A DNA stretch of 64,000 bases from Chitinophaga pinensis (GTDB lineage Bacteria > Bacteroidota > Bacteroidia > Chitinophagales > Chitinophagaceae): positions 22,519 to 86,518 of the forward strand of contig CAMCAY010000002.1 in assembly GCA_945872815.1 (NCBI GenBank). Direction: 5' to 3'. The notes below the pieces were generated by a model, which was given only the letters and a program-made list of their open reading frames with translations, was not told the origin of the DNA and searched no databases. Shown in pieces: positions 1-64,000 of the stretch. Both the position numbers and the translations under genes were made by a program. Positions within the stretch are counted from its first letter, which is position 1. Each line of letters opens with the position of its first letter.

Positions 1-405
1 ACCAATGGAAGTATAAGGACCAAAGTAAAAAGATCCGTCTGAAATTTTTTTTCTGGATATAAATACTCTCGGAAACCTTTCTTTCTTAATAACTACATAA
101 GGATATCCTTTGTCATCCTTTAAATTGATGTTGTAAACAGGCTGATACTCTTTAATTAAGTTATTCTCCAACAAAAAAGCATCTTCTTCCGAATCAACAA
201 TGGTAAATTCAATTTTTTGGATTCTTTTTACCAGCTCAATTGTTTTTTTGTTATCAACAGACCTGTTAAAATAACTGCTGACTCTTTTCCTCAAATGCTT
301 GGCCTTACCGACATAAATCAAATTGCCGGCATCATCAAAATATTTGTAGATACCAGGCATTGCAGGTATTTCATTGGAAAGATGTGAAAATTCTTCAGCA
401 GTCAT
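1..405 (-). CDS. uvrC: Excinuclease ABC subunit C, N-terminal part (runs off window start)
   Basis: Manual translation from ATG at 405: MTAEEFSHLSNEIPAMPGIYKYFDDAGNLIYVGKAKHLRKRVSSYF...EEDAFLLENNLIKEYQPVYNINLKDDKGYPY, the GIY-YIG domain of UvrC. Absent from the ORF track because it is truncated. Confidence 0.95.
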   Translation of the reverse strand, partial: MTAEEFSHLSNEIPAMPGIYKYFDDAGNLIYVGKAKHLRKRVSSYFNRSVDNKKTIELVKRIQKIEFTIVDSEEDAFLLENNLIKEYQPVYNINLKDDKGYPYVVIKKERFPRVFISRKKISDGSFYFGPYTSIG

Positions 406-411
406 TTTAAA

Positions 412-993
412 TTAATAATCCCATTTGGTCTTAATCTCATTTTCAACATAAATAGTATCACCATCATCAAAAAGATTCAACAACTTACAATTTTTGTATG
501 GAATCCATGTTAATTGGGCCGTTTGCTTTTCATTGATGCGTTTCATTAAATAAATTCGGTCAACTTTTCCTGTTTCAGGATTGATGTACACATTCCATCC
601 CATCCACACCTGTTTGTTGTAATCTGATTGCTTTGCTTCGTAGGTCAAAGTAATTTCATTCAGTGTCTGATCATAAAATCTCTTTGCATTATATAAAGAA
701 GAGAGCTTAACAGAATCGATTTCCGGTAATAAAAAGTCAGCAAAATTTTGATTTAATTCGCTCATATTTAACCATGATGAATCAATCTTATCTCGTTTTA
801 TAAAATACCTCAAAGGGGTAATTCCTTTGTCTTTTATTTCAGCAATTTGGCCTTTTAAAAATTCGGTAACAGGAAAGAAAACTTCATTTTCTTCCGATGA
901 TTGAATTTTAGCTGTTTTATTATTTGGGGTATTGTTGCAAGAACAAATAACCAAAAACAACAGAAAATATAATGATCTAATTATCACAAACAA
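412..993 (-). CDS. Hypothetical lipoprotein
   Basis: 193-aa ORF with a hydrophobic N-terminus and lipobox-like VICSC; no family recognised. Confidence 0.7.
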   Translation of the reverse strand: MFVIIRSLYFLLFLVICSCNNTPNNKTAKIQSSEENEVFFPVTEFLKGQIAEIKDKGITPLRYFIKRDKIDSSWLNMSELNQNFADFLLPEIDSVKLSSLYNAKRFYDQTLNEITLTYEAKQSDYNKQVWMGWNVYINPETGKVDRIYLMKRINEKQTAQLTWIPYKNCKLLNLFDDGDTIYVENEIKTKWDY

Positions 994-1088
994 AATTGTT
1001 TATTTTACAATACAGTTATAGTTCTTTCAATGTAACTGCATCATTTTAAATTGATTCAGTTAAATTCTAAATGAAATGTTTGACAAAT

Positions 1089-2603
1089 TTAAATTAAAAC
1101 AAATCCGGTCATTTCTTCCGGTATTGTTATATTCATTACTTTCAGAATTGTAGGGGCAATATCTCCCAGCTTTCCTTTTTTTAATGTTCCTTTCCAACTA
1201 TTGTCTATTAAAAATAATGGAACAGGATTAGTAGTATGAGCTGTATTGGGAGTACCATTGGCATTTATTTCATAATCGGCATTTCCGTGATCTGCAGTCA
1301 AAAAAACCATATACTCATTTTCCAAAGCGGCGGTTACAACTTTTTCAACAGATTTATCAACTGTTTCCACTGCTTTAATTACTGCATCCCAAACACCCGT
1401 ATGGCCAACCATATCTGCATTTGCAAAATTTAAACAAATAAAATCCTGTTTGGATTTGGTAATCTCATCAATAACTGCATCGGTCACTTCTTTTGCACTC
1501 ATCTCCGGCATCAAATCGTAAGTAGCAACTTTGGGAGAGGGAATCATAATTCTTTTTTCCCCCTCAAATGGATTTTCTCTTCCGCCACTAAAGAAAAAAC
1601 TAACGTGCGGATATTTTTCTGTTTCGGCAATTCTTAATTGCGTTTTACCCTTTGCAGAAATAATTTCCCCCAACGTATTTTTTAAATCATCGTTTTCGAA
1701 AACAACATGAACATCTTGATACTTATGGTCATACTGAGTCATGGTGGTATAATGCAAATTCATTTTTTTTATTTCATATTCCGGCATATCTGTTTGAGTG
1801 AGTACCTCTGTAATTTCACGACACCTGTCAGTTCTGAAATTGATGCATATTACTGCATCACCATTTTCAATTGATGTCTTTTTTAATTTTGAATTGATCA
1901 TTGGCTTAATGAATTCATCCGTTACGCCCGTTTCATAAGAATGCTTGATTCCCTCGATTAAATCATCCGTACTTGTTCCTGTTCCATGCACCATTCCATC
2001 ATAAGCAATCTTCACTCTCTCCCATCTTTTGTCTCTGTCCATAGCATAGTATCTTCCGCAAATGGTAGCAATACTCCCAACTGATTTGTTAAGGTATTCC
2101 TGCAAATCGCTTATAAAATGAATGCCTGACTTCGGATCTGTATCTCTGCCATCTGTAAAAGCATGGATCAGCACATTTGAGAATTGATTCAGCTTGCAAG
2201 TATCCAATATGGCTTTCAAGTGATTAATGTGAGAGTGAACTCCACCATTGCTAACAAGCCCCATCAAATGAAGCGTTTTGTTGTTTTCTTTTGCATAATG
2301 AATTGCATTAAGCAGGGCTGCGTTTTTTTGGAACTCATTTTCTCTAATGGCTACATTGATGCGTTGCAATTCCTGGTATACAATTCTGCCTGCGCCCAAA
2401 TTTAAATGCCCCACTTCACTGTTTCCCATTTGTCCTTGAGGCAACCCAACGGCTTCGCCACAAGTAACCAATGTAGTGTTTGGATATTTTTGATATAATG
2501 AACTTACAAATGGAACTTTTGCGTGCTGAATAGCATCACTTTCTTTTACTGCTCCCAAACCCCATCCATCCATAATTATGAGTATGACCTTTTTATTTTC
2601 CAT
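1089..2603 (-). CDS. gpmI: 2,3-bisphosphoglycerate-independent phosphoglycerate mutase
   Basis: LIIMDGWG, GQMGNSEVGH (catalytic Ser), TDGRDT, GRYYAMDRD, AETEKYPHV, NADMVGHTG, TADHGNA motifs. Confidence 0.97.
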   Translation of the reverse strand: MENKKVILIIMDGWGLGAVKESDAIQHAKVPFVSSLYQKYPNTTLVTCGEAVGLPQGQMGNSEVGHLNLGAGRIVYQELQRINVAIRENEFQKNAALLNAIHYAKENNKTLHLMGLVSNGGVHSHINHLKAILDTCKLNQFSNVLIHAFTDGRDTDPKSGIHFISDLQEYLNKSVGSIATICGRYYAMDRDKRWERVKIAYDGMVHGTGTSTDDLIEGIKHSYETGVTDEFIKPMINSKLKKTSIENGDAVICINFRTDRCREITEVLTQTDMPEYEIKKMNLHYTTMTQYDHKYQDVHVVFENDDLKNTLGEIISAKGKTQLRIAETEKYPHVSFFFSGGRENPFEGEKRIMIPSPKVATYDLMPEMSAKEVTDAVIDEITKSKQDFICLNFANADMVGHTGVWDAVIKAVETVDKSVEKVVTAALENEYMVFLTADHGNADYEINANGTPNTAHTTNPVPLFLIDNSWKGTLKKGKLGDIAPTILKVMNITIPEEMTGFVLI

Positions 2604-2731
2604 ATTGTAAAACTAAATATTTGTGTCGAGAGAATAAAAGAATAATGAAGTATTTAGCAGTTAATTAATCAGAAGATTTTTTTATCGTGAATAAATACCC
2701 GTTTTTAAATTCAATACGTAGATTTGTATAT

Positions 2732-3583
2732 ATGGAAAAAGAACTTCAATTAGAATTTCTTATTAAGAACGCAATTCAGGAAGATGTGGGTGACGGCGAT
2801 CATTCCACTTTGTGTTGTATTGAAAAATCTGCTAAGGGAAAAGCCGTACTTAAAGTAAAGGAAAATGGCATCATTGCTGGCGTTGAGGTTGCAGAAAAAA
2901 TTTTCAAACAATTGGATCCTTCCATTACATTTTTACCATTTTTATTGGATGGGCAAACTATTTCTATTGGGGACAATGCTTTTGAAGTGCACGCTCCCAT
3001 TCATACAATACTTAAAGCTGAAAGACTGGTACTAAATTGCATGCAAAGAATGAGTGGAATTGCAACCTTAACAAAAAAATATATTGAGAAGCTTGCAGGC
3101 TATAAAACCCAATTATTAGATACGCGTAAGACTACTCCCAATTTCAGACTGCTTGAAAAAATGGCAGTGAAAATTGGTGGTGGACAAAATCATAGATATG
3201 GGCTATACGATATGATAATGCTAAAAGATAATCATATCGATTATTGCGGTTCTATTGAAAAAGCCATCAACTTAGCTTATGAATATGTTCAAACCGTAAA
3301 GCCCGGCATGAAAATAGAAGTGGAAACAAGAAGTATAGAAGATGTAATGAAAGTTGTTTCAACAGGCAAAATTGATCGAATCATGCTCGACAATTTCAAT
3401 GTTTCAGATATTATTACTGCATTATCAATTATTGATGGGAAATTTGAAACAGAAGCTAGTGGGGGAATTAATTTTGATAATCTGGAAGATTATGCCGCTA
3501 CAGGAGTTGACTTCATATCTAGTGGTGCCATTATTCATCATGCAACAGGTATTGATTTAAGTTTAAAAGCCATCACCGTTTAA
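2732..3583 (+). CDS. nadC: Nicotinate-nucleotide diphosphorylase (quinolinate phosphoribosyltransferase)
   Basis: EDVGDGDHST, AERLVLNCMQRMSGIAT, LLDTRKTTP, HRYGL, MLKDNH, EVE, MLDNF, EASGGI. ATG 2732 preferred over the track start at 2687. Confidence 0.96.
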   Translation: MEKELQLEFLIKNAIQEDVGDGDHSTLCCIEKSAKGKAVLKVKENGIIAGVEVAEKIFKQLDPSITFLPFLLDGQTISIGDNAFEVHAPIHTILKAERLVLNCMQRMSGIATLTKKYIEKLAGYKTQLLDTRKTTPNFRLLEKMAVKIGGGQNHRYGLYDMIMLKDNHIDYCGSIEKAINLAYEYVQTVKPGMKIEVETRSIEDVMKVVSTGKIDRIMLDNFNVSDIITALSIIDGKFETEASGGINFDNLEDYAATGVDFISSGAIIHHATGIDLSLKAITV

Positions 3584-3594
3584 ATTTCTTAACC

Positions 3595-3930
3595 GTGAAA
3601 AACAAAAAGAACAGCTCAGGTATTATTTATTCTACCAACCCTGATTTTAAAATAGAAGAAGAAGAACAGAATGATATTGTTACACTTCTTCCAAGTGAAC
3701 AGAAATTAAAAATAAGACTCGAAACCAAACACAGAGCCGGAAAAACGGTCACTATGATTGAAGGGTTTATTGGAAAAGAAGCCGACAGGGAAGAGCTTGT
3801 TAAAAAACTGAAGAATTTCTGTGGCACAGGCGGTTCAGCAAAAGACAACGAAATGCTTGTTCAGGGAGATCAAAGGGAAAAAGTGATACAATGGTTATTA
3901 AAAAATGGGTACGCTCAAGTAAAAAAATGA
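3595..3930 (+). CDS. yciH: SUI1/YciH-family translation initiation factor
   Basis: LKIRLETKHRAGKTVT, LKNFCGTGGSAKD, VQGDQREKV; GTG start. Confidence 0.9.
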   Translation: MKNKKNSSGIIYSTNPDFKIEEEEQNDIVTLLPSEQKLKIRLETKHRAGKTVTMIEGFIGKEADREELVKKLKNFCGTGGSAKDNEMLVQGDQREKVIQWLLKNGYAQVKK

Positions 3931-3970
3931 GTTGCGCCTTTCAATAATTTCAACTAATCAATAAAAATCA

Positions 3971-4357
3971 ATGAGTTCCACCATTTCACAGGGCATCAAT
4001 ATAGCAGTAGAGACATTCTATCAATCTGAATACAGCAATCCAGCTAATAATGAATATCTGTTTGCATATAAAATAATCATTACCAACAACAACAGCTTCG
4101 CCGTAAAATTATTGAGAAGACATTGGTTTATTTTAGACAGCAATGGATCTTCCAAAGAAGTGGAGGGAGAAGGCGTTGTTGGCAATCAGCCTTTGATTTT
4201 TCCAACCGAGTCGTATCAATATATCAGTAGTTGTATTTTAAAGAGTGAAATCGGTAAAATGCATGGAAATTACTTAATGGAAAATGCTCAAAATAAAACG
4301 ACTTTTAAAGCTATCATTCCTGAATTCATGTTAGAGGTTCCTTCAAAATTGAACTAA
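3971..4357 (+). CDS. apaG: ApaG (Co2+/Mg2+ efflux-associated, DUF525)
   Basis: YLFAYKIII, LLRRHWFI, EVEGEGVVGNQPLI, YQYISSC, GKMHGNY. Confidence 0.93.
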   Translation: MSSTISQGINIAVETFYQSEYSNPANNEYLFAYKIIITNNNSFAVKLLRRHWFILDSNGSSKEVEGEGVVGNQPLIFPTESYQYISSCILKSEIGKMHGNYLMENAQNKTTFKAIIPEFMLEVPSKLN

Positions 4358-4471
4358 TTCAACATTTTTTTGCACATTTTATATTGCTTGTTAAAAATTA
4401 TCTACATTTTTTACAATATTGCGTTTTCTTAAATTAGATTGTCTAACTTGTACCATACATTAATTGAATCT

Positions 4472-5581
4472 ATGTCCAAATTAACCTTCAACAACAACGA
4501 TAATCGATTTTTTCAAAGTTTAAAATCGGAAGTTGATGATTATTTCAAATCAAATAATTTTAAAAAAACCGGCGACTACAGACTTTATTTGAAGTCTGTT
4601 ATTTTAATTGGATCTGCAATTGCAATCTATAGCAGTTTAATGACCCTACAGTTGGATAATTTGATTGCATTGGTCTTAACTGCGCTCTTCGGATTTCTTT
4701 CTGCATGTATTGGATTTAGTGTTATGCATGATGCAAATCACGGCAGCTACAGTACCAGTAACAAATTCAATGACTTTATTGGATTGATAGGATCAAATGG
4801 GTTGGGAGCAAATGCGTTTTTTTGGAAACAAAAACACAATATCATTCATCACACATACACCAATGTGGATGGCATAGATGACGACATTGCCAAAAGTCCA
4901 ATTATAAGACAATGTGAGACTCAGAAATGGGTTCCTGCGCACAAAATACAACACTTATACATTCCCTTTGTATATTCACTCTCTTCTATTTTTTGGATTT
5001 TTTTCATGGATTTTTCAAAATATTTTACCGGTAAAATATATACCACCGAAGCTTGGAAGATGAGCTTTAAAAATCACTTGGTTTTTTGGATTACAAAGTT
5101 ATATTACTTCCTTTTTTTCATAATTGTTCCAATAATAATCTGGGGTTTTGCAGGATGGGCATTGGGCTTTTTAGTGTATAATATTTTTATGGGTTTAACA
5201 CTTTCATTTGTTTTTCAATTGGCTCATGTGGTTGAAAACACAGAGTTTGAGCACGTTCCATTAGATACAACCAAACATATTGAAACAGCCTGGGCTGAAC
5301 ATCAAATAAAAACCACTTCTAATTTTTCAATGAACAATAAAATAATTTCTTGGTTTGTTGGTGGACTGAACTTTCAAATCGAACACCATCTCTTCCCAAA
5401 AATTAGCCATGTTCACTACCCTGCTATTAGTAAAATTGTTCAAAAAAAATGTCAGGAATTTAGTTTACCCTACAACTATTATCCAACCATCGGAAAAGCA
5501 TTGGCCTCTCATTTTAGAACCATGAAAGCATTGGGAAAAAAACCGGTTATGTCGGCTGAGGGAAAAGTTCAATTTGCCTAA
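4472..5581 (+). CDS. Membrane acyl-CoA/fatty acid desaturase
   Basis: Three His boxes HDANH, HNIIHH and QIEHH plus transmembrane segments. ATG 4472 preferred; the track start is TTG 4439. Confidence 0.9.
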   Translation: MSKLTFNNNDNRFFQSLKSEVDDYFKSNNFKKTGDYRLYLKSVILIGSAIAIYSSLMTLQLDNLIALVLTALFGFLSACIGFSVMHDANHGSYSTSNKFNDFIGLIGSNGLGANAFFWKQKHNIIHHTYTNVDGIDDDIAKSPIIRQCETQKWVPAHKIQHLYIPFVYSLSSIFWIFFMDFSKYFTGKIYTTEAWKMSFKNHLVFWITKLYYFLFFIIVPIIIWGFAGWALGFLVYNIFMGLTLSFVFQLAHVVENTEFEHVPLDTTKHIETAWAEHQIKTTSNFSMNNKIISWFVGGLNFQIEHHLFPKISHVHYPAISKIVQKKCQEFSLPYNYYPTIGKALASHFRTMKALGKKPVMSAEGKVQFA

Positions 5582-6592
5582 TCAAGGCTTATACTTCGCT
5601 GCTTCAAATAACGATTCAGCATCCATATTCATCAAATCCAGCAGTTTTGTATCACTCTTCTTTTTCATGAATTTTTTTACAATCTGCCATCCAACAAAAG
5701 CACCAATATTTCCGGGAGCATTTTCACCTAGTTCTTGTGTTTTGGGGCTTTCTCCAATATAATTTTTGATAAGGTTTTTATCTATTGTTTGCAATAAGTC
5801 ATTTTGAATAAACAAACTCCAAATCTCTGCTTCGTGTTTGTAGCAATCTTTTAATTGATTTTCAGAATAACCGATTATTTCGGATGGGTCTGCGTCTGGT
5901 ATAAGCTTTTCAAGAATATACAATCTCTTTCCCTGTTCAATCATCTGAATGTGAAGAGCAGATTCCGATTTTACATCAGGATTCATATCAGACAAAACAT
6001 TTTTCATACAGTTGATGACTATATGTTCAGGAGTAAATTGAAAAATAAGATAGCTAGGATAAGTTTCTAGCAGCCTTGTATCATTGTAAAATGATGAGTT
6101 TCTACCCAAATGATGCTGAAGTCCTATTACAAAAGCATCATCTGTAATGATATCACCATAACCATCCAATGGTCCAATATAGGTTATGACTTTTGAAGGT
6201 GCTTTGTATGTAGGAAAATAGAACTTAAGATATTGAAGAGATTGTTTAATTTGATTTTCAGTCTTACTAAAATCTCCAAATATTTTTTCAACAGAATCAT
6301 ATATTTTTCGATAAGAGGAAATATAGTTTTTTATATACTGTTCGCAGGTGTCTTTTCCCCAAGTGGGATCTATATTAAGAATTGTATTTAAAAAGTTGGA
6401 TGAAAATGTAGGATAACGGGAATTCAACAGATGAATTGATTTTTCTATTTGAACGGTATCCATTGAAAAAAAATCTTTTTCAAAACGCTGTGTACTTATA
6501 TTGATTTTTATATCAGAAACATCCGGCATACTATTAAAATCGGTGCAAGAAAATATAAGAGATGACAGAATAAAACTTATTATTAAACGCAT
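5582..6592 (-). CDS. gldB: Gliding motility lipoprotein GldB
   Basis: Lipobox LIFSC, PDVSDIKI..RFEKDFF N-terminus, C-terminal APGNIGAFVGWQIVKKFM as in GldB homologues. Confidence 0.8.
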   Translation of the reverse strand: MRLIISFILSSLIFSCTDFNSMPDVSDIKINISTQRFEKDFFSMDTVQIEKSIHLLNSRYPTFSSNFLNTILNIDPTWGKDTCEQYIKNYISSYRKIYDSVEKIFGDFSKTENQIKQSLQYLKFYFPTYKAPSKVITYIGPLDGYGDIITDDAFVIGLQHHLGRNSSFYNDTRLLETYPSYLIFQFTPEHIVINCMKNVLSDMNPDVKSESALHIQMIEQGKRLYILEKLIPDADPSEIIGYSENQLKDCYKHEAEIWSLFIQNDLLQTIDKNLIKNYIGESPKTQELGENAPGNIGAFVGWQIVKKFMKKKSDTKLLDLMNMDAESLFEAAKYKP

Positions 6593-6725
6593 ACAATTTA
6601 TTTACCTTTACAATTAATTTAGAAATTAAAAAGCGAGTAAAGATAAATCAAAGTAACTTATACCTGTATGATTTGATTAATGCTTGTTTGCTGGTAATTG
6701 ATACTTTACATTATATTAACACCAA

Positions 6726-8408
6726 ATGAAAATTTTTTTAGCACAACAAAATTATCACATTGGCAATATTGAAGGCAATACCCGTAAAATAATTGATGCC
6801 ATCCATCTTGCTAAAAATCAACAAGCCGATTTAGTGGTATTCAGTGAATTATGTATTTGCGGATATCCACCGAAAGACTTCCTTTATTTTGAGCAATTCA
6901 TTCAAGAATGCAATCAATCAATTGAAAAAATAACTTCAGAAACTGAAAACATAGCCATATTAATTGGAGCACCTCAACAAAATAATGTAGGCTTTGGAAA
7001 AAAACTGTTCAACTCTGCCTATTTTATAGAGAACAAATCCATTCGACAAATTGTTCAGAAAACATGCCTTCCTTCGTACGATATTTTCGATGAGGACAGG
7101 TATTTTGAAGCTGCGAAAGAATGGAAAATCATCACTTTCAAAGGAAAAAAGATCGCCGTTACTATTTGCGAAGATATCTGGAATATCAACAATGACAAGA
7201 TGTATGAAACATCTCCAATGGATGTTTTGTCGGAACATCAACCTGATGTAATGATAAATTTATCTGCTTCACCGTTCGATTATACTCACGAGGCAGACCG
7301 TCTTTCCATTGCAAAAGCCAATGTATTGAAATATAAGATCCCCCTTTTATATTGCAATACTGTAGGGAGTCAAACAGAAATTGTATTTGACGGCAATTCA
7401 CTTGTACTGGATAATAAAGCCAATCTAGTTGGAAGATTGATTTCTTTTCAAGAAGATTACAACTCTTACATTTTAAATGAGGATGGAAGTATTGAAAACG
7501 CGATAGATAAAAAAAATATTCCTTTAGCAGATAGTAATTATCACAAAGACTTACTGGATCCATCTTACAATATAGAATCTGTTTACAAGGCAATTATACT
7601 CGGCATAAGAGATTATTTTTCTAAAATGGGATTTAGTAAAGCCATCGTTGGTAACAGCGGCGGCATTGACAGTGCCTTAACAATAGCATTAGCAACAGAG
7701 GCGTTAGGAAAGGATAATGTGTTGACAGTTTTAATGCCTTCTCCTTATTCATCCGAACACTCCGTTAGTGATGCAATTCAATTGTGTAATAACCTTCAAA
7801 CATTATATGAAATTGTTCCGATTGAAAAAGCATACAATACTATTTTACATGAACTTCAACCCGTTTTCAATAATAAACCATTCAATATTGCTGAGGAAAA
7901 TATACAAAGCAGAATAAGAGGAAATATACTCATGGGTATTGCCAATAAATTCGGTTATATTCTATTAAACACTTCCAACAAAAGTGAGCTTGCCACAGGG
8001 TATGGAACCCTATACGGAGATATGGCAGGCGGATTAAGTGTATTAGGAGATTGCTATAAATTGCAAGTATACGCATTGGCTAAATACATGAACCGTAATG
8101 TTGAAATTATTCCAGCAAATATTATTTCAAAAGAACCAAGTGCAGAATTAAGACCGAATCAAAAAGACAGTGACAGCCTTCCTGATTATCAACTACTTGA
8201 TAATATATTATTTCAGTACATAGATAGAATGAAAGGGCCTGAAGAAATCAAAAAAATGGGCTATCAAAAAGATTTAGTAGAAAAGATCTTACAACTAGTA
8301 AATACCAATGAATACAAGAGAAATCAATTTTGTCCTATAATTAGAATTTCATCAAAATCATTTGGGTCAGGAAGAAGGATGCCTATTGTTGGAAAATATT
8401 TTTCATAA
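6726..8408 (+). CDS. nadE: Glutamine-dependent NAD+ synthetase
   Basis: Nitrilase-fold N-terminus (FSEL, KTCLPSYDIFDEDRYF, TICEDIW) fused to NAD synthase domain (GNSGGIDSA, ENIQSRIRG, NKSELATGYGTLYGD, PSAELRPNQKDSDSLP). Confidence 0.96.
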   Translation: MKIFLAQQNYHIGNIEGNTRKIIDAIHLAKNQQADLVVFSELCICGYPPKDFLYFEQFIQECNQSIEKITSETENIAILIGAPQQNNVGFGKKLFNSAYFIENKSIRQIVQKTCLPSYDIFDEDRYFEAAKEWKIITFKGKKIAVTICEDIWNINNDKMYETSPMDVLSEHQPDVMINLSASPFDYTHEADRLSIAKANVLKYKIPLLYCNTVGSQTEIVFDGNSLVLDNKANLVGRLISFQEDYNSYILNEDGSIENAIDKKNIPLADSNYHKDLLDPSYNIESVYKAIILGIRDYFSKMGFSKAIVGNSGGIDSALTIALATEALGKDNVLTVLMPSPYSSEHSVSDAIQLCNNLQTLYEIVPIEKAYNTILHELQPVFNNKPFNIAEENIQSRIRGNILMGIANKFGYILLNTSNKSELATGYGTLYGDMAGGLSVLGDCYKLQVYALAKYMNRNVEIIPANIISKEPSAELRPNQKDSDSLPDYQLLDNILFQYIDRMKGPEEIKKMGYQKDLVEKILQLVNTNEYKRNQFCPIIRISSKSFGSGRRMPIVGKYFS

Positions 8409-8421
8409 CCCATTTTAAATT

Positions 8422-9345
8422 ATGCAGGCAATCGTATATAAATCAACTGGAAGCAGGTATATCGTTAAAAATAAATCGGGAGATACTTTTAATGTCAGAA
8501 TAAAAGGAAAATTTAAAATTGACAATATCACTTCCACCAATCCGATTGCAGTGGGCGACATTGTTGAAATTGAAAATGAAGACGATATTGAAAGTGCCAT
8601 TATTACTGAAATATATGAGAGAAAGAACTATATCAACCGGGTATCACCCCACAATAAAAATCAGCATCATATAGTTGCTGCTAATCTTGATCAATCTTTA
8701 TTATTCGCAACATTAAAGGAACCTAAAACATCTTTAGGTTTTATAGATCGTTTTTTAGTTATTTCAGAAGCTTATCAAGTTCCTGCGATTATAGTTTTCA
8801 ATAAAATTGATTTATGGGGTGATAAGGAAAAAAAGAAAATAGAGCATATCAGGAATTTGTATGAGTCAATAGGTTATAAAATTGTATTAATAAGCTTGAA
8901 GGATAATGAAGGAACAGATGATTTGAAAAAATTATTAAAAGATAAAACAACCTTACTAAGTGGACATTCAGGCGTAGGGAAATCAACTTTTATTAATCGG
9001 ATTTTTCCTGAGTTACATTTAAAAACGCAGGATGTAAGCGGCTGGAGCGGCAAAGGAATGCATACAACTACTTTTGCTGAGATGTTTGACTTACCTGTTG
9101 GCGGTAAAATTATTGACACTCCCGGAATACGAGAAATGGGTTTGGTAGACATTAATAAGCATGAACTGGCCCATTATTTTCCTGAAATGAAAACGATGAT
9201 GGTCAATTGCCAATTTAATAATTGTATGCACATCAACGAACCTGATTGTGCAATCAAAAAAGGGGTAAATGATTTTACGATAGATACTGATCGTTATGTC
9301 AGCTATCTAAATATACTTGATTCAATCAACGACAAAAATTATTGA
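8422..9345 (+). CDS. rsgA: Ribosome small subunit-dependent GTPase A
   Basis: AVGDIV OB fold, NKID, GHSGVGKST, GMHTTT, DTPGIRE, and C-terminal CQFNNCMHINEPDC zinc site. Confidence 0.96.
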   Translation: MQAIVYKSTGSRYIVKNKSGDTFNVRIKGKFKIDNITSTNPIAVGDIVEIENEDDIESAIITEIYERKNYINRVSPHNKNQHHIVAANLDQSLLFATLKEPKTSLGFIDRFLVISEAYQVPAIIVFNKIDLWGDKEKKKIEHIRNLYESIGYKIVLISLKDNEGTDDLKKLLKDKTTLLSGHSGVGKSTFINRIFPELHLKTQDVSGWSGKGMHTTTFAEMFDLPVGGKIIDTPGIREMGLVDINKHELAHYFPEMKTMMVNCQFNNCMHINEPDCAIKKGVNDFTIDTDRYVSYLNILDSINDKNY

Positions 9346-9356
9346 TTGTTATTCAA

Positions 9357-9554
9357 TCAATGTTTTCTGTAGGGCATATCTCCCTTGAATTTCGATTTTC
9401 TGGCAGCCCTTAATACTTTTCGATCATTGGACATCAATCGCTCTGCTCCAATGGCAGCGCCACTCATAGGACAACCCGTCTTTTGAGATCCTTTAAAAAC
9501 GCCGCAACCAAACAAGGTTATTAAAGACAATACCATAAAGAAATATTTCTTCAT
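9357..9554 (-). CDS. Small hypothetical lipoprotein
   Basis: 65 aa, signal peptide with lipobox LFGC and basic C-terminus; fills the gap between rsgA and the gamma-CA gene. Confidence 0.65.
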   Translation of the reverse strand: MKKYFFMVLSLITLFGCGVFKGSQKTGCPMSGAAIGAERLMSNDRKVLRAARKSKFKGDMPYRKH

Positions 9555-9579
9555 CTGAAATAAATTTAAACCACTAAAG

Positions 9580-10101
9580 TTATTTTAAGTCCTTGAACCA
9601 ATCACTGTATTTCACATAGTTTTCGGCTATTCTGTTGATCTCACCACTGATTAATTCCTGATTGATATCTTTTACCTTTTTTGCAGGTACTCCGGCATAA
9701 ATACTTCCGGATTCGATAATTGTATTTTCAAGCACCACTGCACCAGCTGCAACAATACTATTGCTTCCAATCTCAACATTATCCATTACAATAGCCCCCA
9801 TTCCAATCAGGACATTTTCTGCAATTTTACATCCATGTACAATCGCATTATGTCCAATACTGACATTATCCTTAATGATGGTCGATGTTTTTTGATACGT
9901 ACAATGAATGACTGCCCCATCCTGAACATTAACTTTATTTCCCAAAGAAATGCTGTTTACATCTCCTCTGATAACAGCATTAAACCATACACTGCATTGA
10001 TTACCCATTGTAACATCCCCCACAATAGTGGCATTCGGAGCTATAAAACAATTTTCTCCTATTTGTGGCTCCATTCCATTTACAGGAAATATGATTGGCA
10101 T
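9580..10101 (-). CDS. Gamma-carbonic-anhydrase family hexapeptide-repeat protein (YrdA/CaiE-like)
   Basis: FIAPNATIVGDV, SVWFNAVIRGDVN, NVQDGAVIH, IGHNAIVHGC, YAGVPAK. Start at MPIIFP (10101) removes the overlap with the divergent gene. Confidence 0.92.
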   Translation of the reverse strand: MPIIFPVNGMEPQIGENCFIAPNATIVGDVTMGNQCSVWFNAVIRGDVNSISLGNKVNVQDGAVIHCTYQKTSTIIKDNVSIGHNAIVHGCKIAENVLIGMGAIVMDNVEIGSNSIVAAGAVVLENTIIESGSIYAGVPAKKVKDINQELISGEINRIAENYVKYSDWFKDLK

Positions 10102-10226
10102 ATTTTTTAATTGGAAGTGATTAAGATTGAAATCTGCATTTATTATAAATTCAAAATAATAACTTGCGTAAAAATACAACAATACTTGCTATCTCTGATA
10201 AGCAGTTATTTGAAAACAGCAACAAA

Positions 10227-11408
10227 ATGAACAACCGACAGCTTTTTTTGGATCATGTAGGACAAACTTCCACAGCACCATTATGTTTGAACATTGTTAA
10301 GGCAGATGGCTCTAAAATGTGGGATGTGAATGAAAAGGAATACATCGATTTAATAGCGGGCATCAGTGTATGCAATATTGGGCACAGACATCCAAAAGTA
10401 GTAGATGCCATCAAAAAACAAACAGATGAATACCTTCATATTATGGTATATGGAGAGTTGATTGAAAATCCACAAGTAGAATATGCAGGCCTAATAACCA
10501 AACATTTACCTCCATCTTTGAACAATGTTTTTTTTACGGCCAGTGGAAGTGAAGCTACGGAAGGTGCCATGAAACTTGCCAAACGATTTACAGGAAGAAC
10601 ACAAATTGTATCATTTAAAAATTCATACCATGGCAGTACCCAAGGGGCACTTAGTATCATGGGAAGTGAATATTGGCAACAGGCATTTCGCCCATTGCTT
10701 CCGGGCATTGTTCAATTGCAATATAATTCAATGGATGATCTTGAATTGATTACCGAAGAAACTGCTTGTGTAATTGCAGAAACAATACAAGCTGAAGCGG
10801 GCGTGAATGTTCCTGCGAAAGAATGGATGAAAGCACTTAGAAAAAAGTGTGATGAAAAAAATGTGTTGCTTGTGCTAGATGAAATTCAATGCGGGTTTGG
10901 CAGAAACGGAACAATGTGGGCATTTGAACAATTTGATATTGTTCCGGATATTTTATTGCTGGGAAAAGCATTGGGTGGCGGAATGCCATTGGGAGCATTT
11001 ATTGCCGACAGAAAAATCATGTACTCACTTACCAACAATCCGGTTTTAGGGCATATCAACACCTTTGGAGGCCACCCTGTATGTTGTGCTGCAGGTCTTG
11101 CTTCCTTGAAAGTATTATTGGAAGAACAAATGGTGGAAGGTGTTTTCGAAAAAGAAAATCAGTTTTTACAATTGTTGCAACACCCTAAAATAAATGAAGT
11201 CAGTAGTAAAGGATTGATGATTGCTGTGAAATTTGACAATTTTGAATTGAATAAAAAAATCATTGACAAATTAATTGAGGAAGGTGTATTTACCGATTGG
11301 TTTTTATTTGCATCCAATGCACTTAGAATTGCACCTCCATTGAATATATCCTATAATGAAATAGAATCCGCTTGTAAAACTATTATAAAAGTGTTGGACA
11401 ATATTTGA
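10227..11408 (+). CDS. Class III PLP aminotransferase (ArgD/acetylornithine aminotransferase-like)
   Basis: YIDLIAGISVCNIGH, SGSEATEGA, SYHGST, DEIQCGFGRNG, PDILLLGKALGGG (PLP Lys), HINTFGG. Substrate uncertain. Confidence 0.88.
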   Translation: MNNRQLFLDHVGQTSTAPLCLNIVKADGSKMWDVNEKEYIDLIAGISVCNIGHRHPKVVDAIKKQTDEYLHIMVYGELIENPQVEYAGLITKHLPPSLNNVFFTASGSEATEGAMKLAKRFTGRTQIVSFKNSYHGSTQGALSIMGSEYWQQAFRPLLPGIVQLQYNSMDDLELITEETACVIAETIQAEAGVNVPAKEWMKALRKKCDEKNVLLVLDEIQCGFGRNGTMWAFEQFDIVPDILLLGKALGGGMPLGAFIADRKIMYSLTNNPVLGHINTFGGHPVCCAAGLASLKVLLEEQMVEGVFEKENQFLQLLQHPKINEVSSKGLMIAVKFDNFELNKKIIDKLIEEGVFTDWFLFASNALRIAPPLNISYNEIESACKTIIKVLDNI

Positions 11409-11435
11409 TGTTAAAGGTATCGAATATTAGAGCTC

Positions 11436-14400
11436 TTAAAAATCAAGACCTAATGATACATAATTAATAGTTCTGCCTTTAAAAAATGTACTCATGGGCC
11501 ATGATACATCGTATTTAACAAAGTAACCGAAAAAGGTGCTTCTTACTCCAAATCCATATCCGCCAATAAACGGACCAACGCCACCTAACTTTTGTTTAAC
11601 AGTAACAAAACCTGCAGGTGTTCCACCAACATTCGTAAATGTTGTCTCTGGGCGCTTCATTCCTTTGTAAGCTCCATTCCAGGCAGTTCCCAGATCTATG
11701 AATTGGGTTAATTGTAAATCTCTCAAAAATGGATTGTTGATGGTTTTGTCAAAAAAGGTAGATAATACAGGCAATCTGAATTCGCTGTTTAATACCACGG
11801 CATTGTTTCCGTTAGCAGCATTTTGAATAAACCCGCGCATGTTTACTGCCAATGTTTGAAAAGCATAAGTTTGATCGTTGTCGGGTCTGTTTTTTGCATT
11901 GAAATATCTTTGTCTCGTTGTTCCAGGTTTTACATTGTTACCAAACATCAACCATCCATCCACGCCTCCTAAATAATAAATGAGCTTTTGATCTCCCCAA
12001 CTGAAATCTGCCGCTGCACGACCAGCCCAAATAAAATTTCTGTAAATAGGATAATAATATCTTGACTCAAAACCGAAATTAAATGTGTTTGAACCAACAC
12101 TTCTTTTGTTGTCAAGTTGACGGTTCCAGTCCACATATCCTTTATAACGCAGACCCTGCCAAATATTCAATGCCCTGATCAACGTATTGTCATACACATA
12201 TTCAATATGAGACAGAGAATAATATGTTTGTTGATTTTCAATGGATGCACTTAACTGATCCAATGTTGAAACAGCCAAATTATCGGACCTGATACCTGTT
12301 GTGAGTCTTATGCTTCTCGCTTTATCAAAAGGATAGTTGATATTCCCCTGATAAATATTGGTGATTAATTTTGCCGGATATTGATCAATAATATTTCCGG
12401 ATTGATCTACAATTACAGCACCAGTACTCGTTGCATTTCGATAAACCATGCTTCCAAAATCCAATCTGTGTTTAACGTTTTGATAATTAATAAGCCATTC
12501 GTTGTTTTTAAAATCACCCCCTAATTTAAATGCTCCAGAAAAATGAATGTCTTCCAACATATCAGAAGTACTTAATGAAATCAACCCATTGAAAGAAGAG
12601 TTGCTGTTTAGTTTAATTGGGCCTGAACCGTTTCCGTATAACTGATATTTATTGAAAAGAATATTACTGTTTAATCCAAGTGCTCCGCCGTCAGCTGAAA
12701 ATTTAATCGGCTTGTATCTGTAAAATTTAGCTTTGCTTAGTACATTATCCTGATATTGATTTTGTTGCGCGAAATTTAAACTATCAAACTTTGTTTCTAT
12801 CATTCTTTTTTTTGCATAAACAGTTGGAGATGCTGCCACATTTCTCCTTGCCAAAACATTTTCATCAATTTTTAATTTGTAAAGATTTTTCTGTTTATCC
12901 TGATTCGTTACTTCGCTGAGAATGCGTTGTTCACCTGCACTTCTTGTTTCAGCAATGCTAGTTTGATAATTGGTTAAGGGGAATGAATACGCTGAATCCG
13001 CCGTCATGGATACATAGGCAATAGAGTCTACAGATGATTTTTTTTGAATCTTTAAAGCACTGTCAATTTCGGATTGAACAGGATTTCTCAGTATTTCATC
13101 ACCAATCAATACCAGTGTATCTAAACCTAATTTTTTTGTTGTAAAAAAACCGGCGTATCTGTTTGCAATGCCATTTTCATCACTTACGAATGTAAAATGA
13201 TTGACATTGTATTGGGCAGGAAATCTTGCATTTCCATATTTCAATTTCGTAAGTTGAGTTATCTGATTTAATTCGGGTTTATCACCAAAATTGGTAATCA
13301 TAAAAACATTCAACTTATTGTCGCTGGGCAATACCTTATCTGAAGATGGTGCATCCGCAGAAGGTCTGTTGCTGACAAATATGATACCCATTTTATTGGG
13401 GAAAGTAACAAAAGAAGGGTCTAAATTATCATAAACGTCATTGGTAATTTGAGTTGACTTTTCTTTTTCAAGATCATAAGTAAATATATCGGTATGACCA
13501 TTTTTTACAGCAGACAATAACAAAGTTCTACTGTCAAGCATGTACTTTACATCCTGAACTTGATCAAATTCATTTGTCAAATCAATGGTAAACATCTCTG
13601 TTTTTGCAATTACATCATACAGCATCAATTTCAATTTTCCATTCATTGCATATATCAAACTTATTTTCGTTCCCTTAGGATCCCATGCTGTCAAGGGATA
13701 CACAGGATCTCTTTCATTCTCAAGACTTAAAATTCCAAATTTAAGCATGGTTGTTTTTTCATCATTGTCGTTTAATATGACCCTGATTATTCCTTTTTTG
13801 AATTGAGTTACAGTATAGGAACTGTTTTTCTTGTTTGGGTTTACATTGAATTGATAGTAATTCAATCTTGGGGTAACATCAAACCCATCAATTAAATTGC
13901 CTTTGGGATAATTTTTTCTTCGAAAGATATCAAGCGTATATTTATCTTCCTGGTATTGCATGAATTCTTTGGTAAGGTCATTGAATTTTTTCTTTGCTAT
14001 CTGTAAGCTTGCTTTGTTCATGCTTTTAAAAGTTCGGGACAAGTAGAAGAAATAAGTGGTGTTTTCTTTCTTATATTTTTCCTCGATAAAATACCAAAAA
14101 GCGTGTCCTGCAAGTCTTGGATTATCAAAAGCAAAACGAGAAAATTTTGAATATTCACCGCTGAGTATTTCTCCTTTCAATTCATCATCCAACGATGTGT
14201 TCCAATGCTCTGCCAAATATGCTTTATAGCCGTCCACATACCATTTGGGCAGGTCGAGCAATGTTTGATTTCCGGCCGTTTCACTCAGATCCTCGCCGAA
14301 TAAAATATTTTTAACCAATACATCAGCTATTCCTTGTCTTATACGAACTTTTAAGTTACTGTGATTTCCATCAAAGTAAATCAGCATTTTGTTATTGACG

Positions 14401-14756
14401 AGCTGAGTATTTCCTCCATTATTGATGATATCTGTTTCAAGGCCGATGTTCGTTTGCTGATAATCTTTATAAGAATTGTATAAGATGATGTTGGTTCTTT
14501 TTCGAATTTTAGATTCAGCTTCTGCTTGAATATTTGTCAGTTCTTTTTCTGCAGATTGGAGTACAAATTTGGCAAGTTCTTCTCCATTGTCATAAAAAAA
14601 GACATTAAAACGAGAAGATTGTAAAAAATTCCATTTTTTATTGCCGTGCTGAATTTTATTTTTTCCGAAAACTACTGCATTAACCTGTGCAACAGAATAA
14701 ATGCTGTTAAGCATAAAAATTACGGATATAAAAATAATTCTTCTGAACTTTGCCAT
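11436..14756 (-). CDS. Large Omp85-family outer membrane protein: degenerate peptidase-MA-like N-terminus, PD40/TolB-like beta-propeller, C-terminal barrel
   Basis: Signal peptide; FGKNKIQ and LPKWYVDG peptidase-MA-like segments; propeller repeats (LTAWDPKG, NLDPSFV); Omp85 loop-6 motif MRGF; ends YVSLGLDF. Confidence 0.7.
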   Translation of the reverse strand: MAKFRRIIFISVIFMLNSIYSVAQVNAVVFGKNKIQHGNKKWNFLQSSRFNVFFYDNGEELAKFVLQSAEKELTNIQAEAESKIRKRTNIILYNSYKDYQQTNIGLETDIINNGGNTQLVNNKMLIYFDGNHSNLKVRIRQGIADVLVKNILFGEDLSETAGNQTLLDLPKWYVDGYKAYLAEHWNTSLDDELKGEILSGEYSKFSRFAFDNPRLAGHAFWYFIEEKYKKENTTYFFYLSRTFKSMNKASLQIAKKKFNDLTKEFMQYQEDKYTLDIFRRKNYPKGNLIDGFDVTPRLNYYQFNVNPNKKNSSYTVTQFKKGIIRVILNDNDEKTTMLKFGILSLENERDPVYPLTAWDPKGTKISLIYAMNGKLKLMLYDVIAKTEMFTIDLTNEFDQVQDVKYMLDSRTLLLSAVKNGHTDIFTYDLEKEKSTQITNDVYDNLDPSFVTFPNKMGIIFVSNRPSADAPSSDKVLPSDNKLNVFMITNFGDKPELNQITQLTKLKYGNARFPAQYNVNHFTFVSDENGIANRYAGFFTTKKLGLDTLVLIGDEILRNPVQSEIDSALKIQKKSSVDSIAYVSMTADSAYSFPLTNYQTSIAETRSAGEQRILSEVTNQDKQKNLYKLKIDENVLARRNVAASPTVYAKKRMIETKFDSLNFAQQNQYQDNVLSKAKFYRYKPIKFSADGGALGLNSNILFNKYQLYGNGSGPIKLNSNSSFNGLISLSTSDMLEDIHFSGAFKLGGDFKNNEWLINYQNVKHRLDFGSMVYRNATSTGAVIVDQSGNIIDQYPAKLITNIYQGNINYPFDKARSIRLTTGIRSDNLAVSTLDQLSASIENQQTYYSLSHIEYVYDNTLIRALNIWQGLRYKGYVDWNRQLDNKRSVGSNTFNFGFESRYYYPIYRNFIWAGRAAADFSWGDQKLIYYLGGVDGWLMFGNNVKPGTTRQRYFNAKNRPDNDQTYAFQTLAVNMRGFIQNAANGNNAVVLNSEFRLPVLSTFFDKTINNPFLRDLQLTQFIDLGTAWNGAYKGMKRPETTFTNVGGTPAGFVTVKQKLGGVGPFIGGYGFGVRSTFFGYFVKYDVSWPMSTFFKGRTINYVSLGLDF

Positions 14757-14825
14757 TCTGATATACTGTTATTTAGTACTAAATTAGTTGATTCGCATTA
14801 ATCGTTAAAAACAATTTACAAATCC

Positions 14826-15464
14826 ATGTTTTACATCAAGAGCTTTACATTCAGCCCCATAAGAGAAAATACCTACGTATTGTATAATGATGATAAAAAT
14901 TGCATCATTATAGATCCTGGTTGTTATTTTGATGAAGAAAAAAATGAGCTTAGTCAGTTTATTAACACACAAAAATTAGTTCCAAAAATGCTATTAAACA
15001 CTCACTGCCACCTTGACCATGTCTTTGGCAATAAGTTTGTAGCAGAAAAATACCAATTGATTCCTGCGATTCATGAATTGGAAAAAGAAATGTTGGAATA
15101 TGCTCCAGTCAGTGGTCTTATGTATGAGATGCCATTTGAAAATTATGAGGGGGAACTTAATTTTTTAAAAGAAGGAGATTCGATTAATATTGGAGATGAT
15201 GAACTAAAAGTACTTTTTACACCTGGGCACAGCAAGGGCAGTGTCAGTTTTTACTGTGCGAAGCAAGATTTTTTAATAAGTGGAGATGTGTTATTTTTCA
15301 GGAGTATTGGAAGAACAGATTTGCCGGGAGGGAACCATGAAACATTAATAAAGAGCATTCGAGAACAATTGTTTATTCTTCCAGATAATACTGTTGTTTA
15401 CAGCGGACATGGGCAGCAGACAAGCATCGGGGAAGAAAAAAAATCAAATCCCTTTTTACAGTAA
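14826..15464 (+). CDS. MBL-fold metallo-hydrolase (glyoxalase II/YcbL-like)
   Basis: THCHLDH, TPGHS, SGDVLF, GRTDLPGG, YSGHG. Confidence 0.93.
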   Translation: MFYIKSFTFSPIRENTYVLYNDDKNCIIIDPGCYFDEEKNELSQFINTQKLVPKMLLNTHCHLDHVFGNKFVAEKYQLIPAIHELEKEMLEYAPVSGLMYEMPFENYEGELNFLKEGDSINIGDDELKVLFTPGHSKGSVSFYCAKQDFLISGDVLFFRSIGRTDLPGGNHETLIKSIREQLFILPDNTVVYSGHGQQTSIGEEKKSNPFLQ

Positions 15465-15470
15465 ATAATA

Positions 15471-15872
15471 TTACCTGATTGACTGACATAGTTCAATCAA
15501 AACTCCATTGGTTCCTTTCGGATGTAAAAAACAAACCCATTTATTATCCGCCCCCTTTTTAGGGGTTTCATTCAATAATACAAATCCTTCGGAAGAAAGC
15601 CGATCCATTTCTTCAAGAATATTATCTACTTCAAAAGCTATGTGATGAAGCCCCTCTCCTTTTTTCTCTATGAACTTGGCAATAACGCCCTCCGCATTAC
15701 TACTTTCGAGAAGTTCCAGTTTGGTCTGACCCGTTTGAAAAAAAGCTGTAAGAACCTGCTCACTTTCCACCATTTCTTTTTTATAACAAGGAGTGTTTAA
15801 AATCTTCTCAAAGATGGGAATAGAAACCTGAAGATTTTTTACTGCAATGCCAATGTGATCAAGATGATTCAT
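15471..15872 (-). CDS. mce: Methylmalonyl-CoA epimerase
   Basis: LDHIGIAV, KLELLE, KFIEKKGEGLHHIAFEV, FLHPKGTNGVLIELCQ. Confidence 0.92.
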   Translation of the reverse strand: MNHLDHIGIAVKNLQVSIPIFEKILNTPCYKKEMVESEQVLTAFFQTGQTKLELLESSNAEGVIAKFIEKKGEGLHHIAFEVDNILEEMDRLSSEGFVLLNETPKKGADNKWVCFLHPKGTNGVLIELCQSIR

Positions 15873-16091
15873 ATATTAATATTTTTTTGTAATAACTATA
15901 AGTTTATGCTTACTTAAAAGGACTTGTGTTTTGAATTTTCTTTAAATCGATTCTTTTTTTATGATAAATAAAAAAATGTTTACGAAATGCGTTAATTAAC
16001 TGCAATAATGCCAATCTCGTAAACAAAATAAAACCTTTTATATTAATTTCGTGTTATTATACTTAACACAATTACTTAACTATATTTTATT

Positions 16092-17309
16092 ATGCTAAAA
16101 TTACCCATTTATCTGGATAATAATGCTACCACTCCCATGGATCCGAGGGTATTGGAAGCAATGACACCTTATTTTCTTCAAAATTTTGGAAATGCTGCAA
16201 GTAGAAACCACCCTTTTGGTTGGGCTGCTGAAGAAGCTGTAGATTACTCAAGAGAGCAGGTTGCAAAATTGATTGGAGCAGATCCTAAAGAAATTATTTT
16301 TACTTCAGGAGCAACCGAAGCTGATAACCTTGGAATAAAGGGGGTTTTTGAGATGTATGCCTCAAAAGGAAATCATATCATAACAGCCACAACAGAACAC
16401 AAAGCCGTTTTGGATACTTGTAAGCATATTGAAAAAAGTGGCGGAGAGGTTACCTATTTGAACGTACAGCCGGATGGGCTTATCGATTTAGCGGAATTGG
16501 AAGCAGCGATTAAACCAACTACCATTCTTATTTCCATCATGTATGCCAATAATGAAATTGGAACAGTGATGCCAATCAAAGAAATAAGTTCTATTGCTCG
16601 TAAACACGGAGTGCTTGTTTTTACAGATGCTACGCAGGCTGTAGGCAAGATACCTGTGAATGTAAATAAAGATGGGATTGATTTAATGGCTTTTACAGCA
16701 CATAAAATGTATGGGCCAAAAGGTGTGGGTGCCTTGTATGTAAGAAGAAAAAATCCTCGTGTTAAAGTAACTGCTCAAATGGATGGCGGAGGCCACGAAC
16801 GTGGTATGCGCAGCGGAACTTTAAATGTACCAGGAATCGTAGGTTTTGGAAAAGCATGCGAGTTGTGTATGCTTGAAATGGAAACAGACAGCAAGCGTGT
16901 TTCAGCATTACGAGATAAATTAGAGAATGCTTTGCTTACATTAGAAGAAGCTTACGTCAATGGAAATCGTCAATACCGTTTACCTCATGTAGCCAATATA
17001 TCATTCAAGCATGTGGAAGGGGAAGGTTTATTGATGGGATTTAATAAAAACATTGCCCTTAGTTCCGGATCAGCTTGCACGTCTGCATCACTTGAACCAT
17101 CTTATGTATTGAAAGCACTGGGATTAGGTGACGACTTAGCACATAGTTCACTAAGATTTGGATTAAGCAGGTTTACCACAGAAGAGGAAATTGATTATAC
17201 AATCAAAGCTATCAGCGATACAGTACTTAAACTCAGAGAAATGAGTCCTTTGTGGGAAATGTACAAAGAAGGTATTGATTTAAATAGTATTCAATGGGCA
17301 GCTCACTAA
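16092..17309 (+). CDS. iscS: Cysteine desulfurase IscS
   Basis: [33 protein letters not shown] (PLP Lys), [17 protein letters not shown] (catalytic Cys), C-terminal [11 protein letters not shown]. Confidence 0.96.
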
Positions 17310-17353
17310 ATAAATTTAAAAATAAAAAGTATAACTTCTAAACATAACTTAAT

Positions 17354-17773
17354 ATGGCATACTCAGAAAAAGTAATCGATCATTATCAAAATCCCAAAAA
17401 TGTTGGGACTTTGGACAAATCAAGTAAAAATGTAGGAACTGGATTAGTTGGTGCTCCGGAATGTGGAGATGTGATGCGTCTTCAAATTGAAGTAAACAAT
17501 GAAACAGGCATGATTACAGATGCTAAGTTTAAAACCTTTGGTTGTGGTTCAGCTATTGCCTCTTCCTCTCTTGCTACTGAATGGTTAAAAGGGAAAAGTG
17601 TTGATGAAGCATTGAAAATTGACAATATGACTATTGTAGAAGAATTGAATTTGCCTCCTGTTAAAATACATTGTTCTGTTTTGGCAGAGGATGCTATTAA
17701 AGCAGCTATCAATGATTACAGAGAAAAAAATGGTTTGGAGAAAATAAAATTTGAAGAAAGTGTGATTCACTAA
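17354..17773 (+). CDS. iscU: Fe-S cluster scaffold IscU
   Basis: YSEKVIDHY, GAPECGDVM, FKTFGCGSAIASSS, LPPVKIHCSVLAEDAI. Confidence 0.96.
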   Translation: MAYSEKVIDHYQNPKNVGTLDKSSKNVGTGLVGAPECGDVMRLQIEVNNETGMITDAKFKTFGCGSAIASSSLATEWLKGKSVDEALKIDNMTIVEELNLPPVKIHCSVLAEDAIKAAINDYREKNGLEKIKFEESVIH

Positions 17774-17785
17774 AATTTTCTTGAA

Positions 17786-18136
17786 ATGGTAGCAACAGAA
17801 AACAGTATCTATATTAGCGATAAAGCAAAAACAAAAGTCATTCAACTAATGACTGACGCCGGTATTGGAGAAGATGCTTCTTATTTTCTTCGTGTAGGAG
17901 TTGTTGGCGGTGGGTGCAGTGGATTAAGCTACAAATTAGATTTCGATAATGAGATAAAGCCGATGGATCAAGTATTTGAAGACAAAGGAATTAAAATAGT
18001 AACAGACCTCAAAAGCTTTTTATATCTTGTAAATACAGAATTAGATTTCAGCGACGGTTTAAATGGCAAAGGATTTTATTTTGATAATCCTAATGCCAGC
18101 AGAAGTTGTGGTTGCGGGGACAGTTTCGCCGTGTAA
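17786..18136 (+). CDS. iscA: Fe-S cluster assembly A-type carrier IscA/HesB
   Basis: LRVGVVGGGCSGLSY, NPNASRSCGCGDSF. Confidence 0.93.
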   Translation: MVATENSIYISDKAKTKVIQLMTDAGIGEDASYFLRVGVVGGGCSGLSYKLDFDNEIKPMDQVFEDKGIKIVTDLKSFLYLVNTELDFSDGLNGKGFYFDNPNASRSCGCGDSFAV

Positions 18137-18155
18137 ATAATTTTTTGAATTAAGC

Positions 18156-18187
18156 ATAAAGCCCTCTCTTTTCAGAAAGGGCTTTAT
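18156..18187. terminator. Probable bidirectional intrinsic terminator between convergent iscA and gldN
   Basis: Inverted repeat ATAAAGCCCT (18156-18165) / AGGGCTTTAT (18178-18187) with A/T-rich flanks. Confidence 0.7.
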
Positions 18188-18217
18188 TATTGAAGCATTT
18201 TTTAGACGCTGTTATTA

Positions 18218-19237
18218 TTAGTAACTCCACAGATTTTGCTCATAATTGAATATTTTCTCTTTCACAGTTTCACCTTCAAACAATTGAAACAATCCATTGT
18301 CTTTTAACCCTGGATAACTTGCAATTAAGAGATCTCTGGGGTTATCCATTGTGGTCTTAATGATTCTAGAAGAGAAGATTCTGTTTTCAAACAATTCTTC
18401 CCAACTTAATCGTGCTGATAAATTCTTAGGATTGTATACTTCATACTTTGCAAGAATAGGACGCATATCTGGATAATAAACCCAGAACAATTCAGATGGC
18501 CCTAAATCAATACCGGCAGAAGTTATGACATTCTTTACTGGTGCAATACCTAAAATTCTCCAAAACAGTCGAGAACTCTCTTTATCAAAAATCACTTCCT
18601 CTTTTAAATGATACTTATAAAATGAATCCAAGTTAATATCGTTGCGTTTCTTTTGTGATCCAACTTGTTGACCTAATGTATCATAAATAGGAACGTCAAT
18701 CTCTTCTCCCGCAACCATTTTCGCAACCTCAGCTTTGATCATTGGTGTTGTAAATCTATCATCTGAAAATGCAGTCACTGATTCATCTTGAATTGCCTGA
18801 AGTAAAATTGAAATAAAACGCTGGTTTCCATCATCAGCATCTGCTGAATACATGAATGGAAGATTTATTTTTTCACGACAATCAATTTCACGCATTAATT
18901 TTTGACGAAATGCAGCGTCATCTGCTCTTAAATGTTCGTACGCCAATGGAACTCTGTCGTGTAAACTACCTGTTTCTACTGCTTCATCGGCCCTCAATGA
19001 TCTTTTTACTAATTTAATGGGCAAACTATCGTTTTTAACTACTGGTGTTTCTTCGGCTGCCTTTGCAGCAAGAATAGCACTTGAGTCAACTGCCGGTTCA
19101 GTAGTCTGAATATTCGCAGTTGTTTTAGCTTTTGAAGTTTTTTTGGTACCTCTTTTTGCTTTTTGTGCAATGACTATATTAGTCATCATACAAAACAACA
19201 AACCGAATAACAGATACTTTAAATTAATAATTTTCAT
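18218..19237 (-). CDS. gldN: Gliding motility/T9SS protein GldN
   Basis: PLAYEHLR, EKINLPF, HLKEEVIFDKESSRLFWRILGIAP, ELFWVYYPDMR, KIFNYEQNLWSY; last gene of the KLMN cluster. Confidence 0.9.
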   Translation of the reverse strand: MKIINLKYLLFGLLFCMMTNIVIAQKAKRGTKKTSKAKTTANIQTTEPAVDSSAILAAKAAEETPVVKNDSLPIKLVKRSLRADEAVETGSLHDRVPLAYEHLRADDAAFRQKLMREIDCREKINLPFMYSADADDGNQRFISILLQAIQDESVTAFSDDRFTTPMIKAEVAKMVAGEEIDVPIYDTLGQQVGSQKKRNDINLDSFYKYHLKEEVIFDKESSRLFWRILGIAPVKNVITSAGIDLGPSELFWVYYPDMRPILAKYEVYNPKNLSARLSWEELFENRIFSSRIIKTTMDNPRDLLIASYPGLKDNGLFQLFEGETVKEKIFNYEQNLWSY

Positions 19238-19280
19238 TTTTATACTATTATAATATTAACGCCTTGGCTTGGCTATAACT

Positions 19281-20819
19281 TTAGTAAAGAGCAATTGACT
19301 TACCATCTATTGTTCTTGTACCATCTGGTCCTTGTACTTTGATATTGTCAAATGTAATTACAGAACCGGGTCCGCACATACTAATAAAAGATGAAATCGG
19401 AGCTAGGTTGTTTCCTTGCAAAGAGGCAGTTTTCACATTCGGAAAGTTTGCACCAGAGAAGTAAACAGTAGCGCTTACAACATTGTACCTGATATCAAAA
19501 TCAAAGTTTTCCAGTTCAGCTCTGCAAGCAGTTTGACTTTTAAACTCAATAGATGGCATCCTTACCTTTCCTGATCCTACTTTAAAAATTGGACTTGGGA
19601 TAGGCTTTAATCTAAATTCAAATGTGCTTGATTTTTTATCCGCTACTACAGTAATTACTGATTTTTGACCTGGCATTGCTGCAGGTTTAACGATTCTATT
19701 TGATCCTTGTCCTGAAATTGTTCCATTGGTAATTGAAACAGTTGTTTTATCCCATCCAGTTGGTGAACCAATTGTTACAGGATTATCAACGCCAATGTAA
19801 AATACATTCATTTTATCAGGCATTACCGCTGCACCACCCGGTGTTCCAACGGTGTATTTTACATCAAAAGTTTTGGTTTCTTTTGTGCCATCCGGTTTTG
19901 TATAGGTAACATTTACAGGTACCGATCTTGAACCAGATCCGCTTGCGTTAAACTTATAGCTGGCACGACCATCAGGTCCTACAGCTGCAGATGAACCACC
20001 AATTGAAATCTGAGGCTGAGCTGCTTTACTATAAGCACCCACACCTGCAGTTATTTCAACTTCTTCACCAGGCATTACATAATTAGAACTTTGTCCAACC
20101 AAAGCTGCGAATTGATCATAGACAACTTTTACAGCTCCTACTTGGTTATGGCAATATGTAACCACTAAATTCTCAGCATTTTTTACGTTGTTTTGAAACT
20201 TACTTAATAGTGTAAGAGCAGCAACACTTGGAGTCATGTGAAAATACGCTGTGGTAAAATCTTTCTCTTTTCCATCTTGTCCAATTGTTTTAGAAATATC
20301 TACAGGAAAAGTAAGTTCAAATTCTTTTCTGATTGAAGGGTCAATATTTAACATTGCTTCCCTGAAGTCCTTCAGTTTTTGTTCTAATTCTTTTCCTTTT
20401 TTCTTTCCGCCATCTCCATCTCCAAAAAGTCTAGTAGCGGCTTCAAGATCATCTTCTTTGAATTCTTCCACTTTTTTTCCGTCGATGTCAACAATTTTAA
20501 AACCAGACTCATTTTTTAAGTCGGTTTTTAATTGATTTAGGAATCCATCCATTTCAGTAGCAAGCTTCTTAGCTTGTTCTGCTTTTTCGTACCAAGGTTT
20601 AGCTTTTTCAGCAGTCATTGGATCAGCCAACTTAGCTTTTAATGATGTGTATAAAGTAGTATTGGCAGAACTTAAATTGTCGTTTGAAGTAACTAAACTT
20701 TTGTCTACAACCTTGAAGGCATTTAAAATTTCTGATGACACATTCAATGCAAGAAGTGCGGTAAGCACCAAGTACATCAAATTAATCATTTTCTGCCTGG
20801 GCTCTTTCGGTAAAGCCAT
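19281..20819 (-). CDS. gldM: Gliding motility/T9SS motor protein GldM
   Basis: Hallmark N-terminus PRQKMINLMYLVLTALLALNVSSEIL; KMNVFYIGVDNPV. Confidence 0.95.
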   Translation of the reverse strand: MALPKEPRQKMINLMYLVLTALLALNVSSEILNAFKVVDKSLVTSNDNLSSANTTLYTSLKAKLADPMTAEKAKPWYEKAEQAKKLATEMDGFLNQLKTDLKNESGFKIVDIDGKKVEEFKEDDLEAATRLFGDGDGGKKKGKELEQKLKDFREAMLNIDPSIRKEFELTFPVDISKTIGQDGKEKDFTTAYFHMTPSVAALTLLSKFQNNVKNAENLVVTYCHNQVGAVKVVYDQFAALVGQSSNYVMPGEEVEITAGVGAYSKAAQPQISIGGSSAAVGPDGRASYKFNASGSGSRSVPVNVTYTKPDGTKETKTFDVKYTVGTPGGAAVMPDKMNVFYIGVDNPVTIGSPTGWDKTTVSITNGTISGQGSNRIVKPAAMPGQKSVITVVADKKSSTFEFRLKPIPSPIFKVGSGKVRMPSIEFKSQTACRAELENFDFDIRYNVVSATVYFSGANFPNVKTASLQGNNLAPISSFISMCGPGSVITFDNIKVQGPDGTRTIDGKSIALY

Positions 20820-20881
20820 GATTCGTTAGATTATTATTTGAATAAATATTGTTAGAATTAAATAACTAAGCTCAGTATATA

Positions 20882-21637
20882 TTACTTAGCTTGCATAGCA
20901 CCTAGCATGTTACCATAAACGGTATTCAACTTACTTAGGTTTCCAGCCAATGCTGCAATTTGTTCTTTAGCCTTTTTAGCATCATCAACGCTGCTCATCA
21001 TAGACTGACTTGCTTCTGCCAATTTACCATAGAATGAATTAAGCGCTTTCAGATGACTATTGCTTTCTTTCAATTCTAATTCATATATCGTATTCAATGA
21101 ACCAAGATTTTTGGTAAGAACCTGTACTTGCTCATGGAATCCTTTAGCGCTTTCAGCAGCATTACTAAAGGTATTCATTGTAGCAGCGCTGTTTGCAAAT
21201 GCTGTTGACATTGAACCCATTGCCGCTGTAGCTTCTTTTGTTTTATTACCAAATTCGGAAGTAGACTTAACAACATCCGTTACATCATTTAAACCTGCTA
21301 CTGTAGTTCCTAATTTTTGAAACCCTTCACTTAATTTTTTCAAAGTTGCAGGAGTGATATCTGCATCTTTCATCATTTTATCCATTGCATCCAAACTATT
21401 GGATGGCTCAGCAGCTCCATGACCTTCAAAATCTTCTTTTACAGCTTCATATTTTGCATATAAAATACCATATAAAAGGAAAATTACAGCTTCGGTGTAT
21501 AGACCGATTTTTAGAAAAAGATCTGCAATTGGTGTATGAAGAATTTTCTGCAGTGCTCCGAAAATTACGACTGCAGCTGCTAAAGAAACAGCAACATCCA
21601 TCCATTTACTCACATTTGAAGGAATTTTAACTGACAT
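20882..21637 (-). CDS. gldL: Gliding motility/T9SS motor protein GldL
   Basis: Two N-terminal TMs (AAVVIFGALQKILH, GLYTEAVIF), cytoplasmic coiled coil, ends NLSKLNTVYGNMLGAM. Confidence 0.93.
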   Translation of the reverse strand: MSVKIPSNVSKWMDVAVSLAAAVVIFGALQKILHTPIADLFLKIGLYTEAVIFLLYGILYAKYEAVKEDFEGHGAAEPSNSLDAMDKMMKDADITPATLKKLSEGFQKLGTTVAGLNDVTDVVKSTSEFGNKTKEATAAMGSMSTAFANSAATMNTFSNAAESAKGFHEQVQVLTKNLGSLNTIYELELKESNSHLKALNSFYGKLAEASQSMMSSVDDAKKAKEQIAALAGNLSKLNTVYGNMLGAMQAK

Positions 21638-21715
21638 GATTTTTGTTTTTGATTGTTTGTTTTAAAAGATTAGTGTTTGAATAATATTTCAACTATTATA
21701 TCTGGTAAAAAAGAA

Positions 21716-23014
21716 TTATCTACTTCTTCTTAATGAAGGGGGTAAATCCTGAATACAACGGAAGCCAATATAAGATTTCGCTGTGTCCTGGTATTCATAA
21801 GATCTGGTACTGGTTTGAAGGAAAAAACCTACATCTTTCCAACTTCCCCCCCTGATGGTTTTTCTTTTCATCCTTGGAGGGTCTGATTCTTTAGCATTCC
21901 AACGGATATCAGGATTCATATCGTGTTCAAATACCCCAGCTCCCTCATAATATAAGGATGCAGTCCATTCTGCCACATTTCCAGCCATATTATACAAACC
22001 AAAATCATTTGGCCAATAGGCATCAGCTCTAACTGTATATAAAGCACCATCTTCAGCATAATTTCCTCTTCCAGGTTTAAAATTAGCTAAAAGACATCCT
22101 TTCTTATTTCTTAAATATGGTCCACCCCAAGGGTATTGAGCCTGTGACCTTCCTCCTCTTGCTGCATATTCCCATTGAGCTTCCGTTGGAAGACGGAAAT
22201 CAGGATTAATTAATTTTTTTCTTGACTCCAAATAGGAGTTCATTAAATGTGTACGCCACTCACAAAAAGCAGTAGCTTGTTTCCAATTCACACCAACCAC
22301 AGGATAATTTCCATAAGCAGGGTGACTGAAATAACTTTTAGCCATTGGTTCGTTATAGGCATAAGCAAAATCTCTTACCCAACAAATGGTATCAGGATAT
22401 ACGGGGGTTTTTGTTCTTACGATAAAGGCAGACCTTGGAACAGTAACATCTCTGTTTTGAGCAGCAGCCTTGTAATCAAATACTTCAGATTGAAATACCA
22501 ATTTGGCAGCATCTAATTCTTTTTTTCCGAAAATTCTATTGTCAGGTGTAACAATAATAGCATCAATTTTTTCAATGACTGATTTATCACCCCATTTAAT
22601 ATTTCTTGCCTTATTCCAATCGATGTATTCGTTTCCATCTTGTCCTTGCTTTACATATCCCATTAATTTAGCGGCGATGGAATCCCTCACCCAGTTGGTG
22701 AACTGCTTGTATTCATTATTGGTTATTTCGGTTGCATCCATCCAAAAGCCACTTATTGAAACGGCTTTGTTTGTTGCTGTGTAAGAATAATTGATGTCCT
22801 CATCACTTGGTCCCATATGAAACATTCCCCCCGGTACGTACACCATTCCATAAGGCCTAGTAGAAGTCCATGATTTTATTTGTGGAACTCCGTGTAACTG
22901 ACCATCATTCGGGTAGGATCCACCTGAGCCATTTTTACCTCCGAGCATAGTACAACTATTGAAGGTAAATACCAATAAAAATACAGCTAATAAGCTGATA
23001 ATACGATTTATCAT
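21716..23014 (-). CDS. gldK: Gliding motility/T9SS lipoprotein GldK
   Basis: Lipobox FNSC; FGE-sulfatase-like domain (FWMDATEITN, YPVVGVNWKQA, RLPTEAQWEYAARGG, NDFGLYNMAGNVAEW, GFRC). Confidence 0.93.
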   Translation of the reverse strand: MINRIISLLAVFLLVFTFNSCTMLGGKNGSGGSYPNDGQLHGVPQIKSWTSTRPYGMVYVPGGMFHMGPSDEDINYSYTATNKAVSISGFWMDATEITNNEYKQFTNWVRDSIAAKLMGYVKQGQDGNEYIDWNKARNIKWGDKSVIEKIDAIIVTPDNRIFGKKELDAAKLVFQSEVFDYKAAAQNRDVTVPRSAFIVRTKTPVYPDTICWVRDFAYAYNEPMAKSYFSHPAYGNYPVVGVNWKQATAFCEWRTHLMNSYLESRKKLINPDFRLPTEAQWEYAARGGRSQAQYPWGGPYLRNKKGCLLANFKPGRGNYAEDGALYTVRADAYWPNDFGLYNMAGNVAEWTASLYYEGAGVFEHDMNPDIRWNAKESDPPRMKRKTIRGGSWKDVGFFLQTSTRSYEYQDTAKSYIGFRCIQDLPPSLRRSR

Positions 23015-23039
23015 TTTTTCTGCTTTGAATAAGAGTTCG

Positions 23040-23047
23040 CAAATATA
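23040..23047 (-). promoter_or_regulatory. Bacteroidota sigma-A -7 box upstream of gldK
   Basis: TATATTTG on the minus strand matches TAnnTTTG, 25 nt upstream of the ATG. Confidence 0.6.
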
Positions 23048-23134
23048 AAATGTTCAAGTGAAAAAGCAATAAATAATTCACCGAATAAAAAACCAGATTC
23101 GATTCAAAATATTGACCCACACTCGAAATGCAAA

Positions 23135-25219
23135 TTATTCTTTTTTTACCACTGAAAATGTTAAACCAAAGTGAAAATCTGAAATATCACTAAAATCCAC
23201 AACAGGACTGAAACAATGATTGTTTTTACAAAGGTAAATCAGTGCTTTTTGAGCATAATTCTTATTTTTTGTTAATATTATATCGGTCTCTTTTTCTGCT
23301 GACAATAGTATTTTGTTGGGAATAAATATGGACAAAGCTTTTTTACGTTGATCATCCGTTTCAGTTCCTGTAATGATAATTTCGACCTGCTCAAATTGAA
23401 AATTCAATGCACTACAACACCAATTACTAAGTGAACTAGGAAATTGTTTTATACTAGCTGACATTTTCAATAACATGTTTTCTGCCAGTTGAGACCATTG
23501 TTTATTGTTAAAAACAACAGCAAGATATCGGAGATTTTGAACCATCACGCTATTTCCCGAAGGGGTTGGGGCATCATAAGAATCTATTTTCCTAATTATG
23601 GCATCATTCATTAATTTATTTGTGTAAAAAAAGAAACCGGTATTTTCATCCTGAAAATTAGCAATCACATACTCAGTAAGATTTTTAGCATGATAAAGGT
23701 ATTTTTCCATTCCGGTTATTTCTTGTAAATGAATGGATGCCTGAATTAAATAAGCGTAATCATCCAAGAAAGCGATTTGGGGATTTTCCTGGTCTGAAAA
23801 GGAATGAAGAAGCATTCCTTCTTTACTCATTTTTTCATTGATAAATTCAAATAACTCTACTGCATAAATACGGAATTGTTCATTTTCAAGAGCAGCCGCA
23901 GCCTTGCATAATGAAGTAATCATCATTGCATTTCCGTTCAATAATACTTTAGAATCGGTTAACGGCCTTATCCTTTTATTTCTGTATTCCAACAGTAATT
24001 TTCTCGCTTCTTTCAACCGCAAAATCAGATCGTCATTTTTTATTCCTTTTGATAGAGCGTATTCTCGGATATCACTTGAAGTCCTTAAAATATTTACTCC
24101 TTCCCAATTTCCTTTTTCCGATACTCCAAACCAATCGCATATCAAATCTGTATTTTCCTGAAGAATATTATTCATCTCACTTTTTGTCCAGGCATAATAC
24201 TTTCCTTCTACTCCTTCGCTGTCTGCATCAATAGAAGTATAAAAACCACCTTTTGGACTTTTCAAGTCTCTGATGCAAAAGTTAATGACATCTTCAATAG
24301 CGTCTTTAATAGAAGGATCATTTGTGATTTGATAAGCGTCGCACATCACTTGAATAAGCAAGGCATTGTCATACAGCATTTTTTCAAAGTGGGGGACATG
24401 CCAATGCTCATCTGTGCTGTATCTTGATAATCCCCCACCCAACTGATCGTAAATGCCTCCCTGCAACATTTGCTTGAGAGAAAAAACGGAATGATGCAAC
24501 ATTTGTTCATTACCGTTATGATAATATAAATTCAAGAGTAATTGTATTGAAGACAATTGCGGAAATTTGGGTGCTGTTCCAAACCCGCCATTTTGAAAAT
24601 CTGCCTTGTTTAAAATTTTTGTTGTAACCTCAGAAAAATAGTTTTTGTCAAAAAGAGATTCTACTGAATCCATTTCAATGTTATTTTTAAATAAAAAATG
24701 ACCAGAAGATTTTAGATGTTCGTATAGCTTTTCTGCCTGAACTTCAACCTCTGATCTTCTGTTGTTCCAAATATCATTTATAAACCGAAGTGTTTCTATC
24801 CAAGAGGCATGATGGTGGGTTCTTGTTGGAGGGAAATAGGTTCCTCCGAAGAACGGCTTCCCCTCGGGTGTTAAAAAAATATTCAATGGCCACCCTCCAT
24901 TTCCTGTTAGCACTTGCAATGCATCCATATAAATTTGGTCCAAATCGGGTCTTTCTTCTCTGTCAATTTTTATATTGATGAAATTATCATTCATAAAGGA
25001 AGCCACTTCCATATCTTCAAAACTTTCTTTTTCCATTACATGGCACCAATGGCAAGCTGCATAACCGATGCTGACAAGGATAGGTTTTTCTAATTCCTTA
25101 GCAAGTTGTAAAGTTTCTTTATTCCAAGTTTGCCAGTGTATGGGATTTGTCGCATGTTGCAACAAATAGAGACTTTTTTCCTTACCTAAAACATTTTTTA
25201 GTACTGGCATCGGCATCAT
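23135..25219 (-). CDS. YyaL/DUF255 thioredoxin-domain protein with six-hairpin glycosidase-like barrel
   Basis: SLYLLQHATNP, GYAACHWCHVMEKESFE, IKIDREERPDLD, GGWPLNIFLTP, GIYDQLGGGLSRYSTD, PHFEKMLYDNA, AFLDDYA, PSGNS. Confidence 0.92.
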   Translation of the reverse strand: MMPMPVLKNVLGKEKSLYLLQHATNPIHWQTWNKETLQLAKELEKPILVSIGYAACHWCHVMEKESFEDMEVASFMNDNFINIKIDREERPDLDQIYMDALQVLTGNGGWPLNIFLTPEGKPFFGGTYFPPTRTHHHASWIETLRFINDIWNNRRSEVEVQAEKLYEHLKSSGHFLFKNNIEMDSVESLFDKNYFSEVTTKILNKADFQNGGFGTAPKFPQLSSIQLLLNLYYHNGNEQMLHHSVFSLKQMLQGGIYDQLGGGLSRYSTDEHWHVPHFEKMLYDNALLIQVMCDAYQITNDPSIKDAIEDVINFCIRDLKSPKGGFYTSIDADSEGVEGKYYAWTKSEMNNILQENTDLICDWFGVSEKGNWEGVNILRTSSDIREYALSKGIKNDDLILRLKEARKLLLEYRNKRIRPLTDSKVLLNGNAMMITSLCKAAAALENEQFRIYAVELFEFINEKMSKEGMLLHSFSDQENPQIAFLDDYAYLIQASIHLQEITGMEKYLYHAKNLTEYVIANFQDENTGFFFYTNKLMNDAIIRKIDSYDAPTPSGNSVMVQNLRYLAVVFNNKQWSQLAENMLLKMSASIKQFPSSLSNWCCSALNFQFEQVEIIITGTETDDQRKKALSIFIPNKILLSAEKETDIILTKNKNYAQKALIYLCKNNHCFSPVVDFSDISDFHFGLTFSVVKKE

Positions 25220-25311
25220 GATTATTGGTTATCCATAAATAATGTGATAAAATCAATGCTAATTAAAATGAATAGCATTTTGGGGAAATGAAAAAAATCA
25301 ATAGCGTAAAG

Positions 25312-26106
25312 CTATTTTTTATTGGGAGTTGAAGTGAGGTATTTTTCTAAAGCACTAACCATACTGGGAGATTGAGGCATAGGTGCTTTAATATCCAAAG
25401 TAATTCCAGCATCTTCTGCGGCTTTAAAAGTATTTGCACCAAAAGCGGCAATTTTTGTCTCCTTTTGTTTGAATTTTGGAAAATTTTCCATCAAACTTTT
25501 AACCCCTCCCGGTGTAAAAAGACAAATGACATCGTATTTCCTTGCTATAATATTTTTGATGTCGTTACTAACAATCTTATACAGAACAGGTGTTGCATAT
25601 TCACATTTATTCGCTTTAAGCCAATTGGTGATTTCGCTGTCAAAAGATTCTGAACATGGGTACAGAAACTTTACATTGTCTTTATGTTTGTTGATTACAT
25701 CAAACAAACTTTTGTTCAAACCATCTGCTCCATAAAAAACCTTTCTTTTTCTGTATAGAATAAATTTTTGTAGATATAGTGCAACAGCCTCGGTTATGCA
25801 AAAGTATTTTGTGTCTTGTGAAATGGATATTTTCATTTCATCACAGATTCGGAAAAAATGATCAATAGCATTTCTGCTTGTAAATATGACTGCTGAATAA
25901 TTTGCAATATCAATTTTTTGTTTCCGAAAATCTCTTGATGGAACTGGCTCGACACTGATGAATGGAAAAAAATCTAAAATCAATCCATATTTAAGCGCAA
26001 GATCGTAATAAGGAGACTTTACACCTTCCGGTTTAGGTTGGCTTATAAGTATTTTTTTAGGAGCGTTTTTTGTGACCGTGGTCTTTTTTTCAATTTTTTT
26101 TGCCAT
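25312..26106 (-). CDS. hemD: Uroporphyrinogen-III synthase (Bacteroidota type)
   Basis: ILISQPKP..SPYYDL, FTSRNAIDHFFRI, YFCITEAVALYLQKFILYRKRKVF. ATG 26106 lies downstream of the TAATTTTG box. Confidence 0.85.
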   Translation of the reverse strand: MAKKIEKKTTVTKNAPKKILISQPKPEGVKSPYYDLALKYGLILDFFPFISVEPVPSRDFRKQKIDIANYSAVIFTSRNAIDHFFRICDEMKISISQDTKYFCITEAVALYLQKFILYRKRKVFYGADGLNKSLFDVINKHKDNVKFLYPCSESFDSEITNWLKANKCEYATPVLYKIVSNDIKNIIARKYDVICLFTPGGVKSLMENFPKFKQKETKIAAFGANTFKAAEDAGITLDIKAPMPQSPSMVSALEKYLTSTPNKK

Positions 26107-26129
26107 ACTTATATCGTCCAATGAAAGTG

Positions 26130-26137
26130 CAAAATTA
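26130..26137 (-). promoter_or_regulatory. -7 box upstream of hemD
   Basis: TAATTTTG on the minus strand (TAnnTTTG). Confidence 0.55.
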
Positions 26138-27079
26138 CATTTTTTTAATTAGAAATATCATAGCCTGTTTATAAATCAGGAAAATCGGCAAGATTTCAAT
26201 TCCGATTACATATAAAGCGAAATGCAAGCGAGAAACTTTCAAGTTATACCTCAGCGAATTGTATGTTCGGAAATATCTTAATAAAAACATTATTCCAATT
26301 GTAAAACAGGAAACGACCATTGTGATAGCAAAAAGTTGATTGTCTGCAAATGCCATGATAAAAATCATTGGTAAAAGCAATATACCTAATATTTTATTTA
26401 ACAAGAAAACAATGAAAATATAATTGTCAGCTTCACTTCTGCAATCAACAAGCCAACCGAAGAATTTCAATGTTATAAATTTAACTGTATAGATTATCAT
26501 TACAGATGTCATGCAAAGTAAAAGCAATCGCCAATCATCGAGTTGGGTTTTATTTAAACTAAACAGACTTAAGAAAATGAAAAAGCCGGAAACAGCTACA
26601 AAAAAAAGATTCAAATAAAGTGAGGGTAACTTTGCCTGTAACAACTGATCTACCAATTGACTTTGTCTGAGTGTACTGTTAAAAAATACCCGAGCGATAT
26701 TGATAAAGTACTTGTTATTCAACATTCTGAACAAACCAAAGGATAACAACAACCCTATTATAAAATAAAAAAGAGCATCTTTTGAAAAAATATTTTTTTC
26801 AAAATTGTTATGGTGAAAGGGTTGATTCTTTCTATTAAAAAAAAAGTTTTTTTCCAACAAACCATTTATCTGACCAACTTCAATCTTATTGAAAGTATCT
26901 AACAGAATTATACTGTCCTTTTGAATCTGTAAACTATCTGTTTGCTCTGCTTTCAAAGATGAAGACAAGAGAAGCAATGAAATCGTTAAATAAGCTAAAT
27001 ATCTGACCACGGAATTAAATTTCTTTTGCAAAAGTAATATGGTTTGAAGAACTTTTTTAAAAGTAATTAATATAACCAA
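26135..27079 (-). CDS. DUF4271-like membrane protein
   Basis: Multi-TM protein ending FALYVIGIEILP, directly upstream of hemD as usual in Bacteroidota. True start may be GTG at 27010. Confidence 0.7.
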   Translation of the reverse strand: MVILITFKKVLQTILLLQKKFNSVVRYLAYLTISLLLLSSSLKAEQTDSLQIQKDSIILLDTFNKIEVGQINGLLEKNFFFNRKNQPFHHNNFEKNIFSKDALFYFIIGLLLSFGLFRMLNNKYFINIARVFFNSTLRQSQLVDQLLQAKLPSLYLNLFFVAVSGFFIFLSLFSLNKTQLDDWRLLLLCMTSVMIIYTVKFITLKFFGWLVDCRSEADNYIFIVFLLNKILGILLLPMIFIMAFADNQLFAITMVVSCFTIGIMFLLRYFRTYNSLRYNLKVSRLHFALYVIGIEILPIFLIYKQAMIFLIKKM

Positions 27080-28874
27080 AATGAATTTTCGATGCGTCTC
27101 TCAAATTAATGGGGAGATTCTCTTTTTTTCCAAGGGCGTAGCTGATGTTCAATAATCCGCCTTTGGTTTCATAAATCATAGAAATTCCGGCACCAATAAA
27201 ATTATCGGAGCTTGAAATTGACTGATAGCTCTTATTCACTCTCGCCCAATCGATAAAAGAGGCAATGTAACTATTCAAGGAAAGTAAAATTCGGTACTCC
27301 ATTGAAATTACTGCATAGGAAGAAGCATAAATACTTTCTTCATCAAACCCTCTGAGTGTTTTAAAGCCGCCGATTTGAAACAAATCGTTTTTAAAAATGA
27401 CAGGGCTATTATAATAACCGAAATTTAGCGCTAGTTTAACAGCATTATTTTTCTTTACAGGAAAATAATGTGCGGCGTTTAACACAAACTTCAATTGGTA
27501 ATTTTTCAACCTAATAGAATCATATAAACTTGAATAATTAAAGCCGGCTTCCCGAATATTTGAGATATCGTTGTTTACTTTTATTTTTTTTGTTCCCACA
27601 AGCGAGGTGAAGTTTAACTGATATCCTTTTCGTGGATTTAACCGATAATTTGTTTTATTAATTTCGAAGTTGATACCGGTATTTGCTGTACTCATGTCAA
27701 TATTTGAAGGCAGCGACTTTGTTGCTTTAATAAGATTACTATCAATCGCACCATCCAACAAAGAGAAGTTTTGATATTGAACAAAAATTCTCCCGGTAGA
27801 GAATTCAGAAGATGAAAAGTTGATACCAAATTTTGTGTTAACTTGAAGAAAAGCGGAATCTTTTTTAAACAATTCAAACAACATGTCCACTCCTAGTGCG
27901 GAACGAAAAACATACGGAAAAGAAAATCCTGCTAATAATCTTGGTGAATTCTTTTGTAATTGCTGCCACTTCATTATTAAATTTTCACCTTTTGCAAAAA
28001 TATTTTTCAAATCAAGGTTAATGTCCCCGGTAAATTGTAAATTTGAATTATTGTTTGAGGATGGCTGAAGTCCAACAAGAAAATTGAATTGACTACACTT
28101 TTTTGTTTGCAAATACAAATTCAAAATACCGCCAGAACCCAGCATTGTAATATCTGAAGGTTGAATGGATTTAACAAAAGGCAATTCAAGAATTTTGGAA
28201 TCAACCCTCCGTAATTTTTCTTTGCTATAAAAACTATTGTTGAAGATATTTAAATAGCGTTGTAAAAAAACGCCACTGATCATTGCATCTCCGAATATCC
28301 TAATACTATCAATATTATAATACAATCCTTTGTTTACATTCATTTGAGCAGAAAGAGTGCCATTTTCCAAATAGATGCTATCCAGATAAACAGTTGCAAA
28401 TGGATAGCCATTGTTTTCGTAATAATTTAACAAAGATTCCTGCATTAAATCAATTTTTGAAAACCAGGATATTGATTTTTTATTTTCATATTTCTGACGA
28501 AGCTTTTCCAATGCTGCAGGTTCTATATCGGGAAATGTGATGTTTACCGATTGGTATTTTTTTCCCAAAAACAGCATTACCCGAGTGAGCGTATCACTTT
28601 GAAAAACACTGTCAACAGAAGCAACAGGATAACCCTTTGAAGCGAGTAATATAGGGAGTTTTTGAATGTATTGAATAGCGTTCTCTTTATTGAAGAACAG
28701 CGTTTTTAAGTTGAGGGAATCTTTGTAAAACCAATCGTCTTTTTCTTTTATTTCAAAAGCAAGTGTATGATTATTCTTTAAAGATTTTTCCTGTGCCTTT
28801 ACGAGCAAAGAAGCGAAGGGTATCGACAGCAGTAAAACTAATTTTGTGATATTGTTATTAACTCTAAATTGCAT
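27057..28874 (-). CDS. Omp85/TamA-like outer membrane protein with POTRA domains
   Basis: POTRA-like GYPVASVD and NNGYPFATV; loop-6 motif LRGF; C-terminal HFGYINYF. Confidence 0.78.
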   Translation of the reverse strand: MQFRVNNNITKLVLLLSIPFASLLVKAQEKSLKNNHTLAFEIKEKDDWFYKDSLNLKTLFFNKENAIQYIQKLPILLASKGYPVASVDSVFQSDTLTRVMLFLGKKYQSVNITFPDIEPAALEKLRQKYENKKSISWFSKIDLMQESLLNYYENNGYPFATVYLDSIYLENGTLSAQMNVNKGLYYNIDSIRIFGDAMISGVFLQRYLNIFNNSFYSKEKLRRVDSKILELPFVKSIQPSDITMLGSGGILNLYLQTKKCSQFNFLVGLQPSSNNNSNLQFTGDINLDLKNIFAKGENLIMKWQQLQKNSPRLLAGFSFPYVFRSALGVDMLFELFKKDSAFLQVNTKFGINFSSSEFSTGRIFVQYQNFSLLDGAIDSNLIKATKSLPSNIDMSTANTGINFEINKTNYRLNPRKGYQLNFTSLVGTKKIKVNNDISNIREAGFNYSSLYDSIRLKNYQLKFVLNAAHYFPVKKNNAVKLALNFGYYNSPVIFKNDLFQIGGFKTLRGFDEESIYASSYAVISMEYRILLSLNSYIASFIDWARVNKSYQSISSSDNFIGAGISMIYETKGGLLNISYALGKKENLPINLRDASKIHFGYINYF

Positions 28875-28903
28875 CCGTATTCAATCATGTAAATCTACAA
28901 CCT

Positions 28904-30046
28904 TTGGCCGGTATTTATATTCATATTCCTTTCTGCAGAAAAGCATGCAGTTACTGTAATTTTCATTTTTCAACCGATTTGAAACAAATTGATGATTTTT
29001 TGTTTTCATTAAAAAAGGAAATTGGGATGAAGTCAGATTTTATTTCTGACAAAGTAACAATAGAAACCATCTATTTTGGAGGAGGGACGCCGGGTTTACT
29101 TGCTACTAAAGAAATTTCTTCAGTTTTAGAAATAATAGAAAAAAAATTCAACATTTCATCGAATGCTGAAATTACTATTGAGGCAAACCCAGATGACATT
29201 GATTATTTAAAAGTAAAAGAATGGATGAGGTTGGGGATTAACAGAATCAGCTTGGGTATTCAATCATTTTCTGACAAAGAGTTACAATGGATGAACAGAA
29301 ATCATTCTTCAGGTCAATCCATTCTAAGTATCAACCAAATAATTGATGCAGGCATTTCAAATTTTTCAGTTGATTTGATTTTTGGAAGTCAGTTGCAATC
29401 AAAAAATGAATTAATACAAAACATAGAAATCATTACAGAAAAAAAAATACCTCATATTTCATGCTATGCCCTTACAGCAGAGCCAAAGACTTTATTACAT
29501 CACTTGATTAAAACAAAAAAAGCGGAGGAAATACAATCAGAAAAGCAAGCTGCGCAGTTTCTGCTCATTATGGATTTACTGAATGAATACGGATATGAAC
29601 AGTACGAGATCAGCAACTATTCATTACCAGGAAAGAGAAGCAGGCACAACAGCAGTTATTGGGCAGGAAAACCATATTTTGGATTCGGTCCTTCAGCCCA
29701 TTCCTTTGACGGAATTAATAAGAGGAGGTGGAATGTCTCGAACAATGCACTTTACGTCAAGTCGATTATGGCGGATTCAATACCTTTTGAGGAAGAATTA
29801 TTAACACCTACTCAACAATTGAATGAATACATCATGACATCCATCAGAACCATTGAAGGAATTCAGATAAATGAAATAACATCCAGATTTGGATTAGAAA
29901 TTTCACAAAAGCTACTAGAAGCCTGTACAACCGAAATTAATTCTGGAAGAATCATTGTCACTGAAAAAAATATTTTTCTGAGTAAAGAGGGTAAACTATT
30001 TGCCGATGGTATTGCTGCTGATTTATTTTTTGATCAACATACGTAA
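28904..30046 (+). CDS. hemW: Radical SAM heme chaperone HemW
   Basis: AGIYIHIPFCRKACSYCNF (CxxxCxxC), YFGGGTP, RISLGIQSF, YEISNY, HNSSYW, GFGPSAHS; TTG start. Confidence 0.92.
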   Translation: MAGIYIHIPFCRKACSYCNFHFSTDLKQIDDFLFSLKKEIGMKSDFISDKVTIETIYFGGGTPGLLATKEISSVLEIIEKKFNISSNAEITIEANPDDIDYLKVKEWMRLGINRISLGIQSFSDKELQWMNRNHSSGQSILSINQIIDAGISNFSVDLIFGSQLQSKNELIQNIEIITEKKIPHISCYALTAEPKTLLHHLIKTKKAEEIQSEKQAAQFLLIMDLLNEYGYEQYEISNYSLPGKRSRHNSSYWAGKPYFGFGPSAHSFDGINKRRWNVSNNALYVKSIMADSIPFEEELLTPTQQLNEYIMTSIRTIEGIQINEITSRFGLEISQKLLEACTTEINSGRIIVTEKNIFLSKEGKLFADGIAADLFFDQHT

Positions 30047-30062
30047 ACTTAATCATGTTCAA

Positions 30063-31103
30063 TCAAACAAGATTTTCCTCTATATTTTTAAAACCTTTTT
30101 TTGCAGATAAATTTTGCCATAATATTTTAAAGACAGTTTCTGCTATCGGTATTTCGGCGTTGTATTTTTGATTGATTATATTCATGCATTTACTGGCATT
30201 GTACCCTTCTGCAACCATACTCATTTCCAATTGAGCGGCTTTTACTGAATATCCTTTTCCAATCATTGTTCCAAAAGTTCTGTTTCTACTATACAGAGAA
30301 TAACAAGTAACCAAAAGATCTCCTAAATAAACTGATGCCGCATAATTGTTATGAACATCGTTGGCAATAAAATTTTCTTTATTTTCTGTGAAGCCTACTT
30401 CAGCGTTTACAATGCCAGCTTTTCTTAAAAAAACTGCCATTTCATTGGCACTGTTTGCAATAAAAACGCTTAAAAAATTATCTCCGTAGTCAAGTCCATG
30501 TGCAATACCAGCCCCCAATGCATAAATATTTTTGAGAATTGCAGCATATTGAACTCCGATGATATCTTTATTGACAATTGATATTAAATAAGGTGTATTA
30601 AAATAGCCGGCAATTTTGGAAGTCATTTCTTCATCTTTCCCTGCGAAAGTCAGATAGGATAATTTTTCTGCTGCAACCTCTTCTGCATGACACGGACCTA
30701 GTACAGCAAAATAATCTTCAATTGGAAGATCGAAGTGGCTAGATAAAAAATCATTCAACAGTACATTCTCTTTTGGAAGAATTCCTTTGATTGCGGAAAG
30801 TATTTTTTTTCCGGAGAATATATCTTTTGGTAAAGCACATAACAAATCTTCAATAAATGCAGAAGGGACCGCAATTAAAATAATGTCTGCGCTTGAAATC
30901 ACTTTTGAAATGTCTGCAGTTAATGATAATTTAGCTGTGTCGAATTTTGCAGATGAAAGATAGTGTGGGTTGTGTGCACGAAGTTTAAATTCCTCAATTG
31001 CCTCTTCGCTTCTGTTCCACCAATATATGTGCTGGCCGTTGTCTGTCAGAATTTTTGCCAAGGCTGTTCCCCAGCTTCCACTACCTATTATTCCAAATTT
31101 CAT
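30063..31103 (-). CDS. gpsA: NAD(P)H-dependent glycerol-3-phosphate dehydrogenase
   Basis: IIGSGSWGTALA, AVPS, GPCHAEEV, LKNIYA, YLGDLLVTCYS..SRNR, VAEGY. Confidence 0.94.
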   Translation of the reverse strand: MKFGIIGSGSWGTALAKILTDNGQHIYWWNRSEEAIEEFKLRAHNPHYLSSAKFDTAKLSLTADISKVISSADIILIAVPSAFIEDLLCALPKDIFSGKKILSAIKGILPKENVLLNDFLSSHFDLPIEDYFAVLGPCHAEEVAAEKLSYLTFAGKDEEMTSKIAGYFNTPYLISIVNKDIIGVQYAAILKNIYALGAGIAHGLDYGDNFLSVFIANSANEMAVFLRKAGIVNAEVGFTENKENFIANDVHNNYAASVYLGDLLVTCYSLYSRNRTFGTMIGKGYSVKAAQLEMSMVAEGYNASKCMNIINQKYNAEIPIAETVFKILWQNLSAKKGFKNIEENLV

Positions 31104-31144
31104 TTAAATTAATTTAATAAAATTTCAAAATTTGGGTCAATTGA

Positions 31145-31852
31145 TTACAACCCAAGTTTTTCCACGGCCAATTGGGCCGCCAAATGACCTGCATCCTTTT
31201 TATTGAACCCCTTTGCCTGTGCAATTATTTGACCATCTACCACAGAAGCGACTGTAAACAATCGGCGTCCATTTTCAAGCTTTTCTTCTAAAGTTACAAA
31301 CTCAACATTTTTACCATTTTTATTTGCCCATCCGTACAATTTATTTTTGACATTTATATCAACCGATTCAAGATCTTCGATAAATAAATGAGGTAAAATG
31401 ATGTATTCTTCCACCCACTGTTTTGTTTTTATATACCCTTTGTCTAAAAAAACCGCGCCTATCAATGCTTCCAACGTATTTCCAAAAATCTGGGATATCT
31501 TAAGGGCGTTATCAAATTTGTTATAAAAAGTAATTTTTTTCAACCCCATTTTCAATGAAATTTCATTGAGCTTTTGCCTATTTACCATCTTACTTCTCAT
31601 TTCGGTAAGAAAACCCTCCCCTTTGTACGGATACTTTCTGAATAAATAATGGGCGATGACAGAGCTTAAAACAGCATCCCCGAGGAATTCCATTCTTTCA
31701 TTATTTTCATCAGAGCCCTCCCTAACTGACCTGTGGCTTAATGCGGTTTTATAAAGTACGATATTGTTAGGATTATACCCTAAGATATTTCGGAGTTGTT
31801 TTTTGAACTCTTTTGTTTCTTTATTTTCTAAGAATCCTAGGTTAAAAGGCAA
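31145..31852 (-). CDS. rnc: Ribonuclease III
   Basis: ALSHRS, NERMEFLGDAVL, GNTLEALIGAVFLDKG, C-terminal dsRBD; exact start uncertain (TTG). Confidence 0.95.
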   Translation of the reverse strand: MPFNLGFLENKETKEFKKQLRNILGYNPNNIVLYKTALSHRSVREGSDENNERMEFLGDAVLSSVIAHYLFRKYPYKGEGFLTEMRSKMVNRQKLNEISLKMGLKKITFYNKFDNALKISQIFGNTLEALIGAVFLDKGYIKTKQWVEEYIILPHLFIEDLESVDINVKNKLYGWANKNGKNVEFVTLEEKLENGRRLFTVASVVDGQIIAQAKGFNKKDAGHLAAQLAVEKLGL

Positions 31853-31926
31853 AATAAAATTGTTTATCCTAAATTATATTATTTGGAGCAAAGTATAAAT
31901 TATCAAGAGAAAAATAATGGAGAAAA

Positions 31927-33180
31927 TTAAGCTTTGTATTTCTTCACGATTACAGAAGCATTGTGGCCACCAAACCCAAATGTGTTGCTTAATGCAGCAT
32001 TTACTACTTTATGTTGAGCTTTGTGAAATGTAAAATCCAATTTCGAATCTAGTTCAGGGTCATCCGTAAAATGGTTGATTGTTGGAGGTATAATATCTTT
32101 TGTAACTGCCATGATGCATGCTAAAGCTTCCAAAGCACCTGCTGCACCTAAGCAATGGCCGGTCATACTTTTTGTTGAACTTATATTTAAGTTGTAGGCA
32201 TGTTCACCGAATACGTTCAATATAGCTTTAGTTTCAGCTATATCGCCCAAAGGGGTGGATGTTCCATGAACATTGATGTAATTAATATCTTCAGGCTTCA
32301 TCCCCGCATCCTGTAATGCAACACGCATCACATTGTTTGCGCCCAATCCTTCCGGATGTGGGGCTGTAATATGATGGGCATCTGCTGTTGCTCCACCACC
32401 GGCAATTTCGCAATAAATTTTTGCACCTCTTGCCAATGCGTGTTCCAAACTTTCCAACACCAAAACACCTGAGCCTTCTCCCATTACAAATCCATCACGG
32501 TCTTTGTCAAATGGACGACTGGCTGTTTTAGGGTCGTCGTTTCTTTCACTTAAAGCCTTCATGGCATTAAAGCCGCCTAATCCGGCTGCACTGATGACCG
32601 CTTCGCTTCCGCCTGTAATAATGATATCGGCCTTATTGAGGCGAATATTGTCAAAGGCATCTATGATTGCATTTGTGGAGGATGCGCAAGCGCTAACTAC
32701 GGCATAATTTGGTCCTCGAAATCCGTGCCTCATGGAAATATGTCCGGCAGCAATATCAAGAATCATTTTTGGTATAAAGAAAGGATTGAAACGGGGCGTT
32801 CCATCACCGGAAGCAAAGTTGATAACTTCTTCCTGAAAAGTAATTAGACCTCCGATACCGCTTGCAAAAATCACCCCGACTCTGTCGGGATTTACATTTT
32901 CTTTGCTGATGCCGGCATCTTTAACTGCTTCATCGCTCGCAATTAAAGCGAACTGACAGTAACGGTCCATTTTGCGTGCTTCTTTTTTATCAAGATAATC
33001 GGAAGCTTCAAAATCCTTAACCTCACAAGCAAATCGGGTTTTAAATTTAGTGACGTCAAATTGGCGGATAAAGTCGCAGCCACTAACACCTTGTTCAAGG
33101 CTTTGCCAGTATTGACTGACAGATTTTCCCAAGGGTGTAAGTGCGCCCAATCCTGTGACAACTACTCTCTTTAAATCCAT
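31927..33180 (-). CDS. fabF: Beta-ketoacyl-ACP synthase II
   Basis: RVVVTGLG, SACASS (catalytic Cys), DGFVMGEG, NVHGTSTPLGD, KSMTGHCLGAAG, NTFGFGGHN. Confidence 0.97.
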   Translation of the reverse strand: MDLKRVVVTGLGALTPLGKSVSQYWQSLEQGVSGCDFIRQFDVTKFKTRFACEVKDFEASDYLDKKEARKMDRYCQFALIASDEAVKDAGISKENVNPDRVGVIFASGIGGLITFQEEVINFASGDGTPRFNPFFIPKMILDIAAGHISMRHGFRGPNYAVVSACASSTNAIIDAFDNIRLNKADIIITGGSEAVISAAGLGGFNAMKALSERNDDPKTASRPFDKDRDGFVMGEGSGVLVLESLEHALARGAKIYCEIAGGGATADAHHITAPHPEGLGANNVMRVALQDAGMKPEDINYINVHGTSTPLGDIAETKAILNVFGEHAYNLNISSTKSMTGHCLGAAGALEALACIMAVTKDIIPPTINHFTDDPELDSKLDFTFHKAQHKVVNAALSNTFGFGGHNASVIVKKYKA

Positions 33181-33210
33181 ACGATTTGCCTGTGAAAATT
33201 AAAGGGTGAA

Positions 33211-33447
33211 TTACTTAGCATTTCCTTCCAAATAAGAAACAGCTTGACCAACGGTAGTGATGGTTTCTGCTTGCTCATCAGGAATAGAAATATTAAATTC
33301 TTTTTCAAATTCCATGATTAATTCAACGGTGTCCAAGCTATCGGCACCTAAATCATTGGTGAAAGAAGCTTCGGAAGTTACTTCCGCTTCATCAACACCT
33401 AATTTGTCAACAATAATTTTCTTTACTCTTGTTGCAATGTCTGACAT
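33211..33447 (-). CDS. acpP: Acyl carrier protein
   Basis: [20 protein letters not shown] phosphopantetheine site. Confidence 0.98.
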
Positions 33448-33474
33448 GTTAGAATAATTTAGTTAATACGAGTG

Positions 33475-33482
33475 CAAAAATA
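33475..33482 (-). promoter_or_regulatory. -7 box upstream of acpP-fabF
   Basis: TATTTTTG on the minus strand. Confidence 0.55.
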
Positions 33483-33624
33483 TACTTTTTGAACTAATTA
33501 CAAAGAAATACTCAATTATGATGAGAATTATTTTAGAATTAAGTATTAAATACGATGAAAAAAGGTCTTTATTTTGAGAATTTAGTATATTTATTTGCAT
33601 TTACAGGAAAATTATACAGTCAAA

Positions 33625-34056
33625 ATGGGATTAAAACAAATAGATTTTGGAAGTGCTGAATATGAATTAATGGTGGAATTAAGAAAACAGATCTTAAGAA
33701 CTCCTTTGGGATTATCATTTTCGGATGAAGATTTGGCAACAGAAAAAAATGAAATATTAATAGCTTCTTTTGATGATGAGGAGATTTTGGGATGTTGTGT
33801 ACTATCGCCTTGCAACAACAATAAAATCAGGTTAAGACAAATGGCTGTAAAGGATGATATCCAAGGAAAAGGTATCGGAGCTTCAATTATTTCTTTTGCG
33901 GAATCGGTTGCCGTGGATAAAGGCTTTGACTTCATTATTATGCATGCACGGGATACAGCTATTGGTTTTTATGAAAAATTCGGCTACAAGGTTATGGGTG
34001 ATGTATTTTACGAAGTCAATCTTCCGCACCATTTGATGGAAAAAAAATTGATTTGA
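33625..34056 (+). CDS. GNAT-family N-acetyltransferase
   Basis: RLRQMAV..QGKGIG motif A, HARDTAIGFYEKFGY. ATG 33625 preferred; the track start is TTG 33595. Confidence 0.88.
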   Translation: MGLKQIDFGSAEYELMVELRKQILRTPLGLSFSDEDLATEKNEILIASFDDEEILGCCVLSPCNNNKIRLRQMAVKDDIQGKGIGASIISFAESVAVDKGFDFIIMHARDTAIGFYEKFGYKVMGDVFYEVNLPHHLMEKKLI

Positions 34057-34168
34057 ATCTTTACTTCACAATCAAAATACAAGCTATCAAGTTTGTTGTG
34101 TTATTTTACATTTAACACACATTACCCTCTATTCTGATAGATTTTCAATTATGATTGATTCTGCTATT

Positions 34169-34648
34169 CTACTGTTTCTTAATTTTTGATGCGAAAATTT
34201 TTCTTGCCTCATTTTCCTCATCGTTCACAAATGCATCCTTTGGAATAAGAAAAAAACTGGTAGAATTGAAGTAAATATGAAAAAAATGGGGGCTTTCCAT
34301 CCAAGTAGAAAATTCAGCCCATCGAAATTGTTTTGAAGCTCTTTCATGCTCAAGAGTTAATGAATCATCGTTTGCAATGATTCGAAATCGATCCTTAAAG
34401 GAACGAGATCTTTTGTAAATTATAGTTGGTAAAAGAAACCAAAATAATACCATGAGAAAAAACCATAAAACTGAACTCAGTAAAAATGCAGCCGGAGAAA
34501 CTTTTTTTAAGTAAAAGAGAGAAGCAGAAAAAATTGCAAATACATTTATCAAAATCACCATCACTTTAATTTCCTTTCGACTTATAAAATGATAGCGAAG
34601 TGCTTGAATAACTTTTGGTTTTTTGTATTCAAAAAAAGAGGAAGTCAT
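34169..34648 (-). CDS. YcxB-like membrane protein
   Basis: Two TMs followed by W..F..W.E....F.IY.....FFLIPKDAF C-terminal pattern. Confidence 0.7.
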   Translation of the reverse strand: MTSSFFEYKKPKVIQALRYHFISRKEIKVMVILINVFAIFSASLFYLKKVSPAAFLLSSVLWFFLMVLFWFLLPTIIYKRSRSFKDRFRIIANDDSLTLEHERASKQFRWAEFSTWMESPHFFHIYFNSTSFFLIPKDAFVNDEENEARKIFASKIKKQ

Positions 34649-34658
34649 TTTTTTATTT

Positions 34659-36038
34659 TTATTTTTTATCAACAGCTGCAGGTTGCTTCAAAGCATTTTC
34701 ACTTACCGTCCACTCTCCTAGTTTTTCTCCCTTGATGCCAATAAATTCCACTTTTAATATTCTATCTTTTTTTGCTCCGGCAAAAGAGATTTTCGCAAAG
34801 TTCTGAGCTTCCACCAGTGTATTAGGTTCTCTGAAAGGGTTATTTAACTCCTCTCCTGATACCTTGCTTACACCGGACGTGTAGGGTGAAACTGTTATAT
34901 CATACAAAGGATACAATTTTTCCCTTGGCATTTTTATTATTTCACTGTGATGTCTGTCGCCGGTTAAAAACAACACTCCATTTATTTTTTGATTGCTCAG
35001 GAATTCAAGTAACTGATTGTATTCATATGGGTAATGTTGCATACACTCATACTTGTTCATAGGATTGAGTGTTTGACTTCCCGTTACAATAATTTTAAAA
35101 GTTGCTTTACTATATAACAATGCATTCTTCAACCAAGTTAGCTGAACAGGTCCCCAATATGTTTTTTCAGGATTGGGCTGACCATTGATAGAGTCCAACA
35201 ATTCAGACTCCGAACGAAAAAATCTGTCATCCATTAAAAACAAGTCAACATCCGCATAACTGACTTTCGTATAAATTCCTTTGCCATCTTCCCCATAACT
35301 TGGATTTAAAGTATAGTTTTTAAAAATATTCCTGCTTTCATCCTTAAAAATATAACTTCTTCCTGCATCATTCGGACCAAAATCATGATCGTCCCAGATA
35401 GCATATTGGGGCATTTTGGCCATAAACTCCTGGATGACTTTTTGTGATCTGTCATGGGATGCTCTGTAATTCAAACCCCAAACTGAATTGTAATCAACTT
35501 CTCTTGTGTACCAATTGTCACCAAGCCAAACATGGAAATCTGCTAGTGTTTTTGCCATAGTTTCAAAAATGGAAGAATCGCCACCATAAGGTTTTCCGGG
35601 TCTATCAAATTTCGATTCGTTGAAATAAGCACAACTGCCTGTCAAAAAACTGAAATCAGGAACAGGTTTTCTGTATTGCCATAAATCTTTTGTTGTAAAT
35701 TTTGTTTCAAAGGACAAAGCAATTTTTTTTCCATCAAGCCAGATTTCATAAATATAAGTTGTACCAAACTCAAGATTATTCAACTCCAATTTTACAGGGT
35801 TGAAATCTTTTTGTAAATCCCCTTTGAAAGTTATTGTTTTTGTGTCAGCAGTATTTGAGACAGGAAAATATTTTACAGATGCTTTTTTTACTGAAGGGTT
35901 GACTTCGAACCAAATCATGGCATTGCGCAATTCAACATTACCAGCCCATGGACCGCTGATGAGCGGGTTCTTTTGTTGAGCTACGCAAAACATAAATGAA
36001 AAACATAAAAAGCTGATAACTGAAAAAAGTTGCTTCAT
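34659..36038 (-). CDS. phoD: PhoD-family alkaline phosphatase/phosphodiesterase
   Basis: Signal peptide; WLGDNWY, IWDDHDFGPND, MDDRFFR, LTGDRH metallophosphoesterase motifs. Confidence 0.85.
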   Translation of the reverse strand: MKQLFSVISFLCFSFMFCVAQQKNPLISGPWAGNVELRNAMIWFEVNPSVKKASVKYFPVSNTADTKTITFKGDLQKDFNPVKLELNNLEFGTTYIYEIWLDGKKIALSFETKFTTKDLWQYRKPVPDFSFLTGSCAYFNESKFDRPGKPYGGDSSIFETMAKTLADFHVWLGDNWYTREVDYNSVWGLNYRASHDRSQKVIQEFMAKMPQYAIWDDHDFGPNDAGRSYIFKDESRNIFKNYTLNPSYGEDGKGIYTKVSYADVDLFLMDDRFFRSESELLDSINGQPNPEKTYWGPVQLTWLKNALLYSKATFKIIVTGSQTLNPMNKYECMQHYPYEYNQLLEFLSNQKINGVLFLTGDRHHSEIIKMPREKLYPLYDITVSPYTSGVSKVSGEELNNPFREPNTLVEAQNFAKISFAGAKKDRILKVEFIGIKGEKLGEWTVSENALKQPAAVDKK

Positions 36039-36128
36039 TGATAATATTAATTTGTTTGCAAGATAGTTGATTGATAGAAGATTGTTTTCGAAAAAATATA
36101 TTAGTTTGACTTTAGTAAGAGGATATTT

Positions 36129-36494
36129 TTACTTTACATTCTTTAATTTTTCATTTTTCAAATGCCTGGTAGCATCCCTCGAATTTTTTTTGTCAAAGTT
36201 ATTTTTCAAAGCTGCTGTTAAATTAACACCAGTCTGATTGGCCAAACAAATCAATACCCAAAATACATCTGCAATTTCATCAGCGATTTCTTTTCCTTTA
36301 TCCGTTTCTTTGAAAGATTGTTCACCATATTTTCGAACCATCAACCGACTTAGTTCTCCAACTTCTTCCATCAATATCCCTAAATTGGTAAGCTCATTAA
36401 AATACCTAACCCCTGTTGTTTTTATCCACTCATCTACTTGAAGTTGCGCATCATTTAATGTGATGTCTTTTTTGCTGTTTTCAGGATTGTACAT
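36129..36494 (-). CDS. MazG-like nucleotide pyrophosphohydrolase
   Basis: GVRYFNELTN, LMEEVGELSR, EIADEIADVFWVLICLANQTG. Confidence 0.88.
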   Translation of the reverse strand: MYNPENSKKDITLNDAQLQVDEWIKTTGVRYFNELTNLGILMEEVGELSRLMVRKYGEQSFKETDKGKEIADEIADVFWVLICLANQTGVNLTAALKNNFDKKNSRDATRHLKNEKLKNVK

Positions 36495-36558
36495 TTGTAT
36501 GCATTTAGATTGCTAAAGTTACAGATAAAGATTGGGAAGCACTTTTGTAAAATTCATT

Positions 36559-37011
36559 TTACTCTCTGTTTTTAGAATCAATCCATATCGTGATGGGACC
36601 ATCATTTAATAGTCTGACTTTCATATCTGCTCCGAATGAGCCTGTGTATATTTTCTTACCAAAATCGGATTCCAATTGATTGATAAACTCTTCGTATTTT
36701 TTTTGGGCTATTTCCGATTTACTTGCATTGATGTAACTGGGTCGATTTCCTTTTTTCGTAGATGCGTGAAGAGTGAATTGGCTAATCAGTAGAATATCTC
36801 CGTTTTTTTCTTTTACTGAAATATTGGGAACTTTATTTTCATCGTCAAAAATGCGAAGGTTTACAATTTTATTACTCAGCCATTGAATATCTGAAAATTC
36901 ATCCTTGTTTTCAATTCCTACAAAAACAAGCAATCCTTTTTCAATGGATGATTTTATTGTATTGTCAATGGTTACTGATGCTTCAGCGACACGTTGAATA
37001 AGCACTCTCAT
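36559..37011 (-). CDS. dtd: D-aminoacyl-tRNA deacylase
   Basis: MRVLIQRV, NLRIFDD, SQFTL, GNRPSY, FGADMKVRLLNDGPIT. Confidence 0.96.
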   Translation of the reverse strand: MRVLIQRVAEASVTIDNTIKSSIEKGLLVFVGIENKDEFSDIQWLSNKIVNLRIFDDENKVPNISVKEKNGDILLISQFTLHASTKKGNRPSYINASKSEIAQKKYEEFINQLESDFGKKIYTGSFGADMKVRLLNDGPITIWIDSKNRE

Positions 37012-37296
37012 TTGTTGTGATTTGATTTAATATTCAAACATAGGTGTTAATATGATTATCAACATACAAAAACGATAATTATTACAACAAATTTGTTTCA
37101 AAAAAAAATTTTTTCTTTCCACAAAAAGTGCAAAACTCATGAAAGTCATGTCTAATATGTATTACCAAAAAAACAAGCTGTTTTGTCCACACATTGTTAA
37201 TATTTAGAAAACAAAAAGTTGGCTGAGTTCAAATATTTTCGTTGGCCTCTTTACCCAAGAGCATTAATAGTAACTAACCATCAATATATATATTTT

Positions 37297-40200
37297 ATGC
37301 CCGCTAAAAAACAACCAGCCAAAGCACTGAGCTTCCAAAGGCAGTTTACCAAAGAAGGTATCAGCCCATTCGACATGTTTGAATATGATTATCGTACTTC
37401 TGTCATTAAAAATCCAAGTGGCGAAGTTGTTTTTCAAATGGACAATGTGGAAGTTCCCAAAGGCTGGAGTCAGATTGCCACAGATATTTTAGCACAAAAA
37501 TATTTTAGAAAAGCGGGGGTGCCTCAACCAGATGGAAGTTTGGGCAGAGAAACTACCTCTAAGCAAGTTGCCCATCGTATGGCGCATTGTTGGAGAGTAT
37601 GGGGAGAGCGAAATGATTATTTTGCTTCTGAAAAAGATGCTCAGATTTTTTACGATGAGTTAGTGTATAGCATTCTTAATCAGGCATGTGTACCAAATAG
37701 TCCTCAATGGTTTAATACAGGATTACACGAGGTATATGGCATTACCGGTAAACCGCAGGGACACTATTATGTTGATGCAAAAGATGGTAAACTAAAAAAA
37801 TCTACTTCAGCTTATGAGCGTCCTCAACCACATGCATGTTTCATATTAAGTGTAGACGATGATTTAGTGAATGAAGGTGGAATCATGGACTTGTGGGTTA
37901 GAGAAGCAAGGATTTTCAAATACGGCAGTGGTGTTGGTACTAATTTCAGTAGTATTAGAGGCGATGGTGAAAAATTAAGCGGTGGTGGAACATCTAGCGG
38001 ACTTATGAGCTTCCTTAAAATTGGTGACCGTGCAGCGGGTGCTATCAAAAGCGGCGGTACAACTCGAAGAGCCGCAAAGATGGTATGTCTTGACTTGGAT
38101 CACCCTGAAATTGTAGAGTTTGTAAATTGGAAACTAAAAGAAGAAGATAAAGTAGCTGCATTAATCGCGGCCGGTTATTCAAGTGATTATGAAGGAGAGG
38201 CTTATCGTACGGTAAGTGGACAGAACAGCAATAACTCTGTTCGTATACCAAATTCATTTTTCAAAGTATTAGATGATAATGGCGATTGGGAATTAAAGGC
38301 AAGAGGTGATGGCAGTACCATGAGATCTGTTAAGGCAAAAGACTTGTGGGATCAAATCAATTACGCAGCATGGCGCTGTGCTGATCCGGGTACCCAATAT
38401 GATACAACTATCAACGAATGGCATACTTGCCCTGAAGGAGGCCCTATAAGAGCATCCAATCCTTGTAGTGAATACATGTTCTTAGATAACACTGCCTGCA
38501 ATCTTGCGAGCGTGAATCTTCGTCGTTTCTTTAATGAAGACAACAATACTTTTGATGTGGAGGGTTTTGAACATACTTGTCGTTTGTGGACAGTTGTGTT
38601 GGAAATTTCTGTATTAATGGCACAATTTCCTTCCAAAGAAGTTGCACAATTAAGCTACGATTATAGAACCCTTGGCCTTGGTTACGCAAACCTAGGAAGT
38701 ATGTTAATGGTTAGCGGTATAGCTTATGATAGTGAACAAGCAAGAGGTATTGCGGGTGCTATCACGGCTATCATGACGGGTATATCTTATAAAACATCTG
38801 CTGAAATGGCAAGCTTTTTAGGGGCGTTTGACAGGTATAAAGAGAATAAAAAACACATGCTCCGTGTAATGCACAATCATCGTGCAGCTGCATACGATGC
38901 AATAGAAGCTTATGAAGGACTTGAAATTAAACCACACGGAATCAACGCAAAATATTGTCCTGATTATTTATTGAAAGCTGCAACCAAGGCATGGGATGAT
39001 GCAGTACAGATGGGTGAAAAATTTGGATATAGAAATGCCCAAACAACTGTAATCGCTCCAACCGGAACAATAGGACTGGTAATGGATTGCGATACCACTG
39101 GTGTTGAACCAGATTTTGCATTGGTGAAATTTAAGAAATTAAGTGGTGGAGGGTATTTCAAAATCATCAATCAGAGTGTACCTCAGGCATTGAGAAATCT
39201 AAAATACACTGAAAAAGAAATAGAAGATATTGTAAACTTCGCTAAAGGACATGCTACTCTGAAAGGCGCTCCTTACATCAATGATGAAACGCTGGCTGCA
39301 AAAGGATTTCAGCCTGCAGAAATAGAAAGATTGAATGCCGCAATGGGTAGCGCTTTTGAAATAGGATTTGTGTTCAACGTATTTACTTTAGGTGAAGCTT
39401 GCTTACAAAGACTTGGTTTTACTCCTGATCAATACAATGACTTTGGATGGAGTTTATTAGAAGCACTTGGTTTCACCGATGATGAAATAGATGCTGCGAA
39501 TATTTATGTGTGCGGAACAATGACTGTAGAAGGAGCTCCGCATTTAAAAGAGGAACACTTATCTGTTTTCGATTGTGCCAATAAATGTGGTGCAACAGGT
39601 CAACGTTATATCCATGCACATGGACATATAAGAATGATGTCTGCAGCACAACCATTCTTAAGTGGCGCGATAAGTAAAACAATTAATCTTCCCAATGAGG
39701 CTACGATTGAGGAAATTGCTGATTCCTATCGATTGAGTTGGGAATTAGGATTAAAAGCGTGTGCCCTTTACCGTGATGGATCGAAATTAAGCCAGCCATT
39801 GAGTAATAAGTCAGACAAGAAGAAAAAAACTTCGGATGAATCAGCTATGGAATCTTTATTGAATGAAAGCGGGCTGGTTGATATGGGCAAATTGACTATT
39901 GATGAGTTATTGGAAGAAATGAACAAGCGTGTTCAAAGTTCAGCCGACACTTCATTAAAGCGCCAATTGGCTATGATAGTTGAGCGCAGATCTCTTCCAG
40001 CAAAACGTAGAGGATTTACTCAAAAAGCGAAAATCAATGGTCAAGCTTTATTTCTAAGAACAGGTGAATACAACGATGGTACTTTGGGTGAAATATTCAT
40101 CGATATGGCAAAAGAGGGAGCGACGATGCGTAGTATGCTCAACTGCTTTGCTATCGCAGTTTCTATAGGATTACAATATGGTGTTCCATTGGAGGAATAT

Positions 40201-40641
40201 GTTGAGAAATTTGTTTTTACCAGATTTGAACCTGCGGGAATGGTAGAACATCCAAATATCAAAACAACCACCTCTATAATAGATTTCATGTTCCGTTCAT
40301 TGGCTTATGAATATTTAGGAAGAACAGACCTTGTTCATGTTTTAGATAAGCCTGCAATAGAAAACCTTGGAAATGAAGATTGGGATGATTCTACCCCAAC
40401 TATCGGAGAAAGAAAGCCAGAGTTAAGCGATGTAAGGGTTTTGGGAAATAATGGAGATGGGACAAAATCTCACAGAGAAGTAAGTCCTACAAAAGCGACT
40501 TCTTCATTAGATGCCATCAATGCTGCTAATAAATCCATGCAAGGAGATGCTCCTGCTTGTAATACATGTGGTCATATAACAGTTAGAAGCGGCACTTGCT
40601 ATAAATGTTTAAACTGCGGCAACAGCTTGGGTTGCAGCTAA
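37297..40641 (+). CDS. nrdJ: Class II (adenosylcobalamin-dependent) ribonucleotide reductase
   Basis: PNSPQWFNTG, PQPHACFI, GTTRRAAKM, NPCSEY (thiyl Cys), ACNLAS, IAPTGTI, SGAISKTIN, ALYRDGSK, C-terminal CxxC..CxxC. ATG 37297 preferred over TTG 37219. Confidence 0.95.
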   Translation: MPAKKQPAKALSFQRQFTKEGISPFDMFEYDYRTSVIKNPSGEVVFQMDNVEVPKGWSQIATDILAQKYFRKAGVPQPDGSLGRETTSKQVAHRMAHCWRVWGERNDYFASEKDAQIFYDELVYSILNQACVPNSPQWFNTGLHEVYGITGKPQGHYYVDAKDGKLKKSTSAYERPQPHACFILSVDDDLVNEGGIMDLWVREARIFKYGSGVGTNFSSIRGDGEKLSGGGTSSGLMSFLKIGDRAAGAIKSGGTTRRAAKMVCLDLDHPEIVEFVNWKLKEEDKVAALIAAGYSSDYEGEAYRTVSGQNSNNSVRIPNSFFKVLDDNGDWELKARGDGSTMRSVKAKDLWDQINYAAWRCADPGTQYDTTINEWHTCPEGGPIRASNPCSEYMFLDNTACNLASVNLRRFFNEDNNTFDVEGFEHTCRLWTVVLEISVLMAQFPSKEVAQLSYDYRTLGLGYANLGSMLMVSGIAYDSEQARGIAGAITAIMTGISYKTSAEMASFLGAFDRYKENKKHMLRVMHNHRAAAYDAIEAYEGLEIKPHGINAKYCPDYLLKAATKAWDDAVQMGEKFGYRNAQTTVIAPTGTIGLVMDCDTTGVEPDFALVKFKKLSGGGYFKIINQSVPQALRNLKYTEKEIEDIVNFAKGHATLKGAPYINDETLAAKGFQPAEIERLNAAMGSAFEIGFVFNVFTLGEACLQRLGFTPDQYNDFGWSLLEALGFTDDEIDAANIYVCGTMTVEGAPHLKEEHLSVFDCANKCGATGQRYIHAHGHIRMMSAAQPFLSGAISKTINLPNEATIEEIADSYRLSWELGLKACALYRDGSKLSQPLSNKSDKKKKTSDESAMESLLNESGLVDMGKLTIDELLEEMNKRVQSSADTSLKRQLAMIVERRSLPAKRRGFTQKAKINGQALFLRTGEYNDGTLGEIFIDMAKEGATMRSMLNCFAIAVSIGLQYGVPLEEYVEKFVFTRFEPAGMVEHPNIKTTTSIIDFMFRSLAYEYLGRTDLVHVLDKPAIENLGNEDWDDSTPTIGERKPELSDVRVLGNNGDGTKSHREVSPTKATSSLDAINAANKSMQGDAPACNTCGHITVRSGTCYKCLNCGNSLGCS

Positions 40642-40670
40642 AAATAGTGTTTGATTAATTGCAGAACACG

Positions 40671-40702
40671 ACCATCGGGGTAAAAGCCGGTGGTTTTTTT
40701 TT
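40671..40702 (+). terminator. Intrinsic terminator of nrdJ
   Basis: Stem ACCATCGG/CCGGTGGT (one G-U pair) followed by a T run. Confidence 0.75.
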
Positions 40703-40734
40703 GTGCTAACCGAAGATTTGTAATTTTTTATTAT

Positions 40735-40754
40735 CCCACCATTTAAATGGTGGG
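40735..40754. repeat. REP-like perfect palindrome just past the 3' end of the Y1 transposase
   Basis: CCCACCATTTAAATGGTGGG, preceded by TTTATTAT and followed by CT; 9 nt from the tnpA stop. Confidence 0.85.
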
Positions 40755-40763
40755 CTTCTCAAT

Positions 40764-41165
40764 TTAAAATTTTATACCCTCTTCCTCTAAACTTTCGTAT
40801 TTTACTTTTTGTTTTTTGATGTATTCATCAACAGATTCTACTGCAAAATCACTTACTGAAAACGCAGCATAGCCTTTTTGCCATGCAAATTTTTCAAAAA
40901 TAAAATTGTGTTCATTGATGTAATGAGAAGAAGATCCTTTTATTTGTTTCATCACTTCAGCATAAGATTTTTTTGCATCCAGCATGAATAAGCAATGAAT
41001 ATGATCAGAAAGTCCATTTACAATTTTCAATTTGCAGCCTAATAGCCTGAATTCATCATATAAAAAGGGATAAAGATGTTATTCTAGATCAAGTGTGATA
41101 ATTGGTTGTCGATCTTTTGTTGCAAATACAGCATGAATCCAAACGTTATAAAATGAATTTGACAT
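40764..41165 (-). pseudogene. tnpA: IS200/IS605-type (RAYT-like) Y1 HUH transposase with an in-frame nonsense codon
   Basis: ATG 41165 MSNSFYNVWIHAVFATKDRQPIITLDLE*HLYPFL continues in frame into the tracked ORF (DHIH HUH motif, IKGSSS, FAWQKGYAAFSVS, YIKKQ). TAA at 41079-41081. Confidence 0.88.
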
Positions 41166-41266
41166 AGTAATGTAATATACATCTAGTAAAAATCTGTAAG
41201 AGGGTAAAAAACCAAATATTCAATGTTTTAATACGGATTAAATTAGATAAAATTCCCAGAATAATG

Positions 41267-41294
41267 TTAGCCCACCATTTAAATGGTGGGCTAA
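41267..41294. repeat. REP-like 28-bp perfect palindrome upstream of the Y1 transposase
   Basis: TTAGCCCACCATTTAAATGGTGGGCTAA; its core is identical to 40735-40754. Confidence 0.85.
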
Positions 41295-41337
41295 GGATTT
41301 TACATCTCGATTTTTACATTTTACCTTTCTAATTTTC

Positions 41338-41345
41338 TATCTTTG
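41338..41345 (+). promoter_or_regulatory. -7 box upstream of glyS
   Basis: TATCTTTG, 5 nt before the ATG. Confidence 0.6.
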
Positions 41346-41350
41346 CCACT

Positions 41351-42799
41351 ATGGCAAATGAAATCAACCACTTTCAAGAAATCATCTCTCATTGTAAAGA
41401 GTATGGTTATATTTTCCAATCTTCCGAATTATATGATGGATTGAGTGCAGTTTACGATTACGGACAAATGGGTGCGCAATTAAAAAAGAATCTTCGCGAT
41501 GAATGGTGGAAAAGCATGACTCAAATGCATGACAATATAGTAGGTATTGATGCAGCCATTTTTATGCACCCCACTGTTTGGAAAGCCAGCGGTCATGTGG
41601 ACAATTTCAGCGATCCGATGATTGATAACAAAGACAGCAATAAAAGATATCGAGTTGACCATTTGATTGAAGCACATGCTGAAACATTGGGAAAAATCGA
41701 AGCAGACGCATTGATAGCCGAAATGGATAAATTGTTGTCTTCAGATGATTTGGCAGGATTAAAAAATCTAATTGAATCTAATAAAATTAAATGTGGTATC
41801 AGTAAAACCTCCAATTGGACAGACGTTCGTCAATTTAATTTGATGTTCAGCACTCAAATTGGAAGTGTCGCTGAAGAAGCTGATACAATATATTTAAGGC
41901 CCGAAACTGCTCAGGGAATTTTTGTCAATTTCCTAAATGTGCAAAAAACAGGCAGAATGAAAATTCCATTTGGAATTGCACAAACGGGTAAGGCATTCAG
42001 AAATGAAATCGTTGCGAGACAGTTCATTTTCAGAATGAGAGAATTTGAACAAATGGAAATGCAGTTCTTTGTTCGACCCGGCACCCAAATGGAATGGTAC
42101 AACTATTGGAAAGATGCAAGAAAAAAATGGCATGAAAGCATAGGTATTCCATCAGAAAAATTGAGATACCATGATCATATTAAGTTGGCACATTATGCCG
42201 ATGCTGCATTAGATATAGAATTTGAATTCCCTTTTGGATGGAAAGAATTGGAAGGCATTCACAGCAGAACTGATTTTGATTTAAGCCAGCATGCAAAATT
42301 TAGTAAGAAAAAAATTCAGTATTTCGACAATGATCTAAATACAGAAGGTAAACCTTACGGAAATTACACACCTTATGTTCTTGAAACATCCGTTGGTTTA
42401 GATCGTTTATTCCTAACCGTTATATCGTTAGCTTATCAAGAAGAAAATTGGACAAAAGAAGATGGAACCGAAGACAGCAGAGTTGTAATGAAAATTCCTG
42501 CTAAAATCGCTCCCATCAAATTAGCTATCCTTCCATTGTTGAAAAAAGATGGACTGCCTGAAATAGCTTCTGAATTGATGAATCAATGCAAATCAAAATT
42601 CCATTGCTTCTATGAAGAAAAAGATGCAATAGGTAAGAGATACAGAAGAATGGATGCTATTGGAACACCTTTTTGTGTCACCATAGACCATCAAACTAAA
42701 GAAGACAACACCGTTACCATCAGATATAGAGACACCATGATTCAGGAAAGAATAAACATGAATGATGTGCTGAATGTAGTATCAAATGCAATTGTATAG
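41351..42799 (+). CDS. glyS: Glycine-tRNA ligase (alpha2, eukaryote/archaeal type)
   Basis: YDYGQMG, VWKASGHV..FSDP, RQFNLMF, YLRPETAQGIF, FRNEI..RQFIFRMREFEQME, LEGIHSRTDFDL, IGKRYRRMDAIGTPFCVTID. Confidence 0.96.
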   Translation: MANEINHFQEIISHCKEYGYIFQSSELYDGLSAVYDYGQMGAQLKKNLRDEWWKSMTQMHDNIVGIDAAIFMHPTVWKASGHVDNFSDPMIDNKDSNKRYRVDHLIEAHAETLGKIEADALIAEMDKLLSSDDLAGLKNLIESNKIKCGISKTSNWTDVRQFNLMFSTQIGSVAEEADTIYLRPETAQGIFVNFLNVQKTGRMKIPFGIAQTGKAFRNEIVARQFIFRMREFEQMEMQFFVRPGTQMEWYNYWKDARKKWHESIGIPSEKLRYHDHIKLAHYADAALDIEFEFPFGWKELEGIHSRTDFDLSQHAKFSKKKIQYFDNDLNTEGKPYGNYTPYVLETSVGLDRLFLTVISLAYQEENWTKEDGTEDSRVVMKIPAKIAPIKLAILPLLKKDGLPEIASELMNQCKSKFHCFYEEKDAIGKRYRRMDAIGTPFCVTIDHQTKEDNTVTIRYRDTMIQERINMNDVLNVVSNAIV

Positions 42800-42843
42800 A
42801 TATCATATCAGAATGTTTATCACTTGAATATATTCCAATAAAA

Positions 42844-44217
42844 ATGGAAAAAGCAATCGTTAAATACCTTCTTCCTTTCTTTATATTTTCAGCCCTTTGT
42901 TTATTGGCTTTCTTCAATGATTGGAATTACGACGAAACTTGCACTTATCTTTTCGTGAAAGAAACTTCTATTGGACAATTATTGACTTACCAAAACTTTA
43001 CATTGGCTAACCACCACTTGTTGAATAGTTTATTTTTTAAGCTGATACAATGCACAGGTTTAAAACATGTGATTTTCTATCGTTTGTTAAGTCTACTTAG
43101 TTTTATTATATTTTGGTATTCTAATAAAAGAATACTCAATCTACTTGGAATACCAATAAGAAATATTATACTCCTTATCGTCGCCCCCTATTTCATTTAT
43201 TTTACACTGGGCAGAGGATATGGATTCTCTTTGGCTTTATGTTCGATGTCTTTACTTTATCTAATCAAATTCAAGGAAAATAAGTCAGGTAAAAATGAAA
43301 CTCTCTTTTTATTGACCGGTGTGTTGTCTGTCTTATCTATTTTTTCATTCCTCTATGTTTTTATGGGAATGCTTACAATTTTTATTTACTTAAAAAGAAG
43401 AGAAACAATATCATTCAATAGTATTATAAAATTGATTGTTGTACTCATCTTTCTACTTTATGTTTATTATGCAGGAAAAATAATAAATGTTTCAGACCCT
43501 AATATTATAGGTTCTAACTCATTTTTTAATCATGGCACCATCAGCAGCTTTTTCTCAGAATTCAGTTATCACAACTATCAGAGCATTTTGAACAAAGATG
43601 TTTATTACAATTTTTTAAAGAAGATAGTGTTATTTTGTCTTTTATCGCCCTTAATGATTTTGTTTTTCAGAAATCAAAGAATAGCGTTTTTAAAGAATGG
43701 GAGACCCTTTCTTTTCATCATGACATTAACGATGATGTTTATGTTAATTTCAAATATTTTTTTTCTCGCAAAATTTCCTATCGGCCGAGCGATTATCTAT
43801 TTACAATACCTGTATTTGTTTTTGTTGCTAATATTTTTAAAAAACATTGGTAAAAAATATGCAACCATTCCAATAATAGTATTACTTACATTGTCAGTTT
43901 ATATGAACTCTACACATTATTTTGAACTATTGAAACCTTCTGTGAAAAATGTTTTAATTCAAACTAAACAATACCCACTTTATATTTCTAATACCAATCC
44001 GAATATTCGCTTGTTAAACAATTTTGAGCATTTAAAAAATAACGATTCTATTTTTCAATCCAAAAGTATTCATCAATTAGTAAAATGGGCACAAAAAGAC
44101 CCTCAATCTATTGTTTACATTTTATGCAAGGAAAATGAATTAAATTATGTCAATTTGAATTTTACATCAGTCAAAAATTACAGAGGAGGCTTAACCTTGC
44201 TGTTGATTAATAAATAA
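42844..44217 (+). CDS. Multi-pass membrane protein, putative GT-C-fold glycosyltransferase (ArnT/PMT-like)
   Basis: About 11 TM segments; first loop WNYDETCTY, NHHLLNS, GRGYG, and RAIIYL; very AT-rich. Confidence 0.55.
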   Translation: MEKAIVKYLLPFFIFSALCLLAFFNDWNYDETCTYLFVKETSIGQLLTYQNFTLANHHLLNSLFFKLIQCTGLKHVIFYRLLSLLSFIIFWYSNKRILNLLGIPIRNIILLIVAPYFIYFTLGRGYGFSLALCSMSLLYLIKFKENKSGKNETLFLLTGVLSVLSIFSFLYVFMGMLTIFIYLKRRETISFNSIIKLIVVLIFLLYVYYAGKIINVSDPNIIGSNSFFNHGTISSFFSEFSYHNYQSILNKDVYYNFLKKIVLFCLLSPLMILFFRNQRIAFLKNGRPFLFIMTLTMMFMLISNIFFLAKFPIGRAIIYLQYLYLFLLLIFLKNIGKKYATIPIIVLLTLSVYMNSTHYFELLKPSVKNVLIQTKQYPLYISNTNPNIRLLNNFEHLKNNDSIFQSKSIHQLVKWAQKDPQSIVYILCKENELNYVNLNFTSVKNYRGGLTLLLINK

Positions 44218-44329
44218 TATCATTTAATTACTCAGCTTTTGTATGTTTATTTTTAATTAAAATTGTAATTATTGACTTTTTTTAAAGTAAAAAAGATTTT
44301 AAAGTTGTTCAAGATAAAATTAATTTAAA

Positions 44330-46231
44330 ATGCGTCTGCCATCCTTTCAATATTTATTCAGCAATGCGAAAAAGTCGCTTATTCGATTCCCTCTTGTGAT
44401 TTTATGTGCTTTGATAAGTGTAACAATGGGTATTTATCTAATCGAAAAAGGCGATCTGATAAACAATTTTTTTCCATTTATAAATATCATTTTGACTGCT
44501 ACATTAGGAATACCTATATTTTTTTCTGCGACTATAGTTTCTTTAAAAAGTAAATTAGAAAAAAAAGTACGGATAGCATTAATGCTGATTACTACCGTTT
44601 TACTTATTGTTATTTATTTTACACTTCCGGGATATGACTCTACACACAACACATCTTTGCCTTATATTAAATACGGTATTTATAATATTATCGCGCATTT
44701 AATAGTATCGGTAATTCCCTTTATAACAAAGGGAGAATTGAATGGTTATTGGCACTACAATAAAATTTTATTCATCAGAATTTGGACAGCAATTCTTTAT
44801 TCAAGTTTTCTTTATAGCGGTTTGACATTAGCACTTGCCTCTCTTCATCTGTTGTTTGACCTCAAAATACATGAGGAATTGTATTTTGAACTTTTTATCA
44901 TTATAGCAGGAATATTCAATACCTGGTTCTTTGTAAATGGAATTCCTGAATCTTTTGAAGAATTAGAAAAGATGGATGACTATCCAAAAGGATTGAAAAT
45001 ATTTGCACAATATATACTACTACCATTGTTGGGAATATACCTATTGATTCTATATGTTTATGGTGCAAAAATATTGTACCTATGGAATTGGCCCAAAGGA
45101 ATCGTTTCCTATCTAATAATCTGTATTTCAATTGTAGGTATTCTTACTTTTTTACTACTATACCCATTTGGAAATTTTAAAGAAAACAATTGGATTAAGA
45201 AAGCAGGAAAACAATATTACTTCTTACTAATTCCATTATTGGTAATTTTATTTATTGCTATATTCATGAGAATCGATGACTACGGCATTACTATTAAAAG
45301 ATATGTAGTTTTGGCATTAGGCGTTTGGTTGAGTATTGTTTGCATCTATACTTCAATAGGAAAATCAAATATCAAGTTTGTGCCTATTTCACTCGCTATA
45401 ACATTACTATTAGCATCTTTTGGTCCGTGGGGTATGTTTTCTGTAAGCGAATATTATCAGATAAAAAGGCTTCAAACCATTCTTGAAAAATCAAATATAC
45501 TTAAGGATGGCAAAATCAATAATGAAACAATATGGATAAAAGACACCTTTTCAGGTTTCAATGCATCAGCAGAATTTAAAAATGATCCATCACTAAGTGA
45601 CTCTCTTCACAACGAAGTAAAATCAATACTCGATTATCTCGACAATTATCACGGATTTTCTAAAATCAGAAATTGGTATAAACAAGACATAAATCAACTG
45701 ATTGATACTAAAACAAAAAACAAGAAAGAAAAAATAAGCGTAGATGAAGCTTCGGTATATATGAGATCAATGGGACTTAAATATGAATACTTAAATGATG
45801 GCATAAACAACAAATTGATAATTTATCAAACTAAGGAAAACGAAGATATTGCCAAAGTTACAGGATACGATTACCTATATAATTTCAATATTTGGATAGA
45901 AAACAATAAAGAAAGTTATGAAATAGGTGAATTAAACATTGACTCCACAAAATTTTCATTTGAATTCAAAAAAAGTCCTCTCCCTTATCTGATTCTTACT
46001 CATAATAAAGACAGTATTCGTTTTAACTTAAATGAATTGATTGATAATATTAAGAAAGAATATGGCACAGCTGAAAGTACTATAATTCCGGGAGCAAAAT
46101 TGAAATTAGCAGCCGCTGATTCAAATTACGGGGCAGTCATTAACATTCATTCAATGAGTTTAAATATGGCAGATAAGAAAATAGAAGTAAATCAGTTAAG
46201 AGGAGATTTATTAATTAGAAAGATAAAATAA
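44330..46231 (+). CDS. DUF4153-family membrane protein
   Basis: RFPL N-terminus, many TMs, QYILLPL, LYVYGAKIL..WNWPKG, RIDDYGITIKRY, GPWG. Confidence 0.8.
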   Translation: MRLPSFQYLFSNAKKSLIRFPLVILCALISVTMGIYLIEKGDLINNFFPFINIILTATLGIPIFFSATIVSLKSKLEKKVRIALMLITTVLLIVIYFTLPGYDSTHNTSLPYIKYGIYNIIAHLIVSVIPFITKGELNGYWHYNKILFIRIWTAILYSSFLYSGLTLALASLHLLFDLKIHEELYFELFIIIAGIFNTWFFVNGIPESFEELEKMDDYPKGLKIFAQYILLPLLGIYLLILYVYGAKILYLWNWPKGIVSYLIICISIVGILTFLLLYPFGNFKENNWIKKAGKQYYFLLIPLLVILFIAIFMRIDDYGITIKRYVVLALGVWLSIVCIYTSIGKSNIKFVPISLAITLLLASFGPWGMFSVSEYYQIKRLQTILEKSNILKDGKINNETIWIKDTFSGFNASAEFKNDPSLSDSLHNEVKSILDYLDNYHGFSKIRNWYKQDINQLIDTKTKNKKEKISVDEASVYMRSMGLKYEYLNDGINNKLIIYQTKENEDIAKVTGYDYLYNFNIWIENNKESYEIGELNIDSTKFSFEFKKSPLPYLILTHNKDSIRFNLNELIDNIKKEYGTAESTIIPGAKLKLAAADSNYGAVINIHSMSLNMADKKIEVNQLRGDLLIRKIK

Positions 46232-46267
46232 TTAAAGATGTTCTTTTCAAATAATTAATTTCGATTA

Positions 46268-46987
46268 TTATCCATAAATCTCAAGATGTAAATCTTTTTT
46301 ATCGTAACCCAAATTAATAATTCTGTTTTTAGCTTCATCAATCATGTCTTTCCAGCCGCAGAGATAAAAGCTGGACTGATTTTCTTGTTGACATAATTCC
46401 TCATAAATAGCATGAACATAACCAGATTTTCCTTCCCATTCTTCCCTTGATAATGTTGGAATGTAATGAAAATTCTGCATGTCAGATTGTAGTTGATTTA
46501 ATTCTTCATAATACAACAAATTATTTTTCTTTCTGCATCCATAGATTAGATAAATCTTATGATACGCAATTTGATGTTGATGAATATGATTGACCATGCT
46601 TCTGAAAGGAGCGATTCCGGTTCCTGTACAAATAAGGTAAAGGTCATTAACTATAGGCTCCCGTAATGTAAACACCCCCTGAGGTCCTCTAAAATCAATT
46701 TCACTTCCACACTTTATATTATTAAATAAATAAGGGGTTCCTAAACCATTGGGATTTAAAACAATCAATAATTCAAAAATATTCGTACCATCTGGCCACG
46801 AAGCAATGGAATAGCTTCTCCATCTTTTATTGGGCTTTTCATGAATTGGCAAATCAAGTGTAACAAATTGGCCGGGTAAAAATTCAAATTTTTCCAATTC
46901 AGGAACTTGAATCCAAAATCTCTTTGTATCGATGGTTTCATCAATAATTTTTATCACTATCCCTTTTCTCCATGGCTGCAACGACAT
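46268..46987 (-). CDS. Ferredoxin-NAD(P)+ reductase-like FAD/NAD oxidoreductase
   Basis: FLPGQFV, RSYSIAS, GPQGVF, ICTGTGIAPFRSM, YLCG. Confidence 0.9.
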   Translation of the reverse strand: MSLQPWRKGIVIKIIDETIDTKRFWIQVPELEKFEFLPGQFVTLDLPIHEKPNKRWRSYSIASWPDGTNIFELLIVLNPNGLGTPYLFNNIKCGSEIDFRGPQGVFTLREPIVNDLYLICTGTGIAPFRSMVNHIHQHQIAYHKIYLIYGCRKKNNLLYYEELNQLQSDMQNFHYIPTLSREEWEGKSGYVHAIYEELCQQENQSSFYLCGWKDMIDEAKNRIINLGYDKKDLHLEIYG

Positions 46988-47049
46988 TTTTAATATTTTT
47001 AGTAAGTTACAAAAAAAGGAATTAATATGACATTTTTAAGTTGCTGAGT

Positions 47050-47057
47050 TATATTTG
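47050..47057 (+). promoter_or_regulatory. -7 box upstream of mfd
   Basis: TATATTTG, 19 nt before the ATG. Confidence 0.6.
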
Positions 47058-47076
47058 CATTTCTAACTAAGGGTGA

Positions 47077-50000
47077 ATGAATCTGGAAGTGTTGCAGAAT
47101 TATTTTAAAAATGACTCCCGCTCTTTTCAAATAGCGAATAGAATTTCATTGCCCTCTCCTCAGCATCTTTTACTGAATGGCATAGAAGGAAGTATGCTGG
47201 AATTTATTTTTTCTGCTGTATTAGAAAATGAACAAATTAGTGATGCTAATCATTTACTTATTTTAAGAGATGCTGAAGAAGCGGCTTATGTTCAAAATAC
47301 ATTAGAAAACATTTCCAACAGACTCGATCTATTTTACTTTCCCTCTTCTTTTAAAAACAAAAAGAATTATCAACTGCTCAATAGTAGTCATGTAATGCTT
47401 CGAACAGAAGCTCTTACTAAAATTGCAGCAGGCGGAAACAAAAAGATTATTGTCACTTATCCTGAAGCAGTTTTTGAAAAAGTGGTATTATCCAAAACGC
47501 TCTCTTCTAACATTATTAGAATTAAACAAGCGGAAGAACTGGATGTAAACGGAATGCTTCAAAAATTTATCGACTATGGTTTTGTAAGAACAGATTTCGT
47601 ATACGAACCTGGTCAATTTTCTGTGCGAGGAGGAATATTAGATATCTATTCATTTGGAAATGAAAAACCCTATCGAATTGAACTCTTTGGGAATGAAGTT
47701 GACAGCATTCGAATTTTTGACCCTGAAACACAGCTAAGTGAAAGAAAGTTATTGCAGATAAATATTATTCCAAATGTGGAAACTCAATTTGAATCGGGCG
47801 AAAAAGTTTCTTTATTGGAATTTTTGCCTGAAAAAACGGCTGTATGGATAAGAGACTGGAATTTTATAAAAGATAAAATTGAAATAGAAAAGGAACAACT
47901 TGAACTTTACTTAGATTTTGTTAAATCAAATAATAAGAAAACTGAAACTTCAGAAGAGCTAAGCAATATTAATTTCAAATCCGAGATTTCACTTGAAGAT
48001 TTTGTTTTCATCGAAAATATTGAAGCACAAATCGGTCAAAAACATATCCTTGAAATCGGAAATAAAGTTGCTTTTTCAAACAATAAAAGTGTTGCCGAAA
48101 TAATTGAATTTACTTCAAAACCTCAACCTTCTTTTAACAGACAGTTTGAACTACTGATAAAAAATTTGCAAGATTTCGAAAAAAGACAATTCAATATTTT
48201 CATTTTTGCAGAAAATCCAAAGCAACTCGAAAGACTCCATGTTATTTTTACCGATCTCAAAGCCGAGATTCAAGTCACACCAATACCCGTTTCTATTCAT
48301 GAAGGATTCATTGATGAGGATAATAAACTGGTATGCTACACAGATCATCAAGTATTTCAGCGTTATCATAAGTATAAAGTAAAACAAGCATTCAGCAAGA
48401 ACAAAGCCCTCACCCTGAAAACCTTAAGAGAGCTTCAACCCGGAGATTATGTATCCCATATTGATCACGGAGTTGGTATATATAGCGGACTGCAAAAGAT
48501 TGAAGCAAATGGTCGTGTACAGGAGGCCGTTAGAATTCAGTATAAGGATGGTGATCTTTTGTATGTGAATATTTCTTCTTTACACAAAATAAGCAAATAC
48601 AGCGGTAAAGAAGGTAGCATTCCCAAAATGAACAAGCTGGGCAGTGATGTGTGGAGTAAACTAAAAGAGAAAACAAAAAAGCAGGTTAAAGATATCGCGA
48701 CAGATTTGATTCGTCTATACGCCCAACGTAAAAGCCAACAAGGATTTTCACACAGTCCTGATAATTACATGCAAACAGAATTAGAGGCAAGTTTTATCTA
48801 TGAAGACACACCCGATCAGGCAAAAGCCTCTGAAGATGTAAAAAGAGATATGGAAAAGGATTCACCCATGGATCGACTGGTATGCGGAGATGTAGGATTT
48901 GGGAAAACAGAAGTGGCTATTAGGGCTGCATTTAAATCCTGTTGCGATGGAAAACAAGCTGCCATACTTGTACCTACCACCATTTTGGCTTATCAACATT
49001 ACAAAACATTTAAAGACAGACTTAGAGATTTTCCTGTAACCGTTGATTTTATTAATCGATTCAAAACTGCCAAAGAAAAAAAAGAAACACTTAAAAAGCT
49101 TGAAGAAGGAAAAATAGATATCATCATTGGCACACACGCTTTGTTAAGTAAAGATGTAATCTTCAAAGATTTGGGTGTTATGATCATTGATGAAGAGCAA
49201 AAATTTGGGGTAAGTGCAAAAGAAAAGCTAAAACAAATCAGAACTACCGTTGATTCATTGACACTAACGGCAACGCCTATACCAAGAACACTGCAGTTTA
49301 GTTTAATGGGTGCGAGAGACTTGAGTATCATCAATACTCCTCCGCCGAATCGTCAGCCAATTCAAACTGAAGTAACAGTATTTAATGAAGATAACATAAG
49401 GGATATTATTTACTATGAAACCGAAAGAGGCGGGCAAGTATTTTTTATTCATAACAGAATAAACGGCCTTGCGGAAATGAAAAGTTTTATTCAAGGACTT
49501 TGTCCAGATATAAGCATTGCTTATGCTCATGGACAAATGGAAGGAGATAAACTGGAAGATACCATCCTAGATTTCATGGATAAAAAATACGATGTGCTGG
49601 TATGTACCAATATAGTAGAAAGTGGAGTGGATATTCCGAACGTAAACACCATTATTGTAAACAATGCACATCAGTTTGGGCTGAGTGATTTGCATCAATT
49701 GAGAGGACGTGTTGGACGCAGCAATAAAAAAGCATTTTGTTATTTGTTGGCTCCTCCAATGAGCACCCTGCCACCAGACAGCAGAAAAAGATTAAATACA
49801 TTGGAGCAATACAGTGATTTGGGGAGCGGATTTCAAATTGCCATGCGTGATTTAGATATCCGTGGAGCAGGAAATATGCTGGGAGGTGAACAAAGTGGTT
49901 TTATTGCAGAAATAGGTTTTGAGATGTATCAGAAAATTTTAGATGAAGCCATTCGTGAATTAAAACGCAATCAATTTAAAGATCTATTTAAAGAAGAAAT

Positions 50001-50487
50001 CAGTCAACAAGATGATTTTGTAAGAGATTGCAGTTTTGATACAGACCTCGAAATATTAATTCCGGACGTTTATGTAGAGAGTATCAGCGAAAGACTAAGC
50101 TTATACTCAAGGCTGGACAATTGTGATTCGGAAGAAGATCTGATAGATTTTCACAATGAACTTACCGACAGATTTGGACCTGTTCCACTGGAAGCAGAAG
50201 ATTTATTTACAACAGTACGTTGCAGAAAAATAGCTGTTGAATTAGGATTTGAGAAACTATTTCTAAAAAATGGTGTACTAAAATGTTTTTTTATTGGCAA
50301 TCCCGATTCTCCTTATTTTCAAAGTGAAACATTCAATAGAATTCTATTGTTTTTACAAACTGAAACCAACAAAGGAAAACTGAAACAGGTTGGAAAGAAC
50401 GGAATACTTATCATTGATAATATCCAAACCATGTCAGATATTTATGAGTACCTTACAAGAATGACTGGCTTTGTAAAAAACAAATAA
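47077..50487 (+). CDS. mfd: Transcription-repair coupling factor
   Basis: FSVRGGILDIY, CarD-like VSHIDHGVG, DRLVCGDVGFGKTEVA, IIDEEQKFG, TATPIPRTL, QLRGRVGRS, TRCF C-terminus. Confidence 0.97.
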   Translation: MNLEVLQNYFKNDSRSFQIANRISLPSPQHLLLNGIEGSMLEFIFSAVLENEQISDANHLLILRDAEEAAYVQNTLENISNRLDLFYFPSSFKNKKNYQLLNSSHVMLRTEALTKIAAGGNKKIIVTYPEAVFEKVVLSKTLSSNIIRIKQAEELDVNGMLQKFIDYGFVRTDFVYEPGQFSVRGGILDIYSFGNEKPYRIELFGNEVDSIRIFDPETQLSERKLLQINIIPNVETQFESGEKVSLLEFLPEKTAVWIRDWNFIKDKIEIEKEQLELYLDFVKSNNKKTETSEELSNINFKSEISLEDFVFIENIEAQIGQKHILEIGNKVAFSNNKSVAEIIEFTSKPQPSFNRQFELLIKNLQDFEKRQFNIFIFAENPKQLERLHVIFTDLKAEIQVTPIPVSIHEGFIDEDNKLVCYTDHQVFQRYHKYKVKQAFSKNKALTLKTLRELQPGDYVSHIDHGVGIYSGLQKIEANGRVQEAVRIQYKDGDLLYVNISSLHKISKYSGKEGSIPKMNKLGSDVWSKLKEKTKKQVKDIATDLIRLYAQRKSQQGFSHSPDNYMQTELEASFIYEDTPDQAKASEDVKRDMEKDSPMDRLVCGDVGFGKTEVAIRAAFKSCCDGKQAAILVPTTILAYQHYKTFKDRLRDFPVTVDFINRFKTAKEKKETLKKLEEGKIDIIIGTHALLSKDVIFKDLGVMIIDEEQKFGVSAKEKLKQIRTTVDSLTLTATPIPRTLQFSLMGARDLSIINTPPPNRQPIQTEVTVFNEDNIRDIIYYETERGGQVFFIHNRINGLAEMKSFIQGLCPDISIAYAHGQMEGDKLEDTILDFMDKKYDVLVCTNIVESGVDIPNVNTIIVNNAHQFGLSDLHQLRGRVGRSNKKAFCYLLAPPMSTLPPDSRKRLNTLEQYSDLGSGFQIAMRDLDIRGAGNMLGGEQSGFIAEIGFEMYQKILDEAIRELKRNQFKDLFKEEISQQDDFVRDCSFDTDLEILIPDVYVESISERLSLYSRLDNCDSEEDLIDFHNELTDRFGPVPLEAEDLFTTVRCRKIAVELGFEKLFLKNGVLKCFFIGNPDSPYFQSETFNRILLFLQTETNKGKLKQVGKNGILIIDNIQTMSDIYEYLTRMTGFVKNK

Positions 50488-50489
50488 AG

Positions 50490-52682
50490 CTATCTTAACA
50501 AAATAACTGTTCCTTTTTTAGTAATTGTTTTTCCCGAGTAATCTAACCCTGACACAATCCAAACATAAGTACCGGTTGGCTGCTCCTTTTCATTACGTTT
50601 TCCGTTCCATCCTTCACGATTGCTATTTGTTGAAAACACTACATCCCCATACCTATTGAATATCTTGAAATAATCGAATCTCTTTAATCCAACATTAAAA
50701 GGTTTCAATACATCATTCAATCCGTCATGATTTGGAGTAAAAGCGGAAGGAATGTAAATATCAGGACCCTTGTATATTTTAATACTAATAGTGTCGAAAC
50801 TCTCGCAACCTTCCAGTGTAGAAGCTTTTAAATAATAAGTAATGTCACTGGAAACCGTTGCCACCGGATTGGAAATATTTGTTGCACTAAGTCCATAACT
50901 TGGCCACCACTGATAATTAATTCCTCCTACTGCCTGTAAATACAATGGTTGATTAGGTGCAATAATTGTATCCAGTCCTGCTAAGGCATCGGTTCCAAAA
51001 ACATTGATTGGGTCTGTTATTACATCAGATGGACAACCCTCACTTGAGATAGCATATAATGAAACAACATACTGACCATTGTTTGTATAAATATGTGTGA
51101 TTGGAGTTCCTTCATCCAAAGTATTGTCACCAAAATTCCAATGCCATTCATCAATGCCTATTGAAGTTGAGGTTTCATTGGCTGTAAAATGAACCGGCAA
51201 AAATTTACAAGTATCGCTGAAATGCATTTCTATTCTTGGTTTATCTGCAACATAAACTGTTTTAGTTATTGGAGTTGCCATACATGAACTTAAACCGGTT
51301 GAAGTTGTAACTAAAGTAACCTGGTGAGGTCCGGGATTAAGAAAAACATGCGTTGGGTTTTTGATTGTTGCAGGAAAGCTGCTATCGCTATAGGTCCATT
51401 GCCAATAATTAACAGAGCCAACGCTTACTGTGGATTGATCATGAAAAATTGTAGGAGAACCTATACAAACTGAATCTGTGAAGTCAAAGTTGTTTACAGG
51501 TCTTTCATGAATGTTTATTGGTCTGCGTAAAGTATCGGATCGGCATCCCATTTTTGTGGTAACAACAAATTTTATATTTTTAATACCTCCAGTTACATAA
51601 GCTGTAGAAGAATTTTGTAATGTTGACGTGATACCAGCATTATCAAAATCCCAATACCATGAAAATAATGTATCTGTATTTGCTACTGAGGAATGATCAA
51701 TAAAATTAATTGTATTAGATGAGCAACTATCAGTAATTGAAAAATCAACAATGGGGCTGTTTCCTATGATTACTGATTGAGGAAACAACTCTTCACAACC
51801 ATCCGGACTTACTACTTTGTAAACAACATTATAGGTACCAGGTGATGAATAGATATGAACAGGATTAACATTGACTGAGTCTATGGGGCTTCCATCTCCA
51901 AAATTCCAGTATCTTTTTAGTGCATTAGAAAAACTGGAAGTTGAGTCAATGAAAGTAATAGGTTCATTCACACATTTTTTTTGTGTGGGTGAAAAATGAA
52001 AATAAGGAGTAAGTGTAGTACAAAATTTTTGAGTGTTATACAAGGCTCCTGTAGCTCCCGTAAAACCCCAGTAAACCAAGCTATTTCCTCCAAATACGGT
52101 TGCTACAAAATCTCTGGTTGCGTTAACTCTGGCTACGCCATCAAAAAAAACTCCCATGTTTTTTGTTGTTGCATTCCAAACAATTCGCAATAAATGATTT
52201 TGACAATCTTCGACATTATCACTGGTGGAAGATACCCTGGTAATAGGTGTAATGGTATTTGCCGATGAATGATTTACATCCCCATTTAATTGTATGGCAA
52301 TGTGATCATAAAATGGGTCGTTATCAGGACTAGAATTCTGATATGTATCCAATGTTACCGCTACGCCGGGACTTATTCCGCCATAGCCCATTCCAGCGCC
52401 CGTTCCTCCAACACTTGTACTGATGGGTTGAAGTACAAATGCAATTCCGTCTGCTCCATTTGCATCCGTACAACCTAAAAAAACTTGAAATGTAAAATCA
52501 AAAGATTGAGCCAAGTCTATTCTGTTATTATTCCAAACAGAACCTTTCATCGTTGGCGCATTGGGGGTCAATGTGTAACAGTGACAATTGTCTCTGGATG
52601 CATTTCCATTTATTGTATACTGTGCAATTCCTTCTTTACATAAAAATGAAATGATTGTTAATATCAGAAAAGCTATCCGCAT
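50490..52682 (-). CDS. T9SS type-B cargo: L-type lectin + about 4 PKD + Ig-like + CHU_C CTD
   Basis: GADGIAFVLQ and WGFTGATG lectin motifs; WNFGDG PKD motifs; CTD IYIPSAFTPNHDGLND...KKGTVILLR. Confidence 0.88.
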   Translation of the reverse strand: MRIAFLILTIISFLCKEGIAQYTINGNASRDNCHCYTLTPNAPTMKGSVWNNNRIDLAQSFDFTFQVFLGCTDANGADGIAFVLQPISTSVGGTGAGMGYGGISPGVAVTLDTYQNSSPDNDPFYDHIAIQLNGDVNHSSANTITPITRVSSTSDNVEDCQNHLLRIVWNATTKNMGVFFDGVARVNATRDFVATVFGGNSLVYWGFTGATGALYNTQKFCTTLTPYFHFSPTQKKCVNEPITFIDSTSSFSNALKRYWNFGDGSPIDSVNVNPVHIYSSPGTYNVVYKVVSPDGCEELFPQSVIIGNSPIVDFSITDSCSSNTINFIDHSSVANTDTLFSWYWDFDNAGITSTLQNSSTAYVTGGIKNIKFVVTTKMGCRSDTLRRPINIHERPVNNFDFTDSVCIGSPTIFHDQSTVSVGSVNYWQWTYSDSSFPATIKNPTHVFLNPGPHQVTLVTTSTGLSSCMATPITKTVYVADKPRIEMHFSDTCKFLPVHFTANETSTSIGIDEWHWNFGDNTLDEGTPITHIYTNNGQYVVSLYAISSEGCPSDVITDPINVFGTDALAGLDTIIAPNQPLYLQAVGGINYQWWPSYGLSATNISNPVATVSSDITYYLKASTLEGCESFDTISIKIYKGPDIYIPSAFTPNHDGLNDVLKPFNVGLKRFDYFKIFNRYGDVVFSTNSNREGWNGKRNEKEQPTGTYVWIVSGLDYSGKTITKKGTVILLR

Positions 52683-52715
52683 TGTATGTATAATAATTAA
52701 ATGACTGAATTTAGT

Positions 52716-54653
52716 TTATCTAATGACGGTAACATCTCCTTTTCTCGTAAATCTGGTTCCATTTTTATCAACAACGTTTAGAATATAATAATACGTAGCG
52801 TCAGGTAATGGCATACTATTATGAGTTCCTTCCCAATTATTTTGATAATCTTTTGAATAATAAACCAATGAGCCGTATCTGTTATAAACTGTTGCCTCTA
52901 CATGATGAATACATGAAGCATCGAATACAATCCACTTATCATTATATCCATCATTGTTAGGAGTAAAAATTTTAGCAGGATTGAAGCAAGGTTGATTAAC
53001 AGTTAGTATCATTGAATCGGTTGAACTGCATCCAAAATCATTTTGAACAGTCAAAGTGTAGGTTGTTGTTTGATTAGGATTTGCAAAGGGAGTCAATGAA
53101 TTTGCACCAGTTAATCCGATGGTCGGGTTCCATAAATATGTTGTGCCCGTTCCGGAACCTTGTAAATATGTCCCTACACCTGCACTAATGCTTACACTTG
53201 GCCCTGCATTCGCATCTGAAGGAACAGGATTGACTGTTATACTTTGACTAGCAGATGAGATACAACCTGAAATAGTTGTAAATGTATAGGTAATTGCATG
53301 AGTTCCAATTCCCGCAATCTGAGGATTAAAAAATCCATTGGAAACATTTACCCCATTGCCTGAATACATTCCTGTACCTAATGCAATAAAAGAGACAGGG
53401 CTTCCTCCGGTTAATGCAAATGAAGGAGCATTTTCACAAACTGCACTTAATGGAGTTAATACAGCATTTGCATTTACACCCACTTCAATAGTTTTATAAA
53501 GAGTATCTGATACACAACCTTCCAATGTTGTTACTACAAATTTTATGTTCTTTGGTCCTGATAATGTATACAATGAAAAAGGATTAGGATCCGTTGATGT
53601 TTGTCCTGCATTATCTAAATTCCAAAACCACTGATTGATAGTTCCAAAATTTACATGTGAGGTATCAGTAAATTGTATTCCAAAATCATTGCAGTTTCCT
53701 GTAATTGAAAATCCTGCTAGTGGCTTGTCGGCAATGACTAATGTTTGAGGATACATTTGTTCACAACCATCCAATCCAACAACGGTATAGGTGACATTGT
53801 ATGAACCCGCGGAAGAATAAGTATGAACCGGATTTATATTTATTGAATCAATAGGACTTCCATCACCAAAATTCCAATATCTTTTTAAAACAATTCCATT
53901 AAAGCTGACGGTGGAATCATAAAATGTAATTGGCGTATTTGCACATCTTTTCTGTGTGGAAGAAAAATAAAAAGCCGGAGTCAATGGAGTACAGAATTTC
54001 TGTAAATTATGCAAAGCACCAGTTGCTCCTGTAAAACCCCAATATACCATACTATTTCCGCCCAGCACATTTGTAACAAAATCAAATTCAACATTTAATC
54101 TTTCTTGATTGTCAAAATATACAATCATATTTTTTAACAAAGCATCCCATATAACAGTTAGGTAATGATCCTGACAATCTTCGACATTATCGCTAAATGC
54201 AGAAATCGGAGTTAATGGAGTGATCGTATTGGCATTAGCGTGATTCACATCACCGTTCAACTGAATGGCAATATGGTCATAAGATGGATCATTCGCAACA
54301 TCAGTGTTTTGATAGGTATCTAACGTAACCGCTATTGCTGGCGAAATTCCTGCGTAACCCATACCACTTCCCGTACCACCTACACTTGTGCTGATTGGCT
54401 GCAAAACAAATGCAATGCCATCCGCACCATTGACATCCGAACAACCTAAAAAAACTTTAAATGTAAATTCAAAAGACTGATTAAGGTCAATTTGATTATT
54501 GTTCCAAACAGTTCCGGATTTTGTTGCTAAATCAGGTGTTAATGTATAACAATTACATGAGGTTTGCGTTGCATTTCCATTCACTGAATATTGAGCTGTT
54601 GCAAACTGATAACATAACAATAATAGAAAAATAAATTTTATTTTTTTCATCAA
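52716..54653 (-). CDS. T9SS type-B cargo paralog: L-type lectin + 2 PKD + Ig-like + CHU_C CTD
   Basis: Same lectin head as its neighbour; CTD FTPNNDGYNDKW...RKGDVTVIR. Confidence 0.88.
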   Translation of the reverse strand: MMKKIKFIFLLLLCYQFATAQYSVNGNATQTSCNCYTLTPDLATKSGTVWNNNQIDLNQSFEFTFKVFLGCSDVNGADGIAFVLQPISTSVGGTGSGMGYAGISPAIAVTLDTYQNTDVANDPSYDHIAIQLNGDVNHANANTITPLTPISAFSDNVEDCQDHYLTVIWDALLKNMIVYFDNQERLNVEFDFVTNVLGGNSMVYWGFTGATGALHNLQKFCTPLTPAFYFSSTQKRCANTPITFYDSTVSFNGIVLKRYWNFGDGSPIDSININPVHTYSSAGSYNVTYTVVGLDGCEQMYPQTLVIADKPLAGFSITGNCNDFGIQFTDTSHVNFGTINQWFWNLDNAGQTSTDPNPFSLYTLSGPKNIKFVVTTLEGCVSDTLYKTIEVGVNANAVLTPLSAVCENAPSFALTGGSPVSFIALGTGMYSGNGVNVSNGFFNPQIAGIGTHAITYTFTTISGCISSASQSITVNPVPSDANAGPSVSISAGVGTYLQGSGTGTTYLWNPTIGLTGANSLTPFANPNQTTTYTLTVQNDFGCSSTDSMILTVNQPCFNPAKIFTPNNDGYNDKWIVFDASCIHHVEATVYNRYGSLVYYSKDYQNNWEGTHNSMPLPDATYYYILNVVDKNGTRFTRKGDVTVIR

Positions 54654-54834
54654 CTGAACGATTTGAATTAAACAATCAATAAGTATCTATATGGATGTTG
54701 AATGTACATTTCTTACTAAAACTTCAATGGCACGTTTAATTCAGCCTAAATAATTAAAACTAGCAAAATAATCCTACAACATTCTATCATTTGAAGTTAA
54801 CATTTTTTTAGAAACTGATTTATATAAAATAAAA

Positions 54835-54857
54835 TAGCCGTTCAATGTGAACGGCTA
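54835..54857 (-). terminator. Intrinsic terminator of the small minus-strand gene
   Basis: Stem TAGCCGTTCA/TGAACGGCTA, 3-nt loop, followed on the minus strand by TTTTATTTT. Confidence 0.75.
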
Positions 54858-54882
54858 CAAAACATTAATTATTAATTTATAA

Positions 54883-55083
54883 TTACCAGGCTTTTTTGGC
54901 AACTCCATCTTTCACCGCTTGTAAAGCAGTTGCTTCTCCTAACATGGTAGTCATTTTATTTCCTTTGCCATCATGACCTTGAGCCATATACCCTCCACGG
55001 GCTGTTTTTGTTATTACTGCATCTTGCATGGGTACATTTTTTTCTTTTGTTTTCATGCAATAAGCGGTTAGCATTTTTGACAT
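54883..55083 (-). CDS. Small basic protein resembling DUF5679
   Basis: 66 aa, TAYCMKTKEK...GYMAQG resembles the AYCxKCK...(K/Q)G pattern recalled for DUF5679; has its own terminator. Confidence 0.6.
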   Translation of the reverse strand: MSKMLTAYCMKTKEKNVPMQDAVITKTARGGYMAQGHDGKGNKMTTMLGEATALQAVKDGVAKKAW

Positions 55084-55259
55084 CTTAATTGAATTTATTG
55101 TTAATAATAAAGTTTAGGGCATCCTTTCATTTATAGTACAGATGCTATAAGGTACAAGCTACTAAAAAAATTGATTTCGTCAAAATTCATTATATAATAA
55201 CTCTCCACACTATGTGCATATCCTTCATTTTTCAAAAAAATGAAAATAATCACAGTTCA

Positions 55260-57245
<1,986 letters not shown>

Positions 57246-57283
57246 TTAAAAATCTCTTTAAAATGGATAAAAATTAATGTAAG

Positions 57284-57291
57284 CAAATATA
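57284..57291 (-). promoter_or_regulatory. -7 box upstream of gyrB
   Basis: TATATTTG on the minus strand. Confidence 0.6.
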
Positions 57292-57503
57292 CCGAAAATA
57301 AAGGGGTTTTAAGCTAATTTATCTGCTGCTTTTGATATTGTTTTTCACATTCAAATTGGGGATAAAAAATCCACTGTTTTTTTATTCTTTCAAAACCCAA
57401 AAACTTAAACTTACAATCGTATTTACCAATAATTTAATTTGTAAAAATTTACTAATGCTTTGATGATATGCATTGTATTACCACTTTCCCCCAATTTGAG
57501 CAG

Positions 57504-57511
57504 TATATTTG
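57504..57511 (+). promoter_or_regulatory. -7 box upstream of the AraC gene
   Basis: TATATTTG; it overlaps the tracked TTG start, which argues for ATG 57521 as the real start. Confidence 0.6.
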
Positions 57512-57520
57512 CATATAGTG

Positions 57521-58462
57521 ATGAAAAACACCAACAACATACTAGATCTGGCAAGCAATGTGCCGCTCATGTACAATGAAGTGGAAGTGCTGCAGGATAT
57601 TGAAAGAAATGTACCCGGTTCGGTAAAATACAGCATCAAACGCATCCGAAAGCAGCCTCATTGGAATATCGAAGATATGGGCGTATTGGAATACCATATT
57701 AGTGAGCAAAACCCTGCTGAAAATTATATTGAACTGAGATTTTGTGTTGCCGGAAATTTTTATTGTAAAGAAAAAGAAAGTGAATGCAACTATTGTAAAT
57801 TCAATGCCTCGGGCACATGTGTTGAGAAAATTGAGAGTGTGGATGTGTTGAGTTTTACATACAGTCCGACTTATCTTCAGCAATTTGCGAAGGCCCATAA
57901 AAATGAAGAAAGTTTGTTTGAAAAAGTTGTGTCTTTTTCTCATACTCAATCCTTTTCTAAAACCACTTCGCTATGCTCCAAAACAATCAGTGCGGTGCAA
58001 GCTCTTTTGAATCATCCTTATACTGACACCAAGGAAAATATTTTCATCAATGCCCAAACGCAAATCATCTTATTGTATAGTACAGATTGTATGTTGGGAG
58101 AAAAAGCAGATGAGCAATTTAACTGCAAATTTTTGACCAATGCTGATGATCGTGAAAAAATAATAAAAGCCAGAGAAGTGCTCTTGCAGCATATCGGAGA
58201 ACCCATTACCATCAAGGCTTTGAGCCGAAAAGTGGCTATCAACGAATGTTATTTAAAAAAGGGATTTAAAGAAATTTTTGGCACTACCATTTTTGATTTC
58301 TATCAGGGGCAACGCATGGAACACGCAAAATATTTGTTGTACGAAAAAGGCCTCAGTGTTACGGAAGTCTCTTCTATGTTGGGCTATTCATCCATTTCGC
58401 ATTTCAGCACTGCTTTTAAAAATCATACCGGGATTAAACCATGTGAGTTGTTGGGGAATTAA
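57521..58462 (+). CDS. AraC-family regulator with Cys-rich N-terminal domain
   Basis: C-terminal double HTH (ITIKALSRKVAINECYLKKGFKEIFG...VTEVSSMLGYSSISHFSTAFK); N-terminal Cx6Cx6Cx2Cx7C. Confidence 0.9.
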   Translation: MKNTNNILDLASNVPLMYNEVEVLQDIERNVPGSVKYSIKRIRKQPHWNIEDMGVLEYHISEQNPAENYIELRFCVAGNFYCKEKESECNYCKFNASGTCVEKIESVDVLSFTYSPTYLQQFAKAHKNEESLFEKVVSFSHTQSFSKTTSLCSKTISAVQALLNHPYTDTKENIFINAQTQIILLYSTDCMLGEKADEQFNCKFLTNADDREKIIKAREVLLQHIGEPITIKALSRKVAINECYLKKGFKEIFGTTIFDFYQGQRMEHAKYLLYEKGLSVTEVSSMLGYSSISHFSTAFKNHTGIKPCELLGN

Positions 58463-58466
58463 AAGG

Positions 58467-58636
58467 AAGTCAAAATTCATAAGTAAAAATTCAAAACTAA
58501 AAAAGAATAGCGCCGATCCGCGACCGGTGAAAAAAAAAGAAAAAGGACTTTGTCCTTCTATTAGCATTTTTGAAAAAAAATTTAATTATTACAAATTCTT
58601 TATTATCCCACGGTTTAAACAGTGGGCTAGAAAAAC
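58467..58636 (+). repeat. Left ~170-bp composite direct repeat (DR-L)
   Basis: About 88% identical to 60807-60975 by hand alignment (64/66 over the last 66 nt). Contains a heptad tract, TAGCGCCGATCCGCGACCGGTG, AGGACTTTGTCCT and ATCCCACGGTTTAAACAGTGGGCTAG. Confidence 0.92.
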
Positions 58637-58713
58637 GTTTAAACAGCAACACGGTTTTAACCATTGAACAAGCGGAGCGAATTAAACCCTTGAACGTTGA
58701 ACTCGCTGCAGCA

Positions 58714-60624
58714 CTAATCCTTTATCAACCGAACAGAAAACCCTACTACTTTATTGAAGTTAAACCTGTGTATATCTAAACTTGTGCTACTAAGATAACG
58801 ATACCATGCAAAGGATGCATTGCTTTCAGTAGAACTCCACCAATACCCAAAATTTCCAACATTACTAAAGTAACCACTACTGAATCTACGGCCGCCGGGA
58901 AGTGCACCAAAACCACTGCTGTTAGTAGCTCCTGTATTGGGACTATTCCAATTTGTTGTTGATTTTAACATCCCTCCAACAGTAGTGTTCTGCCAGCCAC
59001 TTAACGTAGTGTCTGCACTTGGTTCTAAAAATTTTACTATTTTATTCCATTCACCATCTGTGGGAACATGCCATCCTATTGGAGCCAATCCCCTGGGATC
59101 ATTTACTGCAAACCAGTTATATAGTTTTCCATATTGCCAGTAATTCGCACTGTCATTGTTATACCAGCACCACGCACCGGTTGTAAGGTTTGCCCATTGA
59201 ATGGTATCAGTAACTTGAGGAATAGGATCTCCATTGCGATATGTTGATACATCGAGATTTTTATTGTCCCAAATTTGTGAGCCGATGGTGATTTGTGTTG
59301 GAAGAATTGTATCAACAGGACAAGGCCCCCAATGTGGCAAACCATTACACAAGGTAAGTGTTTGCCCATTAGTACCTGGACTAACGGTTACCCATACACT
59401 ATCTTTCCAGTACAACATTTGTCCATTAATAGTACCATTTTGAAAGCCATTGCCCGGAGGACCTTGCACACCTTGCAACCCCTGCGGGCCGGCAACACCA
59501 CTGTCTCCTTTATCTCCCTTCTCTCCTTTTGGGCCATTGGCTGCATACATCGCATAAGGCACACTCATCAGCTGTTGCGTACCAAGATCTACATATCCAT
59601 TACCCAAATCCATCTGCACCTGTAAAAACTTATTGGTATTAGCCCAATTGATAGATGCAAATGTGCCTTGTGTAGCTGTGCCTTTTCCTAAAACAGTATT
59701 GATTAATCCATGACCGTTGGTAGTGAGTGCATGTACTTCCTGATATTCCACACCACCCAATGCAGAATCTTTATGCAACGTAAACTGCGCTGTTACATTG
59801 GCGTTAGTCATAATCTGCCCCGATGCATTTCTAATTACCGCCTGATACGGAATGCCCGGTGGTACTGGCTTTGATATAGTATCTGTGTTGGGATTGTTTG
59901 TTGTTTGACCTGTGTATAATGCAGTGATTTCATCTTGAGTGAGGGCGCGGTTGTAGATAGCTATGTCATCAATTTTTCCAGAAAACCAGCAGTTATATGT
60001 TCCTGCTCCACCTCTTCTTCCAAATCTAAGAGGTATTGAACTTGTCCCTATATTTCCCATTAAACTTATTGAATCTAATTTAATACCATCAAGATAATAT
60101 CTTACAATATTTCCGTTAAATGTTGCTGTTACATTGTACCATTTATTTGCAATGTTTCCTGCAGATCCTAAATGAAAGTTGTCACCGATATTACCTATAT
60201 GAAAAATTCTTCCAGAATTTCCTCCAAGATAAATTTCATATCCACCATACCATGCTCCATCAACAATTTTTGAAATTATTGCATGTTCATCAATTGGAGA
60301 ATTAAAACTCCATAAATCAGAATTGAACCACGCAGAAATTGTATAAGCACTTGAAACAGTAATATTTGAAGAAGATTGGACTTCAATATAATTGCTATTC
60401 CCATTAAATAGATAAGATTTCCCAATGTTTCCAAACCTATCACTTGTCAAAGTTGCACCGTAAACTATTCCATTATTCCCATTCCCACTTTCATCATTCG
60501 CATTGCCATTAAAAGGCCACCATCCCACCAAGCCATTCGTTGGAACATAAGATGGAATATTGTTTTGTGCGAAAATTTGAATCGAACTAAATAAACAAAA
60601 AAGGAATAAACAAAGCTTGTTCAT
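58714..60624 (-). CDS. Secreted mosaic protein: LamG/ConA-like + YQAVIRN domain + collagen-like GXY + FISUMP (Fib_succ_major) domain
   Basis: Signal peptide; GLVGWWPFNGNANDESGNGN and GKIDDIAIYNRAL (LamG); about 10 GXY triplets; IGSQIWDNKNL, YGKLYNWFAV, GWHVPTDGEW, GYWWSSTE, GFSVRLIKD (FISUMP). Confidence 0.85.
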   Translation of the reverse strand: MNKLCLFLFCLFSSIQIFAQNNIPSYVPTNGLVGWWPFNGNANDESGNGNNGIVYGATLTSDRFGNIGKSYLFNGNSNYIEVQSSSNITVSSAYTISAWFNSDLWSFNSPIDEHAIISKIVDGAWYGGYEIYLGGNSGRIFHIGNIGDNFHLGSAGNIANKWYNVTATFNGNIVRYYLDGIKLDSISLMGNIGTSSIPLRFGRRGGAGTYNCWFSGKIDDIAIYNRALTQDEITALYTGQTTNNPNTDTISKPVPPGIPYQAVIRNASGQIMTNANVTAQFTLHKDSALGGVEYQEVHALTTNGHGLINTVLGKGTATQGTFASINWANTNKFLQVQMDLGNGYVDLGTQQLMSVPYAMYAANGPKGEKGDKGDSGVAGPQGLQGVQGPPGNGFQNGTINGQMLYWKDSVWVTVSPGTNGQTLTLCNGLPHWGPCPVDTILPTQITIGSQIWDNKNLDVSTYRNGDPIPQVTDTIQWANLTTGAWCWYNNDSANYWQYGKLYNWFAVNDPRGLAPIGWHVPTDGEWNKIVKFLEPSADTTLSGWQNTTVGGMLKSTTNWNSPNTGATNSSGFGALPGGRRFSSGYFSNVGNFGYWWSSTESNASFAWYRYLSSTSLDIHRFNFNKVVGFSVRLIKD

Positions 60625-60681
60625 GTTTTGGCAATTGATATATAGCAAGATAATGATATTTTGTAAATTTTAATGCAAACC

Positions 60682-60733
60682 AGGACAAAGTCCCGGCAAC
60701 TTTAATTGAATCACCGGTCACAGACCGGCGCTA
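60682..60733 (-). repeat. Inverted partial copy of the composite repeat
   Basis: AGGACAAAGTCCC (12/13 to the reverse complement of 60883-60895) and TCACCGGTCACAGACCGGCGCTA (22/23 to the reverse complement of 60848-60870). Confidence 0.88.
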
Positions 60734-60806
60734 ATTGAAAAGTAAAAAGGAAAAAGTTAAAATTAAAACCTTAAACCAGCGCAGCGAATTGAACCAACAA
60801 AGTAAA

Positions 60807-60975
60807 AAGTAAAAATTTAAAAGTCAAAAATCAAAACTAAAACACTCTAGCGCCGGTCTGCGACCGGTGATAAAAAAGAAAAAGGACTTTGTCCTACCAA
60901 TTTCATTTTTGAAAAACAATTTAATTATTACAAATTCTTTATTATCCCACGGTTTAAACCGTGGGCTAGAAAAAC
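60807..60975 (+). repeat. Right ~170-bp composite direct repeat (DR-R)
   Basis: Copy of 58467-58636 with perfect palindrome CCCACGGTTTAAACCGTGGG at 60946-60965; abuts the ileS promoter. Confidence 0.92.
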
Positions 60976-60986
60976 CCTAAATTCAT

Positions 60987-60994
60987 TAACTTCG
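60987..60994 (+). promoter_or_regulatory. Probable -7 box of ileS
   Basis: TAACTTCG, one mismatch to TAnnTTTG, 40 nt before the ATG. Confidence 0.45.
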
Positions 60995-61034
60995 CGGCTC
61001 ATTTTAGGTTAAATCATCAAGCAGGACGAAGTTT

Positions 61035-64000
61035 ATGTCAATCAAGTACAAAGAATACCAACAGCTGAACTTACCCAATATTGGTAAGGAAATGTTACAG
61101 AAGTGGGAATTGGAAGCATCTTTTGAAAAAAGTATTTCCTTAAGGGAAGGGCAAAAGCCCTTTGTGTTTTTTGAAGGACCTCCCAGTGCCAACGGCATGC
61201 CCGGTATTCATCACGTGATTTCAAGAACTTTGAAAGACATGGTCTGCCGATACAAGACCATGCAAGGTTTTCAGGTAAAAAGAAAAGGTGGTTGGGATAC
61301 GCATGGATTGCCCGTAGAATTGGGTGTAGAAAAGCAATTGGGCATTACCAAAGAAGATATCGGTAAAAAAATATCTATTGAAGATTACAATAAGAAGTGT
61401 CGCGAAGTTGTGATGCAATTCAAAGATAAATGGGACGACATCACCCAAAAAATGGGTTATTGGGTTGACTTAAAAGAGCCCTACGTGACATTTGAAAACA
61501 ACTATATTGAATCGTTGTGGTGGTGTTTGAGCGAGTTGTTTAAAAAAGGCTACCTCTATGAAAGTGTCAGCATTCAACCCTACTCTCCTGCTGCGGGTAC
61601 CGGTTTATCTTCTCACGAACTGAACCAACCCGGAACATACAAAGATGTAAAAGATACCAGTGCAGTGGTGATGTTTAAAGTGAAAAATGAAACGCTGAAT
61701 TCATCGTTAGTTCAATTGCTGGGTGAGTATGCGCAACAAGAATTCTTCTTAATGGCATGGACTACCACTCCATGGACATTGCCCTCCAATCTGGGTCTTA
61801 CCGTTGGGCCAAACATAGACTATGTATTAATTGAAACTTTCAATCCTTATACATTTTTACCTGTAAAAGTAGTTTTGGCGAAAGCCTTAATTGGTAAGTA
61901 TTTCAAAGCCGATGCAGAAAATTTACCGTTTGAAGATTTCAAAGAAGGTGATAAAATAATTCCCTGGAAGATTTTGGCGAGTTTTACCGGTGCAGCATTA
62001 GAGGGCATTCAATACGAACAATTGCTTCCCTTTGAAGCCAACACTGTTGAAAAAATTCTTGAAGAAACCCCTGGCGCAGAACCCTTTAAAGTAATCACTG
62101 GAGATTTCGTTACCACAGAGGACGGAACCGGTATAGTGCACACTGCGCCTGCGTTTGGAGCTGATGATTACAAAGTAGGAAAGAAAAACAACATCGGTAT
62201 TTTAACATTGGTAGATAAACAAGGAAAGTTTGTGGAAGGTGTTGGAGAATTCAGCAATCGTTATGTAAAAAATTATAAAGACGAAGCTGATTACGTTGAT
62301 GTGAATGTGGACATTTCAGTAAAACTGAAAAAAGAAAATCGTGCCTTCAAAGTAGAAAAATACGAACACAATTATCCGCATTGCTGGAGAACTGATAAGC
62401 CCATCATTTATTATCCACTCGATGCATGGTTTATTAAAACAACTGCCGTAAAAGACAGAATGGTGGAATTGAATAAAACCATTCAATGGAAACCTGCGAG
62501 CACAGGCACGGGAAGATTTGGCAACTGGTTGGAAAACATGGTAGACTGGAACCTCAGCCGCAGTCGCTATTGGGGAACTCCTTTACCCATCTGGAGAACA
62601 GAAGACGGAGCAGAACAAAAATGTATCGGTTCTGTAGCAGAGTTACGAAACGAATTGAAAAAATCATACGAAGCAGGTTGTTGGCAATCCAACGAAAAAA
62701 CTGCTGAAGAATATATCCAACACATCAGCTCCGATTTGCACAAACCTTTTGTAGATGACATCATCTTAGTGAGTGATTCTGGAAAGCCCATGCGTCGGGT
62801 TCCCGATTTGATAGATGTTTGGTTCGACAGTGGTGCGATGCCTTATGCACAATGGCATTTCCCATTTGAAAACAAAGAAACTTTTCAAAATAATTTCCCT
62901 GCCGATTTTATTGCAGAAGGCGTAGATCAAACTCGCGGATGGTTTTATACTTTACATGCATTGGCAGTATTGTTGTTTGACAGCGTAGCTTATAAAACAG
63001 TTGTGAGCAATGGTTTGGTTTTAGACAAAGCCGGCAACAAGATGAGCAAACGCCTGGGCAATGTGGTAGATCCTTTTGAAACCATTGATAAATATGGTGC
63101 AGATGCCACCCGTTGGTATTTAATCACCAATGCATCTCCCTGGGACAGTTTGAAATTTGATGAAGAAGGAATCAAAGAAGTACAAAGAAAATTCTTCGGT
63201 ACATTATACAATACATATCAGTTCTTCGCTTTGTATGCTAATGTAGATGGATTCAATTATACAGAAAATAAAATCCCATTAAAAGATCGTCCGGAAATAG
63301 ATCAGTGGATCATTTCATCATTGAATACGCTGATAAAAAATGTAGTGGAAAATTTTGATGCATATGAACCCACTCAAGCCGGACGTGCAATTGAAGAGTT
63401 TGTAGACTCGCAATTAAGCAATTGGTATGTAAGATTGTGCCGCAGGCGTTTTTGGAAAGGAGAATACGAACACGATAAAAAATGTGCATACCAAACATTG
63501 TATGAGTGCTTGGAAACATTGAGTCAGCTTATTGGACCAATCGCTCCATTCTTTGGAGAATGGTTGTTCAATAATTTGAATGCGGTAACCAACAGATTTG
63601 AAAACAACTCTGTTCATCATACATTATTTCCTATTGCGGATGCTTCTGCCATACATCCAGATCTGGAAAAAAGAATGCAATTGGCACAGGACACTTCTTC
63701 ATTGATTTTATCCATCAGAAAGAAAGTAAATATTAAGGTAAGGCAACCATTACAAAAAGTTTTTATTCCTGCCCTTGATAAGGAGATGATAAAAAATATC
63801 CAATTAATAGAAGATATTATTAAATCAGAAACCAATATCAAGGAAATAGAAATTTTAGATGCCAATAATGATTTTATTAGAAAAAAAGCTAAAGCCAATT
63901 TCAAAACATTGGGTAAAAAATTAGGAGCAAAAATGAAATGGGCTGCTTCCGAAATAGAGAAATTTGATAATATTTTGATAGAAAAAGTTCAAAATGGAGA
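61035..64000 (+). CDS. ileS: Isoleucine-tRNA ligase, type 2 (runs off window end)
   Basis: Manual translation: FEGPPSANGMPGIHH (HIGH), GWDTHGLPVE, AWTTTPWTLPSN, GTGIVHTAPAFG, DWNLSRSRYWGTP, KMSKRLGN (63039 onward). Frame is the same at the checked start, middle and end; absent from the track because there is no stop. Confidence 0.97.
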   Translation, partial: MSIKYKEYQQLNLPNIGKEMLQKWELEASFEKSISLREGQKPFVFFEGPPSANGMPGIHHVISRTLKDMVCRYKTMQGFQVKRKGGWDTHGLPVELGVEKQLGITKEDIGKKISIEDYNKKCREVVMQFKDKWDDITQKMGYWVDLKEPYVTFENNYIESLWWCLSELFKKGYLYESVSIQPYSPAAGTGLSSHELNQPGTYKDVKDTSAVVMFKVKNETLNSSLVQLLGEYAQQEFFLMAWTTTPWTLPSNLGLTVGPNIDYVLIETFNPYTFLPVKVVLAKALIGKYFKADAENLPFEDFKEGDKIIPWKILASFTGAALEGIQYEQLLPFEANTVEKILEETPGAEPFKVITGDFVTTEDGTGIVHTAPAFGADDYKVGKKNNIGILTLVDKQGKFVEGVGEFSNRYVKNYKDEADYVDVNVDISVKLKKENRAFKVEKYEHNYPHCWRTDKPIIYYPLDAWFIKTTAVKDRMVELNKTIQWKPASTGTGRFGNWLENMVDWNLSRSRYWGTPLPIWRTEDGAEQKCIGSVAELRNELKKSYEAGCWQSNEKTAEEYIQHISSDLHKPFVDDIILVSDSGKPMRRVPDLIDVWFDSGAMPYAQWHFPFENKETFQNNFPADFIAEGVDQTRGWFYTLHALAVLLFDSVAYKTVVSNGLVLDKAGNKMSKRLGNVVDPFETIDKYGADATRWYLITNASPWDSLKFDEEGIKEVQRKFFGTLYNTYQFFALYANVDGFNYTENKIPLKDRPEIDQWIISSLNTLIKNVVENFDAYEPTQAGRAIEEFVDSQLSNWYVRLCRRRFWKGEYEHDKKCAYQTLYECLETLSQLIGPIAPFFGEWLFNNLNAVTNRFENNSVHHTLFPIADASAIHPDLEKRMQLAQDTSSLILSIRKKVNIKVRQPLQKVFIPALDKEMIKNIQLIEDIIKSETNIKEIEILDANNDFIRKKAKANFKTLGKKLGAKMKWAASEIEKFDNILIEKVQNG

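Follow-up and report, generated by a model that had tools for sequence, protein, structure and literature searches.

Anatomy of the nrdJ-glyS locus

The window, i.e. the whole stretch of 64,000 nucleotides analysed here, carries a Y1/HUH transposase-like gene of 133 codons (tnpA; 40764..41165, minus strand) between the ribonucleotide reductase gene nrdJ, which ends at 40641, and glyS. The gene is free of frameshifts, its HUH motif (DHIH), W motif (AWQKGY) and tyrosine motif (YIKKQ) are all intact, and the protein matches the Pfam family Y1_Tnp above the cut-off (3e-24, 85.7 bits). To judge by its motifs it is probably a TnpA-Y1 of the subclass 1.2 type, whose HH motif is degenerate and whose tail is truncated. 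The sole lesion is a premature TAA at codon 29 (41079..41081, minus strand), a codon that reads Glu in every intact orthologue or relative compared. A near-identical intact allele was found by a protein search and then on its contig: it is 97% identical, has an open frame with Glu at codon 29, and lies on an ENA metagenome contig of 1,090 bp, at the same locus and with the same two palindromes. In metagenome contigs, two scans with exact patterns from the surroundings of the stop codon gave no match. Since the intact orthologues carry Glu and the 97% allele is open, the break in tnpA is recent, strain-specific or an assembly error. The transposase had been called dead in the original prediction; there is an in-frame TAA, but the damage amounts to one nonsense codon in a gene whose closest allele is intact.

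The pattern CCCACNNTTTAAANNGTGGG has four matches in the window, at 40735, 41271, 58607 and 60946. This is far above chance, the mean in dinucleotide shuffles being 0.01 and none of 100 shuffles reaching four. The copies at 40735 and 41271 are identical (CCCACCATTTAAATGGTGGG) and bracket tnpA, exactly as predicted. The palindrome at 60946 is the GG/CC version and that at 58607 has one broken pair (GG/CA), again in agreement with the original description. The copies at 40735, 58607 and 60946 are preceded by TTTATTAT, that at 41271 by AATGTTAG instead, and CT follows all four.

As single-stranded DNA the palindromes fold into an 8-bp stem with a 4-nt loop, at -8 to -16.5 kcal/mol according to how far the flanks extend the stem. 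The first copy (40735..40754, no strand assigned) lies 9 nt past the tnpA stop codon and has a dG of -8 kcal/mol (z = -4.4); on the tnpA sense strand it reads AAG-hairpin-ATAA. The second copy extends to a perfect palindrome of 28 nt, TTAGCCCACCATTTAAATGGTGGGCTAA (41267..41294, no strand assigned, core 41271-41290; dG -12.8 kcal/mol). tnpA and glyS diverge from this spacer, and the palindrome precedes the tnpA start by 105 nt and glyS by 60 nt, a position at which no terminator is expected; a terminator scan flags 41294-41267.

The same scan detects an intrinsic terminator with stem and T-run (40670..40702, plus strand) behind nrdJ. This terminator is outside the repeat family and forms the left limit of the inserted unit. 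It is conserved in relatives, both with and without the tnpA unit. As nrdJ has its own terminator, the copy at 40735 is dispensable for nrdJ termination.

A dispersed family of extragenic hairpins

The assembly (G000) amounts to 2.42 Mb in 96 contigs, with 34% G+C and about 8% intergenic DNA. A palindrome-constrained search of this genome gave 24 copies against 0 for the reversed control, and a looser search with a 16-mer core gave 30 matches against 2 in the control. We retain 27 clear members, all of them (27/27) extragenic. With about 27 extragenic copies away from any tnpA copy, the idea that the motif occurs only beside tnpA, as IS ends, fails.

The stems vary (CA/TG, GG/CC, GA/TC, CT/AG, CCCAT/ATGGG) while their pairing is kept. 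In an alignment of 28 copies the proportion of paired cells is 87% and both sides have changed in 32 cells, a level reached by 0 of 500 shuffles. Conservation of structure by compensatory change, proposed on the basis of the four copies of the window, is thus a property of the genome-wide family.

The position of the copies is not random. Fifteen of the 27 lie at most 40 nt downstream of a facing stop codon, as compared with 6.3 +/- 2.2 for random intergenic placement (P ~0.0005). Three copies are found between divergent genes. A/T runs stand beside many copies. Most are singlets rather than inverted doublets (the REPIN form), and only three close pairs occur beyond the gene flanks.

Copies with an asymmetric loop, when oriented to read TTTA, have TAG on the 5' side and often ATAA on the 3' side. 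The family thus has a polar signature, 5' TAG tag, hairpin, ATAA. The TTTATTAT on three of the four window copies and the CT on all four, both correctly noted in the original prediction, are the reverse complement of this signature. As a class of DNA the family behaves as REPs do, being repetitive, extragenic, palindromic and subject to compensatory change, with a modest copy number of 27. The canonical REP tag GT[AG]G is absent from the hairpin foot, which carries TAG in the window family and (A)TTG in most homologous loci.

The palindromes at 58.5-61 kb are part of a mosaic repeat

The two other copies of the window do not stand alone. Each closes a mosaic repeat of about 170 bp on the plus strand, in which heptamer repeats, a GCGCCGGTC...GACCGGTG hairpin, GGACTTTGTCC and a stretch rich in A/T come before the palindrome. 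The left mosaic copy (58467..58636) ends in the palindrome with one broken pair (58607-58626, CCCACGGTTTAAACAGTGGG). The right one (60807..60975), which abuts the ileS promoter region, ends in the palindrome 60946-60965, CCCACGGTTTAAACCGTGGG. The two are 88% identical, and a third copy at G000:C17:32096-32331 brings the count in the genome to three.

Between the mosaic copies of the window lies a gene whose secreted product is a LamG / collagen-repeat / Fibrobacter-paralogous-domain protein (domains named by reading the sequence). The araC-like gene of G052 is separated from ileS by about 120 nt, the intervening gene and the palindrome being both missing, and G076, G050 and G015 have other spacers before ileS. 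The ileS-proximal palindrome is absent in these four genomes, and we rejected the palindromes as a conserved ileS control element. The two copies had been taken for free-standing REPs marking the cassette. This view has to be given up: it is better to say that a lineage-specific insertion is bordered on both ends by a BIME-like mosaic of which the palindrome is a part.

History of the gene and selection

The genome contains only one other Y1 gene, at G000:C9:30154-30615. The intact paralogue that the original prediction had suggested looking for is therefore present, but it is just 36% identical to the window protein. It adjoins a tandem array of CCCCGNAGGGG hairpins. We considered these hairpins as a second genome-wide family and rejected it, all 7 copies being local and none dispersed.

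Among 60 other genomes of the genus, six have a close orthologue. Four of these are intact and occupy the same nrdJ-glyS locus (G052, 78% identity; G015, 76%; G053, 68%; G050, 65%). The orthologue of G004 is intact (53% identity) at a different locus, and that of G058 (45%) is broken by three stop codons. In G042, G061 and G074 the site is empty: nrdJ and glyS are adjacent with the terminator alone between them, in spacers too diverged to place the exact insertion boundaries.

The presence of the gene at the nrdJ-glyS locus in five species, including that of the window genome, indicates vertical inheritance. Pairwise dN/dS values among the orthologues are 0.07-0.21, for dS from 0.6 to saturation, and the orthologues are under purifying selection. 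The lineage of the window has one copy per genome, no examined genome has two near-identical copies, and intragenomic paralogues are about 36% identical. Low copy number without near-identical duplicates and vertical inheritance are properties by which RAYTs are recognized, as is flanking by REPs of an extragenically dispersed family, here of about 27 copies. One copy, a fixed locus, dN/dS of 0.07-0.21 and the non-fixed orientation of the flanking hairpins across the family (see below) are signs of domestication.

Hairpin variants and insertion polymorphism in sister species

At the shared locus the palindromes beside the gene differ between species: GG/CC in G052, CCACCG...CGGTGG in G053 and G050, imperfect hybrids in G015. 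G050 and G076 have local palindrome arrays upstream of glyS. In G004 the gene is flanked by two CCCACGGTTTAAACCGTGGG copies, the sole copies in that genome, in a hairpin-gene-hairpin unit of about 560 bp.

Copies were counted with a relaxed pattern across 61 genus genomes. The counts were 16 in G000, 25 in G050, 25 in G076, 15 in G052, 6 in G053, 5 in G015, 2 in G004 and 2 in G044; all other genomes had 0-3, mostly non-palindromic chance matches. Counts above three are confined to G000, G050, G052, G053, G015 and G076, all in the subclade with the locus. This correlation between hairpins and gene at genus level is essentially that of one subclade and does not constitute independent evidence. 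No Y1 orthologue was detected in G076 and G044 in the genus survey, and G076 still has its 25 copies. Both genomes belong to the same subclade by glyS identity (91%), and their content would fit a loss of the gene after the hairpins had spread. Present-day copy number does not track an intact gene, as shown by G076 (25 copies without an orthologue) and G000 (many copies with a broken gene).

We compared 16 hairpin sites with the orthologous regions of G052, G015, G050, G076 and G044. The palindrome was missing from the sisters at the five orthologous sites examined. At four of them (G000:C13:16807, C1:125591, C1:32138 and C43:7761) the flanking genes align and the palindrome is present in G000 alone. 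That at G000:C43:7761 has been cleanly inserted into an AT-rich spacer, as a unit of about 31 nt which comprises the hairpin and a few flanking bases and shows no trace of IS sequence. At G000:C2:87930, where the palindrome extends to a perfect hairpin of 36 nt, the sisters have unrelated ordinary terminators (stem + T-run) exactly at its place.

Homologues across Bacteroidota

In related genomes each homologue lies between copies of a 20-nt hairpin of its own. In G029, G037 and G079 the two flanking stems are the sole copies. In other genomes the stems are dispersed, with 5 copies in G012, 18 in G028, 9 in Algoriphagus zhangzhouensis and 15 in Salinimicrobium sediminilitoris.

The generality of this arrangement was assessed on 80 homologous loci, taken from one-genome-per-species contigs with the help of a 4-sequence alignment. 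A strict hairpin was defined as a G+C-rich 8-bp stem with a 4-nt loop, at most 300 nt upstream or 200 nt downstream of the gene. Such a hairpin is present at 53 of the 80 loci and absent at 27. The same arm occurs on both sides at 14 of the 72 loci with full flanks, as compared with 1.8 (maximum 6) when partners are permuted. The homologues are thus often bracketed by 8-bp/4-nt hairpins of their own which carry a 5' TTG or TAG tag.

With the loop used for orientation, TTTA or TTCA is found in 131 of 133 hairpins, and on the 5' side of the stem the successive positions of the adjoining trinucleotide are T in 127, T in 115 and G in 119. Counted per distinct stem, TTG is found in 32 of 50 and TAG, as in the window family, in 6 of 50, i.e. 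T[TA]G in 38 of 50. On the other strand the T[TA]G tag is found in 2 of 97.

The flanking hairpins of G029, G012 and G050 are mutually inverted. We dropped the idea that this is always the case, as the census of the 80 loci shows all four combinations of orientation relative to the gene. These mixed orientations are evidence against fixed IS ends.

Placement of the protein

The score of the window protein is above the cut-off of the NCBIfam model for IS200/IS605 (NF033573; 65.6 bits for a cut-off of 55) and below that of the model REP_Tyr_transpos (NF047646; 31.4 bits for a cut-off of 80). The nearest solved structures are IS200-type TnpAs (2EC2, 2F4F, ISDra2, IS608; E 1e-6 to 2e-3), and E. 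coli TnpA-REP is absent from the solved-structure matches at E <= 1. In a tree, a 100/99 branch separates all 42 sequences, the clade of the window among them, from three solved IS200 TnpAs; the rooting inside this ingroup is unsure.

TnpA-Y1 subclass 1.2 has been defined by the motifs DH[IV]H, WQ and YIKNQKEHH and a median length of 148 aa (Quentin, Siguier, Chandler and Fichant 2018, PMC6006769 Table 1). Its members, in Cyanobacteria and Bacteroidetes, occur at 1.7 copies per genome with 36% identity and are scored “REP: no” (PMC6006769). The Y motif of class 2 RAYTs is Y---NP (PMC6006769 Table 1). The window protein has DHIH and AWQKGY, its Y motif is YIKKQKVKY, and all its relatives have Y---Q, none Y---NP. 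The copy number is also that of subclass 1.2, with two copies at 36% identity, a number that is not IS-like, and the relatives, named Ferruginibacter or Chitinophagaceae, are Bacteroidota.

Two features set the lineage of the window apart. Y...Q..HH is present in the C9 paralogue, in the protein of G004, the nearest outlier, and in all other homologues recovered, whereas in the clade of the window HH is replaced by KY (window) or by KH, TR and KI (sisters). The C-terminal tail of this lineage ends about 20-30 aa early, after ...SLEEEG, and lacks the tail domain of about 30 aa of subclass 1.2. On these motifs (DH[IV]H, WQ, Y-I-K-x-Q-K) we file the protein as a probable subclass 1.2-like TnpA-Y1, of a short lineage without the HH motif, and not as a classical RAYT. 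The phylogenetic placement that the original prediction had suggested as a check puts the protein with subclass 1.2-type sequences, apart from the solved IS200 TnpAs; membership of the classical RAYTs does not hold. The “IS200 Group 3” of Bertels et al. (2017, PMC5581495), which is described as lacking duplicates and whose flanking 16-mers are abundant, may correspond to this subclass. Annotation pipelines label such genes “IS200/IS605 family transposase” or “RayT”, and neither label describes them well.

The hairpins were also compared with known RNA families. A scan of the window with Rfam at the gathering threshold gave no family. Like Acido-Lenti-1 (RF01687, an “sRNA” motif of unknown function), the palindromes have a 4-nt loop on an 8-bp stem that begins with CC, and CUAA on the 3' side. 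But their scores, 21.5-24.4 bits, do not reach the gathering score of 37, they lack the second half of the model, and the hairpins beside 20 homologous genes elsewhere gave no match. We therefore consider this a resemblance only and rejected the identity.

Discussion

REP/RAYT is the textbook case of a domesticated transposase tending a population of short genomic hairpins, and to our knowledge nearly all known examples come from Proteobacteria and involve class 2 enzymes. We propose, with a probability of about 0.7, that the locus of the window is a REPtron-like unit, i.e. the gene of a domesticated IS200-related ssDNA transposase bracketed by its cognate DNA hairpins. In its favor are the recurrence of the bracket in sister species and of cognate stems beside other homologues, the extragenic dispersal, the sites filled in G000 alone, the signs of domestication, the covariation and stability of the hairpins, and the polar tag. 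The system would work like RAYT/REP while its protein is outside the RAYT family. The Bacteroidota RAYT-REP system of the original prediction stands for its DNA, REP-like palindromes tied to a Y1 gene and dispersed. It does not stand for its protein, which scores 31 bits where 80 are required and has Y...Q.

The compared systems are the REPtron of E. coli TnpA-REP (PDB 4ER8; PMC3479197, PMC8266576) and the REPIN-RAYT of Pseudomonas (PMC3116915). As in these, a single-copy, vertically inherited Y1 gene lies between extragenic palindromes of its own, further copies of which are scattered in the genome. A short conserved 5' tag marks the hairpin foot, and the palindrome enters mosaics with other repeat modules, as in BIMEs. 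The window protein is outside class 2 (no Y...NP; NF047646 31/80 bits), the tag is T[TA]G instead of GT[AG]G, copies are counted in tens instead of hundreds, and they are mostly singlets instead of inverted doublets (REPINs). Likewise the survey scores subclass 1.2 “REP: no”, whereas we find cognate, dispersed hairpins.

Several observations weigh against a REPtron-like unit. NCBIfam scores the protein as IS200/IS605 and not as RAYT; copy numbers are low (2-28) relative to the hundreds of classical REPs; and a strict hairpin is missing near the gene in 27 of the 80 homologous loci. In several genomes the copies are limited to the pair beside the gene, as plain IS ends would be too.

The locus could be an ordinary autonomous IS of the IS200 type with low activity, the palindromes being its ends and the solo copies decayed remnants or miniature (PATE/MITE-like) derivatives. 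With IS200 proper (subclass 1.1; IS200 of Salmonella, IS608, ISDra2) the unit shares the Y1_Tnp fold family, a size of about 0.6 kb, a hairpin near each end and the absence of tnpB. The NCBIfam score above the cut-off and the IS200-type TnpAs as closest solved structures point the same way, as do the unit of about 560 bp at a different locus in G004, the hairpins confined to the gene flanks in G004, G029, G037 and G079, and the broken copies of G000 and G058. But subclass 1.1 IS200s have on average 4.8 copies per genome at 99% identity and a W[TS] motif (PMC6006769), and here no examined genome has several or even two near-identical copies, paralogues are about 36% identical and the motif is WQ (PMC6006769 Table 1). 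A single chromosomal locus is kept across at least five species under purifying selection. The solo insertion of about 31 nt at G000:C43:7761 has no trace of IS sequence. Finally, IS200 has imperfect subterminal hairpins of fixed LE/RE polarity, whereas these are perfect palindromes in all four orientations. Taken together, these data make an ordinary IS improbable.

We regard as still more doubtful, and quite unlikely, that the palindromes are host terminators or other host-selected hairpins, alike by selection or gene conversion, the Y1 gene merely lying between two of them or inserting beside them. Such hairpins would be expected directly behind stop codons, where the copies are indeed enriched, and next to A/T runs, which accompany many of them; the replacement of an ordinary terminator at G000:C2:87930 and the flagging of 41294-41267 by the terminator scan are also in favor. 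Termination does not account for the three copies between divergent genes, nor for a copy at 40735 just behind the terminator that nrdJ already has. Neither does it require the conserved TTYA loop and the one-sided T[TA]G tag. Moreover each homologue has a different cognate stem on both sides, which in four genomes is found nowhere else.

It is hardly credible that the palindromes have nothing to do with the Y1 gene and are bound as double strands by a dimeric host protein such as a regulator or nucleoid protein: their perfect two-fold symmetry and the copies upstream of glyS and ileS would suit it, but the compensatory changes of the arms (C-G to T-A, G-C to C-G, G-C to A-T) leave no fixed half-site, the ileS-proximal copy is absent in G052, G076, G050 and G015 and glyS of G042, G061 and G074 has none, and most copies are at gene 3' ends.

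For the REPtron-like unit the following mechanism may be proposed. The substrate would be a hairpin with TAG as its 5' tag, a stem of 8 bp around a TWAA loop, and ATAA after the return stem. If TnpA-IS608 and E. coli TnpA-REP are taken as analogues, the enzyme presumably acts on these hairpins: it would bind them in single-stranded DNA, e.g. at replication forks, and its HUH/Tyr site would cut at the hairpin foot. Following the same analogy, short hairpin units of about 30 nt could be copied or moved into AT-rich intergenic DNA. Many of them would end up, or be kept, just behind stop codons, and their positions suggest that they may terminate transcription, as bidirectional terminators, or act as 3'-end stabilisers. 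The nonsense codon, if real, would have frozen the set of about 27 hairpins.

The literature searched contains no description of a hairpin partnership for subclass 1.2, nor of a T[TA]G-tagged class. We consider it rather probable that subclass 1.2 is a third large lineage of repeat-associated domesticated Y1 enzymes, whose partners are a new polar class of REP-like hairpins, with spread of singlets of about 30 nt and recruitment as terminators in small-genome Chitinophagaceae. This lineage may be found throughout Bacteroidota and be represented by some members in Acidobacteriota and further phyla. Its hairpins may be defined by (A)T[TA]G as the 5' tag, a stem of 8 bp whose first bases are usually CC, a TTYA loop, the return stem and ATAA, and would be distinct from the GTAG- and CGTC-tagged classes.

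A REPtron-like unit at this locus would extend the partnership of transposase and hairpins to an IS200-like subgroup that had been explicitly scored as repeat-free. It would rely on a different recognition tag, T[TA]G, and loop, TTYA, which are directly testable with oligonucleotides. The filled and empty sites, together with the replacement of a terminator, link the spread of the hairpins to a putative function at gene ends. Near-identical strains with an intact or a nonsense allele offer a natural experiment on whether the turnover of the hairpins stops when the enzyme is lost.

Hairpins and Y1 genes

In the sister genome G076, the region upstream of glyS (L017, G076:C152) has lost its reductase-tnpA arrangement but keeps a small array of CCCACGGTTGAAACCGTGGG hairpins. 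These hairpins occur in 25 copies genome-wide in G076, in which no tnpA orthologue is detectable.

The window's own genome encodes a second Y1 gene outside the window (contig C9, 29780-30615, together with an adjoining tandem array). It is intact (153 aa, motif YILNQEEHH) and shares 36% identity with the Y1 gene of the window. The array directly beside it has a period of about 100 bp and contains 7 ACCCC-NNN-GGGGT hairpins; these are confined to it, none being found elsewhere in this genome. Across the 80 loci with homologous Y1 genes (L078-L157), nine strict hairpins fall within the coordinates of the Y1 gene; these could be hairpins inserted into the gene or an artefact of the coordinates.

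Resemblance to a known motif and replacement of a terminator

The window palindromes at 41267-41298 and 40735-40765 match Acido-Lenti-1 (RF01687), an abundant 'sRNA' motif in Rfam, with 21-24 bits, i.e. below its gathering score of 37. An 8-bp stem, a 4-nt loop and a 3' CUAA are common to both. Just beyond the end of the window a perfect palindrome of 36 nt, with CCCACGATTTAAATCGTGGG at its centre, lies between two convergent genes (contig C2, 87912-87967). In the sister genomes G015, G050 and G044 exactly this position is taken by ordinary terminators of unrelated sequence.

Composition of the intergenic mosaics

The two mosaic repeats of the window flank a secreted-protein gene (58714-60648, minus strand, 644 aa). 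In G052, G076, G050 and G015, the araC-like gene and ileS do not have this gene between them. From its sequence, the protein would carry a LamG-like part at the N terminus, a short stretch of collagen-like G-X-Y repeats and, at the C terminus, a paralogous domain of the Fibrobacter type.

Tandem heptamer repeats of the AAAGTAA/GTAAAAA type (window 60735-60850; C7:61731-61785, C22:14952-15010, C28:766-845 and C31:22264-22371 of the same genome) occupy many intergenic regions, often with palindromes adjoining, and a related GGTTCAA-type array is present at C17:32000-32140 and C18:22340-22370. A second hairpin family, GCGCCGGTC-NNN-GACCGGTG(A), is found in the window at 58509-58530, 60709-60730 and 60850-60871, some copies being inverted, and further on contigs C12, C17, C18, C24, C31 and C36, with GGACTTTGTCC/GGACAAAGTCC as a frequent neighbour. 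This hairpin is a module of the intergenic mosaics in its own right.

What the first reader, a model, noticed from the sequence alone, without database searches (positions are those of the whole stretch)
58467..60975. Single accessory gene bracketed by ~170-bp direct repeats: candidate REP-bounded gene cassette
Seen: 58467-58636 and 60807-60975 are about 88% identical (offset 2339-2340) and enclose exactly one gene, the LamG-collagen-FISUMP mosaic, in an otherwise core gyrB-araC-ileS neighbourhood. The repeats are far longer than a target-site duplication. They are built from REP-type hairpins, and no integrase is adjacent. Inference: the gene plus one repeat behaves as a ~2.34-kb module that entered, or can leave, through recombination at the composite repeat. 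This could be RecA acting on the repeats or an HUH enzyme of the family seen at 40.8 kb acting in trans. If so, it is an integron-like route for swapping surface-protein genes between REP-marked slots. I do not know of a described system with this layout.
Basis: partly seen in the sequence, partly recalled or inferred. Interest (0 to 1): 0.78.

Follow-up and report, generated by a model that had tools for sequence, protein, structure and literature searches.

The report
Old gene islet with palindrome-mosaic ends
The two ~170-base repeats are real, but they are decaying copies of a patchwork of transposase-associated palindromes at the two ends of an old, vertically inherited single-gene insertion between araC and ileS, with no evidence that they work as a gene-swapping cassette system.

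Summary
58467-58640 and 60807-60979 are direct repeats, 87% identical, flanking one minus-strand gene for a secreted LamG/collagen/FISUMP protein. Each repeat has an A-rich heptad tract and three palindromes. hp1 flanks a REP-associated tyrosine transposase gene in another contig. hp3 belongs to a 28-nt palindrome found across Bacteroidota and flanks the IS200-like pseudogene at 40.8 kb. So "REP-type" is right.

The cassette reading is not supported:
- Relatives with 77-78% AraC identity have araC and ileS only 45 nt apart, with no repeat.
- Islet-bearing genomes keep the old araC end (AATTCATTAA, 60980-60989) beside ileS. This points to one ancient insertion into araC's last codons.
- The gene stays in this slot down to 54% protein identity.
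- Orthologous repeat copies (89-92%) are closer than paralogous ones (82-87%) and share side-specific substitutions. Stems are decaying.
- No single-repeat site, no other slot and no further full copy was found.

The slot is variable: some strains add a toxin-antitoxin pair or an SRAP gene. I read the repeats as a BIME-like mosaic copied to both islet ends. Interest is low to moderate.

The parts
57521..58462 (+). araC-family regulator gene. Its last three codons (GGG AAT TAA, 58454-58462) are the left copy of the duplicated araC end.
   Evidence: Pfam HTH_18/HTH_AraC. C-termini compared across relatives: ELLGN* here, ELLIH* in empty-site relatives, ELLMH* in L148.
58467..58640 (+). Left direct repeat (DR_L). 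It forms the left terminal ~170 nt of the islet.
58467..58507 (+). A-rich heptad tract of DR_L.
   Evidence: Sequence. Similar tracts lie at both flanks in L148/L149. High word depth in metagenomes suggests tracts of this kind are dispersed.
58508..58530 (+). hp1 (left): REP-type palindrome TAGCGCCGATCCGCGACCGGTGA, with one stem-breaking G>A change.
   Evidence: The same hairpin flanks a RAYT gene in L125.
58541..58559 (-). hp2 (left): GGACAAAGTCC followed by a T-run on the minus strand. It is terminator-like and lies downstream of the LamG/FISUMP gene.
58607..58626 (.). hp3 (left): CCCACGGTTTAAACAGTGGG, with one stem-breaking change.
58669..58706 (+). X and Y satellite modules between DR_L and the gene end. 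Copy number varies between strains, and SRAP replaces them in L001.
58714..60627 (-). Cargo gene: secreted protein with a signal peptide, Laminin_G_3, a collagen-like G-x-y stretch and a FISUMP (Fib_succ_major) domain.
59981..60399 (-). LamG-domain segment that is replaced by an unalignable allele in L001. It is absent from the populations of runs X2-X4.
   Evidence: BLAST gap between window 58716-59980 (92.9%) and 60400-63561 (92.5%). Depth is 0 at 60086-60212 in X2-X4 and 0-2 at 60213-60339, and contigs skip from 59970/59980 to 60431-60470.
60683..60733 (-). Inverted partial copy of the mosaic (hp2' then hp1'), just upstream of the cargo gene.
   Evidence: (I2, I3)
60734..60806 (+). A-rich tract A', X module (60776-60795) and the start of the second A-rich tract. 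This is the same arrangement (A-CCTTA-X) as the left flank of L139-type strains.
60807..60979 (+). Right direct repeat (DR_R). It forms the right terminal ~170 nt of the islet. hp1 is at 60848-60870, hp2 at 60883-60895 and hp3 at 60946-60965.
60980..60989 (+). Relic of the ancestral araC 3' end (AATTCATTAA), which marks the right insertion junction.
   Evidence: Identical to the last 10 nt of araC in the empty-site relatives L140-L146. BLAST of 60980-61034 reaches 10 nt into araC of L143 and L140. The same relic is present in L001 and L148/L149.
60990..61034 (+). ileS leader of 45 nt, homologous to the entire araC-ileS spacer of empty-site relatives.
61035..64000 (+). ileS. It runs off the end of the window.
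40735..41290 (-). IS200-like Y1 transposase pseudogene (40764-41165, one in-frame TAA). It is flanked by hp3-like palindromes CCCACCATTTAAATGGTGGG at 40735-40754 and 41271-41290.

Best explanation
The 2.5-kb segment 58463-60979 is an old genomic islet. It was inserted once into the last codons of araC, directly upstream of ileS, and has been inherited vertically since. The two ~170-nt direct repeats are its terminal stretches. Each repeat is a BIME-like mosaic: an A-rich heptad tract followed by three short palindromes (hp1, hp2, hp3). These palindromes are the kind recognised by HUH/Y1 single-strand transposases. hp1 plus hp2 match the REP doublet next to a RAYT gene. hp3 matches the palindromes that flank IS200-like TnpA genes across Bacteroidota.

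Shown: the mosaic sat on both flanks before the window and L001 lineages split, and the two copies have since diverged independently and are losing stem pairing.

Inferred: the second copy arose by local copying (gene conversion or unequal exchange) between the already similar A-rich/X satellites on the two flanks. This is preferred over fresh integration of a circle. Today the repeats are passive. At most they act as hairpin terminators or insulators; hp2 plus its T-run terminates the cargo gene on the minus strand. They do not act as recombination sites that move the gene.
For: 1. Empty sites. In L140-L146 (AraC 77-78%, IleS 87% identical) the araC stop is followed by 45 nt and then ileS, with no repeat.
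2. Insertion junction. The window, L001 and L148/149 all keep AATTCATTAA|CTTCGCG next to ileS, which is the araC end plus spacer of the empty site. araC itself carries a near-copy: ATGCATTAA in L148, GGGAATTAA here. This indicates a single insertion with a ~10-nt duplication.
3. Same slot throughout. This holds for L001 (protein 76%, both repeats present), for L002/L003 together with L139, and for L148-150 (protein 54%). In L148-150 the flanks share only A-rich/X modules (83 nt, 88%) and lack the hp1-hp2-hp3 composite.
4. Repeat age. Orthologous copies are 89.0, 89.9 and 92.0% identical; paralogous copies are 87.3 and 82.2%. Side-specific substitutions are shared between genomes, and stem-breaking changes occur in wL and 1R.
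5. Copy number. There are two composite copies in the window. There are none in 1.1 Mb of fetched loci outside this slot. The source-like metagenome X1 holds only DR_L, DR_R and one extra hp1-hp2 module.
6. Hairpin identity.
   - L125 has a RAYT that passes the NCBIfam REP_Tyr_transpos cutoff, with hp1+hp2 upstream and three inverted hp1 copies downstream.
   - The window Y1 pseudogene is flanked by hp3-like palindromes.
   - 26 hp3 loci carry a 45-59% homologue of that gene; in most, a palindrome lies within about 250 nt.
   - The hp3 core occurs in more than 119 genome stretches against about 0.5 expected by chance (my own estimate from 596 Gb).
Against: - The step that put the composite on both flanks was not observed. 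Two independent insertions of a mobile unit, or two losses in L148, are about equally parsimonious.
- The repeats lie exactly at the islet termini, and the added cargo (the TA pair in L139) is also bracketed by repeats of the local satellite. A recombinational entry route would produce this pattern too.
- The complete genome was not available, so genome-wide copy number rests on one metagenome's unitigs.
- Only Logan unitigs could be examined, and these cannot reveal rare excision products.
- The terminator or insulator role is inferred from sequence alone. No RNA data were available.
Confidence: 0.62

Rival explanations
1. First reader's model. Gene plus one repeat is a 2.34-kb module that integrates into, or excises from, a resident copy of the repeat. 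The enzyme would be RecA, or an HUH/Y1 enzyme acting in trans on the hairpins. This would give an integron-like exchange of surface-protein genes between REP-marked slots.
For: - The repeats are direct, terminal to the islet and made of Y1-associated hairpins.
- They share a 42-nt identical stretch that could support RecA exchange.
- The slot is variable: TA and SRAP additions occur, and the TA pair is bracketed by A-X-Y repeats in L139.
Against: - Empty sites contain no repeat, so there is no resident site to recombine with.
- No single-repeat allele appeared among about 15 related contigs.
- The gene is seen only in this slot. More distant homologues sit in paralog clusters without these repeats.
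- Side-specific substitutions are conserved between genomes, and the stems are decaying.
- No further composite copy was found.
- The only Y1 gene in the window is a pseudogene as assembled.
Confidence: 0.08
2. The ~125-165-nt unit from hp1 to hp3 (CTAGC...GCTAG ends) is a REPIN/MITE-like non-autonomous element. It was mobilised in trans by a Y1 transposase and landed independently in the two A-rich tracts. On this view the direct repeat is two insertions of one mobile unit, not a local duplication.
For: - The unit shows presence/absence among close relatives at the left flank. L002 has it; L139-type strains (X4, X15 contigs) have A-CCTTA-X instead.
- It folds with a closing stem and three arms, z = -3.1.
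- Both copies follow an A-rich tract and are followed by AAAAAC.
- The hp1-hp2 doublet occurs at a third locus in X1 and next to a RAYT in L125.
Against: - Only two full copies are detectable, both in the same islet.
- The two ends are different palindromes, unlike a REPIN.
- The bases immediately 5' of hp1 differ between left and right: GAA against CTC/CGT.
Confidence: 0.2
3. The islet is the stump of a site-specifically integrated element whose integrase was lost. On this view the ~10-nt duplicated araC end is the att core, and the 170-nt repeats are later decoration.
For: The insertion restores a near-normal araC 3' end and leaves the displaced end at the other junction. This is the classical footprint of integration into a gene's 3' end.
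Against: - No integrase or other mobility gene is present in any of the islet versions.
- A transposase-type target duplication or illegitimate recombination explains the 10-nt repeat equally well.
Confidence: 0.1

Closest known systems
BIMEs / REP clusters of enterobacteria (bacterial interspersed mosaic elements)
   Same: Both are extragenic mosaics of short palindromic units separated by fixed spacer motifs. They sit at gene ends and between convergent or divergent genes, in mixed orientations. The inverted hp2'-hp1' copy at 60683-60733 next to direct copies fits this. Hairpins followed by a T-run can act as terminators. Comparison from general knowledge; anatomy.
   Different: Different phylum and different sequences. 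The full composite is present only twice rather than in tens to hundreds of copies. It is embedded in A-rich heptad and X/Y satellites. Binding of IHF or gyrase was not tested.
REP/REPIN-RAYT systems (Nunvar 2010; Bertels & Rainey 2011, PMC3116915; Quentin 2018, PMC6006769)
   Same: The palindromes are the ones that flank Y1 HUH genes. hp1 flanks a protein that passes the NCBIfam RAYT model in L125; its motifs NHVH and YLHDNP resemble subclass 2.6, which is found mostly in Bacteroidetes. hp3-like palindromes flank the window's Y1 pseudogene and lie beside its homologues in the other loci.
   Different: A REPIN is two inverted copies of one REP, present in many copies. Here two different palindromes make up one unit with two copies. 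The ends read (A/C)TAGC, not the GTAG tag. The window Y1 scores as an IS200-type TnpA, not as a RAYT. Its motifs DHIH/WQ/YIKKQK match subclass 1.2, which Quentin et al. described as generally lacking terminal hairpins.
Integron gene cassettes (attC-bounded single ORFs)
   Same: A single promoter-proximal ORF is bounded by structured, hairpin-forming repeats.
   Different: There is no IntI, attI or Pc. The repeats here are near-perfect palindromes in a long direct repeat on both sides of one gene. The cassette is not seen in other arrays, and empty sites have no recombination site.
REP-mediated RecA-dependent duplications and deletions in Salmonella/E. coli (from memory, not checked here)
   Same: Direct REP-containing repeats could in principle recombine to delete or amplify the intervening gene.
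   Different: No deletion or amplification allele was found. The copies are 13% diverged and carry side-specific substitutions conserved across genomes.

Membership tests
REP / RAYT-associated palindromes | Short (20-40 nt) extragenic palindromes | tested here: met
   hp1 has an 8-bp stem and hp3 is a 20-nt palindrome lying within a 28-nt consensus palindrome. All are intergenic.
REP / RAYT-associated palindromes | The same palindromes flank a Y1 (HUH) transposase gene | tested here: met
   hp1: the L125 RAYT has hp1 upstream and three inverted copies downstream. hp3-like: both sides of the window Y1 pseudogene; hp3 lies close to its homologues in most of 26 other loci.
REP / RAYT-associated palindromes | Many copies dispersed in the same genome | tested here: inconclusive
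   The window holds only 4 hp3-type and 3 hp1 copies. The X1 metagenome shows about 2-3 copies of each at this likeness. The whole genome was not available. In other genomes there are up to 7 hp3 copies per 8-kb locus.
REP / RAYT-associated palindromes | Conserved 5' GTAG (or CGTC) tetranucleotide tag (Di Nocera 2013, PMC3733652) | tested here: not met
   The ends read ATAGC/CTAGC for hp3 and TAGCG for hp1. These are related to the tag but not identical to it.
REPIN | Two inverted copies of the same REP separated by a short spacer, forming one long hairpin | tested here: not met
   The unit joins two different palindromes, hp1 and hp3, and only a 5-6-bp closing stem is predicted.
Integron gene cassette | Adjacent IntI tyrosine recombinase with attI and Pc | tested here: not met
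   The neighbours are Mfd, two lectin/PKD/CHU_C genes, gyrB, araC and ileS. In relatives a DksA/TraR-type zinc-finger gene, rbfA and ftsX follow ileS.
Integron gene cassette | Same cassette found in different arrays or positions | tested here: not met
   All close homologues (54-100%) are in the araC-ileS slot. Homologues at 39-40% identity sit in FISUMP paralog clusters without the repeats.
Integron gene cassette | attC architecture (R''-L''/L'-R' with extrahelical bases) | not testable with these tools
   No attC model was available. By eye the hairpins are near-perfect palindromes.
Campbell-type integration at a resident repeat | Unoccupied sites carry one copy of the repeat | tested here: not met
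   L140-L146 have a 45-nt spacer with no repeat. L147 has a 144-nt spacer with an unrelated palindrome.
IS200/IS605 family transposase (window gene at 40.8 kb) | Y1_Tnp fold with HUH and catalytic Tyr motifs, scoring above the curated cutoff | tested here: met
   NF033573 scores 65.6 bits against a cutoff of 55. The DHIH and YIKKQ motifs are present, but one in-frame stop at codon 29 interrupts the gene.

The most novel reading that the evidence does not exclude
The araC|ileS junction of this freshwater Ferruginibacter-like clade is a satellite-marked cargo slot. The A-rich/X/Y tracts and the Y1-type palindromes embedded in them would serve as recombination substrates, either for homologous exchange with circular or linear donor DNA or for HUH-mediated single-strand events. 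Single-gene or two-gene cargos (LamG/FISUMP, Gp49-HTH toxin-antitoxin, SRAP) would be added one at a time. Each cargo would then end up bracketed by direct copies of the local repeat, giving a recombinase-free analogue of a cassette array.
Probability: 0.1. Interest if true: 0.6.

Novelty: new member of a known kind. Interest (0 to 1): 0.27.

Why it matters
For the finding itself, the main value is negative. A striking pair of long direct repeats around a surface-protein gene need not mean a mobile cassette. Here comparative data date the repeats and place the real insertion junction elsewhere.

Three by-products may interest specialists:
1. A 28-nt perfect palindrome (ATAGCCCACGGTTTAAACCGTGGGCTAT) is conserved across Bacteroidota and lies next to IS200-like subclass-1.2 TnpA genes. 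The 2018 survey (PMC6006769) described that subclass as generally lacking terminal hairpins.
2. This is a worked example of BIME-like mosaics built from the cognate hairpins of two different Y1 families in Chitinophagaceae.
3. The araC|ileS junction is variable, with at least five allelic states in lake and river populations, and domain-level allele replacement occurs inside the LamG/FISUMP gene.

Tried and rejected
- Exact look-ups of the window's own LamG and AraC proteins and of P0001 found nothing. The rest of the 115-kb source contig could therefore not be read.
- The metagenome scan with the hp1-hp2 pattern gave 16 stretches. Only L125, and weakly L124, were truly similar; the rest were chance matches.
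- Rfam gave nothing at gathering threshold and only sub-threshold noise at E<=1. No tRNA or tmRNA was found. I considered a tRNA T-arm resemblance in the X and 18-nt repeats and dropped it.
- A full-text search for the palindrome found no paper.
- No RNA runs were available.
- The odd X4 joint 60829->58667 looked at first like a circle or tandem junction. It is the L139-type allele, A-CCTTA-X-Y-X-Y-LamG.
- The 'skips 163' joint in X15 is the araC-A-X-Y-TA junction of the same allele.
- The apparent split gyrB in L139 and L144 is caused by scaffold N-gaps.
- I found no TAnnTTTG Bacteroidetes-type promoter in DR_R upstream of ileS by eye. The sigma-70-type hits are at chance level.
Full report
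**1. Observation**

The repeat is real. The repeat finder and MAFFT place the two copies at 58467-58640 and 60807-60979. Identity is 151/173 = 87.3% with one single-base indel, at an offset of 2339/2340. Component motifs have essentially no chance matches in shuffled sequence.

The copies bracket one ORF on the minus strand, 58714-60627. It encodes a signal peptide, a Laminin_G_3 domain, a collagen-like G-x-y stretch and a Fib_succ_major (FISUMP) domain. The neighbours are gyrB (55260-57239, -), an araC-family gene (57521-58462, +) and ileS (61035 onward, +).

Each repeat is a mosaic made of these parts:
- an A-rich tract with roughly 7-nt periodicity
- hp1 (TAGCGCCGGTCTGCGACCGGTGA)
- an A-run
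- hp2 (GGACTTTGTCC), which on the minus strand is a hairpin followed by a T-run and so looks like a terminator
- a 51-nt AT-rich spacer
- hp3 (CCCACGGTTTAAACCGTGGG)

There is an inverted partial copy (hp2'-hp1') at 60683-60733. Short X modules lie at 58669-58688 and 60776-60795, and a Y module at 58689-58706.

**2. What the hairpins are**

I estimate about 0.5 expected by chance in 596 Gb. Almost all hits are Bacteroidota. In those loci the core is the centre of a 28-nt perfect palindrome, ATAGCCCACGGTTTAAACCGTGGGCTAT. It often sits beside other small palindromes and is sometimes in tandem arrays.

In the window, the only other hp3-type palindromes (CCCACCATTTAAATGGTGGG) lie at 40735 and 41271. 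They flank the Y1 gene at 40764-41165 on both sides. That gene is 133 codons with one in-frame TAA at codon 29. It passes the NCBIfam IS200/IS605 cutoff but not the RAYT cutoff. Its motifs DHIH/WQ/YIKKQK match subclass 1.2 of Quentin et al. 2018 (PMC6006769). A local tblastn found 45-59% homologues of this protein in 26 of the hp3 loci. In most of them a palindrome lies within about 250 nt of the gene end, and in a few cases on both sides.

*hp1.* The one truly similar hit of a metagenome scan, L125, shows hp1+hp2 upstream of a 182-aa Y1 protein and three tandem inverted hp1 copies downstream. That protein passes the NCBIfam REP-associated tyrosine transposase cutoff. Its motifs are of the Bacteroidetes subclass 2.6 type.

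No Rfam family matches.

**3. Comparative evidence on the slot**

The organism is a freshwater Ferruginibacter-like member of the Chitinophagaceae.

*Close relatives.* L001 (AraC 97%, IleS 98%) has the order ileS, repeat, LamG/FISUMP, SRAP, repeat, araC, gyrB. Both repeats are present, and an extra SRAP gene replaces the X-Y modules.

L002/L003 (gene about 93% nucleotide identity) have the left repeat followed by a Gp49/HTH toxin-antitoxin pair. L139 (AraC 96%) shows the same pair directly after araC, bracketed by A-X-Y satellite copies.

Unitigs from river metagenomes X4 and X15 show this L139-type allele with A-CCTTA-X-Y-X-Y next to the LamG gene and no hp composite on that side. X6 carries the SRAP allele.

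*More distant holder.* L148-L150 (AraC 81%, IleS 90%) carry a 54%-identical LamG/PTL_trimer/FISUMP gene in the same slot. Both flanks share A-rich plus X-like modules (83 nt at 88%), and the araC side adds 55-nt and 18-nt tandem repeats. One different hp1-class hairpin is present, but the hp1-hp2-hp3 composite is not.

*Empty sites.* In L140-L146 (AraC 77-78%, IleS 87%) the araC stop codon is followed by 45 nt (CTTCGCGGC...) and then the ileS ATG, with no repeat at all. L147 (AraC 80%) has a 144-nt spacer carrying an unrelated palindrome.

**4. The real insertion junction**

In the window, L001 and L148/149, the 45-nt ileS leader is preceded by AATTCATTAA (window 60980-60989). These are exactly the last 10 nt of araC in the empty-site genomes.

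araC itself ends in a near-copy: ATGCATTAA in L148 and GGGAATTAA here. So the islet (58463-60979) went into the last codons of araC, once, in the common ancestor of the window clade and L148. It left a ~10-nt duplication. That duplication could be a transposase target duplication or an att core; I cannot tell which.

The 170-nt repeats are the terminal stretches of the islet, but they are not the insertion footprint. The unoccupied site has nothing for them to recombine with.

**5. Age and state of the repeats**

On a common alignment, orthologous copies are more alike than paralogous ones:

| Comparison | Identity |
|---|---|
| window-left vs L001-left (orthologous) | 89.0% |
| window-left vs L002-left (orthologous) | 89.9% |
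| window-right vs L001-right (orthologous) | 92.0% |
| window-left vs window-right (paralogous) | 87.3% |
| L001-left vs L001-right (paralogous) | 82.2% |

Left-specific and right-specific substitutions are shared between genomes. Examples are GTGAAAAAAAA against GTGATAAAAAA, and GAAAAAAAATTT against GAAAAACAATTT. The duplication therefore predates the split of these lineages, whose flanking genes are 84-93% identical at the DNA level. There has been no homogenisation or re-formation since.

Stem-breaking changes without compensation occur in hp1 and hp3 of the left copy and in hp1 of L001-right. These look like decaying relics, not maintained recombination sites.

**6. Copy number and other contexts**

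The full composite occurs only twice in the window and nowhere outside this slot in 1.1 Mb of fetched loci. In the metagenome that holds the window almost completely (X1), only the left copy, the right copy and one further hp1-hp2 module on a 6.5-kb unitig map to the repeat at 85% likeness or better.

LamG/FISUMP homologues at 39-40% identity sit in tight clusters of FISUMP paralogs with T9SS-type proteins and lack these repeats. No allele with araC, one repeat, then ileS was seen. The only read-level data were Logan unitigs, which break at repeats, so rare excision products cannot be excluded.

**7. Interpretation**

The best-supported reading is an old, vertically inherited single-gene islet whose two ends carry copies of a BIME-like mosaic of Y1-transposase-associated palindromes.

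Shown:
- ancestral empty site
- single insertion with the araC-end duplication
- persistence in one slot
- repeats older than the lineage split and decaying
- hairpin families tied to Y1 genes

Inferred:
- How the composite came to both flanks. I favour local copying between the already similar flanking satellites, because only two full copies exist and both are in this islet. The alternative is two insertions of a REPIN/MITE-like unit. That is not excluded, because the unit shows presence/absence at the left flank among close strains and folds as a closed three-arm structure.
- Present function is at most termination or insulation. No expression data exist.

A weaker version survives at low probability: this junction is a satellite-marked hotspot where cargos accumulate, each bracketed by local repeats.

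**8. Novelty and score**

REP/BIME mosaics and RAYT/IS200-associated hairpins are known kinds. This is a new member in Chitinophagaceae with an unusual two-family composition. Interest for the finding as posed is low to moderate (0.27). The phylum-wide hp3 palindrome next to subclass-1.2 TnpA genes, and the allelic diversity of the slot and of the LamG domain, are the more reusable observations.

Noticed in passing
window 40735-41290; loci L011, L013, L014, L018, L023, L025, L057, L058, L062, L081, L087, L122 and others: A 28-nt perfect palindrome, ATAGCCCACGGTTTAAACCGTGGGCTAT, is spread across Bacteroidota (>119 genome stretches). In 26 loci a homologue (45-59% identity) of the window's IS200-like Y1 gene is present; in most, the palindrome lies within about 250 nt of it. 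The window has a compensated variant, CCCACCATTTAAATGGTGGG. The gene's motifs fit subclass 1.2 of Quentin 2018, which was reported as generally lacking terminal hairpins.
   Followed up: partly
window 40764-41165 (-): The Y1 transposase gene has a single in-frame TAA at codon 29 of 133. It is a pseudogene as assembled, or else a sequencing error or recoding.
   Followed up: partly
window 59981-60399; L001 3200-3600: The LamG-domain part of the cargo gene is replaced by an unalignable allele in L001, while both sides are about 93% identical. The window allele has zero depth at 60086-60212 in lake/river runs X2-X4, and several unitigs bridge 59970/59980 to 60431-60470 with other inserts. This is domain-level allele swapping at conserved motif-coding edges.
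   Followed up: partly
window 60467-60593: The segment encoding the N-terminal motif GLVGWWPFNGNANDESGNGNNG has 260-550x word depth in four metagenomes against a baseline of about 3-10x. It is shared by very many LamG-type genes and species.
   Followed up: no
L139 8943-9894; L002 1990-2758: A Gp49 (HigB-like)/HTH_3 toxin-antitoxin pair sits between araC and the LamG flank in some strains. It is bracketed by direct copies of the A-rich + X + Y satellite.
   Followed up: partly
L001 4876-5560: An SRAP (SOS-response-associated peptidase) gene replaces the X-Y modules between the left repeat and the LamG gene. The same allele is seen in river run X6.
   Followed up: partly
L147 2524-2667: Another relative has a 144-nt araC-ileS spacer holding a different palindromic repeat (CATGGTTCGTG...CACGAACCATG, repeated). 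The same junction has been hit by a different small element.
   Followed up: no
L148 6504-6630; L149 4911-5160: Tandem 18-nt (x4) and 55-nt (x3) satellites lie directly downstream of the LamG/FISUMP gene in the 54%-identity relative. They are related to the X module of the window.
   Followed up: no
window 60798-60836: The A-rich heptad tract (AAAGTAAAAAGTAAAAATTTAAAAGTC...) maps at 130-180x depth. It occurs inside several long, higher-coverage contigs of other genomes in X4, so this tract type is a dispersed intergenic motif in these communities.
   Followed up: no
window 50490-52682 and 52716-54653: Two tandem lectin/PKD/CHU_C (T9SS) paralogs are about 72% identical over 190-300-nt stretches. 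Relatives L140-L146 and L001 have one such gene and L139 has two, so this is a copy-number polymorphism next to the slot.
   Followed up: no
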